Assembly (NCBI GenBank): GCA_030059675.1
Contig: JANVYQ010000001.1
Span: forward strand, 64,001-128,000
Reading direction: 5' to 3'
Source of the DNA: Candidatus Pelearchaeum maunauluense
GTDB taxonomy: Archaea > Thermoproteota > Nitrososphaeria_A > Caldarchaeales > Caldarchaeaceae
Length of the DNA: 64,000 nt
In this document: piece after piece, positions 1 through 64,000 of the stretch
How the letters are laid out: each line of letters opens with the position of its first letter
Position numbering within the stretch: position 1 is the first letter of the stretch
Notes under the pieces: model-generated
Databases searched by the model: none
What the model was told of the DNA's origin: nothing
Seen by the model: only the letters and a program-made list of their open reading frames with translations
Program-made: the position numbers and the translations under genes

Positions 1-794
1 CGCTGCTTGTAGCCAAGCCGCCTTCGCCAGCAGATATCGGAACTGGAATAACATTTGTGGTTAGCTTATACATAGTCGGCGCAACAATAGCACCCGACGT
101 TACTCGCTTCTCACGTAAGCCAACAGACGGCCCTATAGCATGGTTTATTCACGTAGTATTCTTCATGCCTCTCATATTAGCTGCAGGCGGATTCCTACAA
201 CTACTCGCGCCAGGTCAGAACCTAGTGGGGGTCATGGTATCTCTGGGCATGATATGGGCAGTCCTTCTTACAGGAGTTCTGGGCCAGTGGACAACCAACG
301 ACAACAACCTATACTCGGCATCACTGGCCTGGTGCAATTCCATTCCAAAGATTAAGAGAGTCTACTGGGTCCTCATCATGGGAATAGCTGGAACGATAGT
401 CGCAGCACTCATAGGTTTCGGCTTTGGCATAAGCCTAGATGCCCTACTAGCATTCGGCCTATTCCTAGGAACATTCATCCCACCATTCACGGCCGTAATG
501 ATATCAGACTACTATGTTGTGAGACCTTACATACTGAAGGAGAAGGACCCTATGACCAGATATAGATTCGGACCAGGAACCGAGTATTATGCGCTAAGCT
601 GGCCCGATGCTATTGCCGTTATAGTGGGCAGCGCTTTGGCGTGGTATGTACCTCAGGTTAATCCAGCTATACCAGCTTTTGGTGTTGGTTTCTTGACTTC
701 GTTAATACTCCACATAGCGCTGATGGCTGTATGCGCAGTCGCCAAAATAAAGTGGGGAGTGGGCAAGTGGATTGAAACACCAACGGGGTGGTAA
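1..794 (+). CDS. Cytosine/purine (NCS1/CodB-like) permease, 5'-truncated by the window edge
   Basis: Frame is open from the window start; many TM segments; motifs APDVTRF, WTTNDNNLYS and PPFTAVMISDYY are typical of CodB/NCS1. Confidence 0.85.
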   Translation, partial: LLVAKPPSPADIGTGITFVVSLYIVGATIAPDVTRFSRKPTDGPIAWFIHVVFFMPLILAAGGFLQLLAPGQNLVGVMVSLGMIWAVLLTGVLGQWTTNDNNLYSASLAWCNSIPKIKRVYWVLIMGIAGTIVAALIGFGFGISLDALLAFGLFLGTFIPPFTAVMISDYYVVRPYILKEKDPMTRYRFGPGTEYYALSWPDAIAVIVGSALAWYVPQVNPAIPAFGVGFLTSLILHIALMAVCAVAKIKWGVGKWIETPTGW

Positions 795-797
795 TGG

Positions 798-1196
798 ATG
801 GAGGAGCAGATACCTCTACTATTAAGGAATGTGCGCATAACCCTCATAGCAGCCATAATACTAGCCATAATAGCGGCTACCGCATCAGCCACATCTGACA
901 AGGCCTTGATGGGCTTCACGATAAACACTATGCCGATTATTTTGTTCTCCCTCATTACCTTCGCGCGACTCTCCCCCAAGAAGGATGTCAAGTCCCTCGG
1001 CGAAGCAGCTATACAGGGATTATGGATAACTACATCGCTTGGGCTGGTTTACCTGACACTAGCGCCAGCCGCGTATTTCGCCCTCCCACAAACTAGCGTA
1101 GCAGTCATAATGCTCGCAGGTGCAATAACCACAATCACAGGAGCGGTAACACTTTACCGTATCTCAAAGACCACAGGAGTTGGACTCTCCGCATAA
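798..1196 (+). CDS. Small 4-TM membrane protein of unknown function
   Basis: Hydrophobic 132-aa ORF starting 3 nt after the permease stop. Confidence 0.6.
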   Translation: MEEQIPLLLRNVRITLIAAIILAIIAATASATSDKALMGFTINTMPIILFSLITFARLSPKKDVKSLGEAAIQGLWITTSLGLVYLTLAPAAYFALPQTSVAVIMLAGAITTITGAVTLYRISKTTGVGLSA

Positions 1197-1267
1197 AACC
1201 CAACAATTTGTTCTCTTCATAACATACAACTCAACCATATTCGCGGCTATTCCACGTTGTTTCAGCA

Positions 1268-1714
1268 TCATTGAACTATTATGTGGTCTATGTCGAAGTG
1301 TCGTTTGGCTAGGTATCTGGCTAGGTCTATTGTCCTGCCGTCTCTTCCTATTGCTATCCCCTTGTCGCGTGGATTTACGTTTACGACTATTATCTTTCTG
1401 CCGTCGGCCCTCTCGGTCAGCCTCACTGGCTCTATTATCTCTGCTGGATGTAGCGCGTTCTTGACGAAGCTTGTCGGGTCGTTGGCGAACTCTATAACCT
1501 TGATGCGCTTCTTGAGGAGGCGGGCTATCTCCTTTACGCGCTGCCCCTTTTTGGCCAGAGCCTTCCCTATATCCCCCTGCCTCACCAAGAAGACCAGCAA
1601 GTCGCCATCTTCCACGCAGTCAATAACAGAAGCACCCGTAGCCGCTTCAAAAAGCTGGATATAGCGCATCTCGCGTTCTGTGAGCTTTATGCCCTCACTC
1701 AACCTCAGACTCAC
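1268..1714 (-). CDS. nusA: Archaeal transcription elongation factor NusA (two KH domains)
   Basis: IKLTEREMRYIQLFE N-terminus, KG(I)AIGRDG KH motif, overlaps the L30e gene. Confidence 0.93.
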   Translation of the reverse strand: MSLRLSEGIKLTEREMRYIQLFEAATGASVIDCVEDGDLLVFLVRQGDIGKALAKKGQRVKEIARLLKKRIKVIEFANDPTSFVKNALHPAEIIEPVRLTERADGRKIIVVNVNPRDKGIAIGRDGRTIDLARYLAKRHFDIDHIIVQ

Positions 1715-2006
1715 CGACGGCCTCCATTATGCTGGAGCTTCCTGGGTCTAGTACCGCGATGCAGGCTGTGCTGAAGGGCTTTCTCAGCGCCAGTCCCAAA
1801 TCCTCTGCTGAGAGCTCGGTCTTGAGAAGGGGAACGCCAGACACGTTAGAGACCACCTCAGCCTCCACCTTGATAGTCTCTGGGCAGTTGCGCGCGAGTA
1901 TCAGCAGCCGTGCACGCTTGTTGAGCGCAGCTATCTTACTCTGCCTAAAGCCCACAACGTACTTGCCTGTCCTGTTGATGACCTCCAACTCCTGACTAAT
2001 GTCCAT
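1695..2006 (-). CDS. rpl30e: 50S ribosomal protein L30e
   Basis: MDISQEL..TGKYVVG..LILARNCP..LG.ALRKPF..AVLDPGSS; start moved to ATG 2006. Confidence 0.92.
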   Translation of the reverse strand: MDISQELEVINRTGKYVVGFRQSKIAALNKRARLLILARNCPETIKVEAEVVSNVSGVPLLKTELSAEDLGLALRKPFSTACIAVLDPGSSSIMEAVGESEVE

Positions 2007-2097
2007 CCTACCGACACCCTTTAGCCATGCTAGAGAAATCCCAGATTCGCTACGTATGACTGGAATATAAAGTCTCAAAGCCGCCTGCTTATACTGG

Positions 2098-2592
2098 CTA
2101 TTTTATGTATGACACACAATCACTATCAAAGTCTTTTACTATTATAGCTTCCCTCTCCGTTGGTATTGGCTGTATAGCCTTTAGCTCTGGGTAGAGCTCG
2201 AAGAGGGATGTGCTGGCCATCTTTGATGCTATGTGCTCTTCGCCCAGCTCTAGCTGGACTAGATGCTTGACCTGCTGTCTTGTCTGCTGCTCGTCTAGGC
2301 CGAATGTATGTAGGTATTCGTGGAGGAGGACTACGAAGACGTAGCTGTTTAGCTCTATACGCTCGCGCACTAGGCTTGCGAGAGCGTTTAGGATTAGCTT
2401 GTTGAGGACTATGGCGTTTGAGCCTACCGCTGTATATGCCGCTACGTGTGGTGGGAGGTCGGCCAGTATTAGCCCTAGCCCCGCGCGGTGGAGACCTAGG
2501 CGCCGTTCTACAACACGCTTAACCAGTTTAAAGACCTCGTCAAATGTTCCAACTTCTCTGAGCTGTCTGTCAAGGTTCTTGCCCTCTTTCAA
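2098..2592 (-). CDS. Conserved hypothetical protein with HExxH zincin-like motif
   Basis: VLLHEYLHTFG; TTG start. Confidence 0.65.
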   Translation of the reverse strand: MKEGKNLDRQLREVGTFDEVFKLVKRVVERRLGLHRAGLGLILADLPPHVAAYTAVGSNAIVLNKLILNALASLVRERIELNSYVFVVLLHEYLHTFGLDEQQTRQQVKHLVQLELGEEHIASKMASTSLFELYPELKAIQPIPTEREAIIVKDFDSDCVSYIK

Positions 2593-2662
2593 CCTACTTA
2601 CCTCTCGTAATCTACTTTACATATTCAACTATTTATATCCGTAAGCATTACTCGGGAACTAA

Positions 2663-3010
2663 ATGACACTAATCAACCTAGATGACGAGCAGAAACGCGA
2701 TGACGGCGAGGTATGCCCCATAGTTGAGTCTATCCGCATAGTGGGAAGCGCGTGGAAGTTGATAATCATACGCTACCTGCTTGACGGGCCGAAGGGCTTT
2801 AACGAGCTATTGCGCGCTGTTCATGGACTTAATTCTAAGACACTCTCACGCACCCTTAAGCAGCTACAGCAGGAGGGGCTAGTTGAGCGTCATGTGGTAG
2901 CTCTCCAGCCATTCAGCGTAGAGTATAGGCTTACCGAGAAGGGGCAGGCTCTCCAGCCAGTTATTCAAGCTCTACGTAAATGGGGTGAGGAGTGTGCTCT
3001 ACGCAAATAG
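2663..3010 (+). CDS. HxlR-family winged-helix transcriptional regulator
   Basis: CPI..IVGSAWKLII..F.EL..SKTLS..L..L..VEYRLTEKG. Confidence 0.9.
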   Translation: MTLINLDDEQKRDDGEVCPIVESIRIVGSAWKLIIIRYLLDGPKGFNELLRAVHGLNSKTLSRTLKQLQQEGLVERHVVALQPFSVEYRLTEKGQALQPVIQALRKWGEECALRK

Positions 3011-3016
3011 GAGCGC

Positions 3017-4042
3017 CTACCCCCCTATCGTGTGCATCGGCCTTATATGCGGCGCCAGCTTCTTGCTGCTCAGAAGAGCCTCCACACCGGGGGATTTCAT
3101 GTAGAAGACACGCCTTATGAACAGCTCTAGCTCCTCATCCGACGCGCCGCTCCTAATCAACTGCTTTATGTCATATTCGTCGTTGCTGAAGAGGCATGGG
3201 ACTATCTTCCCATCCGCCTTCAGCCTTATCCTATCACAGTCCCCGCAGAAGGGTTCTGTCATTGATGTTACGATGTTTATCTCCCCTGGCGCGCCGTCTG
3301 AGAATCTATACACCTTAGCTGTGCTTCCCGCCTCGCGCGGTAGAGGCTTAAGCCCATAGACCGAGCTTATCCGCTCAACTATCTCACGCCCACTAACCAC
3401 ACGCTTAGTATCCCAGAGCCTTTGGCCATCAAACGGCATATACTCAATAAACCTAACAACAGTACCAGTCTCCCTGGCAAGCTCGGCGAAATCCAGAATC
3501 TCATCATCATTACAGCCACGTGTTACTACGCAGTTTATCTTGACTGGCCTTAGCCCAACACTGAGCGCCGCCCTTATCCCATCAACCACGCGGCCGAAAG
3601 CCCCCTTTCGCCCAACTATCACCTCGTATCTCTCTGACTTTAAGCTATGGAGGCTCACCGTAACGCTTTGAAGCCCAGCCTCTTTGAGCTTCCCAGCCTT
3701 CTCAGCCAGAAGGAAGCCGTTAGTCGTCATGGAGAGGCTCTCGACTCCGCGCGTTGAGGCTATCATTGCTACGAGCTTCTCTACATCATTACGCACCAGC
3801 GGCTCTCCCCCAGTTAAGCGTACCTTACTAACCCCCATAGATGCGAGAATACCAACAATACGAGTTATCTCCTCATAGGTTAGAAGCTCATCATGCGGAA
3901 TCCACACAGGGTTATTAGGCATGCAGAAGCTACACCTAAAATTACACCTATCGGTTACAGAGATTCTAAGCTTATGCGCGACTCTGCCGAATCCATCAAC
4001 TAGGGGAGGGCGGCTGGCGTGGCTACTCATCCACATATACAT
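3017..4042 (-). CDS. moaA: GTP 3',8-cyclase (molybdopterin biosynthesis, radical SAM)
   Basis: LRISVTDRCNFRCSFC, LTGGEP, FCGDCDR..PCL, C-terminal MHTIGG. Confidence 0.96.
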   Translation of the reverse strand: MYMWMSSHASRPPLVDGFGRVAHKLRISVTDRCNFRCSFCMPNNPVWIPHDELLTYEEITRIVGILASMGVSKVRLTGGEPLVRNDVEKLVAMIASTRGVESLSMTTNGFLLAEKAGKLKEAGLQSVTVSLHSLKSERYEVIVGRKGAFGRVVDGIRAALSVGLRPVKINCVVTRGCNDDEILDFAELARETGTVVRFIEYMPFDGQRLWDTKRVVSGREIVERISSVYGLKPLPREAGSTAKVYRFSDGAPGEINIVTSMTEPFCGDCDRIRLKADGKIVPCLFSNDEYDIKQLIRSGASDEELELFIRRVFYMKSPGVEALLSSKKLAPHIRPMHTIGG

Positions 4043-4634
4043 AGCAGGGAGTAGTTTAAAAGCATATTTGCGAAAATTTATGGTGTTTCCGTTAAGAATT
4101 TGTTGTGTGTGGCTGTTCTGGCGGACTGATGGGTTTGCTGGAGTCTGTTATTGATGATTGGGGTTTCCCCCTGTTGTTGGCGGCTTGCGTATGCTGTTTT
4201 TGTGGGATGGTTAGTTTGCTGAGAGCCCTCCGACGAGTATTGTTGTGCTGGTTTAATGTCCTTGCCGCGTATCGGGAGCGTCTTGAAGGCTGGTATCGTG
4301 TCGTGTTGGTCAGGCCTGCTATCCTGTCGCGGAGCGCCTGCATGTGATAAGGGGCTTATCGGCTTGCTGGACTCGACATCAAGCCTAGCCCCATGCAGCT
4401 TGGCTACTATCGCCGGGCATTAAGAGCACTGGGGGATGCTGTTGTATTCCTGCTCTTGCAGGCGCTGTAAGATATAGCGCATGGGAGCTCCAGCCATAAG
4501 CTAATAAATGTCTTGGTGTTCAGGCCCCCCTCCACCTGACGTCTCAGAAATCCAAAAAGGAATTGAAAGGCTGTCTATCGCTACTAGGTGCTGGCGCTGG
4601 TACTATGCTACTATTTTTGTGGGTGTGGTTACTG

Positions 4635-5069
4635 TTATTGTTGAGTTGCTATGCCTTCTGGATAGGCTATCTCGATTTCAAGCTCGCTTTTTATCGTATG
4701 GCTTCGCTGGATTATCTGCTGGTCTAGGGTTGCTAGCTTCGTGGCTTTCATGACTAGGCACGCGGCTATGTGCAGTAGGTCTAGCGTTCTGAGCCTTAGG
4801 AGGGGCGCCAGCTTGTAGGCTTGCTTGAGCGTGTCGCTGAAGTCTATCTCGACCAGCCTCGCCCCTGCCAGCTCTATGGAGTACAGCGCCAGCTCCAGGG
4901 GCTTCTCAAGCCCGGCCCTCGCGTAGACTGAGGCCAGCTCCACAAGGACTAGCCTGCTGGCCGCTTTCTCGGCTCCGCCTAGCCTTTCCACGAGTCTCTT
5001 GGCAGCATCATGGTTCGGGTCCTTCTCATCTGCATAGGAGATAACTAGGCTCGTGTCGAGGTATATCAC
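4635..5069 (-). CDS. vapC: PIN-domain (VapC) toxin
   Basis: IYLDTS, E, LRTLDLLHIA, ATLD PIN motifs. Confidence 0.88.
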   Translation of the reverse strand: MIYLDTSLVISYADEKDPNHDAAKRLVERLGGAEKAASRLVLVELASVYARAGLEKPLELALYSIELAGARLVEIDFSDTLKQAYKLAPLLRLRTLDLLHIAACLVMKATKLATLDQQIIQRSHTIKSELEIEIAYPEGIATQQ

Positions 5070-5320
5070 CTGCTTCCCCTCTCCTCGTCTAAGAGCGGTC
5101 TCAGCCCGCCGTGGCTTATCCTATGGCCTGCCTTTCGGAGTTCCTCCACCCCTCTCCTCACCCGCTCCCAGAACTCGACCTCCCTTGCGACATGCTCTAG
5201 GCCATGCTGTATCATCAGGTTAACTGCGTGCGACCTGCTCCTAGCTAGGCCTAACTCGACCATCCTATCCGCCAGCTCCACGACCTCCCTCCTAAGCTTA
5301 ACCGACACAGGTATGCTCAA
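5066..5320 (-). CDS. Ribbon-helix-helix antitoxin (VapB-like)
   Basis: PVSVKL..V.L.D.MV..GLARSRSHA; 4-nt overlap with the PIN gene. Confidence 0.78.
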   Translation of the reverse strand: MSIPVSVKLRREVVELADRMVELGLARSRSHAVNLMIQHGLEHVAREVEFWERVRRGVEELRKAGHRISHGGLRPLLDEERGSR

Positions 5321-5496
5321 GAATACCTAGAAATACCATGGAACACCAACTAATAAACCTATCCCCTGATTTCCATCAAACTTTATTGCGGTGCTGTTGG
5401 TGGATTGTCGTCTCTAGCTGGTTATTGCTGCTAGAGTATGTGTTCCTGCACCCTCCCTCAGACCACGATGGGTGATGCTGTGTGTAGCTGTATATC

Positions 5497-7275
5497 CTAT
5501 TCGAAGTCCATTACGTTGTATATCTCGCGGGGCATGTCTGGGCATCTCTTATCCATCCAGTATTTGCTCTGCTCGACCTGGGACTTTAGGAGCGCCTTAA
5601 ACTCTTCCATGGAGAGGTGTGTGGTTGGCTCAAGCTCTTTCAAGCGTTCCTGGCTTATTCCTGGGACTCCCGCCGGGATTAGGACTTTCTCGCCCCATAT
5701 TGGGTGGGGCTTCCACTTGACCGCGCCGCGTGTTGCTTGTAGGAGGAAGAGCTCGGTCTCCTCAATCGTAGGCCTAGTACCGCCCACCACCTTAAGTGAG
5801 CCATTAACCTCAACCAGCTCTGGCGTGGGAGACATTATCACCCTATCGCCCAGCTTAACCTCGCTCCACCTATACTTGGCCACTATCCTACCCGTGGTGT
5901 TTAGCTGGAAGACATCAATCGGGTCTCCCCTCTCATACCTCTTCCTCAGCAACTCATAAAACCTCACCACATGCGCCGTGTCCAAGACGCCCATGGTGAA
6001 CTCAGAGTACCGTGGGACGAATCGTACTTTTCCTATAAGCTCGCGCTCCTGCGCCAGGTGGCCGACGGTTCTCCCATCAGCCAAAACCTTCGCAGCGAAC
6101 GCGGGGTCTGCGAGCTTCACCCACGCGTAGTCGGTGAAGTAGCCAGGAGTTAGGAAGACAGCAGTGTTAAGCGGTGCTGTTGAGTCTATTTCACCGTCAA
6201 AGTATCCAGTGTCGTCTAGGTAGATTACTGAACGCGCGTTTTTGTTTTTGAGGCCGAAGTATTGGAAGAGTTCTCCCGCGAAGCTTGGGTTCCCATTCAT
6301 GTCAAATTCTGTGTTTTCATGCAGGGCGCGTGGGCTTATCGCCGCATTCCACATGGCTTCCTGTTCTGGTGTGAGGTCTTCAGTCTTCGTCCACGAGCCG
6401 CGCTCAGAGCCGTAGACCCGCTCCTCTCCAACAGCTATTATATCATCATTCCTTATGCGCTGCTCCTTCACGTAGTCAAGCGGGTTTATGCCAAACTCGC
6501 GGACATACTTCTCCACGCTGCTGGGGGTCCAGACATACATCCCATGCGTGGATTTTCCAGAGCCGGTGAGCCCCCAGATAGCCATGACGACGGTCTTCCA
6601 GTTGTTATCAACAGTTTTCACGCGGAACTCGCGGAGCGCTGCATGTTCGCCAGTGTAGCCGCGTTTGTATACGTGGTATATCCAGTGGGTTAGTGCTGCC
6701 TTCTTCACCTCTCCCTGGTATGATGAGGCTGTTATGATTGTGAAGTTATGGAATGGGAAGCGCATGACCATCAATAGCCTGTTAGTGTTTGGGATTATTG
6801 GATTACCTAGGTAGTGGGGTATCGCTATTATCTCTACGTCGGGCTCACCGTCAGGAGGCGCTGGGAAGACGAGCTGCCACCACCTATACGCTATATCTGG
6901 AAACTGCGGGTCTACATAGACGCGGGTATGCATCTGGACTGGGCCGCCTGGCTTGCCTACGTAGCCGTCAACCTTTATGAGCGGCCCCTGAGCCAAGACA
7001 TGCTCCAAAACCCTTAGCATGAGTATCTTATGCTCTCTGGTGAGCTGTGAGTTGTCCTCAATTATTACAGTGCTCGCGGCTGAGCGGCTCCATATATTAG
7101 ACGCCCAGCCCAGTGAGCCGTTCTTGTACTGTGTTGCGTATAGCTTGGCTCTGTCCAGCAGGTCTTTAGGGTTGTCCCATACCGCGCGGAGGCCAGCTTT
7201 CTCCTTTAGTTTGAGAATCCTATAGAATGTCTCCTTAAACCCCTCTATACTCATCTCATCAATATTTGGAATCAA
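5497..7275 (-). CDS. pckA: Phosphoenolpyruvate carboxykinase, divergent ATP-type family
   Basis: YQGEVKK, EHA, GLTGSGKST P-loop, NDD kinase-2, SERGSWTKT, ENT, NARS, LNTTG. Confidence 0.8.
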   Translation of the reverse strand: MIPNIDEMSIEGFKETFYRILKLKEKAGLRAVWDNPKDLLDRAKLYATQYKNGSLGWASNIWSRSAASTVIIEDNSQLTREHKILMLRVLEHVLAQGPLIKVDGYVGKPGGPVQMHTRVYVDPQFPDIAYRWWQLVFPAPPDGEPDVEIIAIPHYLGNPIIPNTNRLLMVMRFPFHNFTIITASSYQGEVKKAALTHWIYHVYKRGYTGEHAALREFRVKTVDNNWKTVVMAIWGLTGSGKSTHGMYVWTPSSVEKYVREFGINPLDYVKEQRIRNDDIIAVGEERVYGSERGSWTKTEDLTPEQEAMWNAAISPRALHENTEFDMNGNPSFAGELFQYFGLKNKNARSVIYLDDTGYFDGEIDSTAPLNTAVFLTPGYFTDYAWVKLADPAFAAKVLADGRTVGHLAQERELIGKVRFVPRYSEFTMGVLDTAHVVRFYELLRKRYERGDPIDVFQLNTTGRIVAKYRWSEVKLGDRVIMSPTPELVEVNGSLKVVGGTRPTIEETELFLLQATRGAVKWKPHPIWGEKVLIPAGVPGISQERLKELEPTTHLSMEEFKALLKSQVEQSKYWMDKRCPDMPREIYNVMDFE

Positions 7276-7407
7276 TTTCTTAACCTCCCCGCTGGCGGCG
7301 TTGAGCCTGGTGTATTTTTAGACAAACACTCTCGGTAAGCGAAGGTTTTAACTATTGCTATTTCTCGCTATTGCTTCCTCACCAACATATCTAAAGGATA
7401 GTTAGTG

Positions 7408-8541
7408 TTAGTGGGTTAGTTTCTTGAGATTTTTTACTATCTGCGTGGTAAATCTCCGCGGACTGAACCTAGCTGCGAATCTGATGGAATTTCTACTCAG
7501 CCGCCGCCACTCCTTCTCTGGCAGGGTTAGGGTTTTCTCGATGTATTTTACCAGTTGCTCATCATTCCTTGCTATATAGCCTGTCTGCCTGTGGCGCATG
7601 ACCTCGCAGAGGCCTGCTGGGTATCTTACTATTACAGGGCATCCCTGGCTCATCGCCTCTATCGGCGCCATACCGAAGTGCTCACCTACTCTTGGATGGA
7701 CATAGACCTTGGCAGTGCGGTAGAGCTCCAGTAGCTTCTGGCCGGAGACCGTTCCCAGGAACTCGACACCATCAGGCTGGTCAAGCTCGCCGCGTAGCTC
7801 GTCAAAGTAATAGCTGTGGCGCGGGTCTGTATAGCCAGCCAATACGAGGCGCGCGTCGGGTATCTTCCTCCTTATACTCCTAAACCACCGTATAAGCTCC
7901 TTCTGCCGCTTCAACGGCACGGTACGCGCGATGTATATTACTGTATTCTCACGCTCGCCGTCGGGCTCTGGCTTATTCTCTATGAAGAACCTGCTTATCC
8001 GCGGATATACCACAACGGCATTACGCTTCCAGTGCTGCTTTATGGCGCGTTGTGTCAGCTTAGAGTTGCAGAAGAGAAGGTCAACGCAGTGCACCAGCTT
8101 ATCAGCCAGCATGGGGAACCTATACCGCTGGATATACTCGTTGAGATTTACATCCGATATCTCCTCGTCGTATGGGAAGTGGACGTAGACCGCTGTCTTT
8201 AGTGGGTGGGGTGTCATTTTCATGAGCGCCGCGTAGGCTGTCTCCTGTATCACTACCAGCGACGCGTCTGGTTTGAATTCGTCTATTGCTTTCTTCAGAG
8301 CCTTATAGTCTGATATGAGTCTATCGGCCAGCTCATCCCCAAGTAGCTGGATGCGGTCTATCCAGTAGAGCTTTATCTCATCACGCCGCGGGAACCAGCT
8401 CTCCTCCATAGACGCCGTTACCAGCCCTACTTCATGCCCCATCTCAAGCAGCTCTGACACTAGGATACTCGTCATCCTCTCCGAGCCGCCCAGCATGTCC
8501 AGGTGAGGATGAGCCAGCAGTAGCTTCATAGGCTTACTCAC
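7408..8541 (-). CDS. GT4 family glycosyltransferase
   Basis: GGSER, NS..T, EHFGMAPIEAMSQG motifs. Confidence 0.9.
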   Translation of the reverse strand: MSKPMKLLLAHPHLDMLGGSERMTSILVSELLEMGHEVGLVTASMEESWFPRRDEIKLYWIDRIQLLGDELADRLISDYKALKKAIDEFKPDASLVVIQETAYAALMKMTPHPLKTAVYVHFPYDEEISDVNLNEYIQRYRFPMLADKLVHCVDLLFCNSKLTQRAIKQHWKRNAVVVYPRISRFFIENKPEPDGERENTVIYIARTVPLKRQKELIRWFRSIRRKIPDARLVLAGYTDPRHSYYFDELRGELDQPDGVEFLGTVSGQKLLELYRTAKVYVHPRVGEHFGMAPIEAMSQGCPVIVRYPAGLCEVMRHRQTGYIARNDEQLVKYIEKTLTLPEKEWRRLSRNSIRFAARFSPRRFTTQIVKNLKKLTH

Positions 8542-8619
8542 ATCCGCACTGGTATTAGGTGTTAAGATTGTCCTTACCCAATATAATTTTTAAATTGTGT
8601 AGGCCTGGGCTTCTATGGC

Positions 8620-9636
8620 TTGATGCGGGCTGTGTTTATGACTGGGTATGGGAGGCCGCTGGAGGTTAGGGAGATTGAGGCCCCCAGGCCTGGAGCTGGC
8701 GAGGTTCTGGTCAGGCTTGAGATGACGGGGGCGTGTTATAGGGATATCCTCACCGTGGAGGGGTTCTTCCCCAAGGCTAGGCCGCCGCTCATACTTGGCC
8801 ATGAGATAGCTGGCAGGATTGCTGAGCTGGGTGAGGGTGTGGAGGGCTTCACCAAAGGCGAGCGCGTGGTCTCACTAACATATACGTACTGCGGCCAGTG
8901 TAGAAACTGCAAGTCAGGCAGGGAGAACATCTGTAGGAACAGGCTCTGGTACGGCGAGGATATGGACGGCTCGTATGCTGAGTATATTCGCGTAAAGGCT
9001 GGTTCTCTGGTCAAAGTCCCCGACGAAGTGCCGCCAGAGGGCGCGGCAATAGCTGCGTGTGTAACGGGGATGCTCATCCACGCTTTCCAACGCGTGGCTA
9101 AGCTCTCTGAGAACGAGACTGTGCTGGTTACTGGAGCTGGCGGGGGTGTTGGGATACATGCCGTACAGATAGCCAGAGCATTGGGAGCGCGGGTAATAGC
9201 CTTGACAAGCTCCCCAAGCAAGGTTGAGCAGATATCAAAGGCTGGTGCTGATGAGGTTTTAGTTCTCAGCGACAGGGTGGGTGAGGAGATTAAGCGCCTC
9301 ACGGGCGGCGAGGGCGTTGACCTAGTTCTGGAATCCGTAGGCCAGCTAACGTTCAGCGTATCGTTAAGAGCCTTAGCGTGGGGTGGGCGCATAGTTAATG
9401 TGGGAAACGTTAGCGCGTCTTCCGTTGAGATTCCACTAGGTCTTGTAATACTCCGCGAGAATATGGTCTCTGGCTCTATAAGCAGCACCAAGAAGGATGT
9501 TGAGCAGGCGTTGGAGATGACGGCGCGGGGGTTGATAAGACCTATAGTCACCGTGCTCCCGCTGGAGAAGGCTCAGGAGGCACACGAGTTGATGAAACGC
9601 CGCGAGAGCGTGGGGAGAATGCTCTTCAAGCCCTAA
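8620..9636 (+). CDS. Zn-dependent MDR oxidoreductase, acryloyl-CoA reductase-like
   Basis: CYRD, LGHE, CxxCxxC...C structural Zn site, ACVTGM, TGAGGGVGIHA. Confidence 0.85.
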   Translation: MMRAVFMTGYGRPLEVREIEAPRPGAGEVLVRLEMTGACYRDILTVEGFFPKARPPLILGHEIAGRIAELGEGVEGFTKGERVVSLTYTYCGQCRNCKSGRENICRNRLWYGEDMDGSYAEYIRVKAGSLVKVPDEVPPEGAAIAACVTGMLIHAFQRVAKLSENETVLVTGAGGGVGIHAVQIARALGARVIALTSSPSKVEQISKAGADEVLVLSDRVGEEIKRLTGGEGVDLVLESVGQLTFSVSLRALAWGGRIVNVGNVSASSVEIPLGLVILRENMVSGSISSTKKDVEQALEMTARGLIRPIVTVLPLEKAQEAHELMKRRESVGRMLFKP

Positions 9637-9638
9637 GC

Positions 9639-10052
9639 TTATGATTTACGCACATCATACCCAACTATCCTAAGCATCCAGCGAATCACATCCCTCTCAG
9701 TAACTATCCCAACGAGCCTCCCATTCTCAAGAACTGGAAGACGCCTTATACGATGCTCATGCATGAGCGTAAATGCTTTAAGTATGGGTGTGTCAGGTGT
9801 GCAGGTTATTAGAGGATTAGACATCACCTTCTTCACAGGCATGTTAAACAAATCTCTATACAAGACCAGCCCCCTCAATATATCCCGCTCAGTCAAGATA
9901 CCAACTGGAGAACCATCACGCACAACCACTACAGAGCCTATATCATGCTTGTTCATAACTTGCAGAGCATAGCTTATTGACGCGTCCTCGTCAACGCATA
10001 CGACTGGCGAGGACATGATGTCGCGGAGATAGCGCGGGAGGTCAATTATCAT
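9639..10052 (-). CDS. Stand-alone CBS-pair protein
   Basis: Two CBS repeats (GILTERD, GIVTERD). Confidence 0.9.
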   Translation of the reverse strand: MIIDLPRYLRDIMSSPVVCVDEDASISYALQVMNKHDIGSVVVVRDGSPVGILTERDILRGLVLYRDLFNMPVKKVMSNPLITCTPDTPILKAFTLMHEHRIRRLPVLENGRLVGIVTERDVIRWMLRIVGYDVRKS

Positions 10053-10334
10053 ACGGATTACATAGATGGGTTGATGATATTAACCATAGTAGAGGAAGGC
10101 TACTATCCCTCTAAAGAGAAGATGACTAGCATCGTATCACATGCTTCTTCCGAAGAGCTTAGGCTATTATCGCTGGATTAGAATAACAATTACGGTTATT
10201 CTTCATCCAGGCTTAGGCCTTATGGTAAGGCCAAGCTTATGATGTCTCGGATATTTCTGGAGTATTAGCCATGGTAGCTGTGTTGGTGTTTTCTTAAACT
10301 CTTTAACTATCGGCTCACATATTATACTTGTTGG

Positions 10335-11135
10335 ATGGCTGGCGCGGTTGAGCGGCTCTCCACGGGCGTTGCTGGGATAGACGCGATGCTTGAACGAGGA
10401 ATACCACGCGGCTTTCTGGTTGCTGTAACGGGGGAACCTGGATGCGGTAAGACGATATTCTCAATACACTTCATAAATCGCGGGATAGAGGAGAAGGATA
10501 AGTGCATCTACGTAACCACTGAGGAGTCGCGCGAGTCCATAGTGAAGCAGGCGGCTCAGTTTAACATGGATTTTGAGACGGCGGTAAAGGAGCGTAGCCT
10601 GATTATCATAGACGCCTTGATGGGGCGTGAGGATAGGTGGTCTCTTAACTCGCTTGATGTGGAGACTCTTGTGAGTAAGATTGTTGAAGCCAAGAAGGAG
10701 CTGGGATATGGGAGGGCTCGTGTAGTTGTTGACTCGCTCTCAGCATTCTGGCTGGACAAGCCAGCCATGGCTAGGCGCTACTCATACTACGTGAAGAAGG
10801 TTCTGTCAAAGTGGGACTTCACGATGCTGGCCATTAGCCAATATGCGATAACCACGTCAGACGCGTTCGGCTTCGGTATAGAGCATATAGCTGATGGTAT
10901 CATAAGGTTTAGGAGGGCTGTTAGGGATGGTGTTCTCAAGCGGTATATCCTAGTGGAGAAGATGCGCCAGACGAATCATAGTACGCGGGTGCATGAAATA
11001 GCGATAAAGCCAGGTGTGGGGCTGGTTGTTGAGGAGAAGTTAGAAGCTGGCCGTGAGGATTACTCTCTACCTTCTGAGGTTATGGGGAGGATTGTTGCTG
11101 CAAAGAAGAAGGCTGAGAGGTCGCTTCCTCCTTAG
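10335..11135 (+). CDS. Single-domain KaiC-like (RecA superfamily) ATPase
   Basis: RLSTGV.GID, GEPGCGKT, YVTTEE, VVDSLS, EHIADGII, EKMR.T.H. Confidence 0.9.
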   Translation: MAGAVERLSTGVAGIDAMLERGIPRGFLVAVTGEPGCGKTIFSIHFINRGIEEKDKCIYVTTEESRESIVKQAAQFNMDFETAVKERSLIIIDALMGREDRWSLNSLDVETLVSKIVEAKKELGYGRARVVVDSLSAFWLDKPAMARRYSYYVKKVLSKWDFTMLAISQYAITTSDAFGFGIEHIADGIIRFRRAVRDGVLKRYILVEKMRQTNHSTRVHEIAIKPGVGLVVEEKLEAGREDYSLPSEVMGRIVAAKKKAERSLPP

Positions 11136-11523
11136 GATGCTCTTTACCAGCCTCAGAGGCGGTAGTCGCTGCGGGTTTTGATATCCTCGCCACTACTTGG
11201 AGAACTATGGCGGCAACTACAGCACCCCATAGGATATAGCCGTCTAAGCCAAAACCACCAGCGAGGCTGGGAGCGGTCATCATAATGAGCGTGAGCAGCA
11301 CCATTCCAGCCACTCCGAGTATGCCGCATATTCTTGCATAGCTTCCTAGGATACCAGCTATAGCCAAGAGCGCGGACGAGGCTATAATCAGTATAGCGGT
11401 CATCCCAGCGGAGACGCCGCCAGCTCTAAACGCGCCCATCCCAGCGTCGGAGAGAACCAGCGAGTAAAGAGAGTAGCTTGAGCCACTCCATATTGGAAGG
11501 TTGAACAAAGCTATGAGAAGCAC
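11080..11523 (-). CDS. Hypothetical multi-TM membrane protein (start uncertain)
   Basis: Hydrophobic ORF; the frame stays open about 60 nt further upstream without a clear ATG. Confidence 0.5.
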   Translation of the reverse strand: MLLIALFNLPIWSGSSYSLYSLVLSDAGMGAFRAGGVSAGMTAILIIASSALLAIAGILGSYARICGILGVAGMVLLTLIMMTAPSLAGGFGLDGYILWGAVVAAIVLQVVARISKPAATTASEAGKEHPKEEATSQPSSLQQQSSP

Positions 11524-11690
11524 GAAGCCTATAGCAGTACCAGCGAGTATCGTTATACGCGCACCGAGCGTAATGCGGTTCTATAGCAATCCTAGATAAA
11601 TCTTTAAAGACGACTCATAACGTATTAACAATCTGCCTGATTTTTATGAAGTCTTTTTATTAGCGCTTCTGCATAAATCATGATTTAAGC

Positions 11691-12692
11691 ATGAGGACGC
11701 TGCTTCTCACGCATTCCGACGTTAAGAAAGTTCTCTCGGACATGGGGCGTGTTATTGAGGTTGTGGAGACAGCGTTTAGGGATAAGGGGCTTGGGAAGGT
11801 TCAGATGCCAGCTAAGGTGTATCTAAACTTCAGCAAATACAACGGCGACCTACGTGCCATGCCATCATACCTGGAGAGCCTAGACATAGCCGCCGTAAAG
11901 ATAGTAAATTCACACCCAGACAACAGGAAGCTACACGGCCTCCCCACAGTAATGGCCGTTTTGACACTCGTTGACCCGCGCACAGGGTTCCCACTAGCCA
12001 TAATGGACGGGACGTTCCTCACGAGCATGCGCACAGGCGCGGCTGGCGGTGTTGCGGCAAAATACCTCGCCAACCCAAAGCCGCGGACAGTAGCCATGAT
12101 AGGCGCTGGGACACAGGCACGCACACAACTAAACGCCCTCATGACAGTATTCAAAACCATAGAGACGGTCAAGGTTTACGACATCTCACAAGCAGCGGCG
12201 CGCTCATACATAGATGAGATGAGCAGACAGTATTCAGGCGTGGATTTCATCATGGCCGAGAATCCCTCAGAGGCAGTGAAGTCAGCTGACATAATCACCA
12301 CAACAACACCATCCAAGTCTCCCATAGTGAGTGCATCAGCGGTTGAGGAGGGGATGCACTTCAACTGCATAGGAGCAGACGCCCCAGGAAAAGAAGAGCT
12401 AGACCCAGAGATACTGAAGAGAGCCAAGATAGTGGTAGATGATTTTGAGCAGGGAATCCACGGGGGAGAGGTTAACGTCCCGATATCCAGGGGGATCATA
12501 AGACGCGAAGACATCTATGGAGAGCTTGGCGAGATAATAGCTGGGCTGAAGGCTGGAAGAGAGAAGGAAAACGAGATAACAGTGTTCACCTCAACTGGCT
12601 TGGCTATACAAGACGCTGTTACAGCCAAGCTGGTCTACGACCTGGCCCGCGAGCAGAATATAGGAATGACCTTGGATATTGTTGGAGTGTAG
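11691..12692 (+). CDS. Archaeal alanine dehydrogenase (ornithine cyclodeaminase/mu-crystallin family)
   Basis: VQMPAKVY, GDLRAMP, KIVNSHP.N, RTGAAG, IGADAPGK.E, STGLAIQD. Confidence 0.88.
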   Translation: MRTLLLTHSDVKKVLSDMGRVIEVVETAFRDKGLGKVQMPAKVYLNFSKYNGDLRAMPSYLESLDIAAVKIVNSHPDNRKLHGLPTVMAVLTLVDPRTGFPLAIMDGTFLTSMRTGAAGGVAAKYLANPKPRTVAMIGAGTQARTQLNALMTVFKTIETVKVYDISQAAARSYIDEMSRQYSGVDFIMAENPSEAVKSADIITTTTPSKSPIVSASAVEEGMHFNCIGADAPGKEELDPEILKRAKIVVDDFEQGIHGGEVNVPISRGIIRREDIYGELGEIIAGLKAGREKENEITVFTSTGLAIQDAVTAKLVYDLAREQNIGMTLDIVGV

Positions 12693-12805
12693 AATTGTGT
12701 ATGAATTGGAAATGTTTTGGGAATTAGGTTAAATCTCCAACCCAATAATGGGAGTTGGCTGAAGGCTAATTACTGCATGGCGCAGCTGCTACAGGTGATT
12801 GGGAG

Positions 12806-13453
12806 TTGGTGACGGAGCTGCGGGGAGGGCTAGTTGCTGGCATAACCGCTGGCGCAGTAGCTATAGCGCTCTCATACGCTCTACGCATGACATTCTGCGC
12901 TGTTTTCCTCCCAGAGATAGCAGCACAGACATTATTCACACTAACACCAAGCGAGATTGAATCTCAGCTAGTAACATCACTAGGATACTTAGCAAAATAC
13001 TCAGCGATAGCGGGATCCGTAATAGTTAATCTCATAATCTAAGGCCTTCTGGGTAGGTTCTTAATCGGCGTTTCAAGTAGTGTTGATACACGATTCGAGA
13101 ATCTGAAGCCACTAATTTACTCCACCGCTTCATTCCTGCTATTCTTCACAATAGCGCTGGTTCTTATCGGCTTAACCGAGATTATCACAACACCAGCCGA
13201 CACGGCAACCATAGCTCTACAAATGATAATCCCCAACATAGCTTATGGCTACCTACTGCACGGAGCCGCGACGCTACAAGCAAAGCCGCGTAGAATAGTG
13301 TGCGAGGCGAGGCTCGGCCAGGAGGCCAGCTACCGTAGGAGGCTTTTCATAAAAACCGCGCCGATAACAGTTGTGGCAGCTACGCTGGCCGTATATAGCT
13401 TAGCGACACTTCTCGCATCACGGCAACCCAACAAAACTGTGGGAAACATATAA
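12806..13453 (+). pseudogene. Truncated membrane protein with in-frame stop; resembles the N-terminal membrane part of sulfite-oxidase-family molybdoenzymes
   Basis: ORFs 12806-13042 and 13223-13453 share a frame and are separated by one TAA (13040-13042); TM helices, then an RRRLFI Tat-like motif, then truncation. Confidence 0.55.
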
Positions 13454-13767
13454 GCGCAGCAAGGCGACGATTTATTCAAAACACCCATAGTATCTAAAAT
13501 CGCTGAGTATGAGGTAATTCTACGGTTGGGTTCGGCTGGTTTTTGTACGACTTGTCTGGCATTGGCTGGCTGTGGGGGTGATTTTAGCTGCTCTACAAAC
13601 CGCTTTAGTGTCTCCTCATCAGCTTGTGCGAATATGGCTACCGAGCCGTCTGGCATGTTCTCCACATATCCAGAGACACCAAGCTCATGAGCTAGCTCCA
13701 GCACATAGCGCCTATACCCAACACGCTGTACACCGCCCAAGACGCGGATAGTAAGAGCTCACAACAA
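13330..13767 (-). pseudogene. Acylphosphatase-family gene, degraded
   Basis: GGVQRVGYR..GYVENMPDGSV motifs; upstream frame reads TTG TTG TGA GCT CTT ACT ATC CGC GTC (in-frame TGA); C-terminus does not match the paralog at 50373. Confidence 0.65.
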
Positions 13768-13809
13768 ACCAGCAATAGAACAACACTACAACCTATATAG
13801 CGTTGTCGT

Positions 13810-13913
13810 TGGTGGGGCCGCCCGGATTTGAACCGGGGACCTCGCGGGCCTTAGCTCCCCCTCTCTATCTGTGGGCCGAGCCGCGTATCATAGCCATGCT
13901 AGACCACGGCCCC
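13810..13913 (-). tRNA. tRNA-Pro(CGG) with 26-nt intron at non-canonical position 35/36 and encoded CCA
   Basis: GGGGCCG acceptor stem and GTTCAAATC T-loop; nearly identical to the intronless tRNA-Pro at 57750; removing 13851-13876 restores the loop CT-CGG-GC; BHB motif present. Confidence 0.93.
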
Positions 13914-13949
13914 TGATATGCGTTGATGTCTTCTGGTATATTTGTTTGA

Positions 13950-14708
13950 TTATTCTATTCTTGGCGCTATTAGGTATTCCAGCTTTCCTGAGGGGATTGG
14001 GAAGGCTAGCTTTATGGGCCTGTTGGTGGATAGCTCTATTACCGTCTCGTCTGCTAGGCTCTTTCCTGGCTTTATTATCTTCTCCAAGTAGGTGAGGCTG
14101 AAGTTGGCGCTCACTTCCTTGTCGGTCTCTATCTCGTATACCGCCGTGCCACCTCTTATGAACCGCGTCTGATGCGTGCCCAGCTCGCCTTTGCTTGAGA
14201 ACATAACAGCGTCGGGAGCTATTGTTACTTTGGTGTAGTCGCTTACTAGTGATGCGTCCTCTATAGCGTCTTTAAGCGCGTCCGCGTTTACCCGCGCCCG
14301 CGCCTCGAAGGTAAGGTTTGGCGTAGCTGTTTTTCCTGTAGCCGTCTCTAGAGCGTTTAGTGTGAAGCTTCTCTCGGTTGAAGCGGCTGGATTGGCGAGT
14401 ATGACCGTCAGGTTCTTCTTCTCGTCATCATACTCCAGTATGAGCGACTCATTCTTCCTAGCGCGACTCAGCAGTTTATACAGCTCGTTTATGCTGACAG
14501 TCATCTCAACTGGCCTCTCACAGCTATACTCCTCTGCGGCAGACTTGCTAAGCTCAAAATTCACCAAGCTAATGTGGGCTGGGTCCATCGAGGTAAGCCG
14601 CATGGATGAGCCGTCTATGGTGAATGTTCCCTCCTCTACTACCGCTGAGATTGCCTTGACTAGGTCTGCGAAGTAGTCCGCTGATGGTAACCTCATGCGA
14701 AACGCCAT
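13950..14708 (-). CDS. pcn: DNA polymerase sliding clamp PCNA
   Basis: MDPAHISLV, FSLTYL.K, P.KL, EYLIAPRIE. Confidence 0.96.
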   Translation of the reverse strand: MAFRMRLPSADYFADLVKAISAVVEEGTFTIDGSSMRLTSMDPAHISLVNFELSKSAAEEYSCERPVEMTVSINELYKLLSRARKNESLILEYDDEKKNLTVILANPAASTERSFTLNALETATGKTATPNLTFEARARVNADALKDAIEDASLVSDYTKVTIAPDAVMFSSKGELGTHQTRFIRGGTAVYEIETDKEVSANFSLTYLEKIIKPGKSLADETVIELSTNRPIKLAFPIPSGKLEYLIAPRIE

Positions 14709-14932
14709 AACACTACCCCGACTGTTTTGTTAGTGTTTGTGTATCTGGTTCTTAAAAGGCTAACGGAGTCTGGCCTAGCTCGCGGGGTTGGCCAGGCCCT
14801 CTGCCTTCTCCAACAGTCAACGCCGCGTGTTCTCAGGTTATGACTCTGAGATTATGTTTGGGTGCGTTGGCCATCTAACGGATATATGCACGCAGTTGGG
14901 CTAGGCGGCCTGGAATGCGCGTGTAGCTAGGT

Positions 14933-15349
14933 ATGAGGAGCTCTAGGCGGCGTATCAAGCTGGAGATGGTGAATGAGGAGGGCGAGAGGCTTACGCTGAT
15001 ATTTGAGGGTAGGATGAGCCGCGAGAAGCTTCTCCAGCTAGCGGACTTCATGGAGCTCTATGGAGGCGAGAGCGGGGCTAGGCAGAGGCCGTCCAACAAG
15101 CTGTCGCGCCTAATCGCAGTTATAGAGAAGCACTTCCCATTCACGGGCTTCACAACCCGCGATGTTATGGAGGCGTATAGGCTTGAGTACCGCGAGCCGA
15201 TAACGCTCAGCACAGCATCAACCTACCTCTCCCGTCTAGCTGACCGCGGCTATCTAGAGCGTATAGCCGTGGGAAACATAGCCAAGTATAGATTGGTCAG
15301 CAGCGTCGAGAGGCGGGGCGGAATAGACCTGGAGGAGATTGGCAGTTAG
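14933..15349 (+). CDS. Conserved hypothetical protein with C-terminal winged HTH
   Basis: FTTRDV..Y...Y..PITLSTASTYLSRL..RGYLER; divergent from PCNA. Confidence 0.7.
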   Translation: MRSSRRRIKLEMVNEEGERLTLIFEGRMSREKLLQLADFMELYGGESGARQRPSNKLSRLIAVIEKHFPFTGFTTRDVMEAYRLEYREPITLSTASTYLSRLADRGYLERIAVGNIAKYRLVSSVERRGGIDLEEIGS

Positions 15350-15365
15350 ATAAGAAAAAGGGAGA

Positions 15366-18020
15366 TTATATCGTTATTGGTGCTTTCTCCTTCCGCGCTA
15401 TTGCAGCCTGCGCAGCTGCTAGGCGCGCTACTGGTATTCGGTAGGGTGAGCAGCTTACGTAGTCAAGACCTGCTTCGTGGAAGAACCTTATACTACTCGG
15501 CTCTCCGCCGTGTTCGCCGCATATACCTACTTCAAGCTTGTTGTTGGCTTTCTTGCCCTCTTCTGTAGCGAGCTTTACGAGCCTACCCACGCCGCCTGTG
15601 TCTAGCACCTCAAACGGGTTGTTCTTGAGAATCCCTTTCTCCAGATAGCCAGCCATGAACTTGGCCTCAACATCATCACGACTAAAGCCGAAGGTCGTCT
15701 GGGTTAAGTCGTTAGTCCCGAATGAGAAGAAGTCAGCGTGGAGGGCTATGCTGGAAGCGGTAAGCGCTGCTCTTGGGGTCTCTATCATGGTCCCGACCTT
15801 GAACGGTATCCTAGCGCCAGTCTTGGAGAAGACACGCTCAGCGGTCTTCTCTATAATCTCCCTCAAATACGCGAGCTCATTCGCCTCGCTGACTAGAGGT
15901 AGCATTATCTGAACTCCAACGGTCTCGCACTCCTCGCGAAGCACCTCTATGGCTGCTGTGAGTATTGCTGTTACCTGCATCTCGTATATCTCTGGATACC
16001 TAATCGCCAGCCTGCATCCGCGATGCCCTAGCATGGGGTTATGCTCCTTAAGCTGCTGCACCTTACGTAGTATCTTTTCCTTCTCAGCTATCTCGCTCTC
16101 AGGCGCTCCCTTGATGCGCATCTCGTATATCTCGGTTATTAGCTGCTCCGCTGGTGGGAGGAACTCGTGGAGAGGCAGGTCTAGGAGCCTCACGGTAACG
16201 GGCAGCCCCTTCATGGCCTTGAATATCTCCTTGAAGTCCGCTAGCTGGAATGGTAGTAGCTTGTCTAGTGCCCGTCTCCTCTCCTCTTCTGACGCTGCCA
16301 TTATCATCTCTCTGACTATCGGCAGTCTCTCTGGCTGGTTGAACATCCTCTCGGTTCTGCACAGCCCTATACCCTCAGCGCCAAACTCGCGCGCCTTGCG
16401 CGCTGCTTCTGGTGTGTCAGCGTTAGCCCTGACGCCGAGACGCCTCATCTCGTCAGCCCACGCAAGGAGCTTACGGAACTCTGGCGTAAGCTCAGGCTCT
16501 ACTGTCGGCACCTCGCCGAGGATGACAGCGCCGCTAGTACCGTCTATCGTTATGACGTCCCCCTTCCTGACCCTAACGCCGCCCCCCGTCTCGAAGTATT
16601 CTTCCTCCATGTTGATTTTTATGCTCTCGCAGCCTACGACCGCTGGCTTGCCCATACCGCGCGCAACCACCGCCGCGTGCGAGGTCATTCCTCCCCTGCT
16701 CGTCAATACTCCCTGAGCAGCTATCATACCCTTGATGTCATCGGGCGTGGTCTCAGGCCTGACGAGGATTACTTTCTCACCCTTACCCCCCAGAGCGGCG
16801 GCCTCGTCCGTGTCGAAGATTACTTTCCCTGAAGCAGCGCCAGGCGAGGCGTTGAGTCCTTTTGCTATGGGCTTCACCTTCACGCTGGGGTCTAGCCTCC
16901 TGTGCAGGAGCTGCATAATCTCCGACGGGTTTATCCGCGATACAGCCTCCTCGCGCGTTATCAGCCCCTCCTCAGCCATGTCTACGGCTATCTTAACAGC
17001 AGCCTGCGCTGTTCTCTTACCGTTGCGGGTTTGGAGTAGGTAGAGCCTACCATTCTCCACGGTGAATTCGAAGTCCTGCATATCGCGGAAATGATGCTCC
17101 AGCTTCTCCGCCAGCTTAACGAGCTCTTCATACAGCTTCTTATCTAGGTTCTCTATGCTTATCGGCGTCCTAATCCCAGCCACCACATCCTCGCCCTGCG
17201 AGTTGGGCAGATACTCACCATACAGCCTCTTCTCACCCGTCGATGGGTTACGCGTAAAGCCCACACCCGAGCCAGAGTTCTCACCCATGTTGCCGAAGAC
17301 CATGACCTGTATATTGACAGCCGTACCTAGGTCGTCTGGAATCTTGTAGAACCTCCGATACTCGCGTGCCCTTGGGTTGTTCCATGACTTGAAGACAGCT
17401 TCTATCGCTGTCTCGAGCTGTTTCCAAGGGTCTTGCGGGAATCCTCTACCCGTTTCGCGGCTTATGAGCTGCTTGAACTCTTCGACTATCTGTTTAAGAG
17501 CGTCTGGCGGTAGCTCTATGTCGTGCTTCACGCCGAACTTCTGCTTGTAGCGTTCTAGTATTTCCTCGAAGAGCTCGCCCTTAACTCCCATGGCTGTCTT
17601 GCCGAACATCTGTATAAGCCGTCTGTATGCATCGTACGCGAATCGCTCATTACCCGTTAGCTTTGCTAGTGATTTGACTACCTCGTCGTTGAGCCCTATG
17701 TTGAGTATTGTGTCCATCATGCCTGGCATGGAGTAGGGGGCGCCAGACCTTACCGCTAGGAGGAGAGGCTTCTCAGGGTCGCCGAACCCCTTACCAACCT
17801 TCGCAGCCAACTTCTCCAGCTTGAGCTTGACCTCATCCAACAGGCCTTCAGGCATCTTACCTCCGAGAGCATAGTAGCGTTTGCAGGCTTCGGTGCTGAT
17901 GTTTATTCCAGGTGGAACTGGGAGGCCGAGAGCAGTCATCTCCACAAGACCATAACCCTTACCCCCCAGCTCAAACCTGCTAAGACCCACCGCCTCCTCA
18001 AACAGCCTAACATATTTCAT
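15366..18020 (-). CDS. ppdK: Pyruvate, phosphate dikinase
   Basis: LGGKG, VRSGA..SMPGMMDT, GGMTSHAAVVAR, GIGLCRTE, SFGTNDLTQ, GICGEHGG. Confidence 0.97.
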   Translation of the reverse strand: MKYVRLFEEAVGLSRFELGGKGYGLVEMTALGLPVPPGINISTEACKRYYALGGKMPEGLLDEVKLKLEKLAAKVGKGFGDPEKPLLLAVRSGAPYSMPGMMDTILNIGLNDEVVKSLAKLTGNERFAYDAYRRLIQMFGKTAMGVKGELFEEILERYKQKFGVKHDIELPPDALKQIVEEFKQLISRETGRGFPQDPWKQLETAIEAVFKSWNNPRAREYRRFYKIPDDLGTAVNIQVMVFGNMGENSGSGVGFTRNPSTGEKRLYGEYLPNSQGEDVVAGIRTPISIENLDKKLYEELVKLAEKLEHHFRDMQDFEFTVENGRLYLLQTRNGKRTAQAAVKIAVDMAEEGLITREEAVSRINPSEIMQLLHRRLDPSVKVKPIAKGLNASPGAASGKVIFDTDEAAALGGKGEKVILVRPETTPDDIKGMIAAQGVLTSRGGMTSHAAVVARGMGKPAVVGCESIKINMEEEYFETGGGVRVRKGDVITIDGTSGAVILGEVPTVEPELTPEFRKLLAWADEMRRLGVRANADTPEAARKAREFGAEGIGLCRTERMFNQPERLPIVREMIMAASEEERRRALDKLLPFQLADFKEIFKAMKGLPVTVRLLDLPLHEFLPPAEQLITEIYEMRIKGAPESEIAEKEKILRKVQQLKEHNPMLGHRGCRLAIRYPEIYEMQVTAILTAAIEVLREECETVGVQIMLPLVSEANELAYLREIIEKTAERVFSKTGARIPFKVGTMIETPRAALTASSIALHADFFSFGTNDLTQTTFGFSRDDVEAKFMAGYLEKGILKNNPFEVLDTGGVGRLVKLATEEGKKANNKLEVGICGEHGGEPSSIRFFHEAGLDYVSCSPYRIPVARLAAAQAAIARKEKAPITI

Positions 18021-18136
18021 AAAGTACCGCCGAGTAATGATTGAACTATGTAGAATTTAAGTGATGTAGCGAAATTTCCGTTATTTACATAAGCTAATTT
18101 ATCACGGTTACCGGATGGGATTAAAATATATACAGT

Positions 18137-20071
18137 CTATTGCTGTTTCCGCGTAAGAGTCTTAATCGCCTCCTTAACCTCTTCTACGGAGGCCTCGTCC
18201 TCAAGCGTGGTTACATCGCCTATCTCGGCGCCTGTGGCCACTGCCTTTATGACGCGGCGCATTATCTTCCCGCTCCTCGTCTTGGGCAGCATGCTGACGA
18301 AGTGTATCTCCTCAGGCGTGGCTATAGGACCTATGACGCGCCTGACATGCTCGCGGAGCTCCCTGGCCAGCTCCTCAGATGGCTTATGGCCCTGCCTGAG
18401 GGTTACGAATGCTATTATCGCCTCGCCCTTTACTGGGTCTGGTCTTCCAGCCACAGCAGCCTCGGCCACCGCTGGATGGCTTGTCAACGCGTCCTCAATC
18501 TCGATTGTTCCAAGCCTGTGTCCAGCCACCTTTAGAACCTCATCAGCCCTCCCCAGAAGCCAGAAGTAACCATCCTTATCCCTCATGGCATAGTCGCCAG
18601 GATAGTATATCCCTGGGAAGCGCGACCAGTAGACCTGCTTATAGCGTTCGGGGTCTTTGTATAGTGTCATGAGCATCCCTGGCCAGGGCTTCTTGATTAC
18701 CAGGTATCCTTTCTCGCCCAGCTTCGAGGGCCTGCCCTGCTCATCCACCACGTCGGCCTCGATTCCTGGTAGTGGGAATGTTGCGGAGCCTGGCTTGAGC
18801 GGGACTAGGCCTATGTTAGGCGCTGGTGATATTAATATCCCGCCAGTCTCGGTCTGCCACCACGTATCAACTATCGGGCACCTGCCTCCGCCTATCACGT
18901 TATAATACCAGTGCCACGCAGCTGGGTTTATCGGCTCCCCCACGGTTCCGAGAAGTCGGAGCGTGCTCAAATCATGCTTACGCGGATACTCCTCACCAAA
19001 CTTCATTAAAGCCCTTATAGCGGTTGGAGTGGTGTAGAGTATCGTAACACCGTAGCGTTCTACAATCTCCCACCACCTATCGGGAGCAGGATAGTCGGGA
19101 GCGCCTTCATACATCACCGAGGTAACGCCGTTGGTCAGGGGGCCGAAGACGATGTAGCTATGGCCTGTAACCCAGCCTATGTCGGCGGTGCACCAGTATA
19201 CGTCGTCATCCCTCACGTCGAACACCCAGCGCTGCGTCGCATAGACGTACACTAGGTATCCCCCAGTGCTGTGCACCACGCCCTTCGGCTTGCCTGTGGT
19301 TCCAGAGGTGTAGAGTATGTAGAGCGGGTACGTGGATTCCAGGGAGACTGGCTCAACATACCGTTCAGCGTCCTTCATCAACTCGTGCCACCAGTGGTCG
19401 CGGCCTTCTTCCATCTGAATCTCACGTCCTATGCGTTGGTAGATGATTACATGCTCTATTGATGGGCAGTCCTTCAGGGCTTCGTCTGCTATCTCCTTTA
19501 GCTGTATCATGCGGCCGCGCCTATAGCCCCCGTCTGCCGTTATGAGGACTTTGGCCTCGGAGTCTCTTATCCTGTCAGCCAGCGCTGAGGAGCTGAAGCC
19601 TGAGAAGACTACGGTAAAGGTGGCGCCTATACGCGCGGCTGCGAGCATGGCTATTGGGAGCTCTGGGACCATCGGCATGTATATCGCCACCCTGTCTCCC
19701 GTCTTGACGCCCAGCTTGAGAAGCACGCTGGCGAACCTATTGACCTCGCGGTATAGGTCTGCGTATGTTAAGACGCGTCTATCTCCTGGCTCTCCCTCCC
19801 AGATGATTGCTGCCTTATTCTTCCTCCAGCTCTTTACATGCCTATCAACAGCGTTGTATGAGGCGTTAAGCCTTCCTCCCACGAACCACTTGGCGAAAGG
19901 CGGGTCCCACTCAAGCACTTTATCCCATGTCCTGAACCAGACAAGCTCTGAAGCTACCTCAGACCAGAACCTCTCCCCATCCTCAAGGGAGCGCTTGTAA
20001 AACTCCAGATACTTGTTAGTTGGAATTATGCGCGCCTCAACATCTATACTCCCCAAATCAACGGCGCACAT
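18137..20071 (-). CDS. acsA: AMP-forming acetyl-CoA synthetase
   Basis: [36 protein letters not shown]. Confidence 0.96.
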
Positions 20072-20207
20072 ATCAAGGCTTTTACATAATCGTATGTGAT
20101 GGATAAATTTTTCCAGCGTAATTGCGGATATTATGGGCTTTAAGATGCTAATTAGACGGTGGTCTAGACACCCTGCTCAATAAATAAGAAGGAGGGGGAT
20201 TATTGGT

Positions 20208-22571
20208 TTATTTGGCTATTCCCTTCTCTTTGAGTATGCGCCAGACGGTCTCGGCTTTGAGTGGTGGGTCTATGTGCCTAACGCCTAGGTGTGCGAGTGC
20301 ATCAACAACCGCGTTGACTACTGCTTGTGTTGCTGCGATTGTTCCCGTCTCGCCTACTCCCTTGACTCCAAGCGGGTTGTGTGGTGAGGGTGTCTCGGTG
20401 CTGCTCGTCTCTATGCGCGGCACGTCTGCCGAGGTTGGCACAGCATAGTCGGAGAGCGTGGCCGTTAGTAGGTTTCCATCCTTGTCGTAGACGGCCTCCT
20501 CCCAGAGAGCCTGCGCCATACCCTGAACGACGCCGCCCTGAACCTGTCCCTCCACTATCATCGGGTTAATCTGCCTACCACAGTCATCAACCGCCACATA
20601 CCTCTTGACATGCACCTCACCCGTCTCTGGGTCTACCTCAACGACGCATACATGCGTGCCGAATGGGAAGGTGAAGTTCTCTGGGTCGTAGAATGCTGTG
20701 CTCTCAAGCCCAGGCTCCATGCCTGCTGGCAGCTCTCCCTCTCCAGCCAGGTAGCTGGAGAGCGCTATCTCAGCTATTGTTTTTGCCCTCTCTGGCGCGT
20801 CCTTGACATAGAACTTGCCGCGCTCAAACTCTATGTCCTCCTCGCTGGCCTCAAGGAGGTAGGCGGCTATCTTCTTGGCCTTCTCCTTAATCCTCCTACA
20901 CGCTATCGCTATCGCGCCTCCTGCTACTGGCGTTGTTCTGCTTCCATACGTCCCAGTGCCGAAGGGTATCATGGCGGTGTCTCCATGGACTACCTCCACA
21001 TCCTCAAACGGCACTCCCAGCTCTTCCGCTACAATCTGGGCGAAGGTTGTCTCCTCTCCCTGGCCGTGTGGGTGGCCGCCTGTGTAGACGGTTACCTTCC
21101 CCGTTGGATGGACCCTCACGACGGCGCTCTCCCATAGCCCTAGGCCGAAGCCAGTAGCGCGCACAACGCGCGAGGGCCCTAGGCCGCATATCTCTACGTA
21201 GCTGGAGATTCCGATGCCTATGAGCCTGCCCTGCTCCCTGAGCCGTTTCTGCTCTTCGCGGAGCTGCTGGTAGCCCACTAGTTCTAGGGCCTTGTTGAGA
21301 GCCGCCTCGTAGTTGCCGCTGTCGTACTGTAGGCCTGTGGCTACCGTGTATGGGAATGCATCAGGCGGTATGAAGTTCTTCCTCCTCACCTCGGCTGGGT
21401 CCATACCGAGCTCATGCGCCAGTATATCCACCATCCGCTCAACTATGAACGAGGCCTCTGGCCTGCCAGCCCCCCTATACGCATCAACGGGCGCGGTGTT
21501 TGTGAGAACGCCATAGACCTCACAGCTTATAGCTGGTATCTTATAACACCCGCTCAGCATCGTCCCGAGTAGTATCGTGGGTATTCCTGGTGATGCTGTT
21601 GAGAGATACGCCCCTAGGTTTGCGTATGCCTTGACCCGTAGGCCGAGTATTGTTCCATCACGCTTGGCAGCGAGCTCCACGTATTGTATGTGGTCGCGGC
21701 CGTGTATTGTGGCGAGATAATTCTCGCGGCGGTCTTCCATCCACTTGACTGGCCTACCAAGCTCCTTAGCCAGGAACGCTACTACAGCCTCGCCCCCGTA
21801 GCAGTGTATCTTGCTCCCGAAGCCGCCGCCAACATCCGGAGCCACGACGCGCAGCTTATGCTCAGGCACACCCACAATACCAGCTAACAACAATCGGTGT
21901 ATATGCGGGTTCTGCGAGGTCATCCAGACAGTAAGCTCCCCAGTGGCTTGGTTGTACTGCGCCACAGCGCCACGAGTCTCTATCGCAGTGGGCTGTAGCC
22001 TGTTGTTTATGATGCGCTGCTTAATCACCACCTCAGCCTCGGCAAACGCCTTCTCAACATCTCCACCGCTTATGCTCCAGTGGAACGCTATGTTGTTCGG
22101 CACGTCATCATAGAGCTGGGGCGCTTCTGGCTTTACTGCCTCCTCCTGATTAACAACCGCTGGGAGCCGCTCATACTCAACCTCTATTTGCTCCAAAGCG
22201 TCGCGAGCAACGTATGGGCTCTCCGCAACAACAACAGCAACGGGGTCGCCGACGTAGCGCACCCTATCAACGGCAAGCGGCATGTACTTCGGAACCTTCA
22301 GGTCTGCATTCGGTATAGCCCAAGCACACGGTACTGGGCCTAGCTTGTTCTCCAAATCCTTACCAGTATAGACCGCTATGACGCCAGGCACCTTCCTGGC
22401 CTTCTCAACGTTTATGCTCACTATCTTGGCGTGGGCGTATGGGCTTCTGAGAAACATGGCGTATACCATTCCTGATAGCTTTATGTCGTCGGTGTATCTG
22501 CCCTGGCCTGTTATCATGCGCGGGTCTTCGCGCCGCTTGACTCTTGCTCCGAAAATCGCGCTTACCGCCAC
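20208..22571 (-). CDS. Xanthine oxidase-family molybdoprotein large subunit (CoxL form II / CutA-like)
   Basis: GGGFGSK, AYRGAGRPE active-site loop, HGQGEET, GQVQGG, KGVGE. Confidence 0.92.
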   Translation of the reverse strand: MAVSAIFGARVKRREDPRMITGQGRYTDDIKLSGMVYAMFLRSPYAHAKIVSINVEKARKVPGVIAVYTGKDLENKLGPVPCAWAIPNADLKVPKYMPLAVDRVRYVGDPVAVVVAESPYVARDALEQIEVEYERLPAVVNQEEAVKPEAPQLYDDVPNNIAFHWSISGGDVEKAFAEAEVVIKQRIINNRLQPTAIETRGAVAQYNQATGELTVWMTSQNPHIHRLLLAGIVGVPEHKLRVVAPDVGGGFGSKIHCYGGEAVVAFLAKELGRPVKWMEDRRENYLATIHGRDHIQYVELAAKRDGTILGLRVKAYANLGAYLSTASPGIPTILLGTMLSGCYKIPAISCEVYGVLTNTAPVDAYRGAGRPEASFIVERMVDILAHELGMDPAEVRRKNFIPPDAFPYTVATGLQYDSGNYEAALNKALELVGYQQLREEQKRLREQGRLIGIGISSYVEICGLGPSRVVRATGFGLGLWESAVVRVHPTGKVTVYTGGHPHGQGEETTFAQIVAEELGVPFEDVEVVHGDTAMIPFGTGTYGSRTTPVAGGAIAIACRRIKEKAKKIAAYLLEASEEDIEFERGKFYVKDAPERAKTIAEIALSSYLAGEGELPAGMEPGLESTAFYDPENFTFPFGTHVCVVEVDPETGEVHVKRYVAVDDCGRQINPMIVEGQVQGGVVQGMAQALWEEAVYDKDGNLLTATLSDYAVPTSADVPRIETSSTETPSPHNPLGVKGVGETGTIAATQAVVNAVVDALAHLGVRHIDPPLKAETVWRILKEKGIAK

Positions 22572-22574
22572 GCC

Positions 22575-23126
22575 TTACCTCACCTCCTGCTGCTGGCCGC
22601 GCATCTGCTCAGCCGCAGCAAGCACGGCCTCAACTATCTTCTGGTAGCCTGTGCAGCGGCAGAGGTTTCCAGAGAGCCCCCTGCGTACATCCTCCTCGGT
22701 TGGGCTTGGGTTCTGGGTTAGCAGCCAGTACGCCTGCATGAGCATTCCAGGCGTGCAGAAGCCACACTGCAAGCCGTGATGCTCCCAGAAGGCCTGCTGT
22801 ACAGGATGCAGCTCGCCGTCGCGCGCCAGACCTTCCACCGTGAGTATCTCAGCACCATCAGCCTGCACAGCAAAGATGTTGCACGACTTCACGGACTTCC
22901 CGTCCATTATCACCGTACAAGCCCCGCAGTTGCCTGTATCGCATCCCACGTGAGTGCCTGTCAAGCCCAGCACATCGCGGATGAAGTGGACTAGCAGCAT
23001 ACGTGGCTCCACCTCAGCAGAGTATTGGACGCCGTTTACCTTGACGTTTATCTTGGCTAGCTGGGCTGTTGGTGGCGCTGCTTTTGCGCGCGGCTTCCTC
23101 CTGTCTACACGCTTCTTTCGCGGCAT
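22575..23126 (-). CDS. 2x[2Fe-2S] small subunit (CoxS/CutC-like)
   Basis: [28 protein letters not shown]. Confidence 0.95.
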
Positions 23127-23132
23127 GTTGCA

Positions 23133-24008
23133 TCACCCTCCACGCGCCCTGCTTAGGGCTTGCTTGACGGCTCTCCGCGTGAGAACGCGCGCCATGGCTC
23201 TGCGGAACTCTGCGCTGCCCCTCAGCGGGTCGTCAAATGGTTTCGCATCCTCGGCGGCTGCTTCTGCCGCTTCGTCTATAACCTCGTCGGTAAGCTCGCG
23301 GCCGACTAGGGCTTCTTCCGCCTTCTTAGCTCTAAGGCTAGTAGGACCAAGCGCTGTCAGCCCTATCCCAGCGTATTTGCATGTTCCGTCTGGGCTTATG
23401 GTTATCTGGGCCGCTACGCCAGCTATCGCGAAATCTCCCGCGCGGCGCTCCATCTTGAGATACGCTCCGCCGCTCCCCTCTGGGGGTGTCGGTATCCTTA
23501 TCTCGGTTATCAGCTCATTAGGCTTGAGCGCTGGCGTGAAAGCATCTACGAAAAAGTTATCCGCCTTTATTGTGCGCTGGCCGCGTGGGCCTGCTACGCG
23601 TATCTCTCCGCGTAGTGCTAGGATTACCGCTCCCCAGTCTCCCGCTGGGTCGCAGTGGGCTAAGGCGCCGCCTATGGTTCCTAGATTCCTGACCTGCGGG
23701 TCGCCTATATGCGAGGCGGCCTCAGCCATTATTGGGACACGCTCTCTTATGAGCTCGGACTTCTCTATCGTGCTGTGCCTAGTCAAGGCGCCTATCTGAA
23801 TCACTCCCCTCCCAGCCTTGATGTACTCCAGCCCCTTTATCTTGTTGAGGTCTATCAGATACGCTGGAGTAGCCAGGCGTAACTTCATCATGGGAACTAA
23901 ACTCTGCCCACCAGCAATAACCTTAGCTTCTCCACGCAGCTTATTGAGCAGACTTATCGCATCCTTAACCGATTTTGGTGCAAAATACTGAAAACTTTTT
24001 GGATACAT
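23133..24008 (-). CDS. FAD-binding medium subunit (CoxM/CutB-like)
   Basis: AGGQSL.P.MK.R, QVRNLGTIGG, DPAGD. Confidence 0.94.
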   Translation of the reverse strand: MYPKSFQYFAPKSVKDAISLLNKLRGEAKVIAGGQSLVPMMKLRLATPAYLIDLNKIKGLEYIKAGRGVIQIGALTRHSTIEKSELIRERVPIMAEAASHIGDPQVRNLGTIGGALAHCDPAGDWGAVILALRGEIRVAGPRGQRTIKADNFFVDAFTPALKPNELITEIRIPTPPEGSGGAYLKMERRAGDFAIAGVAAQITISPDGTCKYAGIGLTALGPTSLRAKKAEEALVGRELTDEVIDEAAEAAAEDAKPFDDPLRGSAEFRRAMARVLTRRAVKQALSRARGG

Positions 24009-24065
24009 TTCCTTTTCAAGTAAATAATTGAAAGTTCCTCCCCCGATAAAAGCTTTTAATATAAA

Positions 24066-25085
24066 CTAAATTTGCAGAAAATTAGAGCAGCGCTCAATTA
24101 TGGTTATTATGTCTTGCTTTGATACGGCTCTTCTAGGCTGTGGGTAAAGAAGCGGAATAACGCAGTTCTTGGTATATTGCTTGAGTTTTTCCCACGTTTC
24201 CTCCTCTTGGTCAGCGACGATTGAGACCGCTTCAACCAGCTCCTCTGATATTGCTTTTATCGCTTTCTCCCGCTCTCCAGCTCTCCATAGCCTATCCACC
24301 TCCTCAGCCACATCGCCGTAGCCCATGACGTTGAGTATCCTCCTATATGTGGGTGCTGCGCAGTAGAATGCGACTGAGCGCCGAAGCTCGGTTAGCGCAT
24401 CATCGCTGGAGGAGGCTGAAGATAACACGAATGAGTATAGGCGTAAATCCTCAAGCCTGCGGCCTGACTCGCTAGCTCCTTTCTCCACATTCTCGCGTAT
24501 GAATGACATTGCTTTGGGGGAGAACATGTTTAGTATAATGCCGTCCGCCATCTTTCCCGCTAGTTGGAGCATTTTCTCGTTCAGCGCCGCCACGTATATT
24601 TTTGGCGTGTGTTGCGTCTTAACCCAAAGCCGCATATCCTTTATGTTGAAGAACTCTCCCGCGAAGCTTACGCGACAGCCAGAGAGGTAGCCGCGTATTA
24701 TGCTGAGATACTCCTCCATCCTCTTGACTGGTTTTGATGCTGCTACTCCATGCCCGCGTGTGGTGAACTCAAGCCCTCCAGCGCCCAGCCCAAGGATGAA
24801 CCTACCGCCGCTCAGCTCGCTTAGCGTGGCGGCCTCCATAGCCATCGTGAGAGGCGTCCTAGAATAGATACTAACTATCGCCGTCCCCAGCGTAATCCTA
24901 CCAGTCCTGCCAGCGGCGTATGCCAGCGTGCTGAAGCCCGAACGCCCTATCTCCTCGGTAACCCACATGCTTGAGTATCCAGCCTTCTCGGCTGTTGATG
25001 CTACCTCCGCATACTCGGCCGCTATGAGGTCTACACTTCTGGTGCATACGCCCAGCTCCATGCCCAGCTCACATGCGTTAATCAC
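24066..25085 (-). CDS. LLM-class flavin/F420-dependent oxidoreductase
   Basis: AEKAGYSSMWVTE, I.LGTAI...Y.R.P, SGGRFILGLG, ADG. Confidence 0.85.
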   Translation of the reverse strand: MINACELGMELGVCTRSVDLIAAEYAEVASTAEKAGYSSMWVTEEIGRSGFSTLAYAAGRTGRITLGTAIVSIYSRTPLTMAMEAATLSELSGGRFILGLGAGGLEFTTRGHGVAASKPVKRMEEYLSIIRGYLSGCRVSFAGEFFNIKDMRLWVKTQHTPKIYVAALNEKMLQLAGKMADGIILNMFSPKAMSFIRENVEKGASESGRRLEDLRLYSFVLSSASSSDDALTELRRSVAFYCAAPTYRRILNVMGYGDVAEEVDRLWRAGEREKAIKAISEELVEAVSIVADQEEETWEKLKQYTKNCVIPLLYPQPRRAVSKQDIITIIERCSNFLQI

Positions 25086-26080
25086 TCATAAACCGTCTTG
25101 TTCAGCTCTGCTAGTCGTTGGAGTTGCTCCACCATGATCCGCCTGTTCTTCCGCCGCTCCTCCGCCTCCCGCCACCTCGCCAGCTCGTTCTCCGTTTCTG
25201 GCCTGTATGGCGGCACCTCGCTTGGCCTACCATCTCTCCCTATATGGACAAACGTTAGATGCGCCGTGCTTGCGTGCCGCCTGCGGCCAGTGTAGGGGTT
25301 CTCCGCGATTATCTTCGCACCAACCTCAAGCGAGGTTCTACCCACATGGTTTAAGGCAACCTCTATATCAATTATATCGCCCACCCTTATCGGGTAGTAG
25401 AAGACCATGCCATCCACAGAGCCCGTGAGAACTATGCCTCTACAGTATCTGCTTGCTATGGTGCCCGCCAGTTCGTCTAGGAGGAGGAGCATCTTGCCCC
25501 CGAACATATACTCTCCATAGAGGGCGTCATCAGCAAGAACTATCCGCGAAACCCTGCGGCGCCACCGCGAGTCTGGCGCATACTCGGAGACGTCCAGGCC
25601 GTATTCATGTCTCTTCGCGATGCTTCTTCTCCTATTCTCCCACCGCTTAACGGCCTGCTCGTATATCTCACGCTCCTGCTCGCGCGGCCTTATCTTGGTA
25701 TGCACCTCGCGCGGCTCCCCACGCGCGTCAGTAGCTACGAAAGCCATATGCGATAGCGTTGTGAGGGAACTTTCACCCGTGAGCGGGTTCTCCGAATATG
25801 CCTCAACACCAATCTCCATAGAAGCCCTGCCGACATACTCAACCCAAGACCTGACGAGAACCATGCTGCCGATCTTCACGGGGTTTATGAAGAAAATGCT
25901 GTCAAGCGCTCCCAGCGTAGCGCTGCCGCGCGAGAGCTTCACAGCAGCAAGCGCAGCGGTTGTTACCATCCAGTTCATCATATAGCCGCCGTGAAGCATG
26001 CCCATACTATTGGCATGCTCGGGTAGAACACCAAAAATTGACTCAACAACGGTATCCTTAATCGCAACGCTATTTCCCAT
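25082..26080 (-). CDS. Tandem hotdog-fold acyl-CoA thioesterase
   Basis: Two repeats, N..G.LHGG and MFGG.ML...D, each followed by GR(A/T)S.E(I/V)G. Confidence 0.88.
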   Translation of the reverse strand: MGNSVAIKDTVVESIFGVLPEHANSMGMLHGGYMMNWMVTTAALAAVKLSRGSATLGALDSIFFINPVKIGSMVLVRSWVEYVGRASMEIGVEAYSENPLTGESSLTTLSHMAFVATDARGEPREVHTKIRPREQEREIYEQAVKRWENRRRSIAKRHEYGLDVSEYAPDSRWRRRVSRIVLADDALYGEYMFGGKMLLLLDELAGTIASRYCRGIVLTGSVDGMVFYYPIRVGDIIDIEVALNHVGRTSLEVGAKIIAENPYTGRRRHASTAHLTFVHIGRDGRPSEVPPYRPETENELARWREAEERRKNRRIMVEQLQRLAELNKTVYE

Positions 26081-26233
26081 GCAAATTCACCAGCATAAAA
26101 CAGCGTTTAATTAGGATAGCTCAATAATAAACTGCGTGATTCTTAAAATATCGCAAACAATCGCGGGGAGTTTTTAATATTGGTTGTGATTTTTATCTAT
26201 ATATCCTACTCTTCGCTGCGGCGTTTTACAGAC

Positions 26234-26497
26234 ATGCTGCGGAAAACATTAGCTGTATTGTTGGTGTTGATGCTCCTTGCTAGTTTTACCGTAGTGGCTG
26301 CTAATGGTGATGAAGATGAGGAGGAAAAGGAGAAAGGCGGCGAGGCTGGAAGGGGCGGTGAGAGAGAGGCAGGCGAAGGCGGCTCAACAGGCCTGGCCAA
26401 CATGGTCTTCATGCTAACAGTAGCAGCGATAATAGGCGTTGTAGCCTACACACCAATCCAGACAATCTGGCTGAAGCCGCGTAGCAAAAATGTCTAA
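26234..26497 (+). CDS. Small secreted or membrane-anchored acidic protein
   Basis: Signal peptide, E/G-rich linker, C-terminal TM; overlaps the next gene. Confidence 0.55.
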   Translation: MLRKTLAVLLVLMLLASFTVVAANGDEDEEEKEKGGEAGRGGEREAGEGGSTGLANMVFMLTVAAIIGVVAYTPIQTIWLKPRSKNV

Positions 26498-26984
26498 AAC
26501 ACAACACCTCTACCTACTTCTGGCTATAATACTCATGCTCACATCGCCTACTGCGGCGCTGGCTGAGGAGGATGAAGGGGAGGAAGATGCTGCCAAGGGC
26601 TTGGGCTGGATAGCGGTATGGACTGGAACTATAGCAACTACCTCGCTAATGCTCTATAAGAGGGTGAGGAGCTTACCCATATCAGATAGCACCGTGCGCG
26701 AGCTCTCCATATTCTACAAGCCGCTCCTAAGCTTCCACATCCTACTAAACACAACAGGATTCACAGCAGGTCTGGCGCATGGATACATATTCTCTAGGAG
26801 CATGGAGCCGATAACCCTATCGCTGGTAATCGTGATGCTCTTCCTCACGGTGAGTGGAATACTACTGAGATACACAAGCGCCAGGAATCTGAAGATATTC
26901 AACAAGCTCATCCATGGCCAGCTCATAATGACAATCCTAGCAATATCGCTTGTGGTTTTGCATATTCTAACTGCTGAAGAGTGA
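26490..26984 (+). CDS. Membrane protein with His-bearing TMs (ferric-reductase/cytochrome b-like)
   Basis: Signal peptide, acidic patch, then TMs with H..(13)..H pairs (FHILLN...LAH; IHGQ...VLH). Confidence 0.55.
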   Translation: MSKTQHLYLLLAIILMLTSPTAALAEEDEGEEDAAKGLGWIAVWTGTIATTSLMLYKRVRSLPISDSTVRELSIFYKPLLSFHILLNTTGFTAGLAHGYIFSRSMEPITLSLVIVMLFLTVSGILLRYTSARNLKIFNKLIHGQLIMTILAISLVVLHILTAEE

Positions 26985-27038
26985 GGGTCGGATTTTATAA
27001 AATAGTAAAGGATTTGAAGAAGAAGAGGACAGAACTAT

Positions 27039-27773
27039 ATGCGCGGGAAGTTGAGAATCTCACGGCGGCGCCTACTAGGCTTAACCCTCACATCACTCCT
27101 AGCCCTTAGCGTAGGCGTCAGCTACGCCGAGACGCGGACACTGCTAAAAACGCGGCTGAAGACAGGGATGAGCGCCAAGATAGCATTCCTAACAGACCCA
27201 CACATACACTCTCTCGGAGCTGTCGAGGAGACCGTGCTGGAGCAAGTCGCCCACGAAGAGCCTGACATAATCCTCTTGGGTGGTGATGTGGTTGATGAAC
27301 TTACAAGAGACATAAAGAGCGCTGAACTCTACATTTCCCAGCTAGACGCGCGGGAGAAATTCGCAGTAATGGGAAACCACGAGTATTGGAGCGGCCTCGT
27401 AGGAGAGATGGCAAGCATACTCAAGCGAAACGGCTTCAACATACTAAAAGACACACGAATAACCTCACGCGCAGGAAGCATCTACGGCCTAGACTGGCGC
27501 GAATCCCGCATATACCCACAGCTAACAGCAGAAGGAATAGTATTGGTTCACGACCCTAACGCTGCGCAGAACATAAGTGGCAGATGCCTAATCCTAGCAG
27601 GCCACACCCACGGAGGGCTTGTAATAGCAGGCCAGACCATATACTGCAACTCAGTATACGTACGCGGAGAATACAAGATAACCCAAGAAACAACCCTATA
27701 CGTCTCACGCGGACTCGGACAAATGCTACCGCTGAGACCAACATCACCGCTAGAACTAGTAATAGCAGAATAA
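27039..27773 (+). CDS. Calcineurin-like metallophosphoesterase
   Basis: D.H, GGD..D, GNHE, HDP, AGHTHGG; twin-Arg-like N-terminus. Confidence 0.9.
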   Translation: MRGKLRISRRRLLGLTLTSLLALSVGVSYAETRTLLKTRLKTGMSAKIAFLTDPHIHSLGAVEETVLEQVAHEEPDIILLGGDVVDELTRDIKSAELYISQLDAREKFAVMGNHEYWSGLVGEMASILKRNGFNILKDTRITSRAGSIYGLDWRESRIYPQLTAEGIVLVHDPNAAQNISGRCLILAGHTHGGLVIAGQTIYCNSVYVRGEYKITQETTLYVSRGLGQMLPLRPTSPLELVIAE

Positions 27774-27881
27774 TTCTCCACCAAAAAGATATTATACCCT
27801 TGTATTGATTCCAGTTCATTAATCTATTTTTACTGAAATTTAAGAATAACCACAACACAGATAAAATTAGGTGATTTTCTC

Positions 27882-29019
27882 ATGAATGCACTTCTAATAC
27901 ATAATAACATTAATAATAGTGGCGGCGCTGAGCGCGTCGCCGTATCAGTACTCGCACTGCTTAAGCATATGGGATTCAAAGTAACAGTACTATCGTCAGG
28001 CCACGTAGAATGGGGAAGAATATGCCGAAGCTTCAGATACAAGCTGGACGAGATAAAGCCAGAACGCGAAATACCGCTAAACGCCAACAACTTTGACGCC
28101 TACAAAATAGCAGAAGGTCCCTATACGATATTAGCCAGACAAAGCTACGACATAATAATATCAACATACACAGAGACAGAACGGGGCTTCGCAGACATAA
28201 GCTACATACACTACCCATACCTCTACGGACTCAAGGAGGAGCGTGAAAAATTCTACAACAGCAACCTCTGGCGACTATACTACACTCCCTACCACATGAT
28301 ACACGCGCAATAGACAGCGTATTCCTACCCAGGACAACACTAATAGTTAACTCCACATACACGCAGCTACTCGCACAACGCTACATGGGGATAACGTCGA
28401 TGGTCATACACCGCCAGTAGATGTAAAGAGAATAAACAAGCTGGCTGCGACAAAAACAAAGAGGCGCGAGAATGTAGTAATAACAGTTGGACGAATAGCG
28501 CCAGGTAAAAACCTAGACATAATACCATACATCGTCGCCAAAACGCGGAGCGTGAAGAAATTCCTCATAGTAGGAAATATACAAACGATGTTACCCGACT
28601 ACCTAAACCGTCTACAACACCTCATCAACAAGCTGGGTGTGCGCGATAAGGTCGTGCTACTGCCAAACCTAACCTTCGAGAAGAAGATAGAACTAATGGC
28701 CAACTCGCGCATCTACCTACATACCATGCCCAACTAGCACTTCGGCATAGCAATAGTAGAAGGAATGGCGGCAGGCCTAATACCCGTAATCCACCGTTCA
28801 GGAGGACCATGGCTCGACATACTACAGAGAAGACACAACTTCGGCCTCAGCTTCACAACAATAGAACAAGCAGCCGAGTGTATAGACGAGATACTGACAG
28901 CAGAGGAATGGTTCATGGACAGCCTCTCAGCAGAAGCGCAGGAAGCAGCGAAACGATTTGACGAACAAATATTCAAGGATAAGATGCGCAGACTAATACA
29001 GCTACACCCAAACAGCTAA
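27882..29019 (+). pseudogene. GT4 (ALG11-like) glycosyltransferase pseudogene
   Basis: GGAER, VNSTYT, GRIAPGKN and [16 protein letters not shown] (TAG in place of Glu) lie in different frames; frameshifts near 28310 and 28410. Confidence 0.85.
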
Positions 29020-29090
29020 CATATCCTCAAGACCCCCATTATGGGGATAATCATGCTTTTATAAAAGAAGTCAGAACCTAAACAACAGCC

Positions 29091-29951
29091 GTGAGCTTAT
29101 CACAGCTAAAAGCAGTCTTACCAGTCGCAGGTCTAGGAACGAGAATGCTACCAGCCACAAAAGAACAACCAAAAGAAATGCTGCCAATCTTCGCAATAAC
29201 CCACAACGGAGAGCCATGCGTAAAACCACTACTACACCTAGTCTTCGAACAGCTCTGTAGCGAGGGCATACGCGAGTTCATCTCCGTAGTAGGCCGTGGA
29301 AAAAGAACAGTCGAAGACTACTTCACACCAGACTACTCATACGTAGAAGCGCTCAAAAACAGCGGCAAGAAGGCGGCGGAAGAGCTAAACAAATTCTACA
29401 AAATGATAGAGAACTCAACACTAATCTGGGTAAACCAGCCGGAGCCGCGCGGATTCGGACATGCGGTTCTTATGACACAGAAGGTAGTAGGCTCGAACCC
29501 ACTCATCGTACATGCAGGAGACACTTACATAATCTCACATGGAAAAGAAAGACCACTGACTATTATGTTTAGAAAATTCTTAGAAAAGAACGCTGAGGCT
29601 ATTCTTTTACTTCAAGAAGTTGAAAACCCAAGACAATACGGCATAGCCGAAATAACAGAGAGATGGAGAATTAATCGTCCAACATGTGGTAGAGAAAACA
29701 GAAAAGCCAACAACAAACCTAGCAATAATGCCAATATACATATTCAGACACACAATATTTGACGCGCTTAATGCGATAAAACCAGGCATAGGTGGTGAGT
29801 TACAGCTAACAGACGGAATACAAGAGTTGTTAGACCAAGGGAAAAAGCGATAGCAATAAAACTAGATAAAAGCTCCATCCGACTCGACATAGGAAACCCA
29901 ACACAATACTGGGAAGCCATACAACAATCCTACAACCATGGAAAAGGGTGA
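29091..29951 (+). pseudogene. galU: UTP--glucose-1-phosphate uridylyltransferase (GalU-like), frameshifted
   Basis: AGLGTRMLPATKEQPKEMLP; the C-terminal motifs GELQLTDGI and RLDIGNP lie in other frames after about 29660 and 29845. Confidence 0.85.
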
Positions 29952-29958
29952 CTGATAA

Positions 29959-31310
29959 ATGACGCCAAAAAATTAAGCCAAAATTCTCATTCATAGGCCT
30001 GGGATACGTAGGACTCACAACAGCAGCGTGCTTCGCCTCAAAAGGATTCACCACACTATGCTATGATATAGACCAGAACAAAATGGAAAAAATATCCAAG
30101 GGAGAAGCGCCGTTTTACGAGCCAGGTCTAGAAGAACTCCTAAAAACAACAATAAGCAACAGAACACTACAATTAGCAAGCAGCAACTACGACGCGGTGA
30201 TGAACAGTAATATAACGTTCATAACCGTAGGAACACCATCAAAACCTGACGGAGACATAGACCTAACATACGTCCAAGAAGCCGAACGAGACATAGGCCG
30301 AGCGCTGCGTGAGAAGAGGGAATGGCACCTAGTTGTCGTGAAGAGCAGAATAACCTCCAAAACCACCGAAGAGCTCGTCAAACCCATACTCGAAAGAGAG
30401 TCAGGGAAAAATGCGGTGATGACTTCGGACTATGCATGAACCCAGAGTTTTTACGCGAGGGAAACGCGGTCGAGGACACTCCAAATCCAGACCGCATAGT
30501 AATAGGTGAATGCGACCCAAAGTCTGGAGAAGAACTTGAAAGAACCTATAGAGAGTTCTACGGCAACAACACACCACCCATCCTAAGAACAAGCCCAACA
30601 AACGCAGAACTCATAAAATACGCCAACAATGCATTCCTAGCAATGAAAGTCAGTTTTATAGATATGATAGCAAATTTATGTCAAAAACTTCCAGGAGCTG
30701 ACGTAGAACATGTTGCGAGAGGAATAGGACTTGATAAACGAATAGGGTATCATTTTCTTAAAGCAGGACCAGGATGGGGTGGTTCTTGCTGGCCTAAAGA
30801 TCTTAGAGCATTTTACTCATGTTTAAAAAACTAAATGTTGAATCAGAGTTAATCCAAGCAACAATTAAAATAAATGAAAAACAACCTCAAAAAATTATCC
30901 AGCTAATAAAAAATATGTTAGGTTCATTACGTTATGAAAATGTAGCCGTTCTAGGATTAGCTTTTAAAGCTGGTACAGATGATATAAGAAACTCTGTAAT
31001 AATAAAAATTATAAGAGAATTAAAAGCTAATGGTGCTAAAATAAGAGTATATGATCCTAAAGCAATAGGAAAAGCAAAAACTATTTTAGGACAAGGTATA
31101 AAATATTCATCAATCAGTATATGAATGTCTAGCTGATGCTGACATAGCCATTATATTAACTGAATTGGATGAACTTAAAAACATCAAGCCGGACACCTTT
31201 AAAAATCTGATGAGAAATAAATGTGTAATAGACACGCGAAGAATTTACGATATTGAGGAATTTAAATCCATGAACATTAGATTCCCCTCAATAGGTGTAG
31301 GTCACTTACA
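29959..31310 (+). pseudogene. UDP-glucose/GDP-mannose dehydrogenase, multiply frameshifted
   Basis: IGLGYVG, VGTP, NPEFLREG, GPGWGGSCWPKD, LGLAFKAGTDDIRNS and IDTR are spread over several frames; end approximate. Confidence 0.88.
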
Positions 31311-31443
31311 AAATCAAGCGCTTAACTATCAATTAATAATTCCGTCAAGGATAAATAATAGTGACATAAACAATTATAAGTTTATAAAACTTTTAAATAA
31401 CATGAAAAAGAATTTAAATACGAGATTAACATATAAAGAGACA

Positions 31444-31833
31444 ATGAGAATAAATATTACGTGGTTTAAAAGGCGCTGGTATGACTTTAGAAATGGTCAT
31501 AGTACCTATCTAGCATTTCTTTTGGCATTCACCAATTTTATAGTTATTAATTATCGTCTAGTAGTTGAAAAGTTACCAGAACTTCATTCATTTTTTCCAT
31601 CATTAACGATCTTTGCCCTTTTCTTCGTAATAACATATATACCTATGGCCATTGTTATAGGATATTTACATAGAACCCGCCAATTAAAAACGGAATATAA
31701 GATAAGTTTCGAAGCTAACCCCATAGATGCAAAGCTTTGGCGTATACTTCTTGAAACTTTAAACGGACAGATAGACCGTAACGAATTGGAAGAAATAATC
31801 AGATATCTGAAAAAAATAGAGAAAAAGGAATAA
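31444..31833 (+). CDS. Hypothetical 2-TM membrane protein (low GC)
   Basis: MRINITWFKRRWYDFRNGHSTYLAF...; start inferred inside the 31165-31833 read-through ORF. Confidence 0.5.
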   Translation: MRINITWFKRRWYDFRNGHSTYLAFLLAFTNFIVINYRLVVEKLPELHSFFPSLTIFALFFVITYIPMAIVIGYLHRTRQLKTEYKISFEANPIDAKLWRILLETLNGQIDRNELEEIIRYLKKIEKKE

Positions 31834-31894
31834 TTATTCTTCAAAGATACAATATTATGAACGTAAAATTAATATACTACTGGTTAAAGAATTT

Positions 31895-32929
31895 TTGTTG
31901 AAAATCTTGAACTATCTAACAAATCGGTATACATTCACTTTCCTGTTGTTAGACAGACTAAAAACCACAAAGAATGTTAGATTTCATTATGTATCATTAT
32001 GCATTATCTTTTTGTTAATAATATTTTATTTATTTTTAAGAATTTTATCAAAACCACTCAGAAAGCTAATAAAAAGAGATTCAATCAATATCAATTCATT
32101 AATCAATCAAAGAATGTTAACACACTTGCCACTAGGTTTAAACATGAAAACTATAAACGTGACATTTATATTCAGATCAAGAGATTTAGTCAATATCTAT
32201 TCCATTTTGCTTAACGATCACTATGAAAAAATTGAAAGAGACTTAATCAAAGATCTCAAACCTGATATATTTGTAGATGTGAATAAGTTTGAATTTATAC
32301 ATAATGCGGTGAATATTGATAGATTTAGGCCTGATCTTGGCTTGTCTGATAAAGTGCAAGAAATAGTAAATGGTTATCAATATATCTTTTACGCAGGACG
32401 AATAAATGAGAAGAAGGGAGTCGGGGATCTTTTAAGGGCATTTGCTTATATAAAAGATAATTTTAGTGATGTGGTTGTAGTATTGGCTGGTCAAGCTGAG
32501 GGTTATTATACTTATTATTTTAATGAACTCGCGAGAAAACTTGGTATAAGTGATAGGGTGTTTTTCGTTGGGCCTGTTCCTAATAGTGAAATGCCGTATT
32601 ATCTTAATGGTTGTTTGTTTATGGCTTATCTAACGCGTGGAGCTGAGGGGATACCTCGTGCTATTTTAGAGGCTATGGCTTGTGGAAAGCCAGTTTTGGC
32701 CACGCGTGTTGCTGGTATACCTGAGGCTGTTAGGGATGGTGAGACTGGGTATCTTGTGGAGCCGCGTAATATAGAACAGATTTCTGCTCGTCTTTCATTT
32801 ATGTTATCTAACAGAAAAGAGCTCCAATATATGGGCTTGCGTGCTCGGCGCTTAGTTGAAAATGAATTTAGTTATGATGTTGTTATACCAAAGTTGGTAG
32901 AGTTGTTCCGTGATATTTCTAGTGAGTGA
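31895..32929 (+). CDS. Chimeric ORF: unrelated N-terminus (FkbM-methyltransferase-like start) fused to a GT4 C-terminal domain; probably non-functional
   Basis: ...YEKIERDLIKDLKPDIFVDV|NKFEFIHNAV..; GRINEKKG and EGIPRAILEAMACG; the GT N-domain is missing. Confidence 0.6.
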   Translation: MLKILNYLTNRYTFTFLLLDRLKTTKNVRFHYVSLCIIFLLIIFYLFLRILSKPLRKLIKRDSININSLINQRMLTHLPLGLNMKTINVTFIFRSRDLVNIYSILLNDHYEKIERDLIKDLKPDIFVDVNKFEFIHNAVNIDRFRPDLGLSDKVQEIVNGYQYIFYAGRINEKKGVGDLLRAFAYIKDNFSDVVVVLAGQAEGYYTYYFNELARKLGISDRVFFVGPVPNSEMPYYLNGCLFMAYLTRGAEGIPRAILEAMACGKPVLATRVAGIPEAVRDGETGYLVEPRNIEQISARLSFMLSNRKELQYMGLRARRLVENEFSYDVVIPKLVELFRDISSE

Positions 32930-34053
32930 AATGGGTTATGCGGGTTTTGTTTTCTGCTTCTGGTGGTCGGGTTGGTGGTGCTACGATGGCTTTGCTTTAT
33001 TTAGCTTTGGGTTTTTCTGGTTTGGGTGTTGAGCCTATTCTTTTGACTACTCCTCCTTTAGCTATGTATCGGAGGTTGTATAGTAGGTTGGCTGGTTGTG
33101 GTGTTGTTTTGGTTGTTTCTAGGTGGCGTTGGCGTGGTTTGGCTTATTGGTTGTGGCTGGTCTTTGCGGCGGTTTTGGCTGTTAGGCGTTATGGAGTTGG
33201 GGTTATTCATTGTCATGGGACTAAGGAGGCGGCTGTGCTTGGTTTGGTTGGCCGTCTTTTGAGGAGGCGTGTTGTCTATACTGTTGAGGGCGACCCGTTG
33301 ATGGAGCTTTATTACGCTGATAAGAGGCCTGGGCTGCTTGTTAGGGTTTTGCTTGCATGTGCTTGGTTTGTTGGTCTTAGGCTTGCTAGTGTGGTTGTTG
33401 GTTGTAGTAGGTGGATGGCTGAGACTCTGCGGCGTAGGTATGGTGTTGAAGCGCTTTGGGTTTGGAATCCAATAGATTATGCCCGTTTCAGCTCCGCCGA
33501 TGATGGGGGGCTGCGTGGTGAGAATGTAGCGGTTGTTGCGCGTTTTGAGAGGGTTAAGGGTATCAAGACGATTATCCGCGCTTTCTCTAGGGTTCATGGA
33601 GCTAGGCCAGGTAGCAGGCTTGTGTTGGTTGGTGATGGTGTTGAGCGCGGTGAGCTTGAAGCCTATGCGCGGGAGCTAGGCCTTGGTGGGAGCGTTGTCT
33701 TTATGGGTTTTCGCGATGACGTTGAGAGGATACTTGCTGATTCGTGTTGTTTGGTTATGCCGTCGCTTTATGAGCCGTTTGGGATGGCTGCTGCGGAAGC
33801 TCAGGCTGCTGGTAGGCCTGTTATAGCAGCAGCGACGGGTGGGCTTTTGGAGATTGTGAAGGATGGTGAGACTGGGTTTCTCTTTAGGCCTGCTGACTGG
33901 CGTCAGCTGTCTGAGAAGCTTCAGAAGATACTGGATGACCCTGCGCTACGCGAGCGTATGGGTTCTGCCGCTAGGCTTAATGCGCGGCGATTTGCTCCTG
34001 AAGAGATAGCGAGGCGCTACCTCTCCATATATAGGAGGCTCCTAGCCAGATAG
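32926..34053 (+). CDS. GT4 family glycosyltransferase
   Basis: GGA, IHCH, ARFERVKG, EPFGMAAAEAQAAG. Confidence 0.9.
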   Translation: MKWVMRVLFSASGGRVGGATMALLYLALGFSGLGVEPILLTTPPLAMYRRLYSRLAGCGVVLVVSRWRWRGLAYWLWLVFAAVLAVRRYGVGVIHCHGTKEAAVLGLVGRLLRRRVVYTVEGDPLMELYYADKRPGLLVRVLLACAWFVGLRLASVVVGCSRWMAETLRRRYGVEALWVWNPIDYARFSSADDGGLRGENVAVVARFERVKGIKTIIRAFSRVHGARPGSRLVLVGDGVERGELEAYARELGLGGSVVFMGFRDDVERILADSCCLVMPSLYEPFGMAAAEAQAAGRPVIAAATGGLLEIVKDGETGFLFRPADWRQLSEKLQKILDDPALRERMGSAARLNARRFAPEEIARRYLSIYRRLLAR

Positions 34054-34060
34054 TTCTTTG

Positions 34061-34489
34061 TTATGTTGTGTGCTGTTCATACTCGCTTATCAGTCTGCTT
34101 ACGTTCTCTAAAACCTCTCTCGTCATGTTAAATGCTTCTTTTGCTTCGTCTCTTGTGAAGAGCATGTCTGCTGGGTTTGTGGATAGCTCATCGCCGTACA
34201 TGGCGGGTTCTCTCTTCTCCGCCACGATTCTACTGATTTTCGCCATCTTTTCCACTTCAAACCATCTTGGACACCTGTCTGCGAATCTTAGAAGCACGTT
34301 ACTTACATCGTGTTTCTTTGGATATTCTATTCCTACGAGTCTTAACGCGCCTTTTAGAGCTAGTTCCACGCATTCTTGTGAGCTTCTGATGGCGTAGGCT
34401 GGGCTTCCTTCATTGTATTCTCTCTTTGCGGTCTCTAATCTGCGGGTGCCCTGATTTACTAATGCTCTCGCGATTTTGATGTTGTTCAT
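34061..34489 (-). CDS. HEPN domain protein
   Basis: SQECVELALKG.L...G..YPKKHD, R..AMYG; start set at ATG 34489. Confidence 0.85.
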   Translation of the reverse strand: MNNIKIARALVNQGTRRLETAKREYNEGSPAYAIRSSQECVELALKGALRLVGIEYPKKHDVSNVLLRFADRCPRWFEVEKMAKISRIVAEKREPAMYGDELSTNPADMLFTRDEAKEAFNMTREVLENVSRLISEYEQHTT

Positions 34490-35232
34490 ATTTCTATGAC
34501 CTCTCCGAAGCGTAAGTTGGGTTTGAGAACCCATACCCACTCGTGGTCAGATAGCATTATTCGCCTCGCGTGTAGCTTCTTTAGGTTTTGCTTAGCCTCT
34601 TTAGCTACTCTAAGGTATGTTCCATCGTCCATTAGGACTATTCCGTCTATTAGTGTGTCCAATATGATTGGTGGATGTTCTGCTAATGTGCTAGGTGATA
34701 TTGGGTAGAAGGAGATGTGGGTGTCTATTCCATGTTCTTCAAGCCATCGTATCTCTCTTGATACTTTAGGTGATTCTTCTATTTCCACGAGTTTCTCCAG
34801 CGACTGGCCGAGGGAGTCGAATCCCTCTACTACGACGAGGAGGTCTATGTCGCTGTCTGTTCTGGCGTTCCCACGCGCAACTGAGCCGAAGAGTATTATG
34901 CTCTTAATCCAAGGGTGTTTATGCGCTTCTGCGCAGAATAATCCTAGGAGCCTCGCGTATCTCTGCTGTGGAATTTTATCAAGCCCCCTTATCACACCAT
35001 CTACGGCTAGGGTATATGCTTCTGGCTCGGCGAGCCTGTAAAATCTCCTACGCCCTCTACCCTCGTGTAAGAATATACAGGCGCTCCGTCGCATTCAGCT
35101 TAGAGCCACTCTGGCAGCCACATCACTCCTAACCAGTCTCTCAACATCTTCAACAGTGAATATATCTTCACCAAAGCGGGAGTATAGCCTGCAATAGAGT
35201 CTACCCAACCATCGTGGAAGCCAGCTGGCCAT
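34486..35232 (-). pseudogene. wHTH + minimal nucleotidyltransferase (MNT) antitoxin with an in-frame TGA
   Basis: ATG 35232 gives MASWLPRWLGRLYCRLY...ALS*MRR in frame with FGSVARG...SDID. Confidence 0.75.
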
Positions 35233-35366
35233 TACGTTACCTATTAGGTAACGCATCTATATAAGTCTCCTAGACATCAGCTTACAGATAGATTACCCAC
35301 AGCTTCTCCATACTTGCTGCCTGCTCACTATCTTTTAATACGGCTGGCTTACGGTCAGAGGCAGCC

Positions 35367-36329
35367 TTGATAATAGTGACGGGAGCGTTTGGCTTTATCG
35401 GTAGTCATCTTGTTGAGGCTTTGCTGGATAGGGGTGATGAGGTTATTGCGTTGAGCCAGCCTGCTCCCCCTGAGAATAACTACGCGTATATTGCGCGTCA
35501 TCCTAATGCGCATAGGATGCGTGTTGTCTTAGCTGATGCCCGCGACCTAGATGCTATGAAGGCGCTCTTTAAGGCGAGTCAGCCTGAGGTTGTTTATCAC
35601 CTCGCCGCTATGGCGTCGCATAGGCTCAGCATGAATGAGCCATACCAGTATCTAAACGCCAACATACCCTCGGTTATGAGCGTCCTTGAGGCAGCGCGCC
35701 TCACCGAGCCCAGCCCCAAGATAGTCTTCACCTCCAGCAGCAGCATCTACGGTGATAACAAGCCGCCCTTCAACGAGAACATGGAGCCCAGACCAAAGGG
35801 GCCTTATGCTGTCAGTAAGGTTCTTGGAGAGAGGCTATGCAGGCTGTATAACGAGGCTTATGGATTGGATTGCCCCATAATAAGATACTTTAATGTTGTT
35901 GGTGAGCGTTGTCGTAGTAATATTGTTTTTAGGATTTTTGCTGACAGGATTATACGTGGTCTTCCTGTTGAGGTTAATGGTAGGTGGTTTGACGGTGAGT
36001 TCAGGCCTGCTGAGAGGGACTTTACCTATGTGAGCGACGCTGTTGAGGGAACTATCCTGGTTGGTGAGAAGACGGGTGGATGCGAGATATTCAACATAGG
36101 TTTCGGCAGGCCTGTGAGCGTTATGCGCATAGCTGAGCTGCTCATGGAGTATCTTGGGAGGAGGAGTCAGACGTTCTTTACAGAGCTTAAGCCCCATGAG
36201 GCGCTGATAAGCTACTCCGACAACACAAAGGCGCGCAACATGCTTGGCTGGTCGCCGCGCGTGGATATAGACGAGATGACGCGCAAATATGCTGAGTGGT
36301 ACAGGAATACCAGCTCATCCCTAAGGTAA
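35367..36329 (+). CDS. NAD-dependent sugar epimerase/dehydratase
   Basis: TGAFGFIG, SSSSIYG, YAVSK, RYFNV.G, RDFTYV.D. Confidence 0.92.
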   Translation: MIIVTGAFGFIGSHLVEALLDRGDEVIALSQPAPPENNYAYIARHPNAHRMRVVLADARDLDAMKALFKASQPEVVYHLAAMASHRLSMNEPYQYLNANIPSVMSVLEAARLTEPSPKIVFTSSSSIYGDNKPPFNENMEPRPKGPYAVSKVLGERLCRLYNEAYGLDCPIIRYFNVVGERCRSNIVFRIFADRIIRGLPVEVNGRWFDGEFRPAERDFTYVSDAVEGTILVGEKTGGCEIFNIGFGRPVSVMRIAELLMEYLGRRSQTFFTELKPHEALISYSDNTKARNMLGWSPRVDIDEMTRKYAEWYRNTSSSLR

Positions 36330-36755
36330 AGGTGGGTCAAGTCCCCGCTCATCCAAATACCTAAGAAGTTTGGCCATCAGATTGGATACACGCTCAATAA
36401 ACAGCGGAAGTTCTTCATGCAGAAGCTTATAATCCACATCAGCATATAAATGAACCAAGATATTTCTTAGTCCTGTGAGCTCTTCAGCCCACTCTGCCTC
36501 GGTTTCTGTGAATACGTCATGCGCACGTAATTCCCGTGGGATTGACTTGTATGTTTTTGGTGGTGTCCATCCCTCAGCAGCGATTATCGCATTACCTACA
36601 TCCAAAAGTGCTTCAATCGCTACATGAACCTCCCTCTCAACAGCTGGGAATACGTCTTTTTCAAACAATTCATCAAGACGTAATGTTGAATATTTCTTTA
36701 GACGATTTATAGCCTGCTCAAATCTCGCTATTCTATGTTGTAGTTTTTCCTGCAA
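36321..36755 (-). CDS. hepT: HepT-like (DUF86) HEPN RNase toxin
   Basis: RNILVH.Y (Rx4H + Y) motif. Confidence 0.88.
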   Translation of the reverse strand: MQEKLQHRIARFEQAINRLKKYSTLRLDELFEKDVFPAVEREVHVAIEALLDVGNAIIAAEGWTPPKTYKSIPRELRAHDVFTETEAEWAEELTGLRNILVHLYADVDYKLLHEELPLFIERVSNLMAKLLRYLDERGLDPPLP

Positions 36756-37149
36756 GGATTCTCTCCCTCATCTTTTCATAATGTAGTCTGAGTACTGGAG
36801 CTATGTCCAGATACATGATTGTATAGTATATTTTGTCTTTGAGTAGCTGTTGTTTATCATTTACTATTAGGGGCTTTCCGCTTGTTAGGGCGCTGTATGC
36901 TATGTCTAGTGGTGCTTTTTCGACGTCTATAATATCAATGGTTGTGGCGTAGGCTAGGCTTAGCCTGCCTGAGAGCTTCGCACAGAGCTTGAGGCGTGTT
37001 ACCGCATCTTTAGAGCGCCATTTTACAGCAATATCAATATCGCTGTCATCCCGCGCTGTTCCCTCGGAATGCGAGCCGAAGAGTATAGCATAAGCTAGTT
37101 CTGGTTCTCTTGAGAGCTCAGCCCGTAGCCGCTCGGAGAGTCCCATCAC
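36733..37149 (-). CDS. mntA: MntA-like nucleotidyltransferase antitoxin
   Basis: LFGS...G.A..DSDIDIAV; overlaps the HepT gene. Confidence 0.88.
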   Translation of the reverse strand: MMGLSERLRAELSREPELAYAILFGSHSEGTARDDSDIDIAVKWRSKDAVTRLKLCAKLSGRLSLAYATTIDIIDVEKAPLDIAYSALTSGKPLIVNDKQQLLKDKIYYTIMYLDIAPVLRLHYEKMRERILAGKTTT

Positions 37150-37290
37150 TCATTAGATAATGTTCATGCTTCTATTTATGAGGGTTGTAGAGTGGCGTAT
37201 TACGTGGAGACGTGCCTGATAATGGATGAGCGTGTTTGTGGTTGGGCAGTCCTTTATATACGCTGCACCTACGGTGAGTAGGGTAGGGAG

Positions 37291-38118
37291 TTGAGGTTTG
37301 GCCTAATCATACCCAACATGAGCCCTTACTGCGATGTTAAGCCAATCTCCGAGGCTGCGCGTGTTGCTGAGGATTCTGGGTTTGAGGCTCTGCTCATCTG
37401 GGACCACTACACCCTCCCATGGAGCGACGCCACGCTTGACGCTTGGGTTGTCCTCTCATACCTCTCCTCAATAACGGAGAGGATTAGGCTGGGAACCTGC
37501 GTCTCTCCGATCCCCTTCAGAAACCCCGCCGTCCTAGCCAAGATTGCCGCTTCCGTTGATATTATCTCTGGCGGCAGGGTTATCCTCGGCGTAGGCGCTG
37601 GCTGGCATAGGCCAGAGTTTGAGGGGTTTAGCGAGTGGTATCCAGATGCCGAGCGCGTGACCAGGACGTTTGAGGGTGTAAAGATTATGAAAGCCCTCTG
37701 GGAGCGGGGCAGGCTCAGCTACGAAGGGCGCTACTACAAGGTGCGGGGCGCCGTTGTAGAGCCCAGGCCGATACAGAGGCCAGGCCCACCGCTCTGGTTC
37801 GGCACCACAGGCAGGAGAATGCTACGCTTCGCAGCAGAGAACGGAGATGGATGGATACCAACCATGACAACACCACGCGAATACAGCAAACTAGCCAGCT
37901 ACCTACGCCAACACATAAAAACCGACAAGCTACCCAACTTCACCTTCGCATACGCAGACTTCGACATCTACAACACGCCAAACGAATATATCACAACGAT
38001 TGAGAAATATGGGAGCGTTGGCTGCATGCTCTACTGCGTGACGTGGAGGTTTCCGAAGCAGCAGTTCATCGCTAAGCTTAGGGAGTTTGCCCGCGAGGTT
38101 ATGCCCAGCTTTGGATGA
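37291..38118 (+). CDS. LLM-class flavin/F420-dependent oxidoreductase
   Basis: WDH, IRLGT.V...PFR.P..LAK, LGVGAGW...E. Confidence 0.88.
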   Translation: MRFGLIIPNMSPYCDVKPISEAARVAEDSGFEALLIWDHYTLPWSDATLDAWVVLSYLSSITERIRLGTCVSPIPFRNPAVLAKIAASVDIISGGRVILGVGAGWHRPEFEGFSEWYPDAERVTRTFEGVKIMKALWERGRLSYEGRYYKVRGAVVEPRPIQRPGPPLWFGTTGRRMLRFAAENGDGWIPTMTTPREYSKLASYLRQHIKTDKLPNFTFAYADFDIYNTPNEYITTIEKYGSVGCMLYCVTWRFPKQQFIAKLREFAREVMPSFG

Positions 38119-38162
38119 GGCAAACCTATAATCATGGCCCTTTCATTGAGTATTGTTGGTGT

Positions 38163-38554
38163 ATGTCTGTAAATAGGCGGGCCGTCGTCTGGTTTGATGA
38201 GGCGGTGGAGGATTTGGAGACCGGCAAGAAGCTCTTTGAGGCTAGTAGATATGCCCACGCGTGTTTCCACGCTCAGCAAGCCGCTGAGAAAGCCTTGGAA
38301 GCCCTCATAGTAGCAAGGCTTCACCGCATAGAGCATAGCCATGACCTCGTAGAACTCTATGAGCATGTCAGCAGCTTCGTAAAGCTGGAATGCGCCGACA
38401 AGCTACCCGCGCTCTCAGCGTTCTACACGCAGGCCAGATATCCCAACGCAGGGCTTTTGAGGCGTCTAAGGAGATAACTAGCGGGCAGGCGCGCGAAGCT
38501 ATAGAGACCGCTGGGTGCGTGGTTGATGCTGTCAAGCCTCTCGTCAAGGCATAG
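38163..38554 (+). pseudogene. HEPN domain protein, frameshifted near the C-terminus
   Basis: FHAQQAAEKAL, HSHDL, ARYPN; the final helix (EITSGQAREAIE..) is in another frame. Confidence 0.75.
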
Positions 38555-38831
38555 AGAGACTATACAGGCTTTCTTGTAGAGCCTAAAGCGGGAGCTCCCT
38601 GACGCTGAGGCCTATCTCTTCGGAAGCCTAGCGCGCGGCGACTGGCTGGAGGACAGCGACGTGGATATAATAGTTGTCACAGACAAGCTAGCTACGCAGA
38701 AGCCCTGGGAGAGGACAGCCAAGCTCAGACGCTTAGCGCCGGCCAACACAGGCTTTGACATAATAGCGCTGACACACGAGGAGTTTAGGAATGCACAGGG
38801 AGATTATGATAAGCTTATTAAACTCTTATAA
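38526..38831 (+). pseudogene. MNT nucleotidyltransferase with in-frame TAG
   Basis: YLFGSLARGDWLEDSDVDIIVV in frame with ATG 38526; TAG at 38577-38579. Confidence 0.78.
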
Positions 38832-38872
38832 TTCTTAACCCATTTTGGTAACTACAGACTCCAAAAAGACGC

Positions 38873-38900
38873 CTTTTTCGTGTCTCTAGACACGAAAAAG
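38873..38900. promoter_or_regulatory. Perfect 13-bp inverted repeat (candidate operator)
   Basis: CTTTTTCGTGTCT-CT-AGACACGAAAAAG, 30 nt upstream of the ATPase ATG. Confidence 0.6.
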
Positions 38901-38930
38901 TAATATTATTCGTCGGAGGTGTTACGAAAA

Positions 38931-40403
38931 ATGCGCTGGCAGGATTTGGTGGCGATAAACCCTTGGTGGCGTAGGGGTGTGGATTTTGAGCCAGACGACC
39001 CAGACATGATGCGGCTGGGAGAAGCCCCCATTAAGATTGAGAGGAAGAAGTTAGCGTTGCAGCCAGGCAGGATATACATCCTCCGCGGAATCAGGCGCGT
39101 AGGCAAGACAGTATACCTCAAGAATCTAGTATATCACCTAATATCTGAAGGGATAGACCCCAGAAGCATACTCTACATTTCATGCGATAGGCTGGGAGGT
39201 AGGGGGAAAGCCTTATTGAATGCTATAAGGAATTTCCTAGACAACTTCACTCCAGCAAAGTCGTTCATAATGCTTGATGAGATAACCTACCTTAAGGATG
39301 AGTGGATTCTCGTTCTTAAAGAGCTTGCTGAAAGACCTGAAGCCGAAAACATGGCGATAATAGCGACAGGCTCAAATCCAGCATCAATAAGAGAGAAATC
39401 TGAACGCCTTCCAGGGAGGCGTGTAGAGGGAAATAACTATCTCATGTATCCGCTGACATTCAGGCAGTATCTCGCGAATCTCTCCAATCATGCTGGGTTA
39501 AGCGCATCTCTACGCGAAGCAGCTATGAAGATAAGCAGCCTTAACGAAATAAGCATACCACTACGAAGCGATGATTTGAGAAACATTACCGACGCATCAC
39601 TATACTTGAATGAACTACAGATACTCTTCCGCAAGTATCTACTAAGCGGCGGATTCCCTCACACTATAAATGAATATCTTAAAAATGGATGGATAAGCCT
39701 TGATAGATACGAGGAGCTTATCAAGGTTGTGTTGGGAGATTTATCGTCGGTCAATAGAAGCGAAGCTATAGCTAAGGTTTTGTTAAGCGAGGTAATTGAT
39801 AGACAGAACTATGGCCAGAGAACAAGCTACACATCGCTAGGAGCTAGGACTGGCTACCCTCATACGACCATCCTAAGCTATCTTGAGACTCTTGAAGAGG
39901 GGTTCATTCTATTTACTCTCAACGCGGTTGATGCCAGCAGTAGGAGATGGCGGATAAAGCCCAAGTCGGATAAGAAGATATTCGTTATAGACCCGTTTCT
40001 ATATCATGCTTTAGCAGCATATCTGCGTGGTGAGGAGGGCTTTAGCTTATCGGAGGAGATGATAAACGATGAAGAGCTGTCTTCCAAGCTTGTTGAGGGC
40101 GTTGTTGCGTCTCACCTGCTTAGAATAAGAATAGCACCACACTTGGTTGAGAAGGACTCGTTCTTGGGCTTCACATACGATAAGAGAGGAGAGATTGACA
40201 TCGTTTTTAGAGCAGCAGACAAAGTGGTTGGTTTTGAGGTGAAGTATAAAGAAGAAATAGGCAGGATTAAGCATAATAACGTGTATGGTATGCGGGCGTC
40301 GGTGATTTTGACGAGGAACGACTATAATCTATCCCAGGAGCCGCCGGTCATACCAGTATCTCTTTTTCTGGCCTTATTACCTAGGTCAAGTAAGTTGCTG
40401 TGA
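38931..40403 (+). CDS. AAA_14/DUF4143-type ATPase with C-terminal PD-(D/E)xK-like domain
   Basis: NPWW, GIRRVGKT, LDEI, ATGS, GGFP, K....DP, EID....EVK. Confidence 0.88.
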   Translation: MRWQDLVAINPWWRRGVDFEPDDPDMMRLGEAPIKIERKKLALQPGRIYILRGIRRVGKTVYLKNLVYHLISEGIDPRSILYISCDRLGGRGKALLNAIRNFLDNFTPAKSFIMLDEITYLKDEWILVLKELAERPEAENMAIIATGSNPASIREKSERLPGRRVEGNNYLMYPLTFRQYLANLSNHAGLSASLREAAMKISSLNEISIPLRSDDLRNITDASLYLNELQILFRKYLLSGGFPHTINEYLKNGWISLDRYEELIKVVLGDLSSVNRSEAIAKVLLSEVIDRQNYGQRTSYTSLGARTGYPHTTILSYLETLEEGFILFTLNAVDASSRRWRIKPKSDKKIFVIDPFLYHALAAYLRGEEGFSLSEEMINDEELSSKLVEGVVASHLLRIRIAPHLVEKDSFLGFTYDKRGEIDIVFRAADKVVGFEVKYKEEIGRIKHNNVYGMRASVILTRNDYNLSQEPPVIPVSLFLALLPRSSKLL

Positions 40404-40951
40404 CGTTGGTGGTTGTTATGGTTGTGGTTAATGGTGTTGATGTTGGTAAGGTGCGTGATGCTTTGCGTGTTGTTGGGGAGCAGGCTTCTGTTGTTGAGAA
40501 TCGTGTTAGAATGAACCTGCGTAGGGCGCGTGTTATATGGTCTGGTGATGGCCTTGCTGTGCGTGTCTTCTGCGGTAGGGCTTCCTTTAGGGTTGACGAG
40601 CCTGTCGAGCCTGGGGCTAGTGGCGAAGCTCCTACCGCTGTTGAATACTTGTTGGGAAGCTTGGCCGCCTGCGTCGCCATAGGCGTGGTCTATAACGCTT
40701 CCCTGCGCAACATTAGCTTGGATTCGCTTGAGGTGGCCGCTGAGGGCAGGATAAACAACATACTCACATTCCTAGGGCTGGAGAACGGTGGCCACCCCGG
40801 GTTTGAGGAGGTCAGCCTGAAGGTCTATGTTAGGAGCGGCGCGCGTGAGGAGGAGCTTAGGGAGCTGGTGGAGCATAGCATAGCAACATCCCCCGTGGTT
40901 AATTCGCTCACGCGGAGCGTGCGGCTTAAGCATGAGCTTAGGGTCTTCTAG
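40400..40951 (+). CDS. OsmC-like protein (single Cys)
   Basis: VDEP, AP.AVEYLL.SLAAC, TSPV; true start may be ATG 40418. Confidence 0.82.
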   Translation: MTLVVVMVVVNGVDVGKVRDALRVVGEQASVVENRVRMNLRRARVIWSGDGLAVRVFCGRASFRVDEPVEPGASGEAPTAVEYLLGSLAACVAIGVVYNASLRNISLDSLEVAAEGRINNILTFLGLENGGHPGFEEVSLKVYVRSGAREEELRELVEHSIATSPVVNSLTRSVRLKHELRVF

Positions 40952-41769
40952 AGCTCTTCCAGCATTTTACCTCCCACGAGCAGCTGGCCAGCGTCTATGA
41001 TGAACGCCTGGCCCGTTATTGCCCCAGCCTCCTCAGAGGCCAGGAACGCCACCAGCGCCGCGACCTCCTCAGGCTTCACAAGCCTCCCCAGCAAGGTGTG
41101 CTTACTGGCCCACCTGCTCTTCGCCTCCTCCAGGCTTAGGCCAGAGTAGCTAGGCGAGACCCTCCTGAGAAGCTCTATCAAGCTGAGGCCCATCTTCGTC
41201 TCCACGACGCCTGGGCATACTGCGTTGGCAGTTATGTTATGCGGCGCCAGCTCTGCTGCTAGTGTTTGTGTAAGCGCTATCACCCCTGCCTTCGCCGCGC
41301 TATACGCTCCCAGCCCAGGCGTTGCTCTCACGCCAGCTATTGAGGAGATGTTGATTATCCTGCCCCAGCGCCTGGCTATCATGTGCGGCGCCGCTTCGCG
41401 CGAGACGTAGAAGACGCCTGAGAGGTCTGTCTCTATCATCCTTCTCCATAGCTCGTTGTCCGTTGAGAGTAGGGGCGCCGCGATTCCCTGGCCAGCGTTG
41501 TTGATTAGTATGTCTATCCTTCCCAGCTCTTTCTCGGCTGTCTCCACTAGGTGTGCGGCCTCGTCTGGGCTGCTCACATCCGCCTTCACGGCGATCGCCT
41601 TCACGCCGTAGCTCTCTGCTTGCCGCGCTACCTCGCGCGCCTCCTCGCCATGCCGCCTGAAGCTCACCGCCACGTCAGCGCCGCGTCTAGCCAGCTCAAG
41701 CGCAACCGCGCGGCCTATGCCCCTACTACCACCCGTTATCAACGCAGCCCTGCCAACGAGAGACGCCAA
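40948..41769 (-). CDS. SDR family oxidoreductase (FabG-like)
   Basis: TGGSRGIG, NNAG, YSAAK, PG..ET. Confidence 0.92.
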   Translation of the reverse strand: MASLVGRAALITGGSRGIGRAVALELARRGADVAVSFRRHGEEAREVARQAESYGVKAIAVKADVSSPDEAAHLVETAEKELGRIDILINNAGQGIAAPLLSTDNELWRRMIETDLSGVFYVSREAAPHMIARRWGRIINISSIAGVRATPGLGAYSAAKAGVIALTQTLAAELAPHNITANAVCPGVVETKMGLSLIELLRRVSPSYSGLSLEEAKSRWASKHTLLGRLVKPEEVAALVAFLASEEAGAITGQAFIIDAGQLLVGGKMLEEL

Positions 41770-41869
41770 CGGAAACCACCAGCCAACAAAAGTTGCGGTG
41801 ATTTTTATCTTATGACCAGGGGCTTACAACTTATTATTATCAGCGGTTTTCGGCATTATTGGGTTTTGG

Positions 41870-43684
41870 ATGGTTTTTGGGTATAATGGCAGGATTGCGG
41901 TTGTGAGTCTCTCCGAGAATAGTGTGGAGTATGTTGAGCCTAGTGAGGAGCTTCTACGCGGCTTCTTAGGCGGCCGCGGCCTAGGCGTTGCTATAATGTA
42001 CAGGCATGGGAGGGGCGTGGAGCCGCTGGAGGAGCGGAGCCTACTGTGTGTCATGGTAGGCCCTCTAACTGGCTCAGGGTTCCCACTGGCGAATAGGCTC
42101 ACACTCGTATTCAGGTCTCCCCTCACGGGCACGATAGCGTGGACCAACACGGGCGGCTACGCTGGCGCTGAGCTGAAGAGCGCTGGGTTTGACGGCCTCG
42201 TCATACAGGGCGCCAGCAAGAGGCCGTGCTACTTGCTCGTCTCAGAAGAGCGCGTGGAGATTCGCGATGCCGCTAGCCTGTGGGGGCTGGACGCTATGGA
42301 GACTGTGGTAAAGCTCCGCCACGCCCACGGTGATGCGCGCATCCTCTCAATAGGCCCCGCTGGCGAGAAGATGGCCCCCATAGCTACGGTTCTCAACGAC
42401 ATGGGCAGGACCAGCGGGGTTAGGCATGGTGTTGGCTGTGTTATGGGGAGTAAGAGGCTTAAGGCGATAGTGATACGCGGCAGGCCTCTCGCGCGTATGA
42501 GCATGGCTGACAGGAATGGGCATATAGCCATGCTGAGGAGGGCTCAGATGAAGATACGCTCCTCACCCCTGCTCAATCATGACAACGGCCTGCTCGCGGT
42601 TCATGGAACGCCCATAGCGGCCGAGGCGCTTGGCAAAAACGAGGCAATCCCATTCAAGAACTACCGCTTCACCGCCCTAGAGGGTTACGAGCTAGTCGGC
42701 GGCAGGAGGATGACGAGCAGCATACTCATAGGCAGGCTCACATGCTCTACATGCCCAGTAAGCTGCCGCCGCGAGACCGCCTCGTCGGGCAGATACTGCT
42801 TCAGGGTAGAAGGCCCCGACTACGCCCAAATATCATCGCTCGGAACCAACTGCGCCGTCATAGACCTGAAAGCAATCTCGTACATGAACTATCTCTGCTA
42901 CGTGCTGGGTGTTGACCCTATTGAGATGGGGAACTCTCTAGCCATGTTGGCTGAGGCTACTGAGCGCGGTGTTGTGCGCGGGGGGTTGGGGTGGGGTGAT
43001 GTGGATAGGATGGTGGAGCTTATTCGCATGGCAGCGGCGAGGAATGGGGTTGGCGGATATCTAGCCCTGGGCGCTGAGCGCGCGGCGCGCGAGCTGGGTG
43101 ATGAGGAGCTGAGCATGTCGGTCAAGGGGATAACGATACAGAACACAGACCCCCGCGTAGAGCCTGCGTGGGAGCTGCTCAACGCCACAGAGAACTTCGG
43201 CGGCGCCGCGCACATCTGGGTATTCGCAGACCTCGTCCATAGCATGCGCGACGCTGGTGTTGAGCCCTCGGTAAGCCCTGAGAGCGGCTACGCCGATATA
43301 GCGGCCGCGGTCAAGCATAGACAAGACCTAGTGGCTGTTCTGGACTCGTTGCAGGTATGCGCGTTCTCCAGCTATGCCCTAAGCGTGGAAGACTATGCGG
43401 AGGAGCTTAGGAGCATAACTGGTTATGAAATCACGGGGGAGGAGCTTCTGGGGATAGGTGAGCGCATCTTCAACCTGGAGCGGCTGTTCAACGCCGAGCA
43501 TGGGATAGGCTCATCACAAGATAGACTTCCGAGACGCTTCACCGATGAGCCAGTCCCCAGCGGCAGACACAGCGGAAGCGTATGCGAGCTTGAACTTATG
43601 CTCTGGGAATACTACGAGCTACGCGGCTGGCGCGGCGGCCAGCCGCCCAGCAACGCAGTTAAGGAGCCTCCACCACTATTCTGA
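41870..43684 (+). CDS. Tungsten aldehyde:ferredoxin oxidoreductase family protein
   Basis: LGGRGLG, SPLTG, LK.AGFDG, IGPAGE, MGSK.LKAI, CSTCPVSC, LER.FN, YY..RGW. Confidence 0.92.
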   Translation: MVFGYNGRIAVVSLSENSVEYVEPSEELLRGFLGGRGLGVAIMYRHGRGVEPLEERSLLCVMVGPLTGSGFPLANRLTLVFRSPLTGTIAWTNTGGYAGAELKSAGFDGLVIQGASKRPCYLLVSEERVEIRDAASLWGLDAMETVVKLRHAHGDARILSIGPAGEKMAPIATVLNDMGRTSGVRHGVGCVMGSKRLKAIVIRGRPLARMSMADRNGHIAMLRRAQMKIRSSPLLNHDNGLLAVHGTPIAAEALGKNEAIPFKNYRFTALEGYELVGGRRMTSSILIGRLTCSTCPVSCRRETASSGRYCFRVEGPDYAQISSLGTNCAVIDLKAISYMNYLCYVLGVDPIEMGNSLAMLAEATERGVVRGGLGWGDVDRMVELIRMAAARNGVGGYLALGAERAARELGDEELSMSVKGITIQNTDPRVEPAWELLNATENFGGAAHIWVFADLVHSMRDAGVEPSVSPESGYADIAAAVKHRQDLVAVLDSLQVCAFSSYALSVEDYAEELRSITGYEITGEELLGIGERIFNLERLFNAEHGIGSSQDRLPRRFTDEPVPSGRHSGSVCELELMLWEYYELRGWRGGQPPSNAVKEPPPLF

Positions 43685-44122
43685 CTGTGCGAATATCCTC
43701 AACAATAGCGAGGCCGCATCAACAATATCACGCATGGAGAGCATGCCCACAGGCTTGCCAGACGCGTCTATCACGGGCAAGTGCCTAACGTTGGCCTGGC
43801 GCATACGCTCAACAGCGACGGCGTCGTCGTCGGGCCCTACGGTTATCACGTTCCTTGACATTAGGTCTGTTATTGGGGCTGATGCGCAGAGCGCCTCCTT
43901 GGCGGCGGCGAAGATTACATCACGCTCCGTGAATATCCCAGCCAGCCTACCCTCGTCATCAACAACGATAACACTCCCAACACGCTTATCCCACATGACG
44001 CGAACAGCCTCATCCACACGAACACCAGAAGAAACAACAATCGGAGGGGAACTCATCAAATGCCTAACCTTAATCTCAGGCGACTTGACATACCTCTTGA
44101 AGAGCGGCACAGCCTCCACCAA
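43676..44122 (-). CDS. CBS-pair protein
   Basis: GIFTERD, RHLPV, GMLSMRD. Confidence 0.88.
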   Translation of the reverse strand: MVEAVPLFKRYVKSPEIKVRHLMSSPPIVVSSGVRVDEAVRVMWDKRVGSVIVVDDEGRLAGIFTERDVIFAAAKEALCASAPITDLMSRNVITVGPDDDAVAVERMRQANVRHLPVIDASGKPVGMLSMRDIVDAASLLLRIFAQSE

Positions 44123-44202
44123 GGAGTTAGTCTGCGGAGCGTAGTATTAAGCTCATAGCCCTACCGCTAGGCTTTATAAAAGAAGAAAGAGAGATGGAGC
44201 GT

Positions 44203-45363
44203 TTAGCTGTATTGTTTCCTGAGCTGCTCAGCGGCCTGCGACATGGCGAGGAGCTTCTGATACGCTGTCCTGGCGGTATTCACAGGCGACTCAGCGAAGG
44301 TACCGAAGCCACAGTCTGGGTTTAGGTATATGTCCTCTGGGTCAAAGTATTTGAGCGCCTCGCCGACCCTGGCTACGATTTGCTGCGGGCTCTCAACCTC
44401 GTCGCTCCGCGGATTCACGACCCCAAGCCCAAGCTCCTTTATGCCAGAAGCATCTTTGAAGACAGCGAGCTCCCCTGCGCGCTGCGTGGCGAACTCAAGA
44501 ACGAACTGGTCAACCTTCATCTCCTGGAAGTAGGGTATGAGCGGCGCATAGTCGCCGCGTAGTAGTGATTCTTCGCGCCTGCTCCAGTTTCCCCTGCATA
44601 CATGGACGCCCAGCTTCACGCCTGAGATTCCCTGAACAACCTTATTCACCAGCTCGGTCGCGAACTCAAGCTCCTGGCTGGGGTCAACCTTGAAGAAGAT
44701 AGCTGCGCACATGAAGGTCTGGCTGCTCTCACCCCCATACACCACTTCGGTCAGCGTAGGCTCGTCAAGCTGGACAAAATCAGCGCCAGCCTCTGCCAGA
44801 GCTATAATCTCCTCACGTAGAAGACGTATATACTCGCGGGCAAGCTCCTCCCTATCCCAGTAAGCATTCCTAGAGACTGGGTCTATCCAGCTAGCGCGCG
44901 TGAGCATATACGGCCCTGGCAGCGGTATCTTGATTTTCTTCTTGGTGTGCTCTTTGAGGAACTTTAGCTCGTCAAGGGCTATTGGCCGTTTTCTCTTTAC
45001 TGGGCCTACTGCGACTGGGCTCTTGATGGCGAAGGCAGGCACGTCTAGGGCGCGGAGCATCTCCTCGTAGCGCGACTTGTCCTGCACGTAGTCCATCACC
45101 TCAGCCACCGTCATGAGCTTGATTCCCTCAAGCTTATCTGCCACGAAGCTGTAGAAGTTGTCCCGCCTCTGCTCGCCGTCGGAAATTATGTCTATCCCAG
45201 CGTCCTCCTGATACTTTATCGCTAGGAGAACAGCCTCGTCAGCCCTCTCGCTAAACTCCTCATAAGATATTTCTCCGCGGTTCTTTTTCTTCAGGTAGTC
45301 CAGGAGCCAGTTTGGTCTTGGCCAGCTTCCCACAACAGTCGTTGGAAAGAGTTGTTCAGCCAT
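44203..45363 (-). CDS. Single-barrel cobalamin-independent methionine synthase (MetE C-terminal/'core' family) Zn enzyme
   Basis: TTVVGSWPRP, SDGEQRR, QLDEP, HVCRGN, LE, NPDCGF. Confidence 0.87.
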   Translation of the reverse strand: MAEQLFPTTVVGSWPRPNWLLDYLKKKNRGEISYEEFSERADEAVLLAIKYQEDAGIDIISDGEQRRDNFYSFVADKLEGIKLMTVAEVMDYVQDKSRYEEMLRALDVPAFAIKSPVAVGPVKRKRPIALDELKFLKEHTKKKIKIPLPGPYMLTRASWIDPVSRNAYWDREELAREYIRLLREEIIALAEAGADFVQLDEPTLTEVVYGGESSQTFMCAAIFFKVDPSQELEFATELVNKVVQGISGVKLGVHVCRGNWSRREESLLRGDYAPLIPYFQEMKVDQFVLEFATQRAGELAVFKDASGIKELGLGVVNPRSDEVESPQQIVARVGEALKYFDPEDIYLNPDCGFGTFAESPVNTARTAYQKLLAMSQAAEQLRKQYS

Positions 45364-45369
45364 CCCCTC

Positions 45370-45900
45370 TCACGGCCTGTGTATTGAGAGCTCTGGTATT
45401 ATGCTTACGTTTCGGGTTAGCGTGTTCCCCACAGGCGAGGTGTTGAAGGTCTCGCGCCATATCTCCTCCACCTCCTCCTGGCTGGCGCTGGTCTTCACGT
45501 AGAGCTTGACCTTAATCTCTCTGTACCCTGGATGCCCCTCCCTGCTCAGGCCTAGGAATGTGAGTATGTTGTCTATCCTGCCCTCCAACGCTATCTCCAG
45601 GTTGTCTATCTTGACGTTCTTCTTCGTGGCGTTGAGTATGAAGCCCACCATGAGGCACGAGCCTAGCGCTGCCAGTACGTATTCAACAGCGTTGGGCGCC
45701 GTATCCACGCCCGCCAGGTCTGCTGGCTCGTCCACGACGAAGCTGTGGTCGCGTATATACGCCCTGCCCCTGAAGCCGCCCAGCCAGCGCACACGCGCCT
45801 TCCAGACGTTTAGCTCCTCAGCCTTATCACGATTCGCCGAGACAAGCTCCACAATCTCGCGTAGCTTAGCCAAATCTAAGCCGTTTATCTGCTGAGACAT
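45370..45900 (-). CDS. OsmC-like protein (single Cys), paralog of 40400
   Basis: INGLD, DEP..L.G.D.APNAVEY.L.ALGSC, TSPV; start set at ATG 45900. Confidence 0.85.
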   Translation of the reverse strand: MSQQINGLDLAKLREIVELVSANRDKAEELNVWKARVRWLGGFRGRAYIRDHSFVVDEPADLAGVDTAPNAVEYVLAALGSCLMVGFILNATKKNVKIDNLEIALEGRIDNILTFLGLSREGHPGYREIKVKLYVKTSASQEEVEEIWRETFNTSPVGNTLTRNVSIIPELSIHRP

Positions 45901-45973
45901 ATCCACGCACCTCCCTCCTTTCCAGCCTAACCAATATTTCTTAAATATAAGCTTATTATTATACCGTAATAAG

Positions 45974-46780
45974 ATGATGACCCCAGCCTCCTTTGACGCC
46001 GTAGCAGAGCAGTATGAGCGGGTGCTAGTCCCCCGTAGGAGGTTGCAGCACCTCCTCCTGCTGGAGGCTCTGGAGCTTTCTGGCGATGAGGTGGTTATAG
46101 ACCTGGGCTGCGGCACGGGCGCGCTTACCGCCATGATTGCGCAGCGCCTAGAGCGTGGGAGCGTCGTCGGCGTGGACGCGTCGCTGCGAATGCTTGAGCA
46201 CGCGCGTATGAGAGCTGCGCAACAGGGGCTTAGCAATATGAGGCTACTAAACAGGCCGATAGAAGGGGTTGAAGAAGCCCTCCAGGGAGGCGGGTTTGAC
46301 GCGGTAGTAAGCAGCCACGTCCTACACTGGCTCAAAAGTCCGTCAACGCTATTCCAAGCAGCCTCTCACCTACTAAGACCTGGAGGGAAGCTAGGGCTTA
46401 TCGTAGCTTCGTTTGACATGTATCTGGAGCTGGTTGAGGCTATTAGGGAGGTTTCGCGCCGCTACTGCCCATACTCGCTTGTTGAGGACTTTCTGCAAAC
46501 GCTGGGTAGGCAGCACTACTCTCCCAAGATGCTAGAAACACTACTAAACCTACACGGCTTTAAGACGAGAACCACGATAGAGTATAGAGCCACGCATAAG
46601 ATAGCCAGCGTTGACGAGTATTTGGAGCTTCTACACGCGGCTACTGGCGGGCGGTATTTGCGATACTCAGGCTGGGAGGCGTATGGCAGGTTTGTCCAAG
46701 ACCTGCGCCGCGTCCTTGAGCGGCGCGAGGAGCTTAGCTTCACAGACCACGCCATAATAGCCGTGGCCGAAAAGAGCTAG
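45974..46780 (+). CDS. Class I SAM-dependent methyltransferase
   Basis: IDLGCGTG, GVDAS..ML, FDAVVS..VLHW, LRPGG. Confidence 0.9.
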   Translation: MMTPASFDAVAEQYERVLVPRRRLQHLLLLEALELSGDEVVIDLGCGTGALTAMIAQRLERGSVVGVDASLRMLEHARMRAAQQGLSNMRLLNRPIEGVEEALQGGGFDAVVSSHVLHWLKSPSTLFQAASHLLRPGGKLGLIVASFDMYLELVEAIREVSRRYCPYSLVEDFLQTLGRQHYSPKMLETLLNLHGFKTRTTIEYRATHKIASVDEYLELLHAATGGRYLRYSGWEAYGRFVQDLRRVLERREELSFTDHAIIAVAEKS

Positions 46781-46824
46781 CTCCTCACTTATGAGGAGCC
46801 GCGCAGACTAGATTAGGGAAGAGA

Positions 46825-47436
46825 TTGACGCTGGCCGAGTATATCCTCGCAACCCTAGCTGCGTGTATAGCGATATTCATCGTTCCTGGACCTATCTTCT
46901 TCCTCTCGCTCAGCGAGGGGGCGCGCAGCCTGCGTAGGGGCTTTACGATGCTGCTGGGCGTCCTGACGGCTGAGGCTATACTCTTAGGATTCACCGTAGT
47001 GGGCTTCGTCATAATACTACAACGCTTCATGACCTTCCTGAAGATTGGCGGAGCAGCACTACTCGTAATACTAGCCCTACTCGCTTTCCGCTCAGCATTA
47101 AGAGAGCAGCCCCGCGAGAGGCTGGAAGCAAGCGGCGCGCCCTACATAAAGGGCTTCACCCTAACATTCCTAAACCCGCCCTTCATACTCTGGTTCATTA
47201 CGGTGGGCGCCTCCCTGCTTGACGCTGGCTTGAGAGCTGTTGGGGAGCTGTCCTACCTAATCTTCAGCGCGGTTCTCCTAATCTCCACCGTGATTGTGAC
47301 AGCCACGATGGTTGTCGCCGCCTATGGTGGGCGTAGCCTGCTTGGCGAGCGGGTGGCGCGCATCCTCTCGCTGATTGCTGGGATAGCCTTTACGGGAATA
47401 GCGGCGTCTCTCATAATCTCTATTCTATCCGCCTAG
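46825..47436 (+). CDS. LysE-family exporter
   Basis: PGP, G..Y/L, GF...LNP motifs; 6 TMs. Confidence 0.85.
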   Translation: MTLAEYILATLAACIAIFIVPGPIFFLSLSEGARSLRRGFTMLLGVLTAEAILLGFTVVGFVIILQRFMTFLKIGGAALLVILALLAFRSALREQPRERLEASGAPYIKGFTLTFLNPPFILWFITVGASLLDAGLRAVGELSYLIFSAVLLISTVIVTATMVVAAYGGRSLLGERVARILSLIAGIAFTGIAASLIISILSA

Positions 47437-47504
47437 AGTATTCAACTACTAAACGCTTATAAAACGCTAATGCAGGGCGATATGGCGGTGGTTTCGGAGT
47501 GCAT

Positions 47505-47741
47505 ATGGCGTTTGTCCTCATAAACACCGAGATAGGCGCTGAGGAGGAAGTGATAAACGAGCTGAAGAAGATTGGGAACGTGAAAGAAGCTTACGTCGTG
47601 TATGGTGTTTATGACATCGTAGCCAAGGTTGAGGCTGATAGTATGGACAAATTGAAGGAAATCGTCTCCTGGCGCGTAAGGCGCTTGGACAAAGTACGCT
47701 CCACACTAACTATGTTGGTGGTTTCTGGGTGGCCTCCTTAA
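47505..47741 (+). CDS. Stand-alone Lrp/AsnC ligand-binding (RAM) domain protein
   Basis: AFVLIN.E.G, VYGVYDIVAKV, RSTLT. Confidence 0.9.
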   Translation: MAFVLINTEIGAEEEVINELKKIGNVKEAYVVYGVYDIVAKVEADSMDKLKEIVSWRVRRLDKVRSTLTMLVVSGWPP

Positions 47742-47757
47742 TAGATAGGTGTGCCGC

Positions 47758-49059
47758 CTATACTCTATGGAGAAGCAACGGCCTAGTTAGGTGTCTCCTC
47801 GCTGATGGTGGAACCTCATAAAACCCTGGCTTGATTTTACGCTCCAAAGGTTGTTTTTCCGCCGCGCTTCTTGGGAGACGTTTCCCGCATCTCTTGCATC
47901 GGTAGCCCTCATCCCTGCCAGCGGACTTCATCCTCCTACCACAGCAGGGGCAGAGGGGCGGCCTCAAGACATAATGCTCAGCCAGCGCGAGAATCTCCAG
48001 CTTCTCCATATTTAGCGTAAGCCCCTCAGGCTTCATCTTCACACCACCCATAACCCTAACCCTATCACCAGGCACCAACGACCTAACGATATTCCTAAAC
48101 TCGCGCGTAGGCTCGTAGGCAGCGCAGATTATCTCACCACCAGCGTCGCGTATGCGTATGAACGTATGGCCTCCTGGTATCGTGTATGGCGGTGAGCATA
48201 CTACTCCAGAGATTACCGCGCTCATATTAGCCCTCAACTCGGCTATGCTACACTCAACAAGATGCTTGTCGGTGGCCTGGTTCGTCTTGAAGACCACAAC
48301 CCTCTCAACAGGCTCGTTAAACCTCACCATCCCAAGGCCGCGGAGAGCAGCCTCCGCTGAGACAGCCCTAACACCGGCCAGTACTGGGCATGGAGTGTGA
48401 GGAGCTATGCGGAGCTCTCCCGTCTCTGGGTCTATGTTGTCAAACGTCTCGCCGCGCGTTGCTTCATCCATAACACGGACAGACTCGCTGTCTATCCTCC
48501 TCACAGTTCCCCAGTTCTCAGGCACGCGATACGCTATCGCCTCAAACGTGTATTCGTCCATCCTGTATGATGCCGCCGCTAGAGCGCCTATCCTCCCGCG
48601 GCCACCGTTAAAACCGTGGAGCTCTGCACCGTGGGAGGATGCCAGCTCCAGCGCCTCGTCCAAGCTCACAAGCTCGCGCACGGCCTTCTCGGCAAACCTG
48701 GCCAGCTCCCCGCTGACTTCGCCCAAGATGAAAGCGACGCCTGGCTGCGTCTCCCCGTAGCCATGCTCATACAACCGCTCAACAAGAGCTAGAACCTGTT
48801 TCTTCGCATCCTCAACCCTCTCCCTGCCCAGCCCAACGTGAAGCGCTATAGCAGCGTTCCCCCGCGTCTTGTAGGGGCAGTTGGGGTTGAGCCTAACCAA
48901 GTATGGGTGGTCAAGCATCCGCGCGCCCATGTTGCGCAGAGAATCAAACAACACGGCCCCCACGTAGGTAGTGCACATCCCATCCTTGGAGTCGGTGTCG
49001 TCAATACCGATGTGCAGCGTTTCCTCCCCAGCCGCCAAAGAGCGCAAAGCCCCCAGCAC
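47758..49059 (-). CDS. tiaS: tRNA(Ile2) 2-agmatinylcytidine synthetase
   Basis: IGIDDTDS..GMCTT, LVRLNPN.PYKTRGN, TNQATD, AAYEPT, Zn ribbon, ARRHL. Confidence 0.96.
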   Translation of the reverse strand: MLGALRSLAAGEETLHIGIDDTDSKDGMCTTYVGAVLFDSLRNMGARMLDHPYLVRLNPNCPYKTRGNAAIALHVGLGRERVEDAKKQVLALVERLYEHGYGETQPGVAFILGEVSGELARFAEKAVRELVSLDEALELASSHGAELHGFNGGRGRIGALAAASYRMDEYTFEAIAYRVPENWGTVRRIDSESVRVMDEATRGETFDNIDPETGELRIAPHTPCPVLAGVRAVSAEAALRGLGMVRFNEPVERVVVFKTNQATDKHLVECSIAELRANMSAVISGVVCSPPYTIPGGHTFIRIRDAGGEIICAAYEPTREFRNIVRSLVPGDRVRVMGGVKMKPEGLTLNMEKLEILALAEHYVLRPPLCPCCGRRMKSAGRDEGYRCKRCGKRLPRSAAEKQPLERKIKPGFYEVPPSARRHLTRPLLLHRV

Positions 49060-49138
49060 GAACCCGCGATGTTTCTTGCTCCTTTCTTTATTTTATAACG
49101 TAGCCTATATAACGTAGGTTGTATTACAGGGGGTAGGC

Positions 49139-50323
49139 TTGACGACGCTTGAAGAGCCAAGGCGGAGAATAGCGCCTGACGAGGTGGCGCTCAGCTACGC
49201 GGAGATTAAGAGGTATGGGCGGCATCTGATAATCCCAGAGGTTGGTCTGGCTGGGCAGAAGCGCCTGAAGGCTAGTAGCGTCCTCGTTGTGGGGACAGGC
49301 GGCCTAGGCTCGCCCCTCTCACTCTACCTAGCAGCGGCTGGAGTGGGCAGGATAGGACTGGTGGACTACGACGTGGTGGATGACAGCAACTTACAGCGGC
49401 AGGTGCTATACACCACCAAAGACCTGGGCAAGTCCAAGCCCCGGACAGCAAAAGAACGCCTAGAAGCCCTAAACCCGCACATAGAGGTGGAGGTATACGA
49501 GACCCGCCTAACATCCGACAACGCCCTAGACATAATGCGGGACTATGATGTTATTGTTGATGGGACTGATAACTTCCCAACCCGCTACCTGGTTAATGAC
49601 GCCTGCGCATTACTTGGTAAGCCCAACGTCTATGGAAGTATCTTCCGCTTTGACGGGCAGGTCTCGGTCTTCTACGCCAAGGAGGGGCCGTGCTACCGCT
49701 GCCTCTACCCAGAGCCGCCTCCACCAGGCCTCGTTCCTAGCTGCGCAGAGGGTGGGGTGCTGGGTGTTCTCCCAGGAATCATAGGAGCGCTCCAGGCAAA
49801 CGAGACGCTGAAGCTTCTCCTCGGAATAGGCGAGCCTCTGATTGGACGGCTACTCCTCTTTGACGCCCTCAAGATGAGCTTCAGGGAGCTGAGGATTAGG
49901 AAAGACCCCAACTGCCCGCTCTGCGGCGAGAACCCACGCATAAGGGAGCTGATAGACTATGAGGAGTTCTGCGGTGTAAGACCAGCGCAACAGCCCCATG
50001 ACGCCGAGTATAGCATAACGCCAGAGGAGCTGAAGGAGAAGCTTGAGAGGGGAGAGCGCGTAATCCTACTAGACGTGCGCGAGCCTGTGGAGTATGAGAT
50101 ATGCAGGCTGGAGGGCTCTGTTCTAGTCCCGCTGGGCAAGCTACCTGAATATGTGAATAGGCTGAGCCAGACCGATGAGATAGTCGCCTACTGCCACACA
50201 GGCGCTAGAAGCGCGATGGCTGTGAAGCTCCTCCGCGACCTCGGCTTCAGGAGGGTCAAGAACCTAGTGGGCGGCATAGACGCATGGGCAGCAATGATAG
50301 ACCCCAACATGCCCAGATACTAG
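49139..50323 (+). CDS. moeB: MoeB/UbaA E1-like adenylyltransferase fused to a rhodanese domain
   Basis: RYGRH, G.GGLG, SNLQRQ, CYRC, SCAEGG, CPLC, rhodanese YCHTGARS. Confidence 0.92.
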   Translation: MTTLEEPRRRIAPDEVALSYAEIKRYGRHLIIPEVGLAGQKRLKASSVLVVGTGGLGSPLSLYLAAAGVGRIGLVDYDVVDDSNLQRQVLYTTKDLGKSKPRTAKERLEALNPHIEVEVYETRLTSDNALDIMRDYDVIVDGTDNFPTRYLVNDACALLGKPNVYGSIFRFDGQVSVFYAKEGPCYRCLYPEPPPPGLVPSCAEGGVLGVLPGIIGALQANETLKLLLGIGEPLIGRLLLFDALKMSFRELRIRKDPNCPLCGENPRIRELIDYEEFCGVRPAQQPHDAEYSITPEELKEKLERGERVILLDVREPVEYEICRLEGSVLVPLGKLPEYVNRLSQTDEIVAYCHTGARSAMAVKLLRDLGFRRVKNLVGGIDAWAAMIDPNMPRY

Positions 50324-50372
50324 CCAGAACTCCTTTAATATTAGAGAGAGCAGACCTAATCTACGACTGACT

Positions 50373-50966
50373 TTGGTTTGGAGGAGGGCTGTCGTAAAGA
50401 TAGAAGGGGATGTTCAGCGTGTTGGGTATCGCTATATAGTTGCGACGCTTGCTAGACGCTTCTCCGTAAGTGGGTTAGTCAGAAATCTTGATGACGGCAG
50501 CGTTGAGGTCATTGCGGAAGGCGAGGAAGAGAACTTAAACGCGTTCATACAGAGTATAAAGATTAACGAGCCGCCCATAATAGTTGAGTCGCTGAACGTT
50601 AGGTATGAAAAGCCTACTAGGGAGTTTAGGACATTCAGGATAGTTACGGGGAGTCTTGAGGAGGAGATGGTGGAGGGCTTCGGGATAGGAGCAGGCTATC
50701 TACGCTTAGTCCTAGACCTACAACGGGAAATTCTAGGCTTACAGCATGAAAACATAAAGCTGCAGAAGGGGATGCTTAACGAGGTTAGCGAGTTTAGAAA
50801 AGACCTGCGAGTGCTTATTGATGAGCGTATAAGCCGTGTTGAGGATGATGTGTGGAAAATAAAGGCTAAGCTGGTTATTGACCAGCCTGCCTACGCTCCT
50901 CCCTTCTCTAGTTGGGCTTCTCGCCTCCCTCTCCTTCCTGCTGTAGGTCTTCAGGCGCTGGCTTGA
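50373..50966 (+). CDS. Acylphosphatase-family protein with C-terminal coiled-coil extension
   Basis: GDVQRVGYR, G.VRNL.DGSVEV.AEG; C-terminal EEMVEGFG plus a heptad-rich tail. Confidence 0.78.
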   Translation: MVWRRAVVKIEGDVQRVGYRYIVATLARRFSVSGLVRNLDDGSVEVIAEGEEENLNAFIQSIKINEPPIIVESLNVRYEKPTREFRTFRIVTGSLEEEMVEGFGIGAGYLRLVLDLQREILGLQHENIKLQKGMLNEVSEFRKDLRVLIDERISRVEDDVWKIKAKLVIDQPAYAPPFSSWASRLPLLPAVGLQALA

Positions 50967-52287
50967 CTATCACCTTATTATTCTTCAGCTCTACTACCAC
51001 CATGTCGCCTTCTTTCAAGCCCAGCATGTTGGCGAATTCGCTGGGTATCGTTACCCGCCTGCCTGAGAGCATTCTTTGTAGGCGTTTATGCGAGTTTAGG
51101 CGCTGGCCTTCTTCCTGTGGGTGTTGTGGTGTTTCTGTCGGAGCTGCCTGCTGGGGCTGTGGAGGCGGCGGAGGTGGTGGCGTCGCCTGGCTTGGCTGAG
51201 CCGCCTGCTGCGCTGCGCGCTTCTCGCGCCGCCTCTTCAGCAGGTAGGTCGCCGAGGTGAACGCGGCAAGCCCTATCAAGCCAGCCGCCTGGCCGTAGGC
51301 GATATTCTTGGTGAGGATATTCTCCTGGCTGAGCGAGTTATAGCTGAGCAGGAGCGACTCATACGCCTTCTTAGACTCGTCAAGCTGGTTCTTGAGCTGG
51401 CCAATCTCCCTGAGAGAGTCTTCATGCCTCTTGCTTAGGTTGGTATAGACCTCGCGGAGCTGCTGGTAGGAGGCTTGCAAGCTGTTATACTCGTCTGTGA
51501 GCTGCCTATAATCCGCGAGCAACTGCTCATAGTTCTGGGCTAGGACGCTATTCCTCTGGCGGAGGTCGTCGTATCTCTCCTGGAGCTGGCGGAGGCCTTC
51601 CAGCGCCTGCTTATACTGGGCGTCTAGCTGTTTATACTCCTCCGTGAGCGCATCGTAGCTGGCTTTCAGGCTGTTATACTCGTTTTCGCTCGCGGCCAAG
51701 TCTCCCCTGAGCCTGTTAATCTCAGCGTTGAGCGCTTCAATCCTAGCATTTAGCGCGTCTATCTTAGCCCGCAGGGAGTTTATCGTGGCTTCAAGCTGGT
51801 CTATCAGCCTTTTAGCGCTATTCAGCTCGCCCACAACCTCGTCGTAGGTCTTCTCACGCGCCACAGCCAAGAACCACCTGTAGGTGAGCGGCTTAGCAAC
51901 AGTGTCGCGCGTGTAGTTGGCGAAGAGCTCAGCGGATACGCTGGGGTCAGCGCGCACAACACTTGGGACGCAGAGGGTATAGCTCTTCTGAACAAACCAG
52001 CCTGCCATGACGTTGATGTCAGACGCCAGCGTGTCATCCAGCAATGTTTGGGTGTATGAGTTCGCCTGATACTTCACGACTAGGCGTATCTTGTCTATGT
52101 AGATGTCTCCCAGAGCCGTTGCGTCAAATATGAGCTGGAAGCAAGCGCCTATCTTTACCTCAGGCGGGTATGTGAGTGTGAATTTTATGCTCGCGTCGTC
52201 CACCACTAGGGAGAATGCTTGCGCAGCGGTGTTTGGGAGGAGCGCCAGGGCTAGCAGCACCAGCATTACCCCTACCTTCTTCATCAT
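50908..52287 (-). CDS. Signal peptide + beta-rich domain + long coiled coil + TM + Pro/Gln linker + C-terminal AbrB/SpoVT-like DNA-binding domain
   Basis: N-terminal signal peptide; about 180 aa of heptads; TM followed by KRRREKR; PPPPPPP; GRRVTIPSEFANMLGLKEGD.VVV. Confidence 0.8.
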   Translation of the reverse strand: MMKKVGVMLVLLALALLPNTAAQAFSLVVDDASIKFTLTYPPEVKIGACFQLIFDATALGDIYIDKIRLVVKYQANSYTQTLLDDTLASDINVMAGWFVQKSYTLCVPSVVRADPSVSAELFANYTRDTVAKPLTYRWFLAVAREKTYDEVVGELNSAKRLIDQLEATINSLRAKIDALNARIEALNAEINRLRGDLAASENEYNSLKASYDALTEEYKQLDAQYKQALEGLRQLQERYDDLRQRNSVLAQNYEQLLADYRQLTDEYNSLQASYQQLREVYTNLSKRHEDSLREIGQLKNQLDESKKAYESLLLSYNSLSQENILTKNIAYGQAAGLIGLAAFTSATYLLKRRREKRAAQQAAQPSQATPPPPPPPQPQQAAPTETPQHPQEEGQRLNSHKRLQRMLSGRRVTIPSEFANMLGLKEGDMVVVELKNNKVIVKPAPEDLQQEGEGGEKPN

Positions 52288-52363
52288 CTCTAGGTAAGAC
52301 CTGCGTATCGCATTTAAGGCTTTTAGACGCGCTTTAACATAGCGGATGGCGGTGTTAGGGTTG

Positions 52364-52413
52364 ATGATATCACATGACGCTACGCGACATCACATAGTGC
52401 CGCGTGATGCCAT
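52364..52413. repeat. Five tandem 10-bp quasi-palindromic units (RYRRYRYYRY; consensus RTGAYRYCAC)
   Basis: ATGATATCAC ATGACGCTAC GCGACATCAC ATAGTGCCGC GTGATGCCAT. Confidence 0.8.
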
Positions 52414-52602
52414 AACCCGTTATCCCCGCCTATCTTCGCCTCGCGGCAGCTGGAAAATCTTTCAAAACAGCACCTCCGCTACGCAGGTATTTCCAACAAG
52501 AATAACTAGAGCTAACAACGGTATTACATACCCGCATGAATTTCCTTCGCTTCATAGCCAGCCGTTTACAGAACTGTATTCCATGGAGGCGGCGGGGCTG
52601 AG

Positions 52603-53013
52603 ATGAAACCAATCGCTGAAAGAATCGCCGAATTGCGGGCTAATTTGCGGAAAGACCCAGTTTTCAAGCTTCTCCGCTCCAACTCAAACCTCACGGCCAA
52701 GCAGGTTGAGACGCTGCTGTTTGATGTGGTGGTGGAGCAGTATGGGGCGAGGCTAACCGCTCAGGAGAGAGCAGCCCTGCGGGGCGTTTCCAAGGGCGCT
52801 TTCGTCAGGACTAAGAAGCAGGCGGAGCGGAATATTACTAGGGCACTGTTTACGGTTATGCTCGCGTCTTATCTTGGTATTCTACGCCTGCCAAGCTATC
52901 GCTGGCTTCTGGAAATAGGTGAGCTCCTACAGGAAGGGGATGCTGAGAGCCTCAAGCGCGCTGTGCAGGCGTTGAGCGAAAACCTGGCGGGGCGGGAAGA
53001 TGGCGGAGATTGA
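52603..53013 (+). CDS. Conserved hypothetical protein with HTH-like segment
   Basis: SNLT.KQ.E.L...ERA..RGVSKGAFVRT..QA. Confidence 0.72.
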   Translation: MKPIAERIAELRANLRKDPVFKLLRSNSNLTAKQVETLLFDVVVEQYGARLTAQERAALRGVSKGAFVRTKKQAERNITRALFTVMLASYLGILRLPSYRWLLEIGELLQEGDAESLKRAVQALSENLAGREDGGD

Positions 53014-53467
53014 GACGCTGGTCTTTGCAGCGCTATTCCTGGCGCAGACCCTGATTTACGTGATTCTCCTCAGGAGAGTAATGACATCACGCGGCATCAC
53101 GGCTGAGACGCGCGAAGCCTTGGAGAAGCTACGCAGGATTGAGGAGACGCTGGGCAGGCTACAGCGGCCAGCCAGCATGCCTGTCCCACCGCCTCCACCA
53201 CCGCCACCGCCGCCTGAGGAGCCAGCCCTCCCAGACTCGGCGATAGAGGCACTAAAGCTCCTCCGCGACTCAGGGCCTATGACGTCAACTGATGTCAGCC
53301 GCGCACTTGGCCGTAGTAGGGAGCACGTCTCGCGCGTGATGAAGGCTCTTTACACCCGTGGCCTAGTCTCGCGGAGTGGGAAGCCGTTTAGGTATGAGCT
53401 TACCCCTAGGGGCGCTGAAGTCCTTGACATCACAGGACATCACGGTAGGCAGAGCCGCGTAAAGTAG
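53000..53467 (+). CDS. Membrane-anchored winged-HTH protein (N-terminal TM, short coiled coil, poly-Pro linker, wHTH)
   Basis: LVFAALFLAQTLIYVILL; PPPPPPPPPP; GPMTSTDVSRALGRSREHVSRVMK.L..RGLV.R..KPF.Y.LT. Confidence 0.82.
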   Translation: MAEIETLVFAALFLAQTLIYVILLRRVMTSRGITAETREALEKLRRIEETLGRLQRPASMPVPPPPPPPPPPEEPALPDSAIEALKLLRDSGPMTSTDVSRALGRSREHVSRVMKALYTRGLVSRSGKPFRYELTPRGAEVLDITGHHGRQSRVK

Positions 53468-53519
53468 CCCTGGGCCGTGTTTAATCCCTAAATGTGAAGG
53501 CTGGTATTGTCTGGCAGAG

Positions 53520-54203
53520 TTGCGGCAGGTGGTTTACGACGATGAACAGTGGCGTCTGCTCCGCGCGTTTAGGGCTAGGGCTCTCCGTGTCATGGAGGCA
53601 ATAGCTCCACTCGGCTTCTCGCCCATAGTGTATGGGAGCGTGGTTAGGGGGGATGTTAAGAGGACAAGTGACCTTGACATATTCATACCGCAGACAGTGC
53701 CGACGCAGTTGCTTGAGCTGGCCTTGGCTAATGCTGGCTACGAACCAGTGCGCCGTGTTTTGGTTCAGGCTACGCCCTCTCACGCAGTTAAGGCGTATAT
53801 CTACCTGAGCGAGATCGACACCGTCTCCATCCCCCTCACCAGCCTCACGCGCGACGAGCTTGGGCTCTACCAGCTGGCAGGCTCTCTGGAGCTTGAGGAG
53901 CTGCACTGCGATTTGCGCAGGCCTGGGATAAACAAGCAGCTCATGGTCATCGTGCCCACCGATTACGGGCATTTGGAGTTCCCAGCCACGCGTAATGTTG
54001 ATGAGGCGGCGAAGACGCTTCAGGTAAGCCCAGAGATTCTCAGGAACCGTATCCGCGTTCTTACGCGGCGGCGTGAGGCGGGGAGGACTGGCGTGTATAG
54101 GTCTATTGAGCTCACGCCAGGCCAGAGCTTTGAGGAGGTCTTTGAACGCTTGTTGGCGGAGAACCCTGCTCTTAGGAGGCGTGTGAGGAGGAGTTTGGCC
54201 TGA
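53520..54203 (+). CDS. Archaeal Pol-beta superfamily nucleotidyltransferase (conserved, uncharacterised)
   Basis: YGSVVRGDV...SDLDIF, QATP...KAYI, PG.NK.L, GRTGV. Confidence 0.82.
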   Translation: MRQVVYDDEQWRLLRAFRARALRVMEAIAPLGFSPIVYGSVVRGDVKRTSDLDIFIPQTVPTQLLELALANAGYEPVRRVLVQATPSHAVKAYIYLSEIDTVSIPLTSLTRDELGLYQLAGSLELEELHCDLRRPGINKQLMVIVPTDYGHLEFPATRNVDEAAKTLQVSPEILRNRIRVLTRRREAGRTGVYRSIELTPGQSFEEVFERLLAENPALRRRVRRSLA

Positions 54204-54204
54204 G

Positions 54205-55305
54205 TTGAGGGTTTTACGCGTAGATGCGTTGAAGAGGCTTGTGGAGATAGTGCCTGAGACTACGCTTGACCTGCTTAACGTCTTCCGCCTCGTCTCGGTT
54301 GGCGACACGCTCTACAGCGAGACGAGTAGGGAGGTGAAGAAGGAGCGCGCAGACGGGAGCTATGATAGTGAGCGCGTTAGGCTTAGGATAGGTGTGGAGG
54401 TGGAGAAGAAGACGCTGGAGCCCATGATGAGGCGGATAGCATTCCTGGGCAGGATAATCTACGAGAGCCGCGACCTGGGGCTGGAGGGGAAATACCACTC
54501 AATACATCTATCCCCCGGTATGCCGATAACGATAGAGAGTAGGCAGAACTTCCAGCGCCTCAACGCCTTCGCCAGGCATTATAAGCGCAGCGAGAAGCTG
54601 GTGGGAGGTGATTTACTGGTCGTGTTGATTGATGATGAGGGTATCTCGGTTATCCAGATAGGGCGTCTGGGCATGAAGGCGCTCTTTGAGAAAAAGCTAG
54701 TAGCTGCTGGGAAGCGTGAGCCTGAGGAGAGGCTCCGTGCGGTATCCATGCTCTACTCTGGCGCGGCGAACATTCTTGAGAAACGCTTGGAGGAGGATGA
54801 GAGTTCTGAGATACTGGTATTCGGCCCCTCAATCTTCGTTGACGACTTCCTACAGTATCTCAAGCGTAATAAACGTGGGCTGCTCTCGCGGGTTAGGAAG
54901 ACTGGCTACGTCTCCGAGGGCGCTTCTTCTGGTATTGGGGAGCTTTTGAGGAATAGGATGCTCCACGAGTATGGTGAGCGGGTTAAGGTTGTTGCTGACG
55001 CCGAGGCTGTGGAGGAGCTTATTGCGGCGATGGCTAGAGACCCAGCCTCGGTTTCTGTCGGCCTTCGTGAGTGTCTCAGGGCTGTTGAGCTGGGGGCTGC
55101 GAGCAGGCTGCTCGTGGATGAGGCTTTCCTCTGGGAGCATCTGACGGAGAGCGATGTTGAGCGCCTCCTAGACATGGCTGAGAAAAGCGGCGCGGCGGTG
55201 CAGGTTATAGCCTCAGGCTACGAGGCGGCTGACAAGATAGCCGCTCTGGGAGGCGTGGCGGCCACGCTACGATATCCACTACCCCCATCCACCCAAAACA
55301 GATAA
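54205..55305 (+). CDS. pelA: Pelota/Dom34 ribosome rescue factor
   Basis: PET..DL, GD, T.R, GKYHSI, GA...LL, LGGVAA.LRY. Confidence 0.88.
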   Translation: MRVLRVDALKRLVEIVPETTLDLLNVFRLVSVGDTLYSETSREVKKERADGSYDSERVRLRIGVEVEKKTLEPMMRRIAFLGRIIYESRDLGLEGKYHSIHLSPGMPITIESRQNFQRLNAFARHYKRSEKLVGGDLLVVLIDDEGISVIQIGRLGMKALFEKKLVAAGKREPEERLRAVSMLYSGAANILEKRLEEDESSEILVFGPSIFVDDFLQYLKRNKRGLLSRVRKTGYVSEGASSGIGELLRNRMLHEYGERVKVVADAEAVEELIAAMARDPASVSVGLRECLRAVELGAASRLLVDEAFLWEHLTESDVERLLDMAEKSGAAVQVIASGYEAADKIAALGGVAATLRYPLPPSTQNR

Positions 55306-55334
55306 CTACAGCCCAGCCTAGAGACGTTATAGCC

Positions 55335-55517
55335 ATGCCATCATTCCTAGTGGTTGAGGTTAAGAAAGAATGCACTGCGGCGGAGCTGATAAGAGAGTAT
55401 GGTAGAAACCCAGAGGTCTATTATGTTGTCCGCGATGAGAGGGTTCTCCGCCCAGGGGATAGGCTCAAGCCAGGCGATAGGGTGGCGATTATCCCGCTTA
55501 TAGCAGGCGGCTCTTAG
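55335..55517 (+). CDS. Small ubiquitin-like (SAMP/ThiS/MoaD) protein ending GGS
   Basis: LKPGDRVAIIPLIAGG-S. Confidence 0.75.
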   Translation: MPSFLVVEVKKECTAAELIREYGRNPEVYYVVRDERVLRPGDRLKPGDRVAIIPLIAGGS

Positions 55518-56659
55518 CCAGCTATCTCCTGCACCGTAAGTATCTTGATGTTGTCAGGCTTCTTCTGCACATCCCCGACACGAACACCTATGAGATAGAC
55601 CTCGCCATTCAAGCTAGCAGCCGCATCAACCAAGCGCTGCGTAACTATGCCGTCAAAGACCACGTATTTGACCGACCTCTCCTCGCTTATCTTCGTAGCA
55701 AGCTCGCTCACGGGTATCCGCGCAATCTCCTGCATGTCTGGCGATATGAGAACCGCTGTCAGGGTCCCATCTATCTCGCGTAGATAGTTCCTAATCTCCT
55801 GCGGCAGCTCCTCACGCTTCTCGGCAGCGTGAATCTTCTGCCTCACGGCCTCCTCAGGCGTTACGGCGTGCTCAAGGGCTTCCATAATCTCGCGTGCTGT
55901 AAGCTCCTCAACCTCCTTGCCGTATGGTGCGCGGGCTACCAGGTCAACCTTGGAGAACTGTAGCAGCTCCTTCAGTATTAGGTCTCCTCCCCTATCACCG
56001 TCTAGGAATGCGATTACCTTCTTCTTCCTCTTGGTCAGCTCCTCAACCGTCTTCGGAACCTTAACGCCCTCCACAGCTATGACATTCTTGTAGCCGTAGC
56101 GGAGGAGGTTTATCACGTCAGCCCTTCCTTCAACTACTATCACCTCGTCGCTGTGCTCCACCTCTGGGCCTGCTGGAAGCCTGTCTGGACCATACTCAAC
56201 CACTCGCGACTTGACTATGGCCTCCTCAAGCTCCCGCAGGACAGAATCGTCCTCAGGTGCTTTCTCCTTCTCCCACAACGCCAGTATCTCCTTGGCGCGC
56301 TCAACTATCTTCTTCCTCTTCTCCGCGCGCGTGTCCTCTATCTTCTCCACCGACACGCGGGCGTGGTATGGGCCTACCCTGTCTATCGACTCTATCATCG
56401 CCGCTATGAGCGCTGTGGAGAACTTGTCAAGGCTTGTCGGCACTATTATCTTCCCGCTGGCCTTGTTGCCGTGTGAGGAGACCGAGATTTCTATCCTCCC
56501 TATCCTGCCAGTCTTCTGCAACTCTCTTAAGTCTAGCTCCGAGCTAAAGATTCCCTCGGTCTGCCCAAAGATAGCCCCAACTATGTCATTCCTATCTACA
56601 GGACCATCAACCTCAATCTTAGCCTCTATTACATACTTAATCGTGCTGCTCATACTCAT
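55514..56659 (-). CDS. dnaG: Archaeal DnaG-like protein (TOPRIM, exosome-associated)
   Basis: GAIFGQTEG, LRELQK.GRIGRI, VVEGRADV, DGDRGG, FDG.VTQRL. Confidence 0.96.
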   Translation of the reverse strand: MSMSSTIKYVIEAKIEVDGPVDRNDIVGAIFGQTEGIFSSELDLRELQKTGRIGRIEISVSSHGNKASGKIIVPTSLDKFSTALIAAMIESIDRVGPYHARVSVEKIEDTRAEKRKKIVERAKEILALWEKEKAPEDDSVLRELEEAIVKSRVVEYGPDRLPAGPEVEHSDEVIVVEGRADVINLLRYGYKNVIAVEGVKVPKTVEELTKRKKKVIAFLDGDRGGDLILKELLQFSKVDLVARAPYGKEVEELTAREIMEALEHAVTPEEAVRQKIHAAEKREELPQEIRNYLREIDGTLTAVLISPDMQEIARIPVSELATKISEERSVKYVVFDGIVTQRLVDAAASLNGEVYLIGVRVGDVQKKPDNIKILTVQEIAG

Positions 56660-56780
56660 ACGCTCATCTCCTAGAGCCGCTGTTTTCCCTATATTAAGGT
56701 GCGCGGCCAGCCTTTCTGTAAAGATTCTTTTGCCTTGTTTTGGAGGATTGGTTAAATATAGGTTCCTGGCCGCTGAGTCT

Positions 56781-57128
56781 ATGTCCCTGGCTAGGCTTCT
56801 CCTGCTAGGCTCTGTGCTAGCTGTGGTGCAGGTTTTGGTGGGTGTTGATATGTTTATGCGCGGCTGGCAGCTTGTCTGGCTTCATATAGGGATAGCTGTG
56901 GTTCTCCTCGTAATACTCCTGGCCTGCATACCGCTCTCACGCGGCTCTGGCAGGGTTAGGAGACATGTCATCATAACGCTGGCGCTCCTACTCATACAGG
57001 GTGCTGTCGGCCTTGATATGTTCATGCGTGGCGACGGCGGGATAAGGGAGGTTATGCACTGGATATTCGGCTTCGCCACGCTGGGCTCGTATATTGGCAC
57101 GGCCTCAATAGCGCGGAGACACAGCTAG
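56781..57128 (+). CDS. 4-TM membrane protein with internal duplication and two His
   Basis: Repeat Q..VG.DMFMRG...(L/M)H occurs twice; start set at ATG 56781. Confidence 0.65.
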   Translation: MSLARLLLLGSVLAVVQVLVGVDMFMRGWQLVWLHIGIAVVLLVILLACIPLSRGSGRVRRHVIITLALLLIQGAVGLDMFMRGDGGIREVMHWIFGFATLGSYIGTASIARRHS

Positions 57129-57697
57129 AGAGACGCGCGCACCATTATGCGCGCGCCCGTTATTACCGACCAGGCCGAGAGCACTATTGCTTCCAGTATC
57201 TCTGGTATGGCCCACCCCTCGGAGGGCGTGCCGAAGATTGCCACCAGCGCCGCTATCCCCATGACGCTGGTGAACGAGCCGTAGAGCGGCCTACCCCCAG
57301 CAACAAGGCCAGCGCCCAAGATTATCATAGCAACTGGGAAGAGTATGAAGTAGCCGAGAGCAACCATCCTGTGTATCTCTGGCCAGTCTAGCGTGAATAT
57401 GCCGACGAGCGCGAGCGACGCTCCCCCAAGAATTAGCATGACGCTCCCTACAGCGTTTATCCTGCTCCGCGGAAGGCTCAGGCGCGCCGCTAGGGCGAAG
57501 AAGAAGTTGAGGACACCAGCTATTATGAGCGCCGTGTTGAAGATTGGAGCAGCCTCACTAACACCCAAGTCGCTCAAAGCGTTAGTCTCCCAGCTAAACC
57601 AGGGAGACACGGCGGTAGCCCAGAAAACCATAACCAGAGCAACAACAGGCCCCACAACACCACACAAACCACCAAAACGAACAAAACCAACAGCCAT
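57125..57697 (-). CDS. DUF998-like membrane protein
   Basis: SPWFSW..NALSDLG, FN..LI..G, VGIF, H..VA..FF, AIPE. Confidence 0.8.
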   Translation of the reverse strand: MAVGFVRFGGLCGVVGPVVALVMVFWATAVSPWFSWETNALSDLGVSEAAPIFNTALIIAGVLNFFFALAARLSLPRSRINAVGSVMLILGGASLALVGIFTLDWPEIHRMVALGYFILFPVAMIILGAGLVAGGRPLYGSFTSVMGIAALVAIFGTPSEGWAIPEILEAIVLSAWSVITGARIMVRASL

Positions 57698-57749
57698 AAC
57701 AAGAACTAGGGAAACAATACTAGATAAACCTTCAACGCCCTAGTTTATG

Positions 57750-57824
57750 TGGGGCCGCCCGGATTTGAACCGGGGACCACGCGGGCCCAAGCCGCGTATC
57801 ATAGCCATGCTAGACCACGGCCCC
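57750..57824 (-). tRNA. tRNA-Pro(TGG), intronless, CCA not encoded
   Basis: GGGGCCG...CGCGG CT TGG GC CCGCG...GGTTCAAATCC...CGGCCCCA. Confidence 0.96.
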
Positions 57825-57910
57825 GCGCGTTCTTGTTTCTTCCGCGTGTTGGGCTGTCTTTAGGTGTTGTGGTGGAAAGGATATAAGAGTCTTTATTCAT
57901 AGTTGTTTCG

Positions 57911-58333
57911 GTGCTGCCTGTGGGGCCCCGTTGGCTGGTTATTGAGGTGATTGATGTCTATCCCACCACGCTGGGCCACTGCCCCCACTTTAACCTTGTG
58001 ACGCATGAGCTCGGCGCGGCTGGGGCTGAGTTCTGCCCCCTCTCAGACCAGGTTGTGGAGTATCCGCGCCACGTTATAGAGAGCCATTACAGGGTTGCTG
58101 GCTTGGTTAAGCGGCTCAAGACCCTGTTGAGAGGCCTCCCGCTGAATGTTCAGGTAAGGATGATAGAAGCCACCTCAGCCGTTGGCTTGTGGAAGTGCCT
58201 ACGCCACAGGGTTAGGAGCCAGTCGGCGATACTCGTTAATGGTAGGAAGATATGCGATGGGGATTACTCGCTGGATGAGGCCGCTGAGAGCATAAGGCGG
58301 GAAGCGCTCAGGATTTTGGGCGAGGGGCGCTAG
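57911..58333 (+). CDS. Hypothetical thioredoxin-fold-like protein
   Basis: HCPH N-terminal motif, EYP, beta-strand/AILVNG C-terminus; converges on and overlaps the end of the cstA operon. Confidence 0.55.
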   Translation: MLPVGPRWLVIEVIDVYPTTLGHCPHFNLVTHELGAAGAEFCPLSDQVVEYPRHVIESHYRVAGLVKRLKTLLRGLPLNVQVRMIEATSAVGLWKCLRHRVRSQSAILVNGRKICDGDYSLDEAAESIRREALRILGEGR

Positions 58334-58638
58334 TGGACGGCGTGGCCCTCATGCATTAGCTCCAGCACATCAACCTCGCGCGCCACCAGCTCCTTAATCT
58401 TGATGAAATCACCCACTATGTAGGGGATTAGCCGCAGGGTGTAGTAGTTCCCAAGTATCGGCATCCCTAGAGCCTCGCCCATGATTAATACATAGACTAT
58501 ATCACGATACTTCTGGGCAGTGTGCATGATTTGCTGGTGCATGCCGTAGTAGAACATTCCGAAGAAGAGGTCGCGTAGCTTCTCTTTGAGCGTCCTGCCC
58601 TGCGTGCCTATTCTGAACCTCTCACCCGCGCTACTCAT
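58330..58638 (-). CDS. Small CstA/ArsA-associated protein (paralog 2)
   Basis: FFGM..., LIMGEALGMPILGNYYTLRLIPY. Confidence 0.75.
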   Translation of the reverse strand: MSSAGERFRIGTQGRTLKEKLRDLFFGMFYYGMHQQIMHTAQKYRDIVYVLIMGEALGMPILGNYYTLRLIPYIVGDFIKIKELVAREVDVLELMHEGHAVH

Positions 58639-58640
58639 GG

Positions 58641-59636
58641 TTAGTCTGGCTTAAAAGTATGTAAATCCTCAATAACGCTCCTAAGAGCTTCTACGCCAGT
58701 TATCTCGCGGGGCGCTAGGCGGACGTAGCCGCGTATGTATTCGCCCAGCTCATCCGCGACCATGTCTAGGTAGCGTCTCTGCTCCTCCAGCTTGGTCTTC
58801 AAGTAGCCCGTCGCGTCGCGCTCAGCCTCCTCGCGCGTGAGCACACTATTCACGAAAACACCGCCAATAGGTATGTCAAAGCCCTTCACCATGCCTATGA
58901 AGCGCTTGACGACGGAGATAGGAAGCGCCTGCGGGAGAGTTACGAAGAAGAAGGCCGTCTGCGTGGGGTCTGTCAAAAAACCCCGCGTTACCTTAAACTT
59001 CTCGTGGAGGCTTATCAGGTCTGCTATAATAGGGTCGTTCCTAATCTCTTCCAGTATCTTCTCCTTTCTCACCGCCAGCTTGTACCTGGTTTCCAGCGCT
59101 TCTTTCCTTGATTGTATCATCCTGCTGAGCCAGAGGCCGTAGAGCTTGCTGAGGCCTATTAGCCGTATGGCGTTGGCTACTGCGGCGGTGTCAAAGACTA
59201 TCGCATCATACTCCCTGCTCTCGTCCACCACTATGTCCATAACGCGGTCAAACATCGCCGCCTCTTGGAAAGCTGGGTTGGTGGTTGCTATGTTTATGAA
59301 CGGAGCTGGGTCTAGGGGGACTTCAGCCCATCTGAAGAACTCGCGCAGCCTGCTTGACATCCGCTCCTTATAGCGCTTCACTATCTCCTCAATCTCCACC
59401 TCTATGGCGTATAGGTTAGGTGAGCCTTCCACCTGCTTTACCTTACCCCCGCTCAGCTCCTGCTCAAAGAGGCTTGAGAGGGAGTGCACGGGGTTGAGCG
59501 AGACTAGGAGCGTTTTCTTGCCATTATCCACGGCCAGCTCATAGGCCAGGGCTGCCGCCAAGACTGTCTTTCCCACGCCGCCCTTACCCCCAACGAAGAC
59601 ATACTTCAAGCCATCAACCAGCGCTTCCCTGGGCAT
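58641..59636 (-). CDS. ArsA/Get3/TRC40-family ATPase with degenerate switch motifs
   Basis: GKGGVGKT; switch I SLNPVHSL; switch II DTAAVAN; no Cys. Confidence 0.9.
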   Translation of the reverse strand: MPREALVDGLKYVFVGGKGGVGKTVLAAALAYELAVDNGKKTLLVSLNPVHSLSSLFEQELSGGKVKQVEGSPNLYAIEVEIEEIVKRYKERMSSRLREFFRWAEVPLDPAPFINIATTNPAFQEAAMFDRVMDIVVDESREYDAIVFDTAAVANAIRLIGLSKLYGLWLSRMIQSRKEALETRYKLAVRKEKILEEIRNDPIIADLISLHEKFKVTRGFLTDPTQTAFFFVTLPQALPISVVKRFIGMVKGFDIPIGGVFVNSVLTREEAERDATGYLKTKLEEQRRYLDMVADELGEYIRGYVRLAPREITGVEALRSVIEDLHTFKPD

Positions 59637-59646
59637 GTGTATCCAC

Positions 59647-60636
59647 CTACACGGCAGTGGGCGGGTTTACGAGATATTTCGCAACCTCACCCAGCATGCC
59701 AAGCCCCTTCGGCTCGCGGTCAAACATCGGGATTACCGAGACGACCTTTCCGCCGAACTTCCGCCGTATCTCGTCAAGGTATCTCTGCTGCATCTCAACG
59801 CGGTGGGCTAGGAGCTTTGAGGAGTTGTTGGCCAGACTGCTTGGGAGAACCTGGTTGACCACTATCCCCGAGAGGGTAAGCCCAAGCTCCTTGAACATAT
59901 CCAGCGCCCTCTCTGTGTCAAGTATGGACATCTTCTCAGGCGTCATGACCATGAAGAAAGCGGTCTTCCTCCTGTCCAGCATAACATCCTTGAAGAAGCC
60001 CAGCTTCCTCTGTATGTCGTATAGCTCCTCAAGAACCTTGTCCTCGCTTAGTACGCGCTGGCCGCGCAGGGTTGCGGCTATCTCGTCATACTCCTTAGCC
60101 TTCTTACGCGCGTCTGTTATCCTATCAACCCACATGCTCAGAATCTCCGCCATCGCTATCATCCTAACACCATGACCAAACGGTGGCATGTCAAAGATGT
60201 AGTAATCATACTTACCCTCCGCCAAGTATTCAGCCATAGCATCATAGGTAGCAGACTCGTACATAGCTGGCTCCACCGCAGAGGTCTCAATATACGACTC
60301 AATCTCAGGCGGAATCTCCTCCATCTTATACATCTCTCTAATCTTCCTCTTCACATCCTCAATATACTCGCGTATCCTTTTGTCAGCATCTATCTCGACG
60401 ACGTATAGGTTTGGGGCTACCTCTATCTCGCCCTTCCCGAATATGTCGCGCTCGAAGATGTCGCTGAGTGAGGCTTGGGGGTCTGTGCTGAAGCAGAGGC
60501 AGCGTTTCCCCTCGTTAACCGCTAGGTGGTATGCGAGAGCCGCGCTGCATGTCGTCTTGCCCAGCCCACCCTTACCAGCGAAGATTATCATCTTAGTCTC
60601 GTTGTTCTGCTCCAAGTATTGGCGAAGCCCAATCAT
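59647..60636 (-). CDS. ArsA/Get3/TRC40-family ATPase
   Basis: GKGGLGKTT, STDPQASL, DMPPFGH, PE..S..D, VVNQ. Confidence 0.92.
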   Translation of the reverse strand: MIGLRQYLEQNNETKMIIFAGKGGLGKTTCSAALAYHLAVNEGKRCLCFSTDPQASLSDIFERDIFGKGEIEVAPNLYVVEIDADKRIREYIEDVKRKIREMYKMEEIPPEIESYIETSAVEPAMYESATYDAMAEYLAEGKYDYYIFDMPPFGHGVRMIAMAEILSMWVDRITDARKKAKEYDEIAATLRGQRVLSEDKVLEELYDIQRKLGFFKDVMLDRRKTAFFMVMTPEKMSILDTERALDMFKELGLTLSGIVVNQVLPSSLANNSSKLLAHRVEMQQRYLDEIRRKFGGKVVSVIPMFDREPKGLGMLGEVAKYLVNPPTAV

Positions 60637-60648
60637 TATGTCTTCACC

Positions 60649-60927
60649 CTACCCATAGATTATGTCGGTGAAGTCTCTCTCGCGGTAGAACCTATGCTTC
60701 CAAGACTTTATGCTGGGTATCGTGTAGGGTAGGAGCCTGAGCGAGTAGTATGGGGGGAGTATGGGGAGCCCCAACATATCCCCCAAAATCATGAGCGTGA
60801 AGAGATGCTCAATGTACATCCTGGTTTTGAGGACGCCTGTTACCTGCGAGTGAAGCGCCATACCATAAGTTACTTGCTTCACCGCGTCCTTTAGCTTGTC
60901 GAATACTCCTGACCGTTTCTCCGACAT
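60649..60927 (-). CDS. Small CstA/ArsA-associated protein (paralog 1)
   Basis: YGM..., LMILGDMLGLPILPPYYSLRLLPY..P....WK. Confidence 0.78.
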   Translation of the reverse strand: MSEKRSGVFDKLKDAVKQVTYGMALHSQVTGVLKTRMYIEHLFTLMILGDMLGLPILPPYYSLRLLPYTIPSIKSWKHRFYRERDFTDIIYG

Positions 60928-61014
60928 CAGAAGCTCGTTAATATAGTTGCTGCTCTCGGCTTTAAAGATTTGTATATTTTCAAAAATTCCAAGAAATAAT
61001 TGGGGAGGGGGTTT

Positions 61015-62754
61015 CTATTGGGCTGGCTTGACGGCGGCAGCCTTCGCTCTGCTCAGCGCCTTGAGCAACAGCGCGAACATCACTATTCCTAGTATGAACA
61101 TTATTACGCCGACGACCACCGAGAAGCCGTTAATCGCCTGCACAGCGCCTATCCCAGCGGCTTCCTTCAAGATGTTCTGCGTCGGATGCAGCAGCATAGC
61201 CTGCGTGGTAGCTACGAAGAATACATAGACCTGATACGCTATAGCCGCGAGCGTCGTAATCATCATGAATATTCCTGGTATCAGCGAGTATGATGATGGC
61301 TTTCTCTGCTGTAGTAGGTAGACCGCGACTATTGTGAGGGCGAAGCCTGCGAGGAGCTGGTTTGTTCCTCCGAAGTAGAGCCAGATGTTTATCCAGCTTC
61401 CAGTGAGGACGAACGCTATAGGCAGGACGAACCCTAGGACCGACGCAACATACTTGTTTCCTAGTATGCTTAGTGATGTGCCGCCGAAGACTTCAGCCAT
61501 GACTACGCGCCAATATCTTCCGAGGATTGTCATTATGGTGATGGCCATGAAGACCATGTAGATGGAGAAGAATGTGCTGATGAATGGCGCTGCTGCCTCT
61601 CCTCCTGCTATCGGTGCGACGAGCTTCGTGGCGCCTTGCGGGAATGTGTCTGGGCTTACGCTCACAGGTGCTAGGACAACCCAAGCCGCGAGGGAGGTTA
61701 GGCCTACTGTGTTCTCCGTTAGCATGGCTCCAGCGCCCACAGGCCTGGCGTCAGTCTCAACGTCTAGCTGTCTAGACGAGATGCCCGTACTGATGAGGCT
61801 ATGCCAGCCAGAGATTGCTCCGCACGCGATAGATACGAAGAGCGCTGGCCATAGAGGCCCAGAGCTAAACGTGCCTTCAAAGCCCTTGAAGGCTGGCACG
61901 GCCAGCTCTATACCCGTCAGCGGCGAGGCGAGGGCGCCAACCGCTAGGGCGATTATAGCAACGATTACTGGATAGTATGCGATGTAGTTCATGGGCGTTA
62001 TCAGCCTTGGGAGCGGCAGTAGGGCGCCGAGGAGTAGTAGGATAACTATCGGAACCAGCCAGAGCGTATATGGCGAGCCTGGTTTTCCGCCCAGCGTTAG
62101 GGAGCCTGGTGGAGGCCATGCGAAGAGTGTTCCGACGATTATCCCAACCACCAGCAGGGCTATGGCCAATGCCGTTACTGCTAGTATGTTCATCCTGACG
62201 TTGAAGATCAGGTGTCCCGTGATGAAGGAGGCAGCAACTAGGAAGAGGAGAGTCCAGAAGGAGCTTGGGAATACATCTATGACCACCGCGACGACGTAGA
62301 TGAAGGCGGCGTTGATTAGCAGGAAGTAGAAGAGGAGGAAGCCCAGCAGTAGTTTTCGCGCGGTCGGGCCTATTAGCTCGTAAGCCAGCGGGCCGAAGGA
62401 CTTGCCCTCATTCCTCACCGAGAGGAAGAGGGCGCTGTAGTCCTGTACCCAGCCTATGAGCAGCGCGGCGAAGATAATCCAGAGGAACGCGGGCAGCCAG
62501 CCGAAGATTAGCGCTATGCCAGGCCCCAGTATCGGGCCCAGCGCGGCTATGCTGTTGAACTGGAAGCCGTATAGCACATAGCGCCCCACTGGGAAGAACT
62601 CCACGCCATCCGTGTACATGTGTGCTGGCGTGGGCCTGGCGGGGTCTGGCTGCCATATCTTGCGGTCTATCGCTTTGCTATATCCCCAGTACGCGAGGGC
62701 GTAGATTAGCAGGCCGACGGCGACGAGAGTAAAAGGTGTGTTGTGTATTGCCAC
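61015..62754 (-). CDS. cstA: Carbon starvation protein A (CstA) family transporter
   Basis: TPAH...DG..F.P, FNSIAALGPILGP, GWLPA, SIACGAISGWHSL, GAML.E, W..FG..NQLLA. Confidence 0.95.
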   Translation of the reverse strand: MAIHNTPFTLVAVGLLIYALAYWGYSKAIDRKIWQPDPARPTPAHMYTDGVEFFPVGRYVLYGFQFNSIAALGPILGPGIALIFGWLPAFLWIIFAALLIGWVQDYSALFLSVRNEGKSFGPLAYELIGPTARKLLLGFLLFYFLLINAAFIYVVAVVIDVFPSSFWTLLFLVAASFITGHLIFNVRMNILAVTALAIALLVVGIIVGTLFAWPPPGSLTLGGKPGSPYTLWLVPIVILLLLGALLPLPRLITPMNYIAYYPVIVAIIALAVGALASPLTGIELAVPAFKGFEGTFSSGPLWPALFVSIACGAISGWHSLISTGISSRQLDVETDARPVGAGAMLTENTVGLTSLAAWVVLAPVSVSPDTFPQGATKLVAPIAGGEAAAPFISTFFSIYMVFMAITIMTILGRYWRVVMAEVFGGTSLSILGNKYVASVLGFVLPIAFVLTGSWINIWLYFGGTNQLLAGFALTIVAVYLLQQRKPSSYSLIPGIFMMITTLAAIAYQVYVFFVATTQAMLLHPTQNILKEAAGIGAVQAINGFSVVVGVIMFILGIVMFALLLKALSRAKAAAVKPAQ

Positions 62755-62873
62755 GGCCTTTTTCCCTCTCTTTTTAAGCGTTAATCGCTACTGAATTCTA
62801 TATAAAATTTTTAAAATCTTTTAAAATCACTACAAATCACAAAAAGTTAAAACTTAAAAATGATGACGCAGGT

Positions 62874-63440
62874 ATGACGCCAAGCCTTGAGAATGAGATT
62901 TTTTCCAACAATTCCCAGGTGAGGTGTTTATGTTTGGATGAAAAATTCGTTGAGCATATCTTATCTGTCGGCAATCCTGTCCTTGGTGTTTTCCGCTACC
63001 TGGTTCTCCAGCTCCCTGAGGGCTGGGTTGTTAAGAGTAGCGAGATACCTCCAGAAGTTTCATACACAACAGAGTATAATGGCGTTGGATATGTTGTGGA
63101 TGGGCTCACCCATCATTACATTACCAGCGTGCTTGGTGAGGAGACTCTACAACTAACGATAAGGTGTAACAGGATTAGGGGCGAGCTCGGCGTGAATACG
63201 CGGGGCTTGGGTAGCTATTCGCTTGGCAGAACACAGGTAGCTGGACATTCATGCGTCTATGTTTATGGTGAGAAGCTGGTGGGGTTCTTCAGGAAGGAGA
63301 GGATGCGCTATCTCGCTATGGTCTTTGATTGCGGCTTTACGGGTAGGCGTATAGAGCTACGCCTCTTGGGGAGATACTCAAGCGGCGCCGCTATGGAGAG
63401 GCTTATCCCAGCGTTAGAGCAGAGCCGTTGCCACGGCTAA
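62874..63440 (+). CDS. Hypothetical protein
   Basis: 188-aa ORF divergent from cstA; start uncertain. Confidence 0.55.
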   Translation: MTPSLENEIFSNNSQVRCLCLDEKFVEHILSVGNPVLGVFRYLVLQLPEGWVVKSSEIPPEVSYTTEYNGVGYVVDGLTHHYITSVLGEETLQLTIRCNRIRGELGVNTRGLGSYSLGRTQVAGHSCVYVYGEKLVGFFRKERMRYLAMVFDCGFTGRRIELRLLGRYSSGAAMERLIPALEQSRCHG

Positions 63441-64000
63441 ATGGGGTGCACTACGGCGTGGTTCTACACGCGATTGATGCGCGCACACTCGTCTTCTACC
63501 TCGCTCTCCTACTCCTCGCCTCATATATAGGCGGGAGAATTTACGGCAGCGTGAGGGTTAATAGGCTACGCTTGAGGCTGGCTCCGATGCTTGAGCGGCT
63601 TGGCTCAAAGCCGCGCATACGCTCTGCTGGGAGTAGGATGCTCGCTTTCTCTGGCGAGTCCCTGGGCAGGCTCATAGGCCAGTACTCGCTCACCATCTTC
63701 CTACTTGGCAGGGAGAACCCGCTCAACTGGCTAATAGCCCGCGCAGCTGGCAGGGGTGATATGGTCATTCTACGCTGCCGCGTTAAGGGCGAGATAAGGC
63801 GCGAGCTGGATATAATAAGGAAGGGGACAGCCCCTTATAAGCGGCTGGCCAAAAGACGCGTAGAGGGCGTTATCAAGGACTTTGGCGACTCTGTGGCTAT
63901 CATACCAAGCCAGCACGCGGCTGGTTATGATGCTGTTGACGGCGCTGTGGAGACGCTTAGGAGAATAGCTGGAATGTGGAGTTTCTCCCTCCGCCGCGAG
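63428..64000 (+). CDS. Single-TM membrane protein, 3'-truncated (absent from the ORF track)
   Basis: Open frame from TTG 63428 to the window end: ..TLVFYLALLLLASYIGGRIYG..LTIFLLGRENPLNWLIARAAGRGDMVILR.. Confidence 0.7.
   Translation, partial: MPRLNGVHYGVVLHAIDARTLVFYLALLLLASYIGGRIYGSVRVNRLRLRLAPMLERLGSKPRIRSAGSRMLAFSGESLGRLIGQYSLTIFLLGRENPLNWLIARAAGRGDMVILRCRVKGEIRRELDIIRKGTAPYKRLAKRRVEGVIKDFGDSVAIIPSQHAAGYDAVDGAVETLRRIAGMWSFSLRRE

Follow-up and report, generated by a model that had tools for sequence, protein, structure and literature searches.

A phased array of palindromic decamers beside the gene of a membrane-anchored winged-helix protein in Candidatus Pelearchaeum maunauluense: a probable operator

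Which protein, if any, reads a run of five head-to-tail, self-complementary decamers in an archaeal intergenic region, and why do further copies lie inside a neighbouring coding sequence? This question is raised by a locus of Candidatus Pelearchaeum maunauluense, located within a stretch of 64,000 nucleotides that was analysed as a whole (hereafter, the window); its features are collected in Table 1. The original prediction, made from the sequence of the window, proposed phased binding sites for a cooperatively spreading dimeric protein, of a centromere- or iteron-like kind. Here, the decamers are interpreted as double-stranded DNA binding sites, probably an operator array, for the membrane-anchored winged-helix protein that the locus encodes; through them this protein would regulate its own gene and probably also the divergent gene.

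Table 1. Features of the decamer locus, with coordinates counted along the window
Feature	Coordinates	Strand	Remarks
Divergent coiled-coil/AbrB gene	50908..52287	-	Possible second target of the array
TATA-like box CTTAAAT	52312..52318	-	Precedes the divergent gene's ATG by about 26 nt; assignment by sequence pattern only
Decamer array	52364..52414	.	Intergenic; five head-to-tail 10-bp units, consensus RTGAYRTCAY
TACA-N-TGTA element GTTTACAGAACTGTATTCC	52564..52582	+	Directly upstream of orf136
orf136	52603..53013	+	All-helical; weak sigma-70 region 4 / EnfR-like HTH
Membrane-anchored winged-helix protein	53000..53467	+	MarR/TrmB-like wHTH
Tandem pair ATGACATCAC GCGGCATCAC	53081..53100	.	Winged-helix gene, codons 28-34, directly after the membrane helix
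Tandem pair ATGACGTCAA CTGATGTCAG	53279..53298	.	Within the HTH-encoding part of the winged-helix gene
Tandem pair TTGACATCAC AGGACATCAC	53424..53443	.	Near the 3' end of the winged-helix gene

The intergenic array and its rarity in the genome

The letters from 52364 to 52413 are, in order, ATGATATCAC ATGACGCTAC GCGACATCAC ATAGTGCCGC GTGATGCCAT. All five decamers match the pattern RYRRYRYYRY, as the original prediction had it, and the match extends to 52414, giving a run of 51 nt. Units 1, 3 and 5 are good matches to RTGAYRTCAY, itself a 10-bp palindrome, while units 2 and 4 are degenerate and keep the purine/pyrimidine pattern. The start of the divergent gene lies 77-127 bp from the array and orf136 lies 190-239 bp from it, the array being upstream of both.

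The genome (1,786,704 nt, 1.79 Mb) was scanned in all 10 phases of (RYRRYRYYRY)n. The 51-nt run was unique, with two runs of 22 nt as runners-up and three of 21 nt after them, one of which is located at 53081-53101. By our arithmetic, about 1e-8 runs of 51 nt are expected in random sequence of this size. Within the window, the 20-nt double pattern was observed 5 times against 0.04 expected from 100 shuffles, with four matches inside the array and one at 53081. Perfect single RTGAYRTCAY sites occur at chance frequency (17 genome-wide, 11-19 in 10 shuffles). Sites with at most one mismatch number seven in 1.2 kb at the array and winged-helix gene, against four in the next-best window of the genome. 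This near-perfect cluster and the tandem copies are peculiar to the locus, with all three of the pairs having summed mismatches of at most 2 located here, as are five of the seven with at most 3. On contig C17, two perfect sites were found 717 bp apart, the same spacing as from 52364 to 53081; they belong to tandem ABC-ATPase paralogues, and the agreement was set aside as a coincidence.

The claim that the units differ by transitions only was borne out. Across the six fixed positions of RTGAYRTCAY, the five array units carry 8 transitions and 0 transversions, and comparison of the array's two 20-nt halves with each other gives 9 transitions and 0 transversions. The local ratio of transitions to transversions against the congeneric genome is 128:69 (fraction 0.65), so that mutation bias alone explains a transitions-only array poorly (0.65^9, about 0.02 by our arithmetic). 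This bears on a reading in which the array is a functionless, decaying remnant of a recent tandem duplication and owes its regularity to transition-biased mutation. Transitions-only differences would suit such a remnant, and the 51-nt array is without a within-genus comparison because the sole congeneric contig stops 95 bp upstream of orf136. A metagenome scan for closer relatives with the intergenic array returned 20 loci, in which orf136 identity never exceeded 53%. However, the local transition fraction is just 0.65, orthologous loci from across an order and from other classes again show the motif and its tandem layout, and the in-gene copies exceed synonymous shuffles (see below); a mere remnant is hardly credible.

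Self-complementarity could also be exploited in RNA, with the units pairing in the transcript and G-U pairs tolerating the transitions. On the minus strand, 52350-52430 has a fold of -32.1 kcal/mol (z = -2.9), in a hairpin that is lengthened by the flanks GGGTT/AACCC, and the changes in units 2 and 4 (CT and AG) mirror each other; furthermore, GTGAT and ATCAC half-sites could pair in the leaders of the long-form genes described below. However, tandem palindromes are always self-complementary, and given the purine/pyrimidine pattern, a count of 16 Watson-Crick pairs out of 25, which rises to 22 once minus-strand G-U pairs are included, is within expectation. The plus-strand fold is unremarkable (z = -1.5). 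All four central pyrimidine-purine steps are found, CA included, which leads to A-C mismatches between copies, and copies are distributed upstream of presumed promoters and in both gene contexts. In Rfam 15, the sole match of the window was tRNA-Pro at 57750-57824. An RNA-level element is thus very improbable.

Two further candidates were set aside. For a C/D-box sRNA at the array, inspection by eye of both strands revealed no D boxes at the right spacing, and Rfam gave no match. Z-DNA or histone positioning was not favoured as the cause of the purine/pyrimidine pattern, since the unit is not strictly alternating.

The locus in related archaea

Three genes at the locus encode DNA-binding candidates. 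orf136 was assigned to no Pfam family and is present as a single copy in 144 of the 401 sampled genomes of the phylum; its family, with 301 cluster representatives, is uncharacterised. The winged-helix protein comprises an N-terminal membrane helix, a short coiled coil, a poly-proline linker and the wHTH domain. In distant relatives, a long form is observed, in which the coiled coil reaches about 130 aa. The divergent gene product contains a signal peptide, a coiled coil, a membrane helix, a proline-rich linker and a C-terminal AbrB/MazE-type domain. A predicted complex of the winged-helix protein with the orf136 product scored 0.00 against a mark of 0.32, a result that counts neither way.

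orf136 and the winged-helix gene form a conserved pair, and the motif clusters at orthologous loci across Caldarchaeales, as well as in distant Thermoproteota (Bathyarchaeia and others). Among 17 relatives with 2.5-kb flanks, the interval from -300 to +900 contained 62 matches and the flanks 24 (densities of 3.0 and 0.36 per kb, respectively), and 20 metagenome loci gave 79 matches against 16, counts that overstate independent support since the compared loci are related. The most repeated words at the locus were 8-mers of the motif (26 relatives, source genus excluded). The 10-bp phasing recurs as well, with a second unit (at most 2 mismatches) at +/-10 bp of 17-22% of 106 sites, compared with a background of 0.46%, an enrichment of about 40-fold. 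Neither of the two refuting outcomes named in the original prediction was observed: tandem matches are not spread over the genome at background frequency, and the motif is present at orthologous loci.

The distribution of sites follows the winged-helix gene. Distant loci with an SREH/TREH-type partner contained 53 sites in 11 loci, the eleventh (L081, family f26) having been classed as such only once its partner gene was found. Two loci with an SKEH-variant partner contained 3 sites, and a single site was found in the 7 loci that encode orf136 without an SREH-type winged-helix partner. The strict form GTGAYRTCAC gave a similar picture, with 2 of 2, 2 of 3, 3 of 4 and 2 of 6 genome-wide copies at the locus in four distant genomes, and 0 copies in one genome without the winged-helix partner.

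These counts bear on whether the sites are bound instead by the sigma-70 region 4-like HTH of the orf136 product or by the AbrB-domain protein, two candidates whose presence at the locus weakens the case for a winged-helix binder. orf136 is always adjacent to the sites and its structure model suggests an HTH-like core, while the AbrB-domain gene is the nearest to the largest array; moreover, 10-bp palindromes with abutting half-sites suit small dimeric folds. However, loci with orf136 and without the SREH-type gene are almost devoid of sites, and orf136 has a distinct conserved upstream element of its own. This TACA-N-TGTA sequence is conserved phylum-wide, including in lineages without the winged-helix partner, and is an element separate from the 10-bp motif. 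The AbrB-domain gene is adjacent in three genera only (g1, g2 and g4), whereas the motif is phylum-wide. Binding by either protein in place of the winged-helix protein is distinctly unlikely.

Copies inside the winged-helix gene

The three in-gene pairs are all present as predicted. An exact purine/pyrimidine fit holds for 53081-53100 only; the pair at 53279-53298 departs from it at 3 positions and that at 53424-53443 at 2. The statement that the copies encode different peptides agrees with the codon alignment, in which they read VMTSRGIT, MTSTDVS and LDITGHH. In family f1, the core GAYRTCAC of the first pair is retained at the aligned position, and the second pair is retained as well; family f4, whose peptide differs too, lacks the latter. 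Within this second pair, the Ser codon in the motif is TCA in 14 of 14 family-f1 loci. The third pair, a lineage-specific gain, also occurs in the congeneric genome and, in part, in one further relative (L017).

Synonymous-codon shuffling was applied to 18 of the 20 loci. In-gene copies numbered 56, compared with 19.4 +/- 3.3 in 1000 shuffles (maximum 31), and perfect in-gene sites 19, compared with 2.8 (maximum 8); in family f4, in-gene copies were not above the shuffle frequency. The excess over synonymous shuffles indicates that selection acts on the DNA, as the original prediction had supposed. The gene is also a clear example from nature of coding sequence that carries a regulatory DNA code on top of the protein code, with synonymous constraint in the regulator's own gene. 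Against the operator reading, 4 of the 11 units are located deep in coding sequence, a position that does not readily suggest an operator.

Candidate binder, site placement and the origin region

The recognition helix of the winged-helix protein, S-R-E-H-V-S-R, is invariant (pattern S-R-E-H-x-x-R). The protein profile aligns it to "SREMVGR" of Vfr (E 0.002), the longer segment S-R-E-H-V-S-R-V-M-K of the window protein corresponding to S-R-E-M-V-G-R-V-L-K, and Pfam HTH_Crp_2 matches at 2.4e-06. In CRP, Arg180, Glu181 and Arg185 read TGTGA, and the decamer half-sites (Y)RTGA and TCAY(R) resemble the GTGA half-sites of these proteins. However, the window protein is membrane-anchored and without a cyclic-nucleotide-binding domain, and its half-sites are separated by 2 bp rather than 6. 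Membership in the CRP-FNR family was rejected, since the HTH alone matches, the N-terminus consists of a membrane helix and linker, and the half-site spacing is 2 bp. The half-site geometry is not CRP-like, given that CRP uses GTGA-N6-TCAC, and the half-site spacing of 5-6 bp, too close for an ordinary winged-helix dimer (about 10-11 bp), argues against the operator reading.

We infer a winged-helix binder that acts cooperatively and negatively, in the following way. Each unit would consist of half-sites RTGA and TCAY flanking a central pyrimidine-purine step of free base choice. The half-sites would be read by the S-R-E-H-x-x-R helix as CRP and Vfr read GTGA, and the central step, together with the purine/pyrimidine pattern of the weak units, may be read as DNA shape. 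The spacing of units and half-sites by one helical turn would place several proteins on one face of the DNA and allow joint binding. The ancestral role would be negative autoregulation of the winged-helix gene.

This role is suggested by long-form relatives, in which sites lie between a TATA-like box and the winged-helix start codon; archaeal repressors block RNA polymerase in this interval. Among the nine long-form loci printed, the leader in six comprises a TATA-like box, 17-20 nt, GTGAT-N2-GTGAT, 3-5 ATCAC half-sites at about 11-bp spacing and the start codon, the promoters being assigned from sequence only. In two others (L091 and L086), the sites abut the start codon and no TATA-like box is recognisable, while L087 (family f10, with an intervening gene) is without the arrangement of box and half-sites. 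A putative TATA-like box preceding the winged-helix gene in distant relatives is similar to that of the divergent gene, and the array is located 45-95 bp upstream of the latter box. A point against the operator reading is that the source genome has no motif site at the presumed promoter of orf136. The two genes may have come to overlap in Caldarchaeales, with sites kept or re-created in coding sequence and upstream of orf136, and the position of the array in the source genome could also allow control of the divergent gene. The winged-helix gene carries sites within and around it both here and in relatives. Overall, placement around promoters suits an operator better, and a centromere or tether is the less likely possibility.

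The proposed system resembles autoregulated MarR/TrmB-type winged-helix repressors in the wHTH fold, in palindromes at the protein's own gene and in the relatives' sites between TATA-like box and start codon. It differs in that a membrane helix and coiled coil replace the MarR dimerisation helices, no ligand-binding part is evident, and the 10-bp sites form phased arrays of up to five units, many of the copies being located within genes. ToxR, CadC and ArnR/ArnR1 are membrane-bound one-component transcription factors with phased repeats as targets. The tethered DNA-binding domain and the putative phased targets recall them, but those proteins carry extracellular sensor or HAMP domains, while the window protein has merely 3-10 residues outside the membrane helix. 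A search of the literature pairing GTGACGTCAC with "archaea" returned no article, and searches on Aigarchaeota or Thaumarchaeota transcription factors, Bathyarchaeota cdc6 and membrane-anchored segregation proteins yielded nothing on the winged-helix family (supplements were outside the scope). This family comprises 4364 archaeal "MarR family" proteins at E <= 1e-5, which are uncharacterised. The locus offers a testable protein-DNA pair for these thousands of proteins and for the partner orf136, and with motif and recognition helix conserved across Thermoproteota classes, one binding experiment would annotate the element in hundreds of genomes.

Iterated-repeat operators can double as centromeres, as do those of omega (pSM19035 heptads), MetJ (met-boxes) and AspA (pNOB8). 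These systems share short head-to-tail units with a dimer on each, cooperativity along the array and arrays at the binder's gene, and AspA, an archaeal wHTH protein, is one that spreads from a palindrome. Omega and MetJ belong to the ribbon-helix-helix type and use 7- or 8-bp units, in contrast to the period of 10-11 bp, the proposed wHTH binder and the lack of a partition ATPase here. The centromere-like part of the original prediction did not hold in this respect, with no partition NTPase of the ParA/SegA, ParM or TubZ type next to the locus. Its iteron-like part failed as well, with no Rep-like gene, 10-bp palindromes instead of 17-22-bp direct repeats, flanking intergenic DNA that is not AT-rich and a conserved chromosomal locus. 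An archaeal oriC was also rejected, since the decamers are unlike the ORB-like repeats upstream of cdc6 in L082 and L083.

A tether near the replication origin was considered in its own right. The winged-helix protein would bind the site cluster and hold the origin region at the membrane, either to segregate the chromosome or to position the origin. Its autoregulation would then be secondary, a situation familiar from many centromere-binding proteins. The in-gene sites would let the protein, inserted into the membrane during synthesis, capture the very DNA that encodes it. The architecture, which combines a membrane helix, a coiled coil (about 130 aa in long-form proteins) and a DNA-binding domain, is consistent with this role, as is the near-complete restriction of the site cluster to the binder's own gene and its surroundings. 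Additionally, the distance between orf136 and the best Cdc6_C match is 2.3-10.3 kb, with a median of 3.7 kb, in 40 of 40 genomes outside Caldarchaeales, from 11 families, although the 53 genomes of this survey were hand-picked for long contigs from the 144 with orf136. In two Bathyarchaeia loci, ORB-like inverted repeats are observed 0.7-1.1 kb past the winged-helix gene, upstream of cdc6. AspA, the archaeal plasmid centromere binder, was a fold match at rank 19, among many other small wHTH proteins. The model for such a tether is RicO, whose nine sites are spread over about 700 kb and which carries a C-terminal amphipathic helix; here, one tight cluster of 3-11 sites occupies about 1.2 kb at the gene that encodes the protein, which is archaeal and has a true N-terminal membrane helix.

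However, no ParA/SegA-type NTPase was found beside the locus, either in the window or in the Bathyarchaeia and family f6 neighbourhoods. In the source genome, 152 kb separate the array from cdc6 and from the ORB-like element there (C2:268157, the sole such element with a G-string beside cdc6), and across Caldarchaeales the distance from orf136 to cdc6 ranges from 11.7 to 152 kb. In family f22, where neither the winged-helix gene nor the motif was found, orf136 nevertheless stays beside cdc6, so that the linkage may belong to orf136 or to an old gene order and not to the motif. The ORB region itself contains no motif copies, and the GC skew of contig C2 was too weak for placing the origin. A tether with autoregulation as its by-product is unlikely. 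Equally doubtful is its fuller version, an ATPase-free minimal centromere in which protein and GTGAYRTCAC cluster tether the origin, ancestrally about 1 kb from an ORB-bearing oriC by orc1/cdc6, from Bathyarchaeia to Caldarchaeales. To our knowledge, no chromosome segregation system has been described for these lineages, and the orc1/cdc6 linkage together with the membrane anchor raises the question of whether the origin region is fixed to the membrane in these archaea.

The gene neighbourhood in Bathyarchaeia and family f6 includes NAD synthase, CN hydrolase, an HD protein, small HTH proteins, Cdc6 and PolD DP1, while the other neighbours in the window encode an acylphosphatase, a nucleotidyltransferase and Pelota.

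Organization of the repeats and their gene neighbourhood

Two divergent units flank the array, which falls in the 315 bp between them. Its decamers all match RYRRYRYYRY, as the original prediction stated, and the match, as read in the sequence, carries on to 52414. The units vary by transitions alone, which had also been claimed; because transitions and transversions at this locus stand at 128:69 against a congeneric genome, mutation bias is insufficient to explain this. The doubled 20-nt pattern was found five times in the window (0.04 expected), four times in the array and once at 53081. Furthermore, the 51-nt purine/pyrimidine run is unique in the 1.79-Mb assembly when all ten phases are scanned. 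The runners-up measure 22 nt, and one of the three 21-nt runs ranking after them genome-wide (53081–53101) belongs to the same locus. The three pairs noted inside the winged-helix gene all exist, but only the first keeps the exact purine/pyrimidine pattern.

Coordinates of the repeats and neighbouring features (window positions)
Feature	Position	Strand	Description
Divergent gene	50908–52287	-	Signal peptide, ~150-residue outer domain, long (~180-residue) coiled coil, membrane helix, proline/glutamine-rich linker, C-terminal cytoplasmic AbrB/MazE-type DNA-binding domain
Array	52364–52413		Five head-to-tail decamers
GTAWTAC palindrome	52521–52527		7 bp; GGTATTAC here
orf136 upstream element	52564–52582		18–19 bp; G(G/T)(T/A)TACAAAAnTGTAT(C/T)C
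orf136	52603–53013	+	Without Pfam family; overlaps winged-helix gene
Winged-helix gene	53000–53467	+	155 residues; N-terminal membrane helix, short coiled coil, eleven prolines in a row, MarR/TrmB-like winged helix
In-gene pairs	53081–53100, 53279–53298, 53424–53443		Within winged-helix gene
Nucleotidyltransferase-fold gene	53520–54203	+	Weak NTP_transf_2 match, HTH-looking C-terminal part

The unit consensus, RTGAYRTCAY, is a 10-bp palindrome in which the half-sites RTGA and TCAY flank a central pyrimidine-purine step, for which CG, TG, CA and TA were all found. Perfect single copies are not enriched genome-wide (17, vs 11–19 in ten dinucleotide shuffles). Copies with at most one mismatch number seven within 1.2 kb at this locus, and the second-best window of the genome holds four. 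Tandem matches were predicted to exceed the genomic background, and they do concentrate here: the locus contains 3/3 of the genome's pairs at a 10-bp offset with ≤2 summed mismatches and 5/7 of those with ≤3, compared with 0–1 and 0–8 pairs, respectively, at other offsets genome-wide. The special feature of the motif at this locus is thus its clustering and tandem order, not the number of single copies. Two perfect copies on contig C17 (11336 and 12053), 717 bp apart like 52364 and 53081, were rejected as a coincidence, representing the same conserved peptide in two tandem ABC-ATPase genes.

The divergent protein has an unusual layout and is a second membrane-tethered DNA-binding protein at the locus, with a proline linker of the same kind as that of its winged-helix neighbour. 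The nucleotidyltransferase-fold gene is found downstream in this genus only and lies outside the conserved pair.

Conservation in Caldarchaeales and selection on the DNA

The orf136/winged-helix pair is single copy and present in 29 of 41 relatives, with both genes present and adjacent in all 20 loci fetched. The motif was found at every one of these loci, at positions that are not always the same. This genus carries the intergenic array and the three in-gene pairs. In family f4 (Terraquivivens), the stretch from about -264 to -104 ahead of orf136 carries 20-bp composites (RTGACRTCAC + RTARCRTCAM), with further copies at +49 and +484. In Caldarchaeum, copies occur inside orf136 (+123, +136, +150, +178), where the winged-helix gene begins (~+477) and as a tandem pair in its HTH-coding part (~+617 to +657).

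Across 17 loci with 2.5-kb flanks, 62 motif matches fell within -300..+900, compared with 24 in flanks 3.3 times as long; the 20 metagenome loci, several of them near-duplicates, gave 79 in the locus and 16 in the flanks. In 26 relatives from outside this genus, every one of the most frequently repeated 8-mers at the locus is a fragment of the motif, and GACATCAC/GTGATGTC occurs 39 times inside the locus vs twice in the flanks. Additionally, of 106 strong units, 17–22% have a partner unit (≤2 mismatches) at a distance of exactly 10 bp, against a background of 0.46%. This conservation excludes the view that the repeats are a functionless remnant of duplication.

Selection on the DNA itself, another part of the original prediction, was borne out by synonymous-codon shuffling of each gene (1000 shuffles preserving protein sequence and codon usage) in 18 of the 20 loci, leaving out a locus that was incomplete and another interrupted by an in-frame stop. 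In-gene matches numbered 56, vs 19.4 ± 3.3 after shuffling (maximum 31), and perfect sites 19 vs 2.8 (maximum 8), although these counts overstate independence because the loci are related. The signal comes from family f1, in which 11 of 12 loci singly reach p ≤ 0.035; in-gene copies of f4 are not above its synonymous shuffles. At the HTH-coding pair, the Ser codon within the motif is TCA in 14/14 f1 loci; the six f4 loci, from which the motif is missing at this place, have TCT, TCC or TCA. Protein identity between the genera compared is only 35–50%, and motif sites were gained at non-homologous places in separate lineages. On sequence comparison, the repeats are a real, non-random and conserved DNA element, predicted to bind protein and overlaid on coding sequence.

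Two further observations concern these loci. The winged-helix orthologue of one Caldarchaeum assembly (L012, G015:C110) contains one in-frame TAG, for which sequencing error, pseudogene or read-through are possible. The GTAWTAC palindrome (GGTAATAC elsewhere) is located ~-95 to -75 before orf136 in Caldarchaeales, conserved in families f1 and f4, with the upstream motif copies on one side and the start of orf136 on the other.

Association with the winged-helix gene and candidate readout

A profile search with orf136 yielded 301 cluster representatives, and one copy of the gene is present in each of 144 genomes among the 401 sampled from the phylum. Twenty loci from Thermoproteota outside Caldarchaeales fell into three groups. 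Eleven encode a long form of the winged-helix protein, made up of a membrane helix, a ~130-residue coiled coil and a wHTH; its recognition helix again reads (S/T)-R-E-H-T-A-R, and database records from Bathyarchaeia and others title the protein "MarR family transcriptional regulator". These contained 53 motif matches in -700..+1100, compared with three at two loci with an S-K-E-H variant lacking the membrane helix and one at seven loci without a partner inside 1.5 kb in any frame. A genome-wide search of four genomes from partner-less families with the winged-helix profile gave nothing, or weak matches to larger proteins only. In four distant genomes, 2/2, 2/3, 3/4 and 2/6 of all copies of the strict form GTGAYRTCAC fall in the locus, and a complete genome without the winged-helix partner has none. 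Judged by this presence and absence, the motif goes with the winged-helix gene and not with orf136. The same co-occurrence counts against orf136 or the AbrB domain as binder, which is disfavoured.

The predicted structure of orf136 consists of helices throughout (pLDDT 83.5) and bears only a weak resemblance to sigma-70 region 4 and to EnfR, an archaeal factor. The gene has its own conserved upstream element, TACA-N-TGTA, different from the 10-bp motif. This element, 15–45 nt before the start, recurs in almost every family of the phylum (L069–L080, L062–L066), including those without the winged-helix partner, and in family f2 both arms co-vary (GACA...TGTC replacing TACA...TGTA). Its form suggests a palindromic operator or a 5' hairpin belonging to orf136 itself. 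The family f10 homologue (L074, L075) has an S-K-E-H recognition helix, no membrane helix and an extra gene between it and orf136; in place of the palindrome cluster, TAGCATCA occurs twice as a direct repeat with 11-bp spacing, ~25 nt before the start of the homologue.

The winged-helix profile aligns the recognition helix with those of Vfr and CRP (SREHvaRllKnL vs SREMVGRVLKSL, E 0.002), and none of its Ser, Arg, Glu, His, Arg and Lys residues varies across 19 sequences. CRP reads TGTGA through the corresponding Arg-Glu-x-x-x-Arg. Since the helix is CRP-like and the half-site is (Y)RTGA, we infer that the winged-helix protein binds the motif, and its recognition helix would read GTGA/TCAC directly. 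In geometry the site departs from that of CRP: 2 bp separate the half-sites here and 6 bp in CRP, so the two readers would sit on nearly opposite helix faces. The central step is free in base yet always YR, and weak units keep the purine/pyrimidine class and not the bases, which suggests that double-stranded DNA is read by its shape or deformability. Alternatively, the self-complementary array could act by folding in a transcript. The minus strand does fold well (z = -2.9), but this is expected of any tandem palindrome array and the pairing is no better than the purine/pyrimidine pattern alone predicts; moreover, CA-centred copies would mismatch, and copies are located outside likely transcripts.

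Site layout, putative regulation and the cdc6 neighbourhood

In 6/9 long-form loci compared for site layout, a shared arrangement precedes the winged-helix gene: a CTTAAA-type TATA-like box, 17–20 nt, GTGAT-N2-GTGAT, then three to five ATCAC half-sites at ~11-bp spacing reaching the start codon. An extra site falls exactly on the orf136 stop codon, and another 375–630 bp upstream of orf136. At L091 and L086, sites abut the start codon with no recognisable TATA-like box; L087 (f10, with the intervening gene) is without the common layout. Archaeal repressors act at sites over the transcription start and leader, and because the sites cover the putative start and leader, negative autoregulation by the winged-helix protein would be the most economical reading. 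The two genes overlap in Caldarchaeales, their gap having been lost; copies then persist within the coding sequence near the junction, and upstream of orf136 new ones appear. Caldarchaeum has a tandem GTGATGCNGC-GTGATGCAAA directly next to an A-rich box, 45–70 nt before orf136.

In this genome, the array stands 45–95 bp upstream of the divergent gene's TATA-like box, as assigned by sequence. The two other genera with this gene have smaller site pairs in a similar place, 24 nt and 37 nt beyond the box; given its position and these pairs, the array may regulate the divergent gene. Most probably, the repeats would serve as an operator array for a membrane-anchored winged-helix regulator that is widespread and uncharacterised. 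A literature search found no publication on this winged-helix family or motif.

A tether or centromere formed by the winged-helix protein and its sites appears unlikely. The cdc6 linkage, membrane anchor and coiled coil favour it; they recall RicO-ricS and RacA-ram. Orf136 lies 2.3–10.3 kb (median 3.7 kb) from the best Cdc6_C match, the main orc1/cdc6 gene, in 40/40 genomes outside Caldarchaeales, from 11 families; for part of this survey, 53 genomes were hand-picked for long contigs. Two Bathyarchaeia loci share the order NAD synthase, CN hydrolase, orf136, winged-helix gene, small HTH gene, non-coding stretch (~640 bp or more), cdc6 and PolD DP1. Inverted or direct repeats in the non-coding stretch (L082 8053–8258, L083 8056–8523) resemble archaeal ORB elements. 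Within Caldarchaeales, the distance is 11.7–152 kb in 14/18 genomes, the two lying on separate contigs in the other four; here they are 152 kb apart, and next to cdc6 there is an ORB-like element (C2:268157). Against a tether stand the lack of a partition ATPase, the absence of the motif from the ORB region, and the persistence of orf136 beside cdc6 even without the winged-helix gene. Judged by this gene order, orf136 is a conserved origin-neighbour gene. In family f22 (L089), where the SREH-type gene is missing and the genome contains no GTGAYRTCAC, another protein of 138 residues with a wHTH-like C-terminal end and no Pfam match is encoded between orf136 and cdc6 (L089 6833–7249, + strand).

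Follow-up and report, generated by a model that had tools for sequence, protein, structure and literature searches.

Organization of the cstA locus

The 64,000-nt window analyzed here (contig JANVYQ010000001.1 of Candidatus Pelearchaeum maunauluense, positions 64,001 to 128,000) carries five co-oriented genes on its minus strand in the order cstA-S1-A-B-S2, separated by gaps of 87, 12, 10, and 2 nt (Table 1). They encode a predicted permease, two small proteins (S1 and S2), and two ATPases (A and B). All five reading frames and the gap sizes given in a preliminary description of this DNA were found again at the same places. That description also spoke of a duplicated small-protein/ATPase module. 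Small protein and ATPase are indeed each present as a pair, but they do not form a tandemly repeated small-protein/ATPase unit. S1 and S2 are paralogous (29% identity over 80 aa, E 3e-13), as are A and B (29% identity over 300 aa, E 6e-41), and S1-A-B-S2 is an asymmetric set of two pairs of paralogues of ancient origin rather than the product of a recent duplication. Many related loci of bacteria have the order cstA-S-S-A-B instead. The module reaches past positions 58330..62754 and includes three more genes, T140, O188, and Y226.

Table 1. Features of the cstA module in the window
Feature	Position	Strand	Description
T140	57911..58333	plus	140 aa, conserved accessory gene, no named family
S2	58638..58330	minus	102 aa, divergent DUF7990 paralogue of S1
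ATPase B	59636..58641	minus	331 aa, PF02374 E 4.4e-53
ATPase A	60636..59647	minus	329 aa, PF02374 E 3.1e-70
S1	60927..60649	minus	92 aa, DUF7990 (PF25952)
AT-rich cstA/S1 spacer	60928..61014	minus	87 nt, sequence read directly
cstA	62754..61015	minus	579 aa, PF02554 E 3.7e-101
AT-rich region 5' of cstA	62755..62830	minus	TTTATATA box, sequence read directly
O188	62874..63440	plus	188 aa, conserved gene, no named family
Y226	63428..>64000	plus	226 aa, exits the window; full ORF L089:729-1409

A TTTATATA box lies about 45-50 nt ahead of the GTG start codon of cstA. Measured against the archaeal TATA consensus, the AT-rich region around it is likely a promoter. The spacer between cstA and S1 contains a T5 run and TATA-like boxes. 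When it was aligned with nine spacers of relatives, a TTTT run was invariant (9/9), and a TTTTT(T)AAATA-like box was present in five, including several Caldarchaeales loci. This spacer may act as a terminator and/or an internal promoter, and cstA is therefore possibly a separate transcription unit.

The accessory genes recur in related loci: homologues of T140 were detected in 27, of O188 in 16, and of Y226 in 23 of 80. T140 is convergent with S2, with an overlap of 4 nt, and has a paralogue just beyond the end of the window (23% identity, E 2e-11). Two proteins (P0304 and P0277) are fusions of a T140-like and a DUF7990 domain. O188 is divergent from cstA. Neither T140 nor O188 has a match in Pfam or NCBIfam. 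The product of Y226 begins with a hydrophobic helix followed by a domain, and its sequence has no match in Pfam. In an Atlas structure search, residues 7-226 matched a cluster of eukaryotic CCDC47 (PF07946; TM 0.72 by query, features score only 0.80), and this predicted fold points to a CCDC47-like membrane protein.

The small proteins occur together with CstA

By sequence, the product of cstA is a CstA-family permease of a divergent subfamily. It has many hydrophobic windows and matches PF02554 in two parts (model positions 4-356 and 412-560), while its score with the NCBIfam equivalog for E. coli CstA is only 163.8 bits (cut-off 1188). The genome (1.79 Mb, 94% complete) encodes no other CstA.

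All 120 listed homologues of S1 (of 123) carry the PF25952 tag, for which the Atlas family name is DUF7990. S1 is modeled as a helical hairpin (helices 5-51 and 59-91, pLDDT 73) with an invariant tip, G.PILPPYY. Identity between archaeal and bacterial sequences is about 50%, an unusual degree of conservation. The hydrophobic segment of S1 is a borderline membrane helix (Kyte-Doolittle 19-residue maximum 1.56), and charged residues and prolines lie within the hydrophobic segments of both S1 and S2. NF041419 is matched by all 26 DUF7990 members, in each case below the cut-off (E 3.7e-8 for S2).

Gene order was compared in the 64 related loci whose sequence continues downstream of the S gene for 2.3 kb or more. 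A and then B follow the S gene directly in 63 of them; L006 and L007, which were anchored on S2, were counted as having A and B, and the single exception (L033) contains a partial A only. This arrangement is far beyond chance. Among the 29 loci flanked by at least 6 kb on each side, 22 have a second, more divergent S gene at varying positions, and CstA was found in 23. In the other six, cstA is not adjacent to the module. Where a locus lacked cstA, the gene was found elsewhere in the same genome (5/5 genomes tested). We then compared by hand the lists of S- and CstA-positive genomes in a sample of 401 from the phylum, in which S occurs in 50 and CstA in 90. CstA is present in all 50 S-positive genomes and in 40 of the 351 S-negative ones. 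Within the organism's own order, the tallies of S and CstA match family by family (11/16, 2/25, 5/15, and 3/3). Most S-positive Thermoproteota genomes have two S copies about 2.2 kb apart. The genomic link between CstA and the ATPases, which the preliminary description had put forward, is thus borne out by flanked loci, by loci without cstA, and by whole genomes.

The second ATPase lacks a catalytic residue

Both ATPases belong to the Get3/ArsA family, as had been suggested. A and B score 231.9 and 187.2 bits with TIGR00345 (cut-off 135), their best sequence relatives are archaeal Get3 proteins (3ug6, E 3e-55), and the closest fold matches are archaeal Get3 3ug7 and 3zq6 (TM 0.77, 31-35% identity). 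They are the sole PF02374 proteins above the cut-off in the genome. The P-loop is invariant in A-type and B-type sequences, and the catalytic site of A is complete, with P-loop, switch I Asp52, and switch II D..P.GH. The switch I Asp is kept in 71/71 A-type sequences. In all 66 B-type sequences, this position is Asn (Asn48 here), which aligns with the Asp of the archaeal Get3 motif 'STDPAHS'. B also lacks the switch II Gly-His, and the His is replaced by Asn in 64/66 B-type sequences. The Asp-to-Asn exchange at switch I is an engineered non-hydrolyzing variant of both ArsA and Get3 (PMC12415280), and the title of structure entry 9ns5 likewise indicates such a variant. Since Asn replaces the switch I Asp, B is predicted to bind but not hydrolyze ATP. 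It looks naturally non-hydrolyzing, and A alone looks able to split ATP. The model of A (pLDDT 83) has a loop (192-199) and no separate helix-8 lid. No CxxC zinc motif or invariant Cys column was found in A or B sequences, and B has no cysteine at all.

S1 is predicted to sit in a groove between the ATPases

To model the complex, we combined A, B, S1, and two ATP, leaving out CstA. The ipSAE was 0.62, 0.64, and 0.61, compared with 0.19 for the best of three controls; the calibration mark, reached by 116/157 solved complexes and 2/215 mismatched pairs, is a rough guide here, as our own alignments were supplied. Partner pLDDT was 56-58, and at least 70% of contacts agreed between runs. The model places the hairpin tip of S1 in a helical groove made by A and B, where residues 32-70 would contact A helices 84-103, 110-120, 123-140, 153-191, and 200-220 as well as the corresponding regions of B. 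Invariant columns make up 17/38 contact residues versus 49/291 others in A, 13/28 versus 53/303 in B, and 14/34 versus 10/58 in S1. The preliminary description had cast the small proteins as adaptors. The position of S1 in the groove fits this role, but the modeling does not choose between energizing or gating on the one hand and assembly on the other.

Two features of the modeling itself were noted. The excess of invariant columns among contact residues depends partly on the alignments fed to the model, and the A/B-S1 score may in part be carried over from solved complexes of Get3 with tail anchors (4xtr, 4xvu, and 4xwo), which are among the fold matches.

Relation to known systems

The linkage of CstA and ArsA homologues that the preliminary description mentioned for bacteria is in print. 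The cstA-cstX-arsA-homologue cluster was first described in 2010 by comparative genomics in a survey by Castillo and Saier, which is based on 26 SEED instances and covers bacteria and archaea (PMC2963123). They proposed that the ATPase energizes CstA with CstX as a linker, already reported that ATPases and small proteins both come in pairs in Pyrobaculum, and assigned two adjacent ArsA homologues to 'cluster 15' in Pyrobaculum arsenaticum and Symbiobacterium thermophilum (PMC2963123). Our locus is a Caldarchaeales member of this module, which is widespread, known since 2010, and less new than the preliminary description implied. As the accessible text of the survey presents them, the clusters share with ours a CstA permease, two small-protein paralogues of ~90 aa, two adjacent single-domain ATPases of ~330 aa with ~30% identity, the lack of ars genes and, in some archaea, an accessory protein of ~210 aa with one transmembrane segment. 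Judged by size and position, S1 is probably their CstX and Y226 probably their CstY. Beyond that text, the present analysis adds the asymmetric Asn for Asp in the second ATPase, a structural model, the assignment of the small proteins to DUF7990, the families of T140 and O188, and the predicted CCDC47-like fold. Literature searches yielded no functional study of the module, which has apparently never been tested.

With archaeal Get3 (M. jannaschii 3ug6/3ug7 and M. thermautotrophicus 3zq6), the ATPases share the fold, the deviant Walker A motif, and the helical client-binding subdomain. Whereas Get3 is a homodimer or tetramer encoded by a stand-alone gene, A and B would form a heterodimer of paralogues tied to CstA and DUF7990, with Asn at the catalytic Asp in one subunit, a changed switch II in both, and an A model that lacks a separate helix 8. 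Mycobacterial BagAB (Rv3679/Rv3680, PDB 6bs3) is a heterodimer of two adjacent Get3-like ATPases. A and B match the 6bs3 chains distantly (E 2e-6 and 1e-9) and reach 26-55 bits with the BagA and BagB models (cut-offs 400 and 521), and we know of no CstA or DUF7990 context for BagAB.

ArsA belongs to the same ATPase family and consists of two halves that are not equivalent; it docks on a secondary carrier and has its ligand site between the helical subdomains (PMC12415280). In contrast to ArsA-ArsB, fused domains, the metalloid Cys triad, and ArsD/ArsR/ArsB or Acr3 are all absent here, and a protein hairpin, not a metalloid, is predicted to be held between the subdomains. In E. coli, the CstA-family carriers CstA and BtsT are also encoded beside small proteins, the DUF466 partners YbdD and YjiX, and CstA genetically requires YbdD for pyruvate uptake (PMC5847655). 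Unlike our module, these systems have no ATPase, and S lacks the C-terminal Cys-Cys. S and DUF466 are alike at the level of motifs only (a G-[ML]-P loop and, similarly spaced, F-[FY]-R-E-R); comparison of their profiles gave no link (probability 0.3-0.4%).

Possible roles of the ATPase pair

That A and B are a true ArsA, the ATPase of an arsenite/antimonite pump, is extremely unlikely. The Pfam and older names ('anion-transporting ATPase', 'arsenical pump-driving ATPase') and the sequence similarity to ArsA speak for it, but each protein has a single domain of ~330 aa instead of two domains in ~590 aa, the two reach 98 and 102 bits with the ArsA equivalog (cut-off 650), and the metalloid-binding triad is missing because B has no Cys and neither protein has an invariant Cys column. 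ArsD and Acr3 have no match in the genome, and the only ArsB-family match is weak and ~121 kb away, in agreement with the earlier remark that linked ars genes are lacking. An arsenic pump was therefore rejected on scores, triad, and neighborhood. It is also very improbable that the pair serves as the general archaeal Get3 for tail-anchored proteins and lies beside cstA by chance. Archaeal Get3 proteins are the closest solved structures and the genome has no other Get3-family gene, but S, which the A-B pair accompanies in 63/64 loci, was found in only 50/401 sampled genomes, always with CstA, and a housekeeping factor would not track one transporter. The catalytic degeneracy of B and the conservation of groove-lining residues together with S1 also argue against it.

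The main rival, unlikely but well ahead of these two, is a dedicated machine for membrane-protein assembly. The A/B heterodimer would act as a Get3-like chaperone that captures the hydrophobic S1/S2 hairpin or CstA segments in its groove and hands them over at the membrane, with Y226 as the partner on that side, so that the ATPase would serve the building of a CstA complex and not transport. In eukaryotes, Get3 and CCDC47 both serve in the biogenesis of membrane proteins, and the CCDC47-like gene in the module (23/80 loci, TM 0.72) therefore favors assembly. So do the archaeal Get3 as closest kin in sequence and fold (3ug6, TM 0.77), the status of A and B as sole PF02374 proteins, the predicted location of S1 in the same groove where Get3 holds tail anchors, and its borderline membrane helix (1.56). 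However, the hydrophobic segments are interrupted by charged residues and prolines, the near-invariance of S1 across domains exceeds the need of a passive client, and A and B lack the CxxC motif, an invariant Cys and, in the model of A, the helix-8 lid. Moreover, B appears permanently non-hydrolyzing (66/66), unlike a subunit of the symmetric Get3 homodimer; such a site would suit a motor that remains attached better than a shuttle that needs to open fully. Less probable still is a nucleotide-state switch without energy coupling, with GlnK plugging AmtB as an analogue: A/B would sense ATP/ADP and sequester or release the S tip, which in turn would switch a proton-driven CstA. Degenerate ATP sites are typical of sensing or latching subunits, E. 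coli CstA is tied to carbon starvation (PMC5847655), and a switch agrees as well as energy coupling does with the strict co-occurrence of S and CstA and with the modeled binding of the S1 tip.

Tentatively, we favor a CstA complex that is either coupled to ATP or gated by it. We counted in its favor the S-A-B order (63/64) and CstA co-occurrence (50/50), the Asp/Asn asymmetry (71/71 versus 66/66), the A+B+S1 model with its conserved contact residues and the conservation of S1, and the precedents ArsA-ArsB and E. coli CstA-YbdD. Against it we counted the possibly separate transcription of cstA and its non-adjacency in 6/29 loci, the operation of CstA-family carriers without an ATPase in E. coli, and the missing profile link between S and YbdD (0.3%). 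In such an ATP-dependent complex, A and B would most likely pair as an obligate Get3-fold heterodimer with one working ATP site. Their helical subdomains would form a conserved, mainly hydrophobic groove that grasps S1 by its invariant hairpin tip and probably does the same with its paralogue S2. The small proteins may in turn contact CstA and thereby tie the ATPase to the permease. Driven by nucleotide, the groove would close and open and in this way energize or only gate uptake, as ArsA acts on the secondary carrier ArsB. The substrate may be pyruvate or peptides, judging from E. coli CstA.

Organization of the cstA locus

The CstA permease gene is followed by four genes in the same orientation, which encode a small putative DUF7990 protein (S1), two ATPases of the Get3/ArsA type (A and B) and a second putative DUF7990 protein (S2). 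All five minus-strand ORFs were found exactly as described from the sequence alone, including the gaps of 87, 12, 10 and 2 nt between them. The two small proteins are paralogous to each other (29% identity, E 3e-13), as are the two ATPases (29%, E 6e-41). Three accessory genes, T140, O188 and Y226, flank this group.

Genes of the cstA module and its flanks (positions in the window; L089 is the extension beyond the window end)
Gene	Position	Strand	Product and matches
cstA	62754..61015	-	579 aa; Pfam PF02554, E 3.7e-101
S1	60927..60649	-	92 aa
ATPase A	60636..59647	-	329 aa; Pfam PF02374 (ArsA_ATPase), E 3.1e-70
ATPase B	59636..58641	-	331 aa; Pfam PF02374 (ArsA_ATPase), E 4.4e-53
S2	58638..58330	-	102 aa
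T140	57911..58333	+	140 aa; homologues in 27/80 loci
O188	62874..63440	+	188 aa, divergent from cstA; homologues in 16/80 loci
Y226	63428..64000 (full ORF L089:729-1409)	+	226 aa, runs off the window; homologues in 23/80 loci

The preliminary description called the five genes an operon. Their common orientation stands, but they may not share a single transcript. A TTTATATA box was found upstream of cstA by reading the sequence directly, and the 87-nt spacer between cstA and S1 (60928-61014) contains TATA-like boxes and a run of five T. In 5 of 9 aligned spacers, including those of the Caldarchaeales loci L009, L012, L014 and L017, S1 is preceded by a TTTTT(T)AAATA-like box, a possible internal promoter. 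Therefore, cstA and S1-A-B-S2 may be separate transcripts. A neighbouring gene for a DUF998 membrane protein (57125..57697, minus strand; PF06197, E 1e-22) was also considered as part of the module; only the near-identical L006 among the 80 loci has a homologue, so the gene lies outside it.

Conservation of gene order and linkage to CstA

A pattern scan with one genome per species found at least 615 stretches (about 920 estimated for the whole collection), and the best 80 loci of those found were analyzed by phmmer against the six-frame ORFs of each locus. Among these, A and then B directly follow the small gene in 63 of the 64 loci with at least 2.3 kb of downstream sequence; the sole exception is L033, where A is partial. 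Of 52 loci with enough upstream sequence, 37 have a cstA gene no more than 2.5 kb upstream and in the same orientation; where at least 6 kb is available on each flank (29 loci), 23 encode CstA at any position. This gene-neighbourhood survey, a check put forward with the preliminary description, thus bears out both the CstA link and the S-A-B arrangement. The genomes of five of the six CstA-less loci were examined (all but L053), and all five encode CstA elsewhere. The commonest orders among the best 80 loci are CstA-S-S-A-B (20 loci) and CstA-S-A-B (16 loci); CstA-S-A-B-S occurs in 8 loci, with the final S on either strand. Among public loci, the best match comes from a Candidatus Pelearchaeum genome (98% identity), and the nearest relatives of S1 among the matches listed are labelled Candidatus Caldarchaeum and Nitrososphaerota, which places the host in the Caldarchaeales.

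We also compared the lists of positive genomes in an even sample of 401 across the phylum, where S is present in 50 and CstA in 90. Every S-positive genome (50/50) encodes CstA, compared to 40 of 351 S-negative ones. Within the four families of the organism's own order, the tallies of S and CstA are identical (11/16, 2/25, 5/15 and 3/3). That the two genes come and go together in so patchy a way within families points to a functional unit, with the proviso that related genomes are not independent. The organism's own genome (1.79 Mb, 94% complete) has a single CstA, for which no match was found among PDB sequences, and no proteins in it other than A and B exceed the PF02374 cut-off.

Relation to a published cluster

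A cluster of cstA, cstX and an arsA homologue has been described by comparative genomics (Castillo & Saier 2010, PMC2963123). The available text of that paper contains both the CstA-ArsA linkage mentioned in the preliminary description and the proposal that the ATPase energises CstA, with CstX as linker; thus, the linkage and the main hypothesis of that description were both already in print. For Pyrobaculum arsenaticum, the same text describes a pair of neighbouring ATPases that are paralogues (31% identity), together with two CstX paralogues. The paper names Thermococcus kodakarensis and Pyrobaculum among the carriers of the module, and a match under the cut-off in the Haloferax volcanii control genome suggests a copy there as well. 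As in the published cluster, the permease gene lies here beside the ATPase genes, 87 nt upstream of S1, and arsR, arsB, acr3 and arsD are absent from the cluster. CstX is described there, as far as the available text goes, as a protein about 90 aa long that is always accompanied by CstA; S1 and S2 have 92 and 102 aa, and CstA accompanied S in 50 of 50 genomes. Cluster 15 of the paper, as given in that text, has two adjacent single-domain ArsA homologues of about 330 aa with 25-31% identity, to be compared with 329 and 331 aa and 29% here. Size and position, rather than the sequences themselves, suggest that the S proteins are the CstX of that paper.

Our literature search found no functional study of a cstA/ArsA-Get3-type cluster or of CstX, no paper naming DUF7990 or PF25952 and none joining 'carbon starvation protein' with Get3 and archaea; combined with ArsA-type names, the same term gave nothing relevant. 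The locus is a further example of a known cstA-cstX-arsA-homologue module, whose function has so far only been proposed. Since the cluster has been in print since 2010, the value of the present analysis lies in a sharper, testable model and not in the discovery of the locus.

The small proteins probably belong to the DUF7990 family

All 120 listed of the 123 homologues of S1 carry the precomputed tag PF25952, named DUF7990 in the Atlas, and the Atlas clusters nearest to S1 carry it at 99-100%. Among 1.84 billion representatives, 463 clusters match the family at E 1e-3 or better. Its core around the invariant motif G.PILPPYY..R..P is near-invariant across archaea, Chloroflexota, Thermodesulfobacteriota, Methylomirabilota and Actinomycetota. 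Of the two copies, it is the S1-type, immediately preceding A, that is conserved; the other has diverged further and varies in position. The model of S1 shows a hairpin of two helices (5-51 and 59-91, pLDDT 73), and a Foldseek comparison of this model with the PDB gave no hit reaching E 0.001. The S profile had no match among PDB sequences at E up to 10, and 26 small proteins compared with Pfam at E up to 10 gave only chance matches. The most hydrophobic 19-residue window of S1 has a value of 1.56 and contains Glu, His and Asp; therefore, the segment is borderline as a membrane segment.

All 26 DUF7990 members tested match the cory-CC-star family NF041419 under its cut-off (best E 2e-9), with S1 and S2 scoring 30.1 and 33.2 bits against a curated cut-off of 80. 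These profile scores suggest that DUF7990 is a distant relative of that family and not a member. Homology to E. coli YbdD/YjiX (DUF466, PF04328) was considered and rejected: the hhalign probability was 0.4% against YbdD alone and 0.3% against a 23-row DUF466 alignment of low diversity (74-91% identity). PF04328 had no match in the organism's own genome at E up to 1, and, in contrast to YbdD/YjiX, neither S1 nor S2 has Cys-Cys at its C terminus. S1 (51-60, 80-84) and E. coli YbdD (L088:3683-3880) do share a G-[LM]-P loop with F-[FY]-R-E-R some 26 residues further on, yet in view of the profile comparison this similar motif spacing leaves homology unsupported.

Fusions were found in four protein clusters. 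An S-S fusion (P0242) has a single member on an 800-bp contig, and a CstA-S fragment (P0264) is a single read-level record; as each is one record, both are too weak to count as Rosetta stones. Better supported are fusions of a T140-like domain to DUF7990 in P0304 and P0277, which lie on contigs of 24 kb and 826 kb.

Asymmetry of the two ATPases

Both ATPases score above the cut-off of 135 bits for the NCBIfam Get3/ArsA/TRC40 subfamily TIGR00345 (A 231.9, B 187.2) and far under the equivalog cut-offs of ArsA, BagA, BagB and NosAFP. Identity with BagA/BagB of M. tuberculosis was rejected at 26.5-55.1 bits against cut-offs of 400 and 521. The nearest solved protein is the archaeal Get3 3ug6 (A, E 3e-55; B, E 1.5e-44), and the model of A (pLDDT 83) reaches a TM of 0.77 to 3ug7 and 3zq6.

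In an alignment of 71 A-type and 66 B-type sequences, both sets show an invariant deviant Walker A motif (P-loop). Switch I has Asp in all 71 A-type sequences (Asp52 in A) and Asn in all 66 B-type sequences (Asn48 in B), and the switch II motif D..P.GH, kept in the A-type, has its His replaced by Asn in 64 of 66 B-type sequences. The Asn of B stands opposite the switch I Asp of Get3 and ArsA in HMMER alignments. As the available text of a study of ArsA (PMC12415280) states, its switch I aspartates are catalytic, and an Asp-to-Asn variant, which does not hydrolyse ATP, was used to trap the ATP state, as in Get3. PDB entry 9nbo differs from 9nbl by the same Asp-to-Asn change as that of B, and an entry among the fold matches is entitled 'Get3(D57N)'. 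A and B are predicted to form an obligate heterodimer with one working ATP site.

Prediction of an A-B-S1 complex

Complex prediction, likewise suggested at the outset, was carried out for A, B and S1 with two ATP and 41-row alignments from the same loci. The three runs scored 0.62, 0.64 and 0.61 and share at least 70% of their contacts (partner pLDDT 56-58). Three controls stayed lower: two partner swaps gave 0.00 each, and replacement of B gave 0.19. In calibration, 116 of 157 solved complexes attained the mark used, compared to 2 of 215 mismatched pairs, counts that apply only roughly here. Since Get3-tail-anchor complexes have already been solved, the favourable result may partly reflect memory.

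The tip of the S1 hairpin (residues 32-70) is predicted to contact residues 88-132, 155-180 and 200-212 of A and 93-130, 158-180 and 207-210 of B. In the model of A they coincide with the helical subdomain and its five helices, the part that forms the client groove in Get3 according to the available text of PMC6593721. Hydrophobic residues account for about 70% of the predicted contacts. At the place of the TRC40 insert (helix 8 lid) of Get3, modelled A shows a loop of low confidence (192-199), which joins helices 153-191 and 200-220. Invariant columns are over-represented at the contacts, making up 17 of 38 contact residues versus 49 of 291 others in A, 13 of 28 versus 53 of 303 in B, and 14 of 34 versus 10 of 58 in S1, a comparison that is not independent of the alignments given to the complex model.

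Flanking genes

T140, O188 and Y226 have no Pfam or NCBIfam match. Y226 starts with a hydrophobic helix. Its Atlas model resembles a cluster of eukaryotic CCDC47 (PF07946) with a TM of 0.72 by query over residues 7-226 and a features score of no more than 0.80; Y226 itself had no match in Pfam, including the CCDC47 model PF07946, at E up to 1. The likeness is thus one between predicted folds and not membership. Y226 is probably the single-TM accessory 'CstY' of the 2010 paper.

A paralogue of T140 (128 aa, 23% identity, E 2e-11) is encoded just past the window end (G000:C2:128071-128457 in the organism's own genome; L089:1372-1758, minus strand). Together the two flank the module on either side, as members of a recurring family without a name. 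ArsD was considered for T140 and rejected, there being no PF06953 match at the locus.

Possible roles of the module

We tentatively favour a reading in which A and B act on CstA as a Get3-fold motor or gate, as ArsA acts on ArsB; we regard it as possible rather than probable. The A/B pair would sit on CstA with its one working ATP site, and the DUF7990 hairpins would pass its action to the carrier. A pure nucleotide-sensing switch could not be distinguished from this arrangement by the tools used, and we consider it decidedly unlikely. The main rival sees in A and B a Get3-like machine dedicated to assembly, with Y226, the CCDC47-like protein, on the membrane side. The predicted seating of S1 in the groove where Get3 holds its clients is compatible with it, and so is the common ground of A and B with Get3/TRC40: the fold, the deviant Walker A motif and the TIGR00345 score. 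We rate this rival as somewhat doubtful. Its fullest form, a prokaryotic biogenesis machine in which the single-site heterodimer and the CCDC47-like protein load hairpin subunits onto a multipass carrier, or assemble it, seems to us unlikely.

An ordinary housekeeping Get3 shares these likenesses and is contradicted by the asymmetry of the pair, which makes it highly improbable. Get3 is a symmetric homodimer with the switch I Asp in both protomers, whereas two paralogues are found here. The CxxC zinc motif at the dimer interface of fungal and animal Get3 is missing from A, as it is from some archaeal Get3 proteins (PMC6593721, available text), and B has no Cys at all. A true ArsA, suggested by the Pfam name, is barely conceivable. 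The arsenical pump ATPase consists of two fused domains (about 590 aa), compared to single domains here, and its equivalog TIGR04291 was missed by far (98.3 and 101.8 bits, cut-off 650). No Cys occurs among the invariant columns of either subunit's alignment; together with its absence from B, this leaves neither the Cys triad of the ArsA metalloid site nor a CxxC zinc clasp. ArsD and Acr3 had no match in the organism's own genome, and the reported absence of arsB, arsD and arsR beside the module was upheld. A weak match to the ArsB family (PF02040, 31.8 bits) lies unlinked, about 121 kb from the ATPase genes (G000:C2:246947-248122).

The role of prokaryotic Get3/ArsA homologues is called unclear in the available text of PMC6593721. 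The module is a concrete, widely conserved test case for such proteins outside arsenic resistance, offering a defined partner (the DUF7990 hairpin), a membrane protein (CstA) and a naturally half-dead ATPase pair. If coupling to ATP is true, a family treated as proton symporters would gain ATP-assisted members, with a bearing on carbon scavenging by thermophiles and anaerobes. If the assembly reading is true, the module would tie prokaryotes to the eukaryotic GET and PAT machinery; a biogenesis machine of this kind in bacteria and archaea would correspond to parts of these systems, might even be their forerunner, and would provide a defined natural client for prokaryotic Get3 homologues.

Further DUF7990-like genes

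Weaker DUF7990-like ORFs (E 5e-7 to 9e-10) were observed in four genomes (G123, G182, G258 and G203), where they directly adjoin genes of another CstA subfamily that is closer to the E. coli type; in three of the four their orientation is divergent. The second S copy of two genomes of a Pyrobaculum-like family (G048 and G327) has one in-frame TAG inside the match, which could indicate a pseudogene, a sequencing error or a shorter gene.
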